Source of the DNA: a virus | Lineage: Duplodnaviria > Caudoviricetes | Reading direction: 5' to 3' (one strand) | Virus record (IMG/VR): IMGVR_UViG_3300030095_004573 | Coordinates: 1-26,514 of that record | DNA: 26,514 nucleotides | Shown here: one piece after another, positions 1 through 26,514 of the stretch | Numbering within the stretch: the stretch's first letter is position 1 | How the letters are laid out: each line of letters starts with the position of its first letter | Position numbers and translations under genes: made by a program | Notes under the pieces: generated by a model | What the model was told of the DNA's origin: nothing | Databases searched by the model: none | What the model saw: only the letters and a program-made list of their open reading frames with translations

Positions 1-215
1 AATGTGTCGTAACTTTCGGTTAATCCATCTCCTAAATACTTAGGGATTTTGTGGCTTGGATTTGTAGCGTCAGCAGGATCTAGAGAATCAAATCTTGATT
101 TTTCTATTGCTTTATATCCAGCGGATAACTTATCAAAATCCTCAATAGTTGCTTTGCCAGATGCAACCAATCTTGCTAGAGCTTGACCAGCTCCAAATGC
201 AATTGCTTTTTCCAT
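1..215 (-). CDS. Hypothetical phage protein, truncated at window edge (MEKAIAFGAGQALARLVASGKATIEDFDK...)
   Basis: Read by hand. ATG at 215-213 overlaps the upstream stop (TAATG coupling); frame stays open to position 1. Confidence 0.8.
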   Translation of the reverse strand, partial: MEKAIAFGAGQALARLVASGKATIEDFDKLSAGYKAIEKSRFDSLDPADATNPSHKIPKYLGDGLTESYDT

Positions 216-478
216 TATTTAAGTTCTCCTTTTCTATAACGTGTTTCCAACTTGCATCTGAAGGTCATTAGTTTTCTTTCTTCTAAGTTGTATTGAGAAA
301 GGAATTGATTTTTTTCTTTTTTTGTCCAGCCCTGCAAAAGCCAAGGCTCATGAAAGATTAATGTTTTTTCTGTTTCCTTGAGTTTCTTTTGAACGTCAGA
401 GATTGTTTTTAGTTTTGGGTACTGTTCAATCATTTCGTTCATGAACTCATACTCTTTTTTTAGTTCGTCTAAATCCAT
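215..478 (-). CDS. Hypothetical phage protein
   Basis: 87-aa ORF abutting both neighbours in a tightly packed operon. Confidence 0.75.
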   Translation of the reverse strand: MDLDELKKEYEFMNEMIEQYPKLKTISDVQKKLKETEKTLIFHEPWLLQGWTKKEKNQFLSQYNLEERKLMTFRCKLETRYRKGELK

Positions 479-715
479 TTACTTATCCTCCATTTTTTTA
501 ATTTGTAGATTTATTATTTTTTCAAGCCTTGAAAACCATCCTTTTAAATATTCGTTCTCTACTGGCTCATTTGGTAATTGACTTAAAATATTTATTATTT
601 TCTCTGACATAAGATGAGCTGTTTCATTGTTGTGAATTTCACCTTCCCAAAAAAGTTCTTTAATTTGAATTTCAACGGCAAGTTCTAAAGATTTTTTGTT
701 TATATTCTCAGTCAT
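479..715 (-). CDS. Hypothetical phage protein
   Basis: 78-aa ORF, GAGG RBS-like sequence upstream, no gap to neighbours. Confidence 0.75.
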   Translation of the reverse strand: MTENINKKSLELAVEIQIKELFWEGEIHNNETAHLMSEKIINILSQLPNEPVENEYLKGWFSRLEKIINLQIKKMEDK

Positions 716-1117
716 TTACTTACCCTCCAAAACAGCTAATACACCTTTTCCTGTTAATTCAGGTTTCTTAGTTTCAGCTTCTAAATAAGGCTTTGTTGGT
801 TGAGCATTAAATTTGTGACCATGCATCATCCTATGTTCTAAGTCTGTTTTTAAGCCCCATGAATAGTTAGGCATATCGTTCTCCAACCTGAATAAATACC
901 TGAGCATGGAAACATGAACAGCTAGATCTTTTGATGGCTTTGGATCAATCAAGTATTGGTGGGATGCATAAGCCCACATCTGATCAGTGACAACATCTTT
1001 TACAAGTTCTGGAAGTGTTAGCCATAAGCAAGCTAAATCATCTGAATCAAGACTCTTTCCATAAGGTGAGATCTTATAGGTGGTTTTTAAAACCTGACTA
1101 AATACTTTTGCTTTCAT
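716..1117 (-). CDS. Hypothetical protein, possibly helicase loader/inhibitor-like
   Basis: 133-aa ORF directly downstream of an initiator-like gene. Function is inferred from position only. Confidence 0.6.
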   Translation of the reverse strand: MKAKVFSQVLKTTYKISPYGKSLDSDDLACLWLTLPELVKDVVTDQMWAYASHQYLIDPKPSKDLAVHVSMLRYLFRLENDMPNYSWGLKTDLEHRMMHGHKFNAQPTKPYLEAETKKPELTGKGVLAVLEGK

Positions 1118-1119
1118 GA

Positions 1120-1665
1120 TTAAAAAAGAGAAGGGGCATTGTCCATTGCTTCAAAATCCAATTCTTTTTCTTCTTTCCTTTTGATCGGTTTAAACGATTC
1201 GTAATTTGCCAAACTCAACGACTTCCATTTATTAGCTATTCCAAGTTTTATTTGTTCTTCTAAAATATCTGGGCCATAACTACCAAGAATTTCTAAGCAA
1301 CCTTTTTCTAATAATTGCCAAGACCTAAGATTCTTAGACCCTCCCTTACCTAACCAAAACTCAACTACTAATGACTTATGAGCTAATAATGGGCCTTTAA
1401 TAAACTCTTCTTTAAACCTCCAATTGTTAGTTTTAAGATTGTTATTGTTTTTCTTATTATCTATATGTACTATTGCACGTCCGTCAACCTCTTTGATTTC
1501 CTCTTGTAAAACGTCCTCGATAAAACGTGGAAGTGTCTTCCAAAAGTGAGGCCCAGCATCCTTTTTTTCCTTGACAGCTATTAAAAGATTCGTGTTTAAC
1601 TTGACCGGTGTTTGTTTCCTTTTGGGTTCCTTTTCGGATTCTTTTGGGGGCTTTTTGGTCATCAA
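1120..1665 (-). CDS. Putative replication initiator/replisome organiser-like protein
   Basis: N/K-rich linker (HIDNKKNNNNLKTNN) followed by a helical domain with IKLGIANKWKSL, resembling the 'SIANGWQGL'-type C-terminus of phage initiators. First gene after a sigma70 promoter. ATG at 1662 is a likely alternative start. Confidence 0.55.
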   Translation of the reverse strand: MMTKKPPKESEKEPKRKQTPVKLNTNLLIAVKEKKDAGPHFWKTLPRFIEDVLQEEIKEVDGRAIVHIDNKKNNNNLKTNNWRFKEEFIKGPLLAHKSLVVEFWLGKGGSKNLRSWQLLEKGCLEILGSYGPDILEEQIKLGIANKWKSLSLANYESFKPIKRKEEKELDFEAMDNAPSLF

Positions 1666-1685
1666 TTGGTGTCCTATTGGTTCCC

Positions 1686-1714
1686 ATTCTGCCCCAAGAA
1701 TGTGGCTATGTCAA
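1686..1714 (-). promoter_or_regulatory. Sigma70-type leftward promoter overlapped by a palindrome
   Basis: Minus strand TTGACA-17 nt-CAGAAT. CATTCT-N6-AGAATG inverted repeat (1685-1702) overlaps the -10 and spacer. Confidence 0.65.
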
Positions 1715-1784
1715 TTACTCCCCCAGAATAAATATATACAATTCTTAACCCTGTTATCATTAAGGCATCAAAGCAGGGTTCCTT

Positions 1785-1940
1785 ATGCAACTCTCCACCG
1801 AGCAAATTAAAGAAGAGCTTATTTCTTCTGGTGTTGATCCTTTTCAAATAGCAGCAGAAGCTATTGAAAGAGGTGACAGACTCTTAGCCCACATCCAAAG
1901 ACTTGAATCTACAATTCAAAAAACTTCCCTTATGAATTAA
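1785..1940 (+). CDS. Small hypothetical protein, 51 aa (MQLSTEQIKEELISSGVDPFQIAAEAIERGDRLLAHIQRLESTIQKTSLMN)
   Basis: Below the ORF-track cutoff; read by hand. Protein-like amphipathic helices; fills otherwise empty space divergent from the replication operon. Confidence 0.65.
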   Translation: MQLSTEQIKEELISSGVDPFQIAAEAIERGDRLLAHIQRLESTIQKTSLMN

Positions 1941-2160
1941 GCAATCTTTTAATCAAATAACTTTTACTATTTGTATGGGAACACTTTGCCCTTTTTGCTA
2001 ATTCTCTAGCAGTCATTCCCCTGTAAATCTCCTCCAATTGAGGATCTCTGATCTCTTTTCTTTTTGGTGATCTATAAACAAACCCCTTACCAAGTCCATC
2101 CAATATTCCTCGAATAAATTTCAATAATCGGTTTTTCTTTTTAAATATTTTTCTTCTCAT
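1930..2160 (-). CDS. Small basic protein with a Rho-N/HeH(SAP)-like C-terminal motif
   Basis: YRGMTARELAKRAK...SKSYLIKRLL fits the helix-extension-helix pattern MTxxELxxxA...KxxLI. Confidence 0.6.
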   Translation of the reverse strand: MRRKIFKKKNRLLKFIRGILDGLGKGFVYRSPKRKEIRDPQLEEIYRGMTARELAKRAKCSHTNSKSYLIKRLLNS

Positions 2161-2333
2161 TTTTCTTTCCTCATTCCTTCAATTACTTCTCTTCTTAAGT
2201 GACTAATTTTCATCTCTGTTGATCCCTGAACCATCAATAATTCATTCAGAGTCATGCCACCAATTTTCTCAATCCATTCATTGTGAAACCATTCAAGAAA
2301 GTTCCTTTCTCGTTCAAATTCTGTTTGATTCAC
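2157..2333 (-). CDS. Hypothetical protein, 58 aa (MNQTEFERERNFLEWFHNEWIEKIGGMTLNELL...)
   Basis: Read by hand. GTG start with GAGG upstream; stop overlaps the next ATG (ATGA). Confidence 0.7.
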   Translation of the reverse strand: MNQTEFERERNFLEWFHNEWIEKIGGMTLNELLMVQGSTEMKISHLRREVIEGMRKEK

Positions 2334-2426
2334 CTTTTTAACCTCACCTAATTACATGAAATATACCGTTACCGAGGCATAATTTCACTTATCCTTGTAT
2401 TCTATATTTATCTATTATTCTTCAGA

Positions 2427-2756
2427 GTGCCAAAACAAGGCAAAAAAGGAACCAAATATGAGGTCATATCTAGAGTTAATGATGTCTATGGACTATTAGC
2501 TACAGCAGCTAGTAGGCAAGAAATTATTCTCCACTGTGCAAAGAATTATAATATTTCTGAAAGGCAAGCTGACACTTACATAACAAGAGCAAGAGAACTG
2601 ATTAAAAAAGATTGTGAGTTATCAAGACCTGCTTTTTTAGCTGAGTGTTTAACCCGTTTAAGAAATTATGAAAAGGCTGCCATGAAAAGAGGTCATATTC
2701 AAGTTGCTGTTAACTCTGTCAGGCTTCAAGCTGAATTAACTGGAATTGCTTCATGA
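2427..2756 (+). CDS. terS: Terminase small subunit (HTH-containing)
   Basis: 109 aa with HTH-like SRQEIILHCAKNYNISERQADTYI; ATGA overlap with the large subunit gene. Confidence 0.75.
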   Translation: MPKQGKKGTKYEVISRVNDVYGLLATAASRQEIILHCAKNYNISERQADTYITRARELIKKDCELSRPAFLAECLTRLRNYEKAAMKRGHIQVAVNSVRLQAELTGIAS

Positions 2757-4081
2757 GTCTTTTATTAGACTCTTGCCCAGGTGGATTACTTTTAGAACCG
2801 CCGGAACCTGCAACATCAAAATTTGATTACTTAGCTTTATCTCAAAAACTATATTCAAATCTCACTGAACCACAAAAGTTGGTTTATGACGCTGGAGTTA
2901 GATTTACATATTTGTGTTCTGGAAGAAGATTTGGAAAAACTTATTTAGCTATTACCAGATTAATTAATTGGGCTATAGAAAAGCCAGGTGGCCTTTTTTA
3001 TTATGTGACTGCTACTTATCGGATGGCAAAACAGATTGCTTGGATTCAATTAAAACAGATGGTTCCAATGGAGATATTTGCATCAAAGAATGAAAGTGAT
3101 TTATCTGTAACTCTTACCAACGGTTCAACTATTTCTTTAAAAGGTGCAGAAGATCCAGACAAATTAAGAGGAGTAAGCCTTAGTGCAGTTGTTGTTGATG
3201 AGGCGGCTTATGTAAAAAGTGAAGCTTGGGAGATGGTATTAAGACCAGCTCTTTCTGATCAACAGGGGCCAGCTTGGTTTATTACTACACCAGCAGGGCT
3301 TAACTGGTTTGCAGAAGCTTGGGATGCAGCAGAAGATGAAGAGAATTGTGCAACCTTCTCATTCACAACCGTAGAAGGTGGTCATGTTTCTAAAGAAGAG
3401 GTTGAGGCAGCAAAAAGAACTTTAGATGCAAGAACTTATTCACAAGAATATGAAGCCAGCTTTGTTAATTTGGTTGGTCGTGTTGTTCCAGACTTTGATG
3501 ACAACAATATTTCTTCAGATGTTTGTGACTTAGGTGGAGAGCTTCTTGTTTTCGCAGATTTCAACGTATCTCCAATGCACTGGATTATCTGCCAAAGAGT
3601 TGGTGGTGATCAATTACATGCCTTTGATGAGATCCATATAAAAGAAACTCATACAGATGAGGCTTGCTCAGAATTACTTAGGCGTTATCCAAACAGAGAA
3701 ATAAAAGCCTTTCCTGATCCAACTGGTAATGCTCGGAAAACTTCCAGTGGAGGAATCACTGATCATGGCATCCTAAGAAATAGAGGCATCTGGGTTTATC
3801 CAAATAAAAGCCCTTATGGACAGACTGATAAAAGAAATGCTGTTAATGCAATGGTTATGGATGCAGAAGGAACAAGAAGATTCTTTATCCATCCAAGATG
3901 TAAGCAAACAATCAAATCTCTAAGGAACTTGACCTTTAAAGAAGGAACCAATATGCCTAATAAGGATTCAGGTTGGGATCATGGATGGGACGCAATTTCA
4001 TACGGGATATTAGGAGCGTTTAATAGAGTGAAACCCTGGAAATCTGGCAAAGCAAAAGCTAAGGTTGCTCAGATTTGGTGA
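2753..4081 (+). CDS. terL: Terminase large subunit
   Basis: Walker A GRRFGKT, Walker B VVVDEAA, motif III ITTP, RNase H-like nuclease acidic residues (FADFN, DHGWDA). Confidence 0.97.
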   Translation: MSLLLDSCPGGLLLEPPEPATSKFDYLALSQKLYSNLTEPQKLVYDAGVRFTYLCSGRRFGKTYLAITRLINWAIEKPGGLFYYVTATYRMAKQIAWIQLKQMVPMEIFASKNESDLSVTLTNGSTISLKGAEDPDKLRGVSLSAVVVDEAAYVKSEAWEMVLRPALSDQQGPAWFITTPAGLNWFAEAWDAAEDEENCATFSFTTVEGGHVSKEEVEAAKRTLDARTYSQEYEASFVNLVGRVVPDFDDNNISSDVCDLGGELLVFADFNVSPMHWIICQRVGGDQLHAFDEIHIKETHTDEACSELLRRYPNREIKAFPDPTGNARKTSSGGITDHGILRNRGIWVYPNKSPYGQTDKRNAVNAMVMDAEGTRRFFIHPRCKQTIKSLRNLTFKEGTNMPNKDSGWDHGWDAISYGILGAFNRVKPWKSGKAKAKVAQIW

Positions 4082-4097
4082 TGTACGGTCCTTCCCA

Positions 4098-4126
4098 TTG
4101 TGCCTAAGGAATAGAAACAGTATACT
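4098..4126 (+). promoter_or_regulatory. Sigma70-type promoter
   Basis: TTGTGC-17 nt-TATACT; predicted start near 4133. Confidence 0.65.
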
Positions 4127-4132
4127 AAGAAT

Positions 4133-4347
4133 GTAGAAAAGACAGACAAGACAAACAAAACCCTAAGTACACGGGCTGTAAGTCAAGTCAAACAACATCT
4201 AACAAGTTCATGTACCGCGCAGACTAAACCTTTTGAAATGAGTCAGGCCGCAAAAGATAAGCGTAACCTTTAATGCTACCGATCAGCCTGAAACACAATC
4301 TAGGGGCAGATCAAAATTAAGCCTCCTTTAACCAGGGGGCTTTTTTT
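4133..4347 (+). ncRNA. Candidate ~215-nt small RNA of unknown family
   Basis: Bounded by a promoter and an intrinsic terminator. Only trivial ORFs (e.g. 11 codons). Several foldable hairpins. Confidence 0.55.
4319..4347 (+). terminator. Rho-independent terminator, probably bidirectional
   Basis: AAGCCTCCT-TTAACC-AGGGGGCTT followed by a T run; sits where the terL/sRNA unit meets the int operon. Confidence 0.85.
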
Positions 4348-4513
4348 AATGCTTATTAGTTTTTTCTTTTAGCATCCCAACTTCTACTTCTAATGCATTG
4401 AGTCTTTTAAATATTTCAACAGTGAACTCTTCTTTTCTTCTCCCACTTTGGTTGGCCATCATTGCAGCGCAACTAATAACGGCTCCTAAAACAGCGGCAA
4501 TAATTTCATTCAT
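4346..4513 (-). CDS. Small membrane protein, 55 aa, one N-terminal TM helix plus coiled coil (holin-like architecture)
   Basis: Read by hand: MNEIIAAVLGAVISCAAMMANQSGRRKEEFTVEIFKRLNALEVEVGMLKEKTNKH. Start overlaps the upstream gene end; stop lies at the terminator. Confidence 0.75.
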   Translation of the reverse strand: MNEIIAAVLGAVISCAAMMANQSGRRKEEFTVEIFKRLNALEVEVGMLKEKTNKH

Positions 4514-4700
4514 TTTCTAAAAGGCTTTTCCATTTACGGTAGGTTTTTAAATCTTGTTTTAGGTTTTTGATTTTCCTATAGGTTTCCAGCTCTTGGCCTA
4601 ATCCAATAAAAAGGCCATTTGTTCTTTTGTCCAGGTGATACATCTTCTCAATCAAGAATGATCTTTCGGTATTTTCCTGAACGCTAATCTTTTTGGTCAT
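4506..4700 (-). CDS. Hypothetical phage protein
   Basis: 64-aa ORF starting 9 nt after the integrase stop. Confidence 0.7.
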   Translation of the reverse strand: MTKKISVQENTERSFLIEKMYHLDKRTNGLFIGLGQELETYRKIKNLKQDLKTYRKWKSLLENE

Positions 4701-4709
4701 TCAATAATA

Positions 4710-6023
4710 TTAATCGTCAGGAAGAATGATAGATGACATTACACGCTTTCTATATTCTTCTTTAGATACCCATTTCAGATAGTGATTCTTATGGGTTTCA
4801 ATATCGTGGCCCATTGCCAAAGCAGCCTGAGAAATATCAACGTGTTTAAATCTTGGATCTGTTGCCAGTCTTATGGCGTAAGTGTGTCTCAGGTCATAGC
4901 ACCTAATTTGTTTTTCAATCGTTTCTGGCTGATGTTGTCCTCTTGCGTCAGGAACACTAGCGGCCCATTCAGGTAAGACTTGCCTCAATCTGTCACCAAT
5001 AAATTCTCCAAGCTTTTTATTGTTCATGCAAATTCCCTGATCAGTTGGATCTTTTGAATCCCAATCTTTTGATGGATCATGTTGGCTAACTATTTTGGGT
5101 TTTGCTATTTCATGCAATTGTTTTTGGCATTCTTCAAATCTGTTCTTTAGGCCATAGCGCACAATCCAGGATTTATATAAAGGGAAGACCCAATGCTCAT
5201 ATTTAGATTTTGTTCTCCAATAGCCAGGGACATAAACCCAACCAAATTGAATACCTTCTTCTTTGTTTTCTTCTGTGATATTAGAAACCCAATGAAGCTC
5301 ATGATTCCTCAATCCGTAATTCATAAGCATGGCCAAACACCATTGCTCTAGTTTGTATTTAGGCCATAAGTTGTCCAAATATTTTTCAGCTTCCTCTTGA
5401 GTTGGGATTCCTCTAATTTCAACTTTCTTTCCGCTGGTTAATTTGTTTTGGCTGTTAATCCTTTCATTGTGGAGATTTCTAAGGTCTTGATATTGCTTTT
5501 CTGTTAGCCAAGTAGGTTCCTGATTTTTATTATCTGCTTTTTTTAGAGCCTTAATTATTTGCTTGATAGTATCTAATCTATTTCTGCAAGCACTAGACCC
5601 AAGCTTTTTAATTGTTACCCAGTTCTGTATAGCATCAAAATTTCTAGGAATATCATTTCTTTTTAAGTCATTCAATCCAGCCCAAAGGTTAACGGTTGAA
5701 CCTTCTTTCATTCTTAAAGGCCAATCATCCTTGCAAGCTTTTTCTATTTCTGCCCATGAAGGGAGAATTGTTTTTGTAGTTTCTTTTTTGTCAGTTGTTA
5801 CTCCTGCCCATTCTTTTTGGTCAGTAAGAATGCAGGCATCAAAAACTTTATTTATATCAATAGGATTATCAGTTCTTAATGGCTTACATGAAATCCTTGT
5901 TTTGGCTATTTGATCTCGAACATATATGAAAGGAGACTTGGAATCTTTGTCTAATCTCCATCTTGTTCCAGCTCTTTTTAGATCTTTTTTGTATTCAGGC
6001 CAAGTTCTAAGAATTAAGGCCAT
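4710..6023 (-). CDS. int: Tyrosine recombinase (integrase)
   Basis: Catalytic R (YGLRNHEL), K (RTKSK), HxxxxR (LRHTYAIR), H (MGH), Y (NHYLKW); adjacent to attP. Start set at ATG 6023 (MALILR) because the longer ORF start at 6074 runs through the att repeats. Confidence 0.93.
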   Translation of the reverse strand: MALILRTWPEYKKDLKRAGTRWRLDKDSKSPFIYVRDQIAKTRISCKPLRTDNPIDINKVFDACILTDQKEWAGVTTDKKETTKTILPSWAEIEKACKDDWPLRMKEGSTVNLWAGLNDLKRNDIPRNFDAIQNWVTIKKLGSSACRNRLDTIKQIIKALKKADNKNQEPTWLTEKQYQDLRNLHNERINSQNKLTSGKKVEIRGIPTQEEAEKYLDNLWPKYKLEQWCLAMLMNYGLRNHELHWVSNITEENKEEGIQFGWVYVPGYWRTKSKYEHWVFPLYKSWIVRYGLKNRFEECQKQLHEIAKPKIVSQHDPSKDWDSKDPTDQGICMNNKKLGEFIGDRLRQVLPEWAASVPDARGQHQPETIEKQIRCYDLRHTYAIRLATDPRFKHVDISQAALAMGHDIETHKNHYLKWVSKEEYRKRVMSSIILPDD

Positions 6024-6026
6024 TTT

Positions 6027-6052
6027 AAAACTCGTAAAAAACTCGTAAAAAA
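6027..6052 (+). repeat. Left arm-type tandem repeat (CTCGTAAAAAA x2), putative Int arm-binding sites
   Basis: AAAACTCGTAAAAAACTCGTAAAAAA; the same tandem recurs in direct orientation at 6272-6291. Confidence 0.75.
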
Positions 6053-6056
6053 TCTC

Positions 6057-6090
6057 CCCAAGTATACCCATCATTACCCAACTTAACCCA
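6057..6090 (+). repeat. 10-bp-phased (A)CCCA repeats
   Basis: CCCA ends at 6060, 6070, 6080 and 6090. Confidence 0.65.
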
Positions 6091-6143
6091 ACTATTAAGC
6101 ACAGTTGAGGACAAGTTATTTCTTGAAATCCCTTTGAGGCATT

Positions 6144-6164
6144 AAAAAAGCCCCTGAGGGCTTT
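6144..6164 (-). terminator. Intrinsic terminator downstream of the tRNA 3' fragment
   Basis: Minus strand AAAGCCC-TCAG-GGGCTTTTTT, 10 nt after the CCA end. Confidence 0.8.
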
Positions 6165-6174
6165 GGTTTTTATT

Positions 6175-6224
6175 TGGTGGCGGGGGCAAGATTTGAACTT
6201 GCGACCTTCGGGTTATGAGTCCGA
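6175..6224 (-). other. attP: attP core: 3' half of initiator tRNA-Met(CAT), not a complete tRNA
   Basis: Minus strand TCGGACTCATAACCCGAAGGTCGCAAGTTCAAATCTTGCCCCCGCCACCA gives anticodon loop CTCATAA, T-arm (GCAAG-TTCAAAT-CTTGC), acceptor 3' strand and CCA. No D-arm or 5' half. Confidence 0.92.
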
Positions 6225-6271
6225 ACTTTATTTCTGTAATCCTTTGGTATCATTAGGGTAGGTTTTGGCTT

Positions 6272-6291
6272 TCGTAAAAAACTCGTAAAAA
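6272..6291 (+). repeat. Right arm-type tandem repeat, putative Int arm-binding sites
   Basis: TCGTAAAAAACTCGTAAAAA, identical to 6032-6051; runs into the ATG at 6291. Confidence 0.75.
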
Positions 6292-6752
6292 TGGCTTTAA
6301 AAGATTGGGTGCCTCAGGTCAGGAAAGCTTTAGATCAAGCATTGACTGATCATATCGCTCTAACACAGGGAAAGCTATCTCAAGCAAACCCAAAAGATAC
6401 TGGCCGTATGGCTTCAAGTTGGTTTGTTGGAAAAGATCAACCTGATCTACAAACAAGGGATGAAAATTGGGGTAAACCTGCAAAAAGAAAATACCCAGGT
6501 GGTGTTGGAACTGAAGGAGTAATTGTTGAACCTGGAGTAATGAAATTAGATATTCCTTATTACCAAAAGAAAATTACTTCTGATTCTGATTGGTACATTT
6601 CTAATAATCTTCCATATGCTCAAAGAGTTGCATATGATCCTGTTTATGCAAAAGGAGCTCCAGGGGGTGTTGCATGGTTTACAACAATTGCAACACAACA
6701 AAAAAACGATTTAAAAAAACGCATTCTTAAAGAACTAGGAAAAATCAAATGA
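6291..6752 (+). CDS. Neck/tail-completion protein (HK97 gp10-like)
   Basis: PKDTGRMASSW and YISNNLPYA motifs typical of gp10-like proteins; upstream of terminator and tube genes. Confidence 0.8.
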   Translation: MALKDWVPQVRKALDQALTDHIALTQGKLSQANPKDTGRMASSWFVGKDQPDLQTRDENWGKPAKRKYPGGVGTEGVIVEPGVMKLDIPYYQKKITSDSDWYISNNLPYAQRVAYDPVYAKGAPGGVAWFTTIATQQKNDLKKRILKELGKIK

Positions 6753-7177
6753 GTTTACAAACAATTAGATCTTTATTTGAGAGAAAAATGACAACAGCTT
6801 TTGCTGGTCTTTCTCCATCTGTTCCCGTGATGTATGACAACGTTCAGGAGGAACCCCCAGGAGGAGCAAATACAGAATACGTTCAATTAATTGTTAGTTT
6901 TCCATCTATAAGTGAGCCAGTTGTAACAAAAGCAGAAAGTGGAATTGAAGTCATTAGGGGAAGCGTTCAGGTTAGTTGTTACGGACCAAAAGCAAAAGGA
7001 ATGAAAAGATTAGAAGAAATGGCAGTCTTAGCAGCCTCAACTTTGAACACATTAAAAACAGAAGATACAACGATTAGAGCAAGCGTTGGAGAAATTAGTG
7101 GACCTATACCAGTAATCAATTCAAACAATCCACTTGCATTGGTTACTATTTCAGCTCCATTTATTGCAAAAGGTTAA
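6749..7177 (+). CDS. Tail terminator protein
   Basis: 142 aa with VMYDN and GSVQVSCYGPKAKG pattern; lies between the gp10-like gene and the tail tube. Confidence 0.75.
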   Translation: MSLQTIRSLFERKMTTAFAGLSPSVPVMYDNVQEEPPGGANTEYVQLIVSFPSISEPVVTKAESGIEVIRGSVQVSCYGPKAKGMKRLEEMAVLAASTLNTLKTEDTTIRASVGEISGPIPVINSNNPLALVTISAPFIAKG

Positions 7178-7276
7178 GCCTCCTTAGGGTTAATATAATG
7201 ATATTGGTTAGCCCTAGCCAAAGCCCCAAGCCCCAAAAGAAACGCCCTCAAATTGTTTTTTATTAGGTAAATTCAA

Positions 7277-8056
7277 ATGCCTGTAGCTTGTTCCTCGACG
7301 GCTTTAACTGGCCAAGAGGGTTCTATTTATTTTTCCCCAGCGGGTACAAAATGGTGTCTTAAGGATTACACAGATTTTCCTTCTGGCGCTGGTGGTGTAA
7401 TTGTTCCATCAAATCATGACTTTAGAGTTAATGATCCTGTGAAATTCACAGTGGTTGGAACTGCAACTCTTGATGGCAACCTTACAGCGGGTACTACCTA
7501 CTACGTGATAGCAGTAACAGCAACAACAATAAAAGTTGCAACTGCTGTTGGTGGGACAAACATCGCTCTAGCTGGTAGTGGAGGTACTGGATCAGCAGAT
7601 AAATCTGGACATATAAATGTTCAGTATTCAGCAGCGGCGGCTGTTGCCCAAGTAAGGGAATTTTCTGTTGATATTGAAAGGGAAACTCTAGATGTAACAA
7701 CGCTTCCAGCGGGTGTTGCTTCTGTTACTAAGTACGCTCCTTTCAGGAACACTCAGCCAGGTTATGCCAGTGGTAGTGGTTCAATGACTGTTTACTTTAC
7801 TGATAGCCAAACCAGTCTTGCAAATAGATTGTTGGGTAATGTTCTCTTGAAGTCTCAAGAGGGTGCTTCAGTTAAGCTCTATGTTGATTTAGTTGATAAC
7901 GGCTCTGGAGCTGTTGATGATACTAATTCAACTTATATAGATTCTGATGTTTCTATAACAGGGATGAGTTTAAGCGTTACTCCTGATGAAGCAACTACTG
8001 CTGAAATGAGTTTCAACCTTACTAATCCAAGGAAAATCTTTAGCACTACTTTGTAA
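7277..8056 (+). CDS. Major tail (tube) protein with an inserted beta domain
   Basis: GQEGSIYF...VAQVREFSVDIERETLDVTTL...GSGSMTVYF tube motifs; followed by a terminator, chaperone and tape measure. Confidence 0.88.
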   Translation: MPVACSSTALTGQEGSIYFSPAGTKWCLKDYTDFPSGAGGVIVPSNHDFRVNDPVKFTVVGTATLDGNLTAGTTYYVIAVTATTIKVATAVGGTNIALAGSGGTGSADKSGHINVQYSAAAAVAQVREFSVDIERETLDVTTLPAGVASVTKYAPFRNTQPGYASGSGSMTVYFTDSQTSLANRLLGNVLLKSQEGASVKLYVDLVDNGSGAVDDTNSTYIDSDVSITGMSLSVTPDEATTAEMSFNLTNPRKIFSTTL

Positions 8057-8089
8057 TAAGTGGTTAACTAAAAATAACCCCATCATTCT

Positions 8090-8115
8090 GAGCCTATTTT
8101 TTTATAGGCTTTTTT
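8090..8115 (+). terminator. Intrinsic terminator after the major tail gene
   Basis: AGCCTAT-TTTTTT-ATAGGCT-TTTTT. Confidence 0.8.
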
Positions 8116-8159
8116 CTTGTCTAAAATTAATTTGTTAGACATTTCTAGGTCATGTTTAA

Positions 8160-8222
8160 CCGTATGGAGATGTCGCTACTTCATACGGACAATTGGGGGC
8201 TTATATCCATGCCCCCTTTTGT
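8160..8222 (+). ncRNA. Candidate two-hairpin RNA element (sRNA or structured leader)
   Basis: Stems CCGTATGGAG/CTTCATACGG and GGGGGC/GCCCCC plus TTTT; loops complementary to 8261-8267 and 8281-8287. Confidence 0.5.
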
Positions 8223-8280
8223 TATGGATTACTCCTAACGAGGGCTATATAATTTAATTAAGCGACACCTTTATTTTTTT

Positions 8281-8667
8281 ATGGATGCACTTGATGAGTT
8301 GAAAGCTGCCTGCTCGATGGCAACAGTAAGGAAGGAAATTGCCTTACCAAATGGAAAATTATTTGAGTTTTATATGACTCCAATGACCTTGGCAGAAAGA
8401 TCAAGGGCTCAAAAGATGAGCAAAGAAAATGATACAACTGATTTTGCTTTGAGACTTTTGGTTGATAAGGCAATGAATCAAGACAATGAAAAGCGCTTTC
8501 ATATTGGTCATTTGCCAGGATTAAGAAATGAATTACCAGCTACTTTGGTTGAGAAACTGATGATGGCATTGATTGGAGAAGATGAAGAAGATGAGGAGGT
8601 GCAAAAGGATCTAAATATCAAAAGCGTTAGCAAAGAGCCTAAGAAAAGACGGTCCACTCCTGGCTGA
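8281..8667 (+). CDS. Tail assembly chaperone (gpG-like)
   Basis: 128 aa between tube and tape measure genes; acidic C-terminal patch. Confidence 0.85.
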   Translation: MDALDELKAACSMATVRKEIALPNGKLFEFYMTPMTLAERSRAQKMSKENDTTDFALRLLVDKAMNQDNEKRFHIGHLPGLRNELPATLVEKLMMALIGEDEEDEEVQKDLNIKSVSKEPKKRRSTPG

Positions 8668-8815
8668 ATTAGTAGTTGCCAAAGAACTTGGTTATACGTT
8701 ATTTGAACTTAGAGAGAAAATGACACAGGAAGAGCTGCTGATTTGGCACGCCTATTTCCAAATACAAAAAGAAGAAGAGGACAAAGTTATGAATAAAAGC
8801 AGAATGCGACGATAG
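8621..8815 (+). CDS. Frameshift extension of the tail chaperone (gpT-like), +1 frame
   Basis: KALAKSLRKDGPLLAELVVAKELGYTLFELREKMTQEELLIWHAYFQIQKEEEDK... matches the gpT pattern AxELGxTxxELxxxMTxxExxxWxAYF; overlaps the gpG 3' end. Confidence 0.8.
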   Translation, partial: KALAKSLRKDGPLLAELVVAKELGYTLFELREKMTQEELLIWHAYFQIQKEEEDKVMNKSRMRR

Positions 8816-8846
8816 AATAAAAAGAGATTCTGCCTAAGGAAGAAGA

Positions 8847-11417
8847 TTGGCTGAGCAAACCCTGTTATTAAAGATATTAAGTTCGGGTGCTGAACGTAAA
8901 TTAAAGCAGCTCGAAGATAAGATGAACGCCTTTGAAAAGGCGGCAAGAAAAGCACAGGGAACATTACCGAAAACAAATAAGCAAATAAAAGACACAGGTA
9001 AGGCCGCCAATGAGTCGGCAAAAGGGATTGGCAACTTACAAAAAAAACTACTTGGATTAGGCAAGACCATTGCAGTAGGCGCTGGGGTGATGACCTGGTT
9101 CAAAGGTTTTGCAGAAGCTGATAGAGCATCTGGAGCTGTAAGAACTTTGGGAGTAAATGTTGAGGAATTAAAGAAGAAATTATTTGATGTTTCTGTTGCG
9201 TCTGGAAACTTAAGAAGTCAAACAGAATTGTTAGCAGCTTCTTATGATGTTGCATCCGCTGGATTTAATAGCGCTGCTGATATAAGCAAAATCCTGGCAG
9301 CTTCTGTTGATGGTGCTGTTGGTGGTATGACAACGATGGCAAAAGTTTCTGATGCAGCCACTTCTGTTATGAACACTTATGGAAAAAGTGCTGATGATGC
9401 TAGGGGTTTAATTGATGGATTTATACAAACACAGAATGACGGTAAAATCATCCTTGATCAATATGCAAGCCAGATTGGACGTTTGGCTCCTATGGGTGCA
9501 GCGGCTGGAGTAGGTATTCAGGAATTAAATGCTGCAATTGGTGCGATAACAGCTACAGGTTTACCAGTTGAACAAACATTCACTGGTTTAAAAATGGTTC
9601 TTCAGGGAATTGTTAGGCCTACAAGTGAAGCTGCTGCCTTGGCCAAAATGCTTGGAATTGAATTTAACGCCTCGGCTTTAAAAAGCAAAGGTTTGGCAAA
9701 TGTATTGCAAGACATGATTGATAAGACAGGAGGGAATACTGAAGCAATGGGCAGAATGTTTGGAAGCGTTGAAGCGTTAAATGCTTTCTTACCTTTGGTC
9801 AATGATGGCTTAGTTAAGTTCAATAAGAATTTAGATAATCAAAAAAATGCTTCTGGAGCTGCTGCCGAGGCTGCAAAAATAATGAGTGGAACAGTTGGGC
9901 AAGCTCTGGGAAGAGTTGCTGATGGAATGGGAAATATTATTAGAAACTTGGATTATGTAGGTGTTGCTTTCAAATATGTCTTGTCAATAGTTAATGAATT
10001 TATTCAAGGCTTTTTGAAAATGCCTAAATGGTTCCAAATTGCTGCAACTTCTGCTGTTGCTTTAAGTCTTGGTCTATTGGCTTTAGGCCCAGCGGTTGGA
10101 GTTGTAATGGCTGTATTTAAAGGGATGATGGCATTTGCAATTCCTTCATTAGTTACATTTGCAGGTGCAACATTGGCGGCTGTTGGTCCTTGGTTGTTAT
10201 TAGCTGCTGGAATTACAGCGGCGGTTGTTGCAGTAAAAAGCTTTTTTGATAAAAAGAATCAATTTAAGGGAGCAAAATTAGACGATTTGATTGCTAGTGA
10301 AGATGGAGGCAAACTAAATAAAGCCTTAGAGGAAGCTGATAAAAGGATTCAAAAGTTAAGAGATAAAATGGCCGATGTTTCTAATTACAAAGGTCAAGGT
10401 GGAAAAGGAAAATCAAAGAATGATAAAAATCAATTAGCTGAATTGTTAGCAGCAAAAGCAGAAATAGAGAAAGCTATGGCAGCTTTAGAAAATACAGCGG
10501 CTGATAAAATCGGTGGGAAAGGTGGAATAAAAGAAGAAACTGATGCTTATTTAAAAGCAAAAGCAGCATTAGCTGAACTAACAAAAGGTTCAGCTAGTGA
10601 AGGTGAAAAGTTATTCCAACAATTGGTGCAGGAAAATGAAATGTTATTAGCCAAGCTTGATGGAACAGAAGCACTTAAAAAATTAGAAAGAGATAGATTG
10701 GCCATTAAGTTAAAAGCTGCTGGATATGATGATGATGAGATTAAATCAATTTTAGATAAGATTGATAAAAATAAAAAGCTTCTTTCTGCTGCAGAAAAAT
10801 TAAAAGATTTATGGAAGTCAATTGGAGATGATATTAAGTCTGGAGTCGTTGATGGAATTAAAGCAGCGATTACTGGAGCTAAATCTTTTGGTGAGGTGAT
10901 GTCAAATATTCTTGGACGTATAGGAGATAAATTATTGAATATGGGGATAGATTCAATATTCAGTAATTTGGGTGGTGGTGGTGGATGGTTAGGTAAATTA
11001 TTTGGCGGTGCAGAAGGTGGATTAGCTAGAGGAGGAATTTCATCTAAAGCCTTTGCCCAAGGTGGTGTTGCTACTGGTCCAACTCTTGGCCTTGTTGGTG
11101 AGGCAGGAGAAGATGAATATATGATTCCTTCCTCTAAGATGGCTGGGGCAATGCAACGGTACTCAGCAGGCGCTAGAGGTCAAGCTGTTATCCCTGGAGG
11201 AGGAACTGTTGCAGGTGGAACTGGAATGCCTGCCACATCTACAACAGTCAACTACACAGGCCCAGTGCTTTCATTTAATAGTGAATCTTATGTCCCTAAA
11301 TCTGCTATCCCAGAAATCATAAATAGCGCTGCTAGACGAGGCGCACAAGAAGGACAATCAAAGGTCTTTAATCAGCTTAAAAACTCTAGAAGTCAAAGAT
11401 CAAGGATAGGATTATGA
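8847..11417 (+). CDS. Tail tape measure protein
   Basis: 856 aa, Ala/Gly-rich helical; TP901-like core, central hydrophobic segments, C-terminal FAQGG...VGEAG.DEYMIP motif; TTG start. Confidence 0.95.
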   Translation: MAEQTLLLKILSSGAERKLKQLEDKMNAFEKAARKAQGTLPKTNKQIKDTGKAANESAKGIGNLQKKLLGLGKTIAVGAGVMTWFKGFAEADRASGAVRTLGVNVEELKKKLFDVSVASGNLRSQTELLAASYDVASAGFNSAADISKILAASVDGAVGGMTTMAKVSDAATSVMNTYGKSADDARGLIDGFIQTQNDGKIILDQYASQIGRLAPMGAAAGVGIQELNAAIGAITATGLPVEQTFTGLKMVLQGIVRPTSEAAALAKMLGIEFNASALKSKGLANVLQDMIDKTGGNTEAMGRMFGSVEALNAFLPLVNDGLVKFNKNLDNQKNASGAAAEAAKIMSGTVGQALGRVADGMGNIIRNLDYVGVAFKYVLSIVNEFIQGFLKMPKWFQIAATSAVALSLGLLALGPAVGVVMAVFKGMMAFAIPSLVTFAGATLAAVGPWLLLAAGITAAVVAVKSFFDKKNQFKGAKLDDLIASEDGGKLNKALEEADKRIQKLRDKMADVSNYKGQGGKGKSKNDKNQLAELLAAKAEIEKAMAALENTAADKIGGKGGIKEETDAYLKAKAALAELTKGSASEGEKLFQQLVQENEMLLAKLDGTEALKKLERDRLAIKLKAAGYDDDEIKSILDKIDKNKKLLSAAEKLKDLWKSIGDDIKSGVVDGIKAAITGAKSFGEVMSNILGRIGDKLLNMGIDSIFSNLGGGGGWLGKLFGGAEGGLARGGISSKAFAQGGVATGPTLGLVGEAGEDEYMIPSSKMAGAMQRYSAGARGQAVIPGGGTVAGGTGMPATSTTVNYTGPVLSFNSESYVPKSAIPEIINSAARRGAQEGQSKVFNQLKNSRSQRSRIGL

Positions 11418-11914
11418 GTATTACTTATTTAACTGGATTTATCTATTTCACGGATGGAAATAATAATCCAAGAGGTGCTTATCAAAACAGTAGAAGAGAT
11501 AATGTTGAAAGTACGACGGGATCAGATAATGAAATCATTTTAAATGGCAATACTTACTCCTACTTACCCTTTATTTATCAAGGTGCAGCTAAAACAAAAT
11601 CTGGAGATAATTTAGAAGCGCAAATAATTTTTGCTAATAATTCTGTGGCAATGAATCACGCAAATCAAGCTGTAGTTGAAAAGTGGAATGTCCAAGTTGA
11701 TATATGCAAAATGAACTCTTCTTTTACCAGTGTGGAGGGGAATCCTCTAACTACAGATAATTGGTTAGTTGCTTCTATGTCTTATGACCCAACTACAATT
11801 GAACTTTTAGTCTCAAGTGCTATTGATGCAGTTGGAACCAATTGCCCTAATAGAGTTTTAACCAATAATCTTGTTGGTTATTTACCAACTACAGCAAACA
11901 TAAGAAACTTTTGA
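11414..11914 (+). CDS. Minor tail/tip protein (gpL-like position)
   Basis: ATGA overlap with the tape measure gene; YSYLPF and CPNR motifs; precedes the NlpC-like gene. Confidence 0.65.
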   Translation: MSITYLTGFIYFTDGNNNPRGAYQNSRRDNVESTTGSDNEIILNGNTYSYLPFIYQGAAKTKSGDNLEAQIIFANNSVAMNHANQAVVEKWNVQVDICKMNSSFTSVEGNPLTTDNWLVASMSYDPTTIELLVSSAIDAVGTNCPNRVLTNNLVGYLPTTANIRNF

Positions 11915-12300
11915 AACCACATCAGTTAATTGGATTGCCGTATCGTCTAGGGGCTGATCCTGTTAAGCATCATGCCGCTGATTGTTTGACTCTTGCTCTA
12001 AGATTTTTAGAAAATTACGACATTAAAACACCGATACCTAAAAGAGAATGGTATAGGCGTTTGAGGAGAAAAGATTATTCAGTTTTTGAAGAGCAACTTA
12101 AATTGTGGGGCGTGAGAACAAACAGACTAGAATTGGGTACAGTGGCTTTATGCCCAATTGAAGAACGTTTTGGTCTTGCTGTTTACTATGAAAAAGGATG
12201 GATAAACTGCAAAGAGTCGGGGGTTTGCTGGAGTCCCATAGACGGCCTTCAGGTCCACGCCTGCTACTACCCTTTGAACAGCAACTTTGCGAAGTCGTAG
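11911..12300 (+). CDS. NlpC/P60-like tail assembly protein (gpK-like)
   Basis: LIGLPYRLG...ADCLTL N-terminal motif with Cys; the expected catalytic His is not evident. Confidence 0.75.
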   Translation: MKPHQLIGLPYRLGADPVKHHAADCLTLALRFLENYDIKTPIPKREWYRRLRRKDYSVFEEQLKLWGVRTNRLELGTVALCPIEERFGLAVYYEKGWINCKESGVCWSPIDGLQVHACYYPLNSNFAKS

Positions 12301-15300
12301 GACTTACAGAACAGGAGTATTGGTATTTTGTAGACAAGACGGCAAGCTATAACGGTAAAAGGCCTAAGGCTTATGACTTAATCCCAGATGTAAGAAATGA
12401 TCCCGTTTCTATTATTACCAATATTGTTATCGGGGTAGTTCTATCTTATGTTTCCAATCTTTTAACCCCTAAGCCTAAGGAGCAAGAATATAAAGCTCCT
12501 CTATCATTACAAACAGCAGCTCAGGCTGGTTTAAGAAGATATTCACCTCAATCAGGTTTTGATTCTGTTCAAGTTTTATCTGAATTGGGTGAAACAATTC
12601 CTCTTGTATTTGCTTTCCAAAGAGAAATCGAAGGGGCCATTTATGGAGGTATAAGGGCAAATACTAAACTCGTATGGTCACAAATGCGAAGTTTAGGAAA
12701 AGGCCAACAATTTAAAGCGGTGTTTATACTTTCTTCTGGGACATTAGGAGCAAGACCTGAGTTTGCAGGTTATGCAATAGGAGATACTTTATTAGAGAAT
12801 TATTCAAACGGAAAACTTGCTTTATATCACAGAACAGGATCAACTAATAATGAAAGATTACTAGAAACTGATAGATACCCAGAGGGAATATTAGATAAAG
12901 AAACTTTTATAAATTCAAATGGCATTGCTGTTGTAAATAACGGCACTGCTTTACCTTCTGTTTTCTTGAGTGAGTTTAAGGATAATGTTTTTAGTGGTGC
13001 AAGAAACCCATCAACTCAGTCTGTATTTGGAAATTACAGCCCTTTACCTAATTCAATGCAATTCAAATTGCCCTATGAATTGGTACTAAAAAATCTCAAG
13101 GCTTATCATAATGACCCTGTAAATGTAAACGCTAGGGCTAAGCAAGATAAACTAAAAACTAATTATCCAAGATATGCCGCAGTAGTTGCAAAGAACGGAA
13201 ATACTAATACTGGGAATAAAGATGTAGCAAAAAATGATTTAGTTACTTATCAAATTAGCGGCCATAATCCTAAAACAATTTATAAAGATGATTTTGAGGA
13301 TTGGGGTGCAGAAGATGTTTCTTCTAGTGTTGATGCTGATAGAGAAACATCAGATGATTCAATTTCTATTGGTGAGCAATATTTAATCGGTACAGCAAAA
13401 GGAGTTTGCATTGAAATTGATAAGCCTGGACAATTATGGAAAGTGGGTTTAGTAAAGCAATACACATTTAAAATTACTGAGCCTGGAAAGATTCAAGTTA
13501 GAGGAGTAACTAACACACACAATCCAGATGAATTATTACTTATACAAAAATGTGCAATTGGTACAGTAACAAATAACATAAAATGCGATGTAACTGAAAT
13601 AGGTATTAAATCAACAGTATGGAAACAGATTTCAGGTTTTGCTAATGTAAATAGTCATCCTGGGCATTGGAGTGTTCCGCAAGGTGTTGTTTATGAGTAT
13701 GAATTAGAAGGAGGTAATATAACTCTAGGGCAATTATCTAAATATATAAAGAGATATAGTTTCTTTCGTTTATACGCAAGGAGAGCCGGAAATTCTAATG
13801 AATGGCAATTAATTGACGGTGGTAAACCTTTTGCTGTTTTAGGTCGTTCACCTCAACCTCAGTATAATTTTATAAAAGTCATACATAGTGATGCTTACTT
13901 ACATGAGTTTAAATTAGAACCATTTCCAGGTAATGAAATTAGAGCAAACTTTATAGGATCAAATATTAATTATTTAGGCACAGGACCATTACAAGTTTTA
14001 GATACTATGAATGGATATACTGTTAGTTTTGCTGGAGATAAAAATCATCAGCTAGATGCAACTAGAGCATCTAATCCAGAATGGTTTTTAGGTACCACAG
14101 TAGCTAATGAATCTGACGGTTCAGTACAAAGTATTTATCCTTCAACTCAAGGTTCTCCACCAACCAGTGAGCCACAATTTGATTTAGTTGAAAGTGATGT
14201 CTATATCGGAGGACATCATGGGGGAAATAATGGTACTTATTGTCGCACATACGTCTCTAGAGATCGTGATGAAGAAACAGATGGACTATATTTCTATCGT
14301 TACGGTGAGGTTGTTGGCTTCGTTGCATCAAGCGGTTCTAGAGGTCCAGACGCTCCCGCACAAAGCGTTATACATGAGGGTAAGAAATATGAAATGACAG
14401 GTGGTTTTAAGTGGGATGATTGGATTGAGGGGGGAGGTCATCGTTATGGATACCACTTACAATATTTCGCGGTAAATATTTATGAGTATTCTGGATCAGG
14501 ATCAATACCAACAGAAGAGGTAAAATCAGTTACGGGAGGATCTGGTTCGGGCTTAAAAGTAGCTGTTACTTCTTATGAAAACGGTGCAAAATCATGGGAT
14601 ATTCGAGAGGCTGGTACGGGCTACTCTTCTGGGGAGAATGTAACAATTCCTAACATTGGAACAGTGCAGATTAGTACAACACAGGTTGATTTTGTTACCC
14701 CTCCTTGGCCTCTTGGACAGAACTTAAATCCTTATGACGCTATTAGTGATTATGTAAGATATGACGCAGAAAGAGCAAGTCATTTAGAAGGACCAGAGCA
14801 TGAGATTACTTATTTAAATGAATTAAAAAGTAGTGTCAGCTTGCCATACGGAAAACTTTCTACAGTTGGAATAAGGATTAATAGTTCCAAAGAATTTAGT
14901 AGCTTTTCTCAACTATCTGCTTATCTAAAGCGTGGTTTAAAGATTAAACGTTTAATTAATGATACAGGAGAAGATGTTGTACTTGGTCAAGGTGAAGTTA
15001 ATGCAGAAGGACAAGGCCCATCTAATATTTTCCCTGAGATAGCTTATGCCTTATTAACAGATGATTTGATTGGTGCAGGCAACTTAGTTGGTGCAAATGC
15101 TGTTGATGATGAGGATATGAAAATTGCAGCTAAATTCTGTTATGCAAATAAATTCTTCTGGGATGGCGCAATCGTTGATTCACAAAATTTAAGGAATTTT
15201 ATTTTTGAAAATGGTAGTTATTGTTTCTTAGATTTTTCTATTAAGGGAGGACGTTTTTCTTTAATACCTTCTGTTCCTTATAACAGTAACTATGAAATAG

Positions 15301-16028
15301 ATTTTAATGCTGAACCACCTATTAAAGCTTTGTTTACTGATGGAAACATAAAAGATTTAAAAGTTACATTTTTATCTCCAGAAGAAAGACAACTGTTTCA
15401 GGCCAGGGTTATTTATAGACATGAGGTTGTGAACGGGTTTTCAGAAAGAAGGGTTTTGTCTTGTAAGTTTGCAAATGGTGATCCCTCTGATGGACGAGAA
15501 AGTTTCGATCTATCTAATTTTTGCAGCAGTCGTAGACATGCAGAATTTTTTGCTAAATATATTTTGAAATTGAGAAAAGATGTAGATCACGGATTATCTT
15601 TTCAAACAACTCCACAGGCTGCGATGTATTTAAAACCAGGAGATTATTTTAGGTTGGTTTCTGAGTCTACTCATACCGATAGGTTTGAGAATGGTTTAGT
15701 TAGTGAGTCTGGAGCAGTACAAACCCAAGGAAATTCAGTATTAAGTAATCAACCTATTTTTTATTGGAAACCAGGAATGGATGCTCCTGCTACAACAAAT
15801 TTGACAGTTACAGACGGTCAAGCGAATAATGCAAATTTAAATGGTTGTGTCTTTACGACAAATAACACGACTACAACTAACCGAGTTTATAAAGTGGAAA
15901 GTTTGACATATGCAGAAGATGGTTTGGTTGAATTAGCTGGTAGCCATGTGCCTCTTACCAGTGAAGGAAAAATGAAAACTTTACAGTGGTTCAACAGTGA
16001 CGGTACATCAATGTTTTTAACGTCTTAA
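12198..16028 (+). CDS. Tail tip/host-specificity protein (gpI/gpJ-like hub); start uncertain
   Basis: 1276 aa with LGETIPLVF, SNIFPEIAYALLTD, FFWDG and LKPGDYFRL motifs of J-like proteins. Confidence 0.85.
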   Translation: MDKLQRVGGLLESHRRPSGPRLLLPFEQQLCEVVGLTEQEYWYFVDKTASYNGKRPKAYDLIPDVRNDPVSIITNIVIGVVLSYVSNLLTPKPKEQEYKAPLSLQTAAQAGLRRYSPQSGFDSVQVLSELGETIPLVFAFQREIEGAIYGGIRANTKLVWSQMRSLGKGQQFKAVFILSSGTLGARPEFAGYAIGDTLLENYSNGKLALYHRTGSTNNERLLETDRYPEGILDKETFINSNGIAVVNNGTALPSVFLSEFKDNVFSGARNPSTQSVFGNYSPLPNSMQFKLPYELVLKNLKAYHNDPVNVNARAKQDKLKTNYPRYAAVVAKNGNTNTGNKDVAKNDLVTYQISGHNPKTIYKDDFEDWGAEDVSSSVDADRETSDDSISIGEQYLIGTAKGVCIEIDKPGQLWKVGLVKQYTFKITEPGKIQVRGVTNTHNPDELLLIQKCAIGTVTNNIKCDVTEIGIKSTVWKQISGFANVNSHPGHWSVPQGVVYEYELEGGNITLGQLSKYIKRYSFFRLYARRAGNSNEWQLIDGGKPFAVLGRSPQPQYNFIKVIHSDAYLHEFKLEPFPGNEIRANFIGSNINYLGTGPLQVLDTMNGYTVSFAGDKNHQLDATRASNPEWFLGTTVANESDGSVQSIYPSTQGSPPTSEPQFDLVESDVYIGGHHGGNNGTYCRTYVSRDRDEETDGLYFYRYGEVVGFVASSGSRGPDAPAQSVIHEGKKYEMTGGFKWDDWIEGGGHRYGYHLQYFAVNIYEYSGSGSIPTEEVKSVTGGSGSGLKVAVTSYENGAKSWDIREAGTGYSSGENVTIPNIGTVQISTTQVDFVTPPWPLGQNLNPYDAISDYVRYDAERASHLEGPEHEITYLNELKSSVSLPYGKLSTVGIRINSSKEFSSFSQLSAYLKRGLKIKRLINDTGEDVVLGQGEVNAEGQGPSNIFPEIAYALLTDDLIGAGNLVGANAVDDEDMKIAAKFCYANKFFWDGAIVDSQNLRNFIFENGSYCFLDFSIKGGRFSLIPSVPYNSNYEIDFNAEPPIKALFTDGNIKDLKVTFLSPEERQLFQARVIYRHEVVNGFSERRVLSCKFANGDPSDGRESFDLSNFCSSRRHAEFFAKYILKLRKDVDHGLSFQTTPQAAMYLKPGDYFRLVSESTHTDRFENGLVSESGAVQTQGNSVLSNQPIFYWKPGMDAPATTNLTVTDGQANNANLNGCVFTTNNTTTTNRVYKVESLTYAEDGLVELAGSHVPLTSEGKMKTLQWFNSDGTSMFLTS

Positions 16029-16085
16029 AGAATGAAATACTTTAGACTGGTCAGAGAAAAAGATTTTGTACTACAAGGTAATTAA

Positions 16086-16511
16086 ATGGCTCAAATACAA
16101 TTCCCTGCTTTAGTACCAAGCGGTAGAAGTTTCAGCCCTGGCTCATATCCAGAAAGAGTTTTTGAATCTCAAAACGGTTCTAAGAGTTTTATAAGATATG
16201 GTAATAAGCCAGTAAATGCCTCCCTTAGTTTATCCTTTTCAAATATTAGTGATGATGATGCAAATTCAATATTGACTGCTTATTATGACAGTGAATCAGT
16301 TGGAGAAAACTATATAAAATTTAAATCAGAAGTTAATGGCGGCATAACGGACCCACCAATGCTTGATTATTCTGAAAGCTTAACTCATAGAATTGGACAG
16401 TTTTCTTCTGGCCTTAGATGGAGGTTTAGCGGCCCTCCTGAATATTCAAGTGTGTTTCCAGGTGTGGCAAATGTTAGCTGTTCTTTTGTGGCTTGCCTCG
16501 ATGGTGACTAG
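16086..16511 (+). CDS. Distal tail protein (gpM/Dit-like)
   Basis: 141 aa; FESQNG...RYGN, LSLSFSNI, WRFSGPP pattern. Confidence 0.7.
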   Translation: MAQIQFPALVPSGRSFSPGSYPERVFESQNGSKSFIRYGNKPVNASLSLSFSNISDDDANSILTAYYDSESVGENYIKFKSEVNGGITDPPMLDYSESLTHRIGQFSSGLRWRFSGPPEYSSVFPGVANVSCSFVACLDGD

Positions 16512-16546
16512 AATGCTTTTATTAGTGTTCTGCCTCCTTAGCCGAA

Positions 16547-17008
16547 ATGTCAGGTTTTTATTCAGGTCAAGATGGCCAGCTTTATGTTAATGACAATAAA
16601 GTGGCAAAAGTTCGTTCTTGGTCGTTAACTGTTAATCAAGCAATTCTAGAAACTGTTTCTCTAGAAGATACTGATAGAACGCTATTACCTGGCCTAAGGA
16701 GCGTCAGCGGTGGATGTAGTCTTTATTATTATCAAGAAACTGCTGGCAATGGAACCCCTACGGGAGGTATTACCACATTATTAAGCAATATGATTACAGC
16801 TAATTCTGGGAGTGGAGGAGAACAAGGAGGAGGAACAAATTCAACAGTGAAATTTAAATTAAAAGTTGATGATGGTACAACAAATGGAAGGTATGCAGAA
16901 TTTTATGCTTATTTGACAAGTCTTTCCATGACAAGTGCAACAGGTGAAGTATTAGCTGCTGATGTAAGTTTTGAAGTTCATGGAGCTGTAACAGGTCTTG
17001 CTCTATAG
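16547..17008 (+). CDS. Tail tube-like protein (paralogue 2, no insertion)
   Basis: SGQDGQLYV...VAKVRSWSLTVNQAILETVSL...GLRSVSGG aligns by eye with the 7277 protein. Confidence 0.75.
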   Translation: MSGFYSGQDGQLYVNDNKVAKVRSWSLTVNQAILETVSLEDTDRTLLPGLRSVSGGCSLYYYQETAGNGTPTGGITTLLSNMITANSGSGGEQGGGTNSTVKFKLKVDDGTTNGRYAEFYAYLTSLSMTSATGEVLAADVSFEVHGAVTGLAL

Positions 17009-17869
17009 ATGACTATTTATTTTGGGACTACTGGAATAGTCGAATTAAAAAGAAATTCAGGTAGGGCTTTTAGGACCGAGTTGGACCCTGCTGATGTTAA
17101 TACGACAAAAAAAAGATTCTCTGTTGATTTTGTTGATGGAGCAATTCTTACAGGAGACCAGATAAAAATAGAAACAGAAGATGGATCAAATCTAGAACTT
17201 GTTTCTGGTCATACACATCCAGACGGGCGTTGGTATGTTTATGTTGATGATGCTGGAGGAATGCGTTTATATAGCACTTTTTCGGCTTCTCTTAGTGGCA
17301 CAACTGGAGAGGCTTTGACATTAGTTGCTCCTTCATCTGCAAAAGCAATTAAAATCTCAACGAGTAATTCTAGGTATAGGAATCTTGCAAAAATCAAGGA
17401 ATTTGAGATTCAAACAGAAAGAGAAAATATTGATATCACACTTTTAGGAGATGAGTTCAGGAAAAGATATGACAGGGGGATGATTTCAGGTCAAGGCAGT
17501 CTTGATTGTATTTGGGAGCATAAAACTGATCCATGCAGTGATGGCGATACAATGCCAGAATTTCCAGTATACCTAGCTCAATTAGCCGTAAGGATTCAAC
17601 AGGGATCAGACTTTGATGCCCGATTCTATATCTACCATGAACCTAGTGCATCTCAGAATAGTGTCTGGTATGAATCAACTTGCCTAATTAATAATGTAGC
17701 TATTAATGTTCCAGCCGCTGGAGTCATAGAAGCAAAGGTTGATTTTATAACTTCTGGGTCAATAGTTTTAAAAACTGGATTGCCAGATGCTTATCTTCTT
17801 CAAGAGAATACCGATAGGATTCTTCAAGAAGATGGAACACCAATTCTATTAGAAGATCCAACCTCCTAG
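17009..17869 (+). CDS. Tail tube-like protein (paralogue 3, with inserted domain)
   Basis: LAKIKEFEIQTERENIDITLL...ISGQGSL aligns with the tube motif; C-terminal LLQExxxRILQE repeat. Confidence 0.72.
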   Translation: MTIYFGTTGIVELKRNSGRAFRTELDPADVNTTKKRFSVDFVDGAILTGDQIKIETEDGSNLELVSGHTHPDGRWYVYVDDAGGMRLYSTFSASLSGTTGEALTLVAPSSAKAIKISTSNSRYRNLAKIKEFEIQTERENIDITLLGDEFRKRYDRGMISGQGSLDCIWEHKTDPCSDGDTMPEFPVYLAQLAVRIQQGSDFDARFYIYHEPSASQNSVWYESTCLINNVAINVPAAGVIEAKVDFITSGSIVLKTGLPDAYLLQENTDRILQEDGTPILLEDPTS

Positions 17870-17939
17870 TATGTATATAGTTACGCTTCCTGAGGGATAC
17901 TGTCAGAATGGTCTTATCCGATGGGGCAATTAAAAACTA

Positions 17940-19988
17940 ATGGCTGATCTTCAAATTACGCAACTCCCAAGCATTGCTTCTGGATCTGTTGCAGCGACTG
18001 ACCCCCTGGCCCTGGCTGATGTCTCAGGAAGTCAAACAGTAAAAGTTACTGTTAAAGATTTAGTTGCCAGAGGTGTTGCAGTTATTGATGCTGGGACGAT
18101 TCCAGCAACTTCTTTAAGTTATCCATTAACGGCAAACTCGATTGTTACTGCCTCAATTCTGGATGCAAATGTAACCAATGCGAAGCTGGAAAATTCAAGC
18201 TTTAGTCTCGGTGGTCTGACAATTTCTTTAGGGAGTACAGATGCAACTCCAGCTCTTAACCTGACCGATGCAACAAATTATCCAACATCAAGCTTAACTG
18301 GAACAATAACAAATGCTCAATTAGCAGGATCAATTGATAATGCAAAACTATCAAATAGTTCTATAAGTTTAGCGGGTGTCACTATAGCTTTAGGCGGGAC
18401 TTATGCAACTCCAGCCCTAGATTTAACCTCAGCAACTAATTATCCTACATCTTCTTTAACAGGAACAATTAGCAATGCCCAATTAGCAGGTTCAATTGCA
18501 ACTTCTAAACTAGCAACCCCTGCTATTTCTTTGGGAACAGTCTCAATAAGCCCTGGTGGAACTGATGCAACTCCTGCATTTGATTTAACTGATGCAACAA
18601 ATTATCCTACTAGCTCGTTAACTGGGACCATTACAAATGCACAATTAGCGGGAAGTATTGCGGGTTCTAAGTTAATAAATGGAACAATAACTTCGACTCA
18701 ATTAGATACAAATAGCGTGACAAGTGTGGAGCTGGCTGATAATGCTTGTGATACTGCGGCCATTGAGAATTTGGCGGTCACTGATGGAAAAATTAATGAT
18801 GTATCAGGAACAAAAGTTGCTGCTGGAACATTACCAGCAACGGCCTTAAATACTGCGAATATTGATAGAGGATTAAACGTTAGTTCAAATAATATTGGTA
18901 TTTCTAATGCTGTTAGTGGCGGTGCCTCAAGTCGAAATGGAATAAGTTATACAAATCAGGGACTTATTAGTTCCACTTCTGCCCTCGTATCAAGCGATTT
19001 ACCTGAAGCTGAGGTTGCTGCAATTGGTGCTGTTTCTGTGCCAGCGGCAGGGGGCTTATCTGTTACAAATTTAGGGGCATTATCCATAAATAATAATATT
19101 ACTGCTGCAACAAGAAATGGGATCACATTTAATAATTTAGGCTTAATTACTTCTACTTCAGTATTACTTGCTTCCGATTTACCCCTAGCTAGTACCACAG
19201 CAATTGGAGGAATCAAAGTTCCAACAGCATCTGCACCTTTAGCAGTGGATGGAAATGGAGTTCTTTCTCTAACCGATTCAGGGGTAACTGCTGGGACTTA
19301 TGAAAAAGTAGTTGTTAATGCAAGTGGAATTATTACTTCTGGATCTGATTTAGCAGCGGTTGATATTCCTGTTTTAGATGCTAGTAAAATAACAACTGGA
19401 TCGCTTGCTACAGCTAGGATTGCTGATGATGCCATAACAATGGATAAGCTTGGCAGCAATGCTATTTCGTTTATTCAAGAAGCGCAGCCAGCAATTACTA
19501 ATTTACCTACTGGTGTTTATTGGTTACAAGAATCAACAGGGCAATTAAGAATATTTAACGGTAACAGTTGGTTCTCTGTTGGTTTTGGACGATTAGCAGA
19601 AGAAAACCTCAGATTCTGTGGAACTTTCAATGCAACTAATGGTCTTATTGTTAACTTAACCACCTTTGGAACTAGCGCAGGTTTTACAGCAGGAAATGCC
19701 ATTCCAGCAGGTACTGCAAGCCTTACAGGAACTTATTTTGTATGTACTACCCCAGGAAATGGAACTTCAGTTGTTAGTGGAACATCATTTGATGTTGGTG
19801 ATTGGGCCATGTGTATTGGTGCCACAGGTTGGCAAAGAGTAGATACATTATCTGGCCCTGGAAGTGTTTCAGCTTTAGATGATTTATCTGACGTGACTAT
19901 CGCTTCTCCTACTGCTGGGCAGTTCTTTGAATATGCATCTGATGGTCAATGGAAAAACGTTTCTGTAATTAGTGGCGGTACTTATTAG
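17940..19988 (+). CDS. Tail fibre protein (T/S/A/G-rich shaft)
   Basis: 682 aa with MADLQITQLP N-terminus, GVTAGTYEKVVVNASGIITSG and LDDLSDV fibre motifs, and internal repeats. Confidence 0.82.
   Translation: MADLQITQLPSIASGSVAATDPLALADVSGSQTVKVTVKDLVARGVAVIDAGTIPATSLSYPLTANSIVTASILDANVTNAKLENSSFSLGGLTISLGSTDATPALNLTDATNYPTSSLTGTITNAQLAGSIDNAKLSNSSISLAGVTIALGGTYATPALDLTSATNYPTSSLTGTISNAQLAGSIATSKLATPAISLGTVSISPGGTDATPAFDLTDATNYPTSSLTGTITNAQLAGSIAGSKLINGTITSTQLDTNSVTSVELADNACDTAAIENLAVTDGKINDVSGTKVAAGTLPATALNTANIDRGLNVSSNNIGISNAVSGGASSRNGISYTNQGLISSTSALVSSDLPEAEVAAIGAVSVPAAGGLSVTNLGALSINNNITAATRNGITFNNLGLITSTSVLLASDLPLASTTAIGGIKVPTASAPLAVDGNGVLSLTDSGVTAGTYEKVVVNASGIITSGSDLAAVDIPVLDASKITTGSLATARIADDAITMDKLGSNAISFIQEAQPAITNLPTGVYWLQESTGQLRIFNGNSWFSVGFGRLAEENLRFCGTFNATNGLIVNLTTFGTSAGFTAGNAIPAGTASLTGTYFVCTTPGNGTSVVSGTSFDVGDWAMCIGATGWQRVDTLSGPGSVSALDDLSDVTIASPTAGQFFEYASDGQWKNVSVISGGTY
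18195..18680 (+). repeat. Three 54-aa (162-nt) coding repeats
   Basis: ATPAxxLTxATNYPTSSLTGTIxNAQLAGSI occurs three times. Confidence 0.9.
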
Positions 19989-20063
19989 ATAAGAAGCTAA
20001 GATAAAACCATCCTGAATAGGATTACTCCTCCTTAAGAGTATTGCTTGTATAAGCTTTGAACT

Positions 20064-23000
20064 ATGGCCATCAAAATCAAATTAAAAAACAGCGTTACAC
20101 AAAACGCTGTACCAACTGGGACACATCTCCCAGAAGTTGGTGAACTAGCAGTAAACGCAAATATCAACAGTATTGGCGGCTATATGCGAGCCAGTGATAA
20201 CAGCATTATAAAAATATTCGGTCCAGGTTCAGTTTCAACTCCAGCAGCATCAACAACAGTTTCTGGAATTTCAGAATTAGCAACATCAGCAGAGACAACT
20301 ACAGGAACAGACACGGCAAGAGTTTGTACTCCAGCAGGTGTTAAAGCTGTTACTGATGCAGAAAGAACAACATCAAATAGTACCTATTTAGCTCTTTCAG
20401 GCGGCACTTTAGTTGGAGTTTTACAAGCGACTGCTGGAAGTAATTCGGCTCCATCAATTCATTTTGGTGATTCAGATTCAGGGATTTATGGCGGTACAAA
20501 TACAGTTTCTTTAACTGCTGGAGGTACGGACAGGTTAAAAGCAGATGCAAACGGAATAGGTATTGGAACCAATGGTACATCTGGGTTCCCCTTATCTATT
20601 CTTTCAGCAGGATCAACAGGGAACGCCATTGCTCTAGTTGGTGATGTTACAAACGAAGAAAGTAAAATATTTTTCAGAAATAATGCTAATGATGCTAATA
20701 AAGCTTGGATTAAAAATGATGGCGTTGAATTAGATCTTGTTGCAGGTTTTGGAGGAGCTTTAAGCTTTCAAATTAATAGTAGTGAAAAAGCAAGAGTAGA
20801 TAGTTCAGGTCGGTTGCTTGTTGGTACGTCTAGTTCAAGAAATACTGGAGGATCAACAGGCTCGATTCAAGTAGAAGGAACTTCTTATAGTACTTCAAGT
20901 TTTTCTTTAACTAGAAATTCTAACGATAGTGGTAATGCCTTTTTTGTACTAGGAAAGGCAAGAGGAGCAACTGTAGGTTCTAATACAATTGTTTTAGACG
21001 ACGATAATTTAGGAGCAATCAGGTTTGCAGGTTCAGATGGAACAGACTTAAATAGTATTGCTGCTCAGATACAAGCTCAAGTAGACGGAACACCCGGTAC
21101 TAATGACATGCCGGGGCGTTTGGTGTTTGGTACGACAGCAGATGGAGCATCATCACCTACAACACGACTAACAATTGATAGTGCAGGTAAGGCTACTTTT
21201 ACTGTTGATGCAAGTATAAATTCAATCAGTATTGGTAAAGGTGCAAACTCTGTTGCTAATAATACTGTTCTTGGAGAAAGTGCTTTAGATGCTGCTGTTA
21301 CTGGTGGAAATAATACTGCTCTTGGATATCAGGCTTTAACTACAAACACATCAGGAGCTAGTAATACTGCTGTAGGAAAAAGTTCTTTAGCATCAAATAC
21401 TACAGCTGGAAATAATACAGCAGTAGGAGCAGATTCTTTAAGTGTTAATTCAACAGGAGCTAGTAATACTGCTGTTGGTAGTGGTTCACTAAATGTTAAT
21501 ACAACAGGTCAATATAATACGGCGGTTGGTGCTAATGCCTTAGACGCTAATACGACTGCTAGTTACAACACTTCTATAGGTTATGCGGCTGCCACAGCAA
21601 ATACAACAGGCTCTTTAAATACTGGTTTAGGTGCTCAAACCCTGTATGCAAATACTACGGGTGGAAGTAATACGGCTGTTGGTGTAAACGCCCTGATGGA
21701 TAACACAACAGGATCAAATAATTCTTCTCTTGGATATGCAGCTTTAGGCGATAATACTACTGCTGATAATAATACTGCTGTTGGTTATCAGGCATTAGCT
21801 GTAAGCACAACTGGAGGTCAGAATACTGCTGTTGGTCGTAATGCCTTAGTTGCAAACACAACTGCTAGTAATAACACTGCTGTCGGTGCTTATTCTTTAG
21901 ATGCAAATACAACAGGTATTGGAAACAGTTCACTAGGTACCTCTTCATTATCATCAAATACAACAGGAGAAGCAAACACAGCCATTGGTAAAGATGCTTT
22001 AACAGCAAACACAACTGCTAGTAATAACACTGCTGTCGGGAAGGATTGTTTAAATGCAAATACAACTGGAGCTAACAACACTGCCGTAGGTACTGAAGCA
22101 TTAACTACAAACTCAACTGGTGCTAATAATTGTGCTATCGGAGTAAGTGCTTTATCTGCAAATACAACTGGAGCTGAAAATACTGGAATTGGTAAATCAG
22201 TATTACTTAATAATACTACTGGTGGTGAAAATACTGCTGTAGGTTATGCTGCATTAGTTACTAATACAACAGGAACAGGTAACGCAGCGGTTGGTTTTAA
22301 CTCTCTTTATACTAATACAGGAAGCAATAACACGGCATGTGGTCATTCTGCAGTACAACTTAATTCAACAGGAACAGGTATTACAGGAATAGGTAAGAGT
22401 GCTTTATTTAATAATTCAACAGGAGATAGTAATACAGCCGTGGGTTATGCCGCAGCAGCCGCTAACACAACTGGAACTAACAACACAGGCATAGGTTCGC
22501 AATCGTTATATTCAAACACAACTGCTAGTCATAATACTGCGGTTGGTATGAACTCCTTAGTGACAAACACAACTGGAGCAAGTAATACTGCTGTGGGTAT
22601 GCAAGCACTAAATTCAAATACAACAGGAGGTTACAACGTAGGTATAGGTAAGAATGCTTTATTATCAAACACAACAAGTAATTATAACGTAGGTATAGGT
22701 GCTAATGCTTTATCTAATAATACTGCGTCAGAAAATACGGCTATTGGATATAATGCAGGAAAAGAGATAACAAGTGGTACTCGTAATACAGTCCTTGGAT
22801 ATGCTGCCTTGGATGCAGCTACGACAGGTAATGATAACGTTGCCATTGGACAGGCTGCACTAAGTAATGCCACTACCGCATCTAATAATACTGCTGTTGG
22901 TAGATTAGCTTTAAATGCAAATACAACAGCATCACAAAATACTGCTATAGGAGTTCAATCTTTAACTAATAACACAACAGGTAATTATAACACTGCTCTT

Positions 23001-24626
23001 GGTTATCAAACATTAGATGCAAACACTACAGGAGAAAGAAACGTAGGTGTAGGCAATCATGCTTTAGGTGGAAATACTACTGGTGAAAAGAATGTAGCTA
23101 TTGGTATGGATAGTTTAAAAGCAAACACAACAGGTGCTAATAACACTGCTGTTGGTGTTAGTGCATTAGATGGTCTTACAACAGGAACTAATAACGTTGC
23201 TATAGGACATGATACTTTAACTGCTTCAGGAGCCGGGTCCATTTCATATTGTACAGCAGTAGGTGATTATGCATTAGCAAATAATACAGCAACATATATG
23301 ACTGCTTTTGGTGCTCAAGCATTAGGAGATAATACAACAGGAACGCAAAGCACTGGTCTTGGATTTAGAGCTTTAAGATTCAATACGACAGGTACTAGTA
23401 ATACTGCTGTTGGTTATGATGTATTATATGCAAATACAACGGGAAGTTATAATACTGCTCTTGGTACTAATGCATTAGATGAAAACACGACAGGTGCTAA
23501 TAACACTGCTGTAGGTTATGTAGCACTGACACAAAGCACTACAGGTGCTAGTAACTCTGGTATTGGTTCTTATGCTTTATATGCAAACACTACAGGATCA
23601 AATAATACTGCTCTTGGTCAAGGTGCATTACAAAGTAATACAACTGCATCAAATAATATTGCTGTTGGTAAAGATGCACTAGTTTTAAACACAACTGGAG
23701 CAGCTAATGCAGCCGTAGGTGCAAATGCTTTAGATGCAAATACAACAGGAGCTTCTAACGTAGCTGTTGGTGTAGGTGCATTAGGTGAAAATACAACTGC
23801 GAATGATAACACTGCTGTTGGTTTTCAAGCATTGAATGCAAACACAACTGGAAATAATAACACTGCGTTTGGTAGAAATGCACTAGTTTTAAACACAACA
23901 GGAATAAATAACGTTGCTGTTGGTTATCAAACATTAAAAGCAAATACAACTGGAACTTATAATACTGCTATTGGTTGGGATGCATTAAAAACAAATACAA
24001 CTGGAGGTACTAACACTGCTGTTGGTTATAGAGCAGGTGATGATTGTACTGGAGGCAACAATACTTTCTTAGGGGTTCATGCTGGAGATGCATATTCAAC
24101 TGGAAATCAAAGTACTTTCCTTGGTTATTATGCAGGAGTTGGTAATTTAAGTGCAACTGATAATTTTCAACTTTATATTGCAAGAAATGATTCAGGTGCT
24201 GGTGCTGCAGCAACTTGGATTCGTGGAGATTCAGCTGGTGCTTGTTTCCAAGGTAATAATAGTTCTTCTTGGTCAACAACTTCTGATAGAAGAATTAAGA
24301 AGAATATTGTTGATAGTACTCAAGGATTAGAAATAGTTAATAAAATAAGAGTTAGAAACTTTGAGTATAGAAAACCAGAAGAAATTGATTTAAGTGAATT
24401 CCCATTAGTAACTGCTGATGGACGTAATGCCACATGTTTAGCTCAATCTCCTACTGGAACACAAATAGGAGTTATTGCACAAGAGTATGAAGAGGTTCTT
24501 CCTAATAGTGTTATTGTTGATCAATCTAAAGGAAACAAAGAGGTTGATACTGATTCACTCATTTGGCATCTTGTAAATTCAGTGCAAGAACTATCCGCAA
24601 AAGTCACTGCCCTCGAAGCAGGGTAG
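20064..24626 (+). CDS. Long tail fibre/receptor-binding protein with beta-solenoid repeats and C-terminal S74 intramolecular chaperone
   Basis: 1520 aa; GELAVN N-terminus, long NTAVGxxAL repeat array, SDRRIKKNI autocleavage motif, IGVIAQE, terminal coiled coil. Confidence 0.92.
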   Translation: MAIKIKLKNSVTQNAVPTGTHLPEVGELAVNANINSIGGYMRASDNSIIKIFGPGSVSTPAASTTVSGISELATSAETTTGTDTARVCTPAGVKAVTDAERTTSNSTYLALSGGTLVGVLQATAGSNSAPSIHFGDSDSGIYGGTNTVSLTAGGTDRLKADANGIGIGTNGTSGFPLSILSAGSTGNAIALVGDVTNEESKIFFRNNANDANKAWIKNDGVELDLVAGFGGALSFQINSSEKARVDSSGRLLVGTSSSRNTGGSTGSIQVEGTSYSTSSFSLTRNSNDSGNAFFVLGKARGATVGSNTIVLDDDNLGAIRFAGSDGTDLNSIAAQIQAQVDGTPGTNDMPGRLVFGTTADGASSPTTRLTIDSAGKATFTVDASINSISIGKGANSVANNTVLGESALDAAVTGGNNTALGYQALTTNTSGASNTAVGKSSLASNTTAGNNTAVGADSLSVNSTGASNTAVGSGSLNVNTTGQYNTAVGANALDANTTASYNTSIGYAAATANTTGSLNTGLGAQTLYANTTGGSNTAVGVNALMDNTTGSNNSSLGYAALGDNTTADNNTAVGYQALAVSTTGGQNTAVGRNALVANTTASNNTAVGAYSLDANTTGIGNSSLGTSSLSSNTTGEANTAIGKDALTANTTASNNTAVGKDCLNANTTGANNTAVGTEALTTNSTGANNCAIGVSALSANTTGAENTGIGKSVLLNNTTGGENTAVGYAALVTNTTGTGNAAVGFNSLYTNTGSNNTACGHSAVQLNSTGTGITGIGKSALFNNSTGDSNTAVGYAAAAANTTGTNNTGIGSQSLYSNTTASHNTAVGMNSLVTNTTGASNTAVGMQALNSNTTGGYNVGIGKNALLSNTTSNYNVGIGANALSNNTASENTAIGYNAGKEITSGTRNTVLGYAALDAATTGNDNVAIGQAALSNATTASNNTAVGRLALNANTTASQNTAIGVQSLTNNTTGNYNTALGYQTLDANTTGERNVGVGNHALGGNTTGEKNVAIGMDSLKANTTGANNTAVGVSALDGLTTGTNNVAIGHDTLTASGAGSISYCTAVGDYALANNTATYMTAFGAQALGDNTTGTQSTGLGFRALRFNTTGTSNTAVGYDVLYANTTGSYNTALGTNALDENTTGANNTAVGYVALTQSTTGASNSGIGSYALYANTTGSNNTALGQGALQSNTTASNNIAVGKDALVLNTTGAANAAVGANALDANTTGASNVAVGVGALGENTTANDNTAVGFQALNANTTGNNNTAFGRNALVLNTTGINNVAVGYQTLKANTTGTYNTAIGWDALKTNTTGGTNTAVGYRAGDDCTGGNNTFLGVHAGDAYSTGNQSTFLGYYAGVGNLSATDNFQLYIARNDSGAGAAATWIRGDSAGACFQGNNSSSWSTTSDRRIKKNIVDSTQGLEIVNKIRVRNFEYRKPEEIDLSEFPLVTADGRNATCLAQSPTGTQIGVIAQEYEEVLPNSVIVDQSKGNKEVDTDSLIWHLVNSVQELSAKVTALEAG
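21258..24146 (+). repeat. About 57 tandem 17-aa (51-nt) repeats, consensus xNTAVGxxALxxNTTGx
   Basis: Counted by hand from the translation; a few units are 16 or 19 aa. Confidence 0.92.
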
Positions 24627-24651
24627 CCTTTAACCATTCACTTTTATTCTC

Positions 24652-24900
24652 ATGGAAGAAAAAACAGCCGATGAAGTAGCAGCAATTTTTACTGCTGCTG
24701 GAGATAGCGTTACTGTTATCGACACTGCTAAAACATCTGACGAATCTGATGCAGATTTTAAAGCCAAGATTCAAAGGAACGTAGATCACCTTGAAATAAT
24801 CAAGGCTTATAAAAAGACAGATGGAACAACTTCTATCTGGGGTTCTGAAAGTTTTACCGCTATTGATGCGGCTATCACCAAAGGCAAAGGTCTTGTTTAA
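24652..24900 (+). CDS. Small fibre-associated hypothetical protein
   Basis: 82-aa ORF directly after the fibre gene, with phage-like codon usage. Confidence 0.75.
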   Translation: MEEKTADEVAAIFTAAGDSVTVIDTAKTSDESDADFKAKIQRNVDHLEIIKAYKKTDGTTSIWGSESFTAIDAAITKGKGLV

Positions 24901-24930
24901 AACTAAACTTTAATTATTGAGATTATTCTT

Positions 24931-25170
24931 ATGTCACTTATCGAACGCAGAGACGAACGTAAAGCAGAAGCAGAAGCTTTAGCTAATAAGTTCAACGCTG
25001 AAACTGAAGAGATCAACAAGTTAAAGCAAGAAGTTCAAAAAAGGGAAAATGACAATGCACAAGTGTATGCTGATTTTCAGCTAAAAAATGCACAATACGC
25101 AGAGTTAGAAGGAATGGTTAAAGAAGAAGAAGGCGTTACGATTGACACTGAAGTTACTACTGAGGAGTAA
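24931..25170 (+). CDS. Coiled-coil hypothetical protein
   Basis: 79 aa, E/K-rich heptads; TAATG coupling to the next gene. Confidence 0.75.
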   Translation: MSLIERRDERKAEAEALANKFNAETEEINKLKQEVQKRENDNAQVYADFQLKNAQYAELEGMVKEEEGVTIDTEVTTEE

Positions 25171-25472
25171 TGGCAACTACAACTTGGGGTCTAGCTAATA
25201 CAGACTATGACCTCGATGATGGGTTTGTTCATACAGCCCATTACACAGTGACTAGATTTGATGGATCGTATTCTGCTTCTAGCTATGGCAGTTGCAGTTT
25301 GACTAAACCTGATACTTTGACAACAAGAACTGATTTAACAACAGCAGATATTATTGCTGACGTTAAAACTGTGCTTGGTACGGATGCTGTTACAGCAGTA
25401 GAAAATAGTTTACAACTTCAAATTTCAGAAGAAAAGACCCCAACTCAAGGCAGCTTTATCCCTGCCTCTTGA
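25170..25472 (+). CDS. Fibre-associated hypothetical protein (possible fibre chaperone)
   Basis: 100 aa with GAGGAG RBS; last gene of the tail block. Function is inferred from position. Confidence 0.75.
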   Translation: MATTTWGLANTDYDLDDGFVHTAHYTVTRFDGSYSASSYGSCSLTKPDTLTTRTDLTTADIIADVKTVLGTDAVTAVENSLQLQISEEKTPTQGSFIPAS

Positions 25473-25489
25473 GTTTTGATAAAAGCTAA

Positions 25490-25861
25490 TTAAGCAGCAA
25501 AGGCTTTTAACTTGCAAGCATATTTTGAATCTCCTGAATATTTAGGATCTATTGACTGAACTCTCCATCTTTTACTGTCATAAGAAATATAATCATTAGT
25601 CGTTGGATAAATATCTCCTATCCCTTGAAGATCAATCCATACATCAATGCTTTCATTACCTCCTAGCTCTCCAGTCTCTTCATTGTTAGATGATTTAATT
25701 AAAGCTCCAGCTCCTGTATAAGTTGTCTCTGAATCAGTGGTTAATCCTGTTGTTGTGTTGTAGGTAGTAGCAACCCTTATATAAGAAAGGCTTGGAACCC
25801 TAAAGGCATCTACTAATGATTTAGCAAGAGGTCTTGCCCAAATATCTTGTGGAGCTGCCAT
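25490..25861 (-). CDS. Head closure/stopper protein
   Basis: 123-aa beta-rich protein, YNTTTG...PTTNDYISYDSKRWRVQSIDP pattern; follows the adaptor gene. Confidence 0.75.
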   Translation of the reverse strand: MAAPQDIWARPLAKSLVDAFRVPSLSYIRVATTYNTTTGLTTDSETTYTGAGALIKSSNNEETGELGGNESIDVWIDLQGIGDIYPTTNDYISYDSKRWRVQSIDPKYSGDSKYACKLKAFAA

Positions 25862-26433
25862 TAGCTTCTAACCCTCAAAAGAACTTTACTTGCTCCAAAG
25901 GAACCTATTAACCAACAATTTAATACATCTACTAACCAGGGAAACTTTTGTAAAACAATTGGAGCTGAGGCATCAACTTTTATAGATGCACCTTCTTTTA
26001 CATCATAAAATTCTTGTCTTAATTCTCCAAGTTGTTGAGTCTTTAAACTACCTTTTGTGTCATTGTTTGCACCTCCTCCAATGATTGCATCTGAATCTTT
26101 ATGTAATGCCAAAGCTAAATAAGCGCAGGCTTGACGAATAGGAAGAGGGATTGCTGTTTCTGTTGTCTTTACTCCTTTGCAACTAGCATTTTTTCTTGGC
26201 CATTGAAGTGCTTGTTCTACTGTTGAATCATCTGTTGCTGGAGTACAGCGATCACCTAAAAATGAAAGAACTTCTAGGCTTTCAGTAGAAGCCATTAATG
26301 CAGATTGTTTTTGAGCTGTAGTTAATGCTGCCCATTCAGTGTTTTGGAGACTATTGCCAAAAATAGTATCTGCTGTTGCAACTGGAATATAAGATGTTGA
26401 ATCTTTCCCTCCCAGCGTTGAATCAAATGTCAT
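25861..26433 (-). CDS. Head-tail adaptor/connector protein
   Basis: SYIPVATAD, QALQWPR and IPLPIRQACAYLAL motifs typical of phage head-tail connectors (DnaT-like-domain family). Confidence 0.82.
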   Translation of the reverse strand: MTFDSTLGGKDSTSYIPVATADTIFGNSLQNTEWAALTTAQKQSALMASTESLEVLSFLGDRCTPATDDSTVEQALQWPRKNASCKGVKTTETAIPLPIRQACAYLALALHKDSDAIIGGGANNDTKGSLKTQQLGELRQEFYDVKEGASIKVDASAPIVLQKFPWLVDVLNCWLIGSFGASKVLLRVRS

Positions 26434-26514
26434 AGGAATAAAGAAGTTTCCAGCCCATTAAATTTAATTGTAACTGTTTTAATTGCGCCTCTCTAGGGGG
26501 AAGGTTAATTACTT

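Follow-up and report, generated by a model that had tools for sequence, protein, structure and literature searches.

The tail gene locus

The window, by which we mean the whole stretch of 26,514 nucleotides analysed here (IMG/VR record IMGVR_UViG_3300030095_004573, Caudoviricetes), is a linear record of an ocean virus, 56% complete. The genes for the tube (major tail) protein, the tail assembly chaperone and the tape measure protein follow one another on the same strand, and the gap between the first two holds a terminator-like hairpin, two predicted promoters and a series of hairpins (Table 1). Matches to phage S-2L and to PHROGs, as well as the gene order, agree with the identities that the original prediction had assigned to the tube and chaperone genes. 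The window's own tube protein has no PHROG match; its homologue matches phrog_1407, major tail protein. Similarly, the window chaperone has no Pfam TAC match; a homologue matches phrog_344, tail assembly chaperone, and one relative matches the putative chaperone of S-2L.

The host is probably a cyanobacterium, since the nearest cultured relatives are the cyanophages S-2L, KBS-S-2A, MED4-184, P-HS2, MED4-117 and S-H1. A search of prokaryotic genomes for relatives of the chaperone found none, and hence no prophage link to a host. Elsewhere in the window, a 454-aa ORF with neither a PHROG nor a Pfam match lies between the terminase and neck genes (4710-6074, minus strand), and capsid and portal genes are absent from their usual place.

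Table 1. Genes and sequence features in and around the tube-chaperone gap of the window
Feature	Positions	Strand	Basis or remark
Major tail (tube) protein gene	7277..8056	+	43% identity to the S-2L major tail protein
Terminator-like hairpin and T run, 3' of the tube gene	8090..8117	+	terminator scan
P1, predicted -10 box TAAAAT	8122..8127	+	putative; predicted +1 at G8134
Hairpin 0, extra 5' stem-loop	8134..8160	+	only in the window's subgroup and L081
Hairpin A, 9-nt loop	8161..8187 (8160/61-8187/88)	+	folding; clade alignment
Seed in loop A (UGUCGCU)	8171..8177	+	complementary to 8261-8267; compensatory changes
Hairpin B and T4	8195..8220 (stem-loop 8195-8216, loop 8201-8210)	+	conserved stem, variable loop
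P2, predicted -10 box TATAAT of the chaperone/tape-measure promoter	8248..8253	+	putative; predicted +1 at A8260
Target AGCGACA	8261..8267	+	+2 to +8 of the predicted P2 mRNA; 13 nt before ATG
Tail assembly chaperone G, 128 aa	8281..8667	+	phrog_20784; between tube and tape measure genes
T part of the GT fusion	8615..8815	+	+1 frame; putative; candidate shift site AAA AGC at 8620-8625
Tape measure protein gene	8847..11417	+	PHROGs phrog_991, E 4e-44

A loop that varies together with the chaperone leader

Related loci were fetched by chaperone alignment (the best 80 out of 112 viral loci and, of 84 metagenome loci, likewise the best 80). A tube gene together with a chaperone ATG was present in 139 sequences, window included; grouping these at 85% identity gave 66 clusters, and 63 tube-chaperone intergenic regions remained after removal of L090, L143 and L225, whose gaps exceed 400 nt. 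The 24 nt before the ATG were searched for perfect complements of at least 7 nt in the upstream intergenic sequence; this direct search was used instead of minimum-energy folding, which missed GGUGACUC loops as the fold zips into the loop. Such loop-leader matches occur in 32 of the 63 clusters; with the leaders shuffled, the figure is 5.1%. L226, which belongs to these 32, was set aside as it has no box and no hairpin apex, and three clusters with 5-6 nt matches in the same layout (L080, L169 and L206) were added by hand, giving a total of 34 modules that were thus hand-picked after the match search and are phylogenetically related. The clade alignment referred to below comprises 17 sequences of the low-GC clade of the window.

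The original prediction proposed that the loop of hairpin A pairs with the chaperone leader, and its coordinates for the seed, the target and the TATAAT box were right; the loop spans 8170-8178. In the window, a 7-nt match within 8188-8290 is obtained from 0.9% of loop shuffles. Across the phages, about ten different seed/target pairs vary together: AGCGACA, AGCGACTC, ATGGCGA, GCGACAAT, GAGTCAC, GATTCAC, GAGGTCA, CACGCACA, CCCACAC and AGCAACCACCA each come with a matching loop. The cognate duplex has a mean energy of -12.1 kcal/mol and, when leaders of other groups are offered, ranks at the top in 31/34 modules. Within the clade alignment, 84% of the positions of the loop-target helix are paired, and three of its eight pairs have changed on both sides. 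The match measures 5-11 nt across modules, and the seed sits at a hairpin apex in all modules except one (33/34), five of them carrying it in the last hairpin rather than the first.

Behind a TAnnnT-type box, AGCGAC occurs only at the target in all five related records, and no second target for the seed was found in 10 partial records. A pattern search with the GAGTCAC form returned 61 matches (52 distinct), 36 of them before chaperones of the window's family and 3 before actinophage-type chaperones.

The pairing of loop A with the leader exceeds chance, is conserved and has undergone compensatory changes. This covariation across divergent phages strongly supports an RNA on the same strand that pairs through a loop with the leader of the chaperone gene.

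Hairpins and the second loop

The segment 8134-8222 folds at -33.6 kcal/mol (z = -4.9; none of 200 shuffles was as stable) into three hairpins. Two had been predicted and both are real; the third, at 8134-8160, had been overlooked. The latter shows paired changes in L012, L013 and L015. In the clade alignment, the stem of hairpin A is 91% paired with double changes in two pairs, and that of hairpin B is 97% paired with double changes in three.

The original prediction further described a switch in which loop B alternates between an ATGGAT at 8224-8229 and the chaperone start codon at 8281. Both sites are indeed present in the window, and 1.4% of loop B shuffles yield two 6-nt matches (13% yield one). 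The loop B of L081, different in sequence, likewise matches the stretch that follows the T run. Against such a switch, the central pairs between loop B and the start codon are kept in only 3, 4 and 5 of the 17 clade members, among which no compensatory change was found, and in none of the other 33 modules is a loop complementary to the start codon over more than 4 nt. Pairing of loop B with the stretch after the T run, which involves 6 nt in the window and could extend over 8 nt in L081, was not seen in the remaining clade members. Pairing of loop B with the start codon is thus dropped, and alternation between the two sites appears highly improbable. What survives of the predicted antisense or pseudoknot switch is a same-strand RNA pairing with the chaperone leader; the two-loop design with its alternative pairing does not. 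The module is real and conserved, has one functional-looking loop and, as read from its sequence, would represent a variant of antisense or pseudoknot control in an undescribed setting.

Hairpin B had also been taken for a terminator. The four T are present, and the hairpin was not called by the terminator scan, the limit of which its loop exceeds. At least five T within the 8 nt that follow the last GC stem occur in just 5/34 modules, a slight undercount as the pattern absorbs up to one T. Hairpin B is probably a weak terminator at best. A generic pattern of hairpin B followed by TATAAT gave 43 matches, of which 16 correspond to the module and the others to different contexts.

Two other classes of element were considered and rejected. 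A ribozyme or riboswitch does not fit, as there is no conserved core and loop B and even the seed vary. A type I toxin-antitoxin system does not fit either: the only frame has 4 codons (ATG..TAA) and several relatives have ATA in place of its ATG. This frame lies in a stretch conserved in the clade before P2 (8224-8247), and it is followed by a word that resembles a Shine-Dalgarno sequence, an almost perfect TAAGGAGG, behind which no start codon lies. The conserved stretch may be a promoter or activator site.

Predicted promoters P1 and P2

All 34 modules share one layout. The P1 box is followed, after 6 nt, by a purine with which the first stem begins; two or three hairpins then lead to the P2 box, and a further 6 nt separate this box from the target at the predicted +1. 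The base after the P1 box and its 6 nt is G in 33 modules and A in one. It opens the first stem exactly (offset 0) in 31/34 modules, compared with 2/21 of the other boxes listed. Where the first hairpin carries the seed (27 modules), the distance from the P1 box to the seed is 17-22 nt; the background frequency of such boxes is 2% per position. In 28/34 modules, P1 comes after a terminator-like T run, and a hairpin with a T run resembling that of the window is also present in relatives; P1 is kept in six loci where it abuts the tube stop codon, with no terminator before it. Refolding with 25 extra upstream nucleotides placed the first helix at the predicted P1 start in only 5/34 modules and so gives no independent support.

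P2 is a family-wide feature, found in KBS-S-2A too. A TAnnnT box stands 19-29 nt before the chaperone ATG in 34/34 modules and in 27/29 module-less clusters, with a purine 7 nt after it in 33/34 and 26/27, respectively. The simple promoter scan, which requires a -35 match, listed neither P1 nor P2; we infer that both are active promoters. In three module-less, low-GC phages (L132, L210 and L216), an in-frame ATG coincides with the predicted P2 start, which suggests that these chaperone mRNAs are leaderless.

The target is tied to the start of the predicted P2 transcript. The 5' edge of the duplex lies between -2 and +2 of the predicted P2 start in 34/34 modules, exactly at +1 in 19. The original prediction had placed the target near a predicted mRNA 5' end; it had missed this fixed position, the TAAAAT box and thus the predicted promoter of the RNA itself. 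The distance from the end of the duplex to the ATG spreads over 5-15 nt, which we take to be inside the 30S footprint, and the predicted P2 leaders measure 15-22 nt. The folded part reaches to 0-4 nt from the P2 box in 33/34 modules.

A target that follows +1 and not the AUG is what would be expected of an RNA that protects the mRNA by binding its 5' end, as RoxS and FasX do, and a precedent exists (PMC5419742). In the same source, the yflS -10 box lies 44 nt from the start codon; with leaders of just 15-22 nt, a duplex together with the bulky RNA would occupy the ribosome footprint. Protection of the 5' end is unlikely for these reasons. Repression looks more likely than stabilization of the RoxS/FasX type, since the duplex would fall within the ribosome footprint of such a short leader.

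Distribution and insertions

About half of the family has no module. No GAGTCAC/GCGAC-type target was found in any of the 29 module-less clusters, although P2 is mostly kept. On the chaperone tree, the resolution of which is limited, the absence of the module needs five changes, at least two of them forced by well-supported branches, and the module-less L100 nests among GAGTCAC phages. Cultured relatives have no module either: the gap of S-2L is 4 nt long, and that of KBS-S-2A holds a terminator and one box. A covariance model of the low-GC clade detected neither the high-GC modules nor the actinophage elements, S-2L or KBS-S-2A, so that common descent of the module groups is unsupported by sequence.

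In L143 and L093, a 0.9-kb homing-nuclease-like gene separates the loop from its target, and the match is intact. The two loci share about 70% DNA identity and their nuclease proteins are 53% identical; the P2 box of L093 is non-canonical. The flanks of L143 are 86% identical to the uninserted L234, so that its insertion may have occurred recently. A search for further loci with a nuclease insertion found none beyond these two. The nuclease gene, which lies between the RNA and P2 (L143 560-1490; intergenic in L093), has its own box. Its leader is structured as well: the bases just upstream of the predicted start might pair with those before the ATG, as in T4 I-TevI. Extra ORFs also occupy the tube-chaperone gap of L090, L195, L120 and L225, pointing to an insertion hot spot; that of L225 is long and rich in Pro, Glu and Ala, and the module downstream of it is intact.

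Beyond the family, the Microbacterium phages Finalfrontier and Dismas carry a hairpin between the major tail and chaperone genes, and its loop matches two sites, one of which spans the ribosome-binding site. In actinophage gaps (L289 790-905, L290 820-905, L229, L248 and L285, the first two from Microbacterium phages), a loop is complementary to two or three downstream sites, among them the chaperone ribosome-binding site. The position and layout shared by the elements of the window's family and those of Microbacterium phages may be partly convergent.

A predicted G/GT frameshift

The T part of G/GT lies in the +1 frame, not -1, in 13 valid cases, all with AAA AGY at the junction: the window (8612-8815), L022, L076, L080, L081, L082, L087, L088, L138, L149, L152, L178 and L206. 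In 8 of the 13, the +1 frame opens only at AAA AGY, which suggests a +1 (or -2) shift at this site. In eight other clusters, T is in the -1 frame. The simple motif search found no T part in 43/66 clusters, and two of its matches were false.

Proposed mechanism and alternatives

We tentatively favor the following mechanism. The folded RNA would start at its own promoter P1, and a stable RNA of about 55-115 nt would be released, either by weak termination at hairpin B (in the low-GC clade) or by trimming of read-through RNA to its stems. The released RNA would pair in trans with the P2 mRNA, its 9-nt loop capturing about seven nucleotides at the start of this message, and the resulting duplex would block ribosome loading and thus damp or delay G/GT synthesis. 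Read-through RNA that is not released would fold the identical helix in cis as an H-type pseudoknot. The effect would be repressive, placing a threshold on chaperone output. We give a little less than even weight to such damping of chaperone translation by a separately promoted RNA that binds the 5' end of the mRNA, in trans with this cis fallback.

Pairing in trans would account for the dedicated promoter P1, for the confinement of the pairing to the first bases of the P2 transcript, and for the intact match across the nuclease gene in L143 and L093. Several observations stand against it. Most modules have no U-tract and the structure runs almost up to the P2 box, so that transcripts from P1 probably include their own target and could pair internally. 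A single metatranscriptome contig from an RNA library spans 8068-8391 unbroken, at a depth of 3.4; it may stem from DNA or from read-through, and contigs show neither ends nor strand. The insertion loci number only two and are possibly recent. Finally, a 2-nt spacer with a 7-bp helix is textbook H-type pseudoknot geometry, and exactly this combination is found in 16/34 modules.

This geometry, the missing U-tract and the proximity of the structure to P2 would suit a purely cis-acting arrangement, in which the read-through RNA from P1 or the tube gene folds into an H-type pseudoknot that hides the chaperone start, and the P2 RNA, which has no loop, is translated. The loop-target distance of just 36-91 nt and the matches of Microbacterium phage loops, at the same position, to the chaperone ribosome-binding site point the same way, and T4 genes e, soc, 49 and I-TevI offer a precedent (PMC3014915). 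A dedicated promoter for a silent mRNA would be hard to explain with no switch signal, however, and the pairing stays within 2 nt upstream of the P2 start, even though the bases beyond are part of the P1 RNA. Its conservation across the 0.9-kb insertions also argues against exclusive cis action, which we regard as rather unlikely, though it comes next after repression in trans.

Control might instead be exerted on transcription, through pairing of the nascent RNA that causes pausing or termination before the chaperone ATG, or through occlusion of P2 by transcription from P1. P4 CI RNA terminates transcription by pairing (PMC4825925), and a U-rich run directly follows the target in most of the low-GC clade. 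Such a U-rich leader may merely reflect base composition, and high-GC modules have no U-run after the target. Control at this level seems very unlikely.

Tail assembly depends on protein ratios, and to our knowledge the setting of chaperone output relative to the tube protein is poorly studied. In lambda, the G:GT ratio of 30:1 has been described as crucial (PMC5009743). If repression in trans proves correct, an sRNA cassette would add to the G/GT frameshift a threshold for the output of G/GT and of the tape measure protein. The module is a concrete candidate device that comes with natural compensatory variants, and the half of the family that has no module can serve as a control. As a regulatory layout, a neighboring same-strand RNA whose seed targets +1 would be unusual. 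The similar loop-leader matches in cultured Microbacterium phages suggest a general theme and a tractable system. On a broader scale, and with more doubt than confidence, we can envisage that long-tailed phages have repeatedly evolved an RNA layer dosing the tail chaperone, in this cyanophage-like family as a self-contained, mobile sRNA cassette that acts in trans and reads the first nucleotides of the P2 mRNA.

Comparison with known regulatory RNAs

As the original prediction had anticipated, no described family was recognized: Rfam gave no match in the window at E<=5 and no gathering-score match in 40 related loci, where only unrelated sub-threshold matches, none of them C4 or isrK, appeared. 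No description of the element was found in the literature searched, most subscription papers lying outside that search, nor by a term search in the main texts of PMC5737381 and PMC2864571. Fremin et al. (2023) list ten unnamed candidate structures within 25 bp of tail-chaperone (Phage_TAC) genes (Supplementary Table 3 of PMC10690425, the main text of which contains neither "tail" nor "chaperone"); the four candidate rows examined belong to proteobacterial phages. The motif could figure as an unnamed candidate among the 8,495 of that study or in the Weinberg supplements.

In its working, the element is reminiscent of CI and IsrK, of leader occlusion in T4, and of RoxS and FasX (PMC4825925, PMC3014915, PMC5419742 and PMC10111431). 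First, P4 CI, P1-P7 C4 (RF01695) and Gifsy-1 IsrK are, as here, same-strand, non-overlapping phage RNAs that pair with the adjoining transcript, and IsrK occurs in a short and a read-through form from one promoter (PMC4825925). The comparison with C4 and CI drawn by the original prediction thus holds for the logic and fails for the loops and targets, the Rfam result, the 5' end and the gene context. C4 and CI have two targets, seqA and seqC, whereas the element has one conserved seed for one target and a loop B that is not conserved; their 5' end is processed, whereas that of the element is predicted to be primary, at its own promoter. They lie in the immunity/Bro region (kil, icd-ant) and not between tube and chaperone genes, and the target here consists of the first bases of a second promoter's mRNA.

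Second, T4 e, soc, 49 and I-TevI have a promoter that lies after the 5' pairing strand but before the start codon, as is the case for the predicted P2 in 34/34 modules. The T4 leaders combine a simple hairpin with a phage late promoter, in contrast to the loop-mediated helix, the two sigma-70-like boxes and the dedicated upstream promoter of the element. As to the T4-type sequestering of a Shine-Dalgarno sequence or AUG in the helix, the helix here ends 5-15 nt before the AUG and the leader of the window has no Shine-Dalgarno sequence. Third, the likeness to RoxS-yflS and FasX-ska resides in the position of the duplex edge, which in 34/34 modules falls between -2 and +2 relative to the predicted +1; RoxS and FasX are unlinked trans-acting sRNAs that stabilize, whereas the RNA gene is here adjacent to its target and the leader very short.

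IS10 RNA-OUT, a stable hairpin whose loop captures the 5' end of an mRNA (RNA-IN) and blocks translation, provides another parallel; it is encoded on the opposite strand and is fully complementary, as opposed to a same-strand RNA with a seed of 7-8 nt (matches of 5-11 nt). The element lacks the tested membership features of C4/CI, of cis-antisense RNAs and of 3'-UTR-derived sRNAs. Finally, OppZ and CarZ are operon-derived RNAs that pair with the message of their own operon and inhibit its translation, a logic close to the one proposed here; they are cut by RNase E from the operon 3' end (PMC7398697), whereas the present RNA has its own predicted promoter, usually located behind a terminator.
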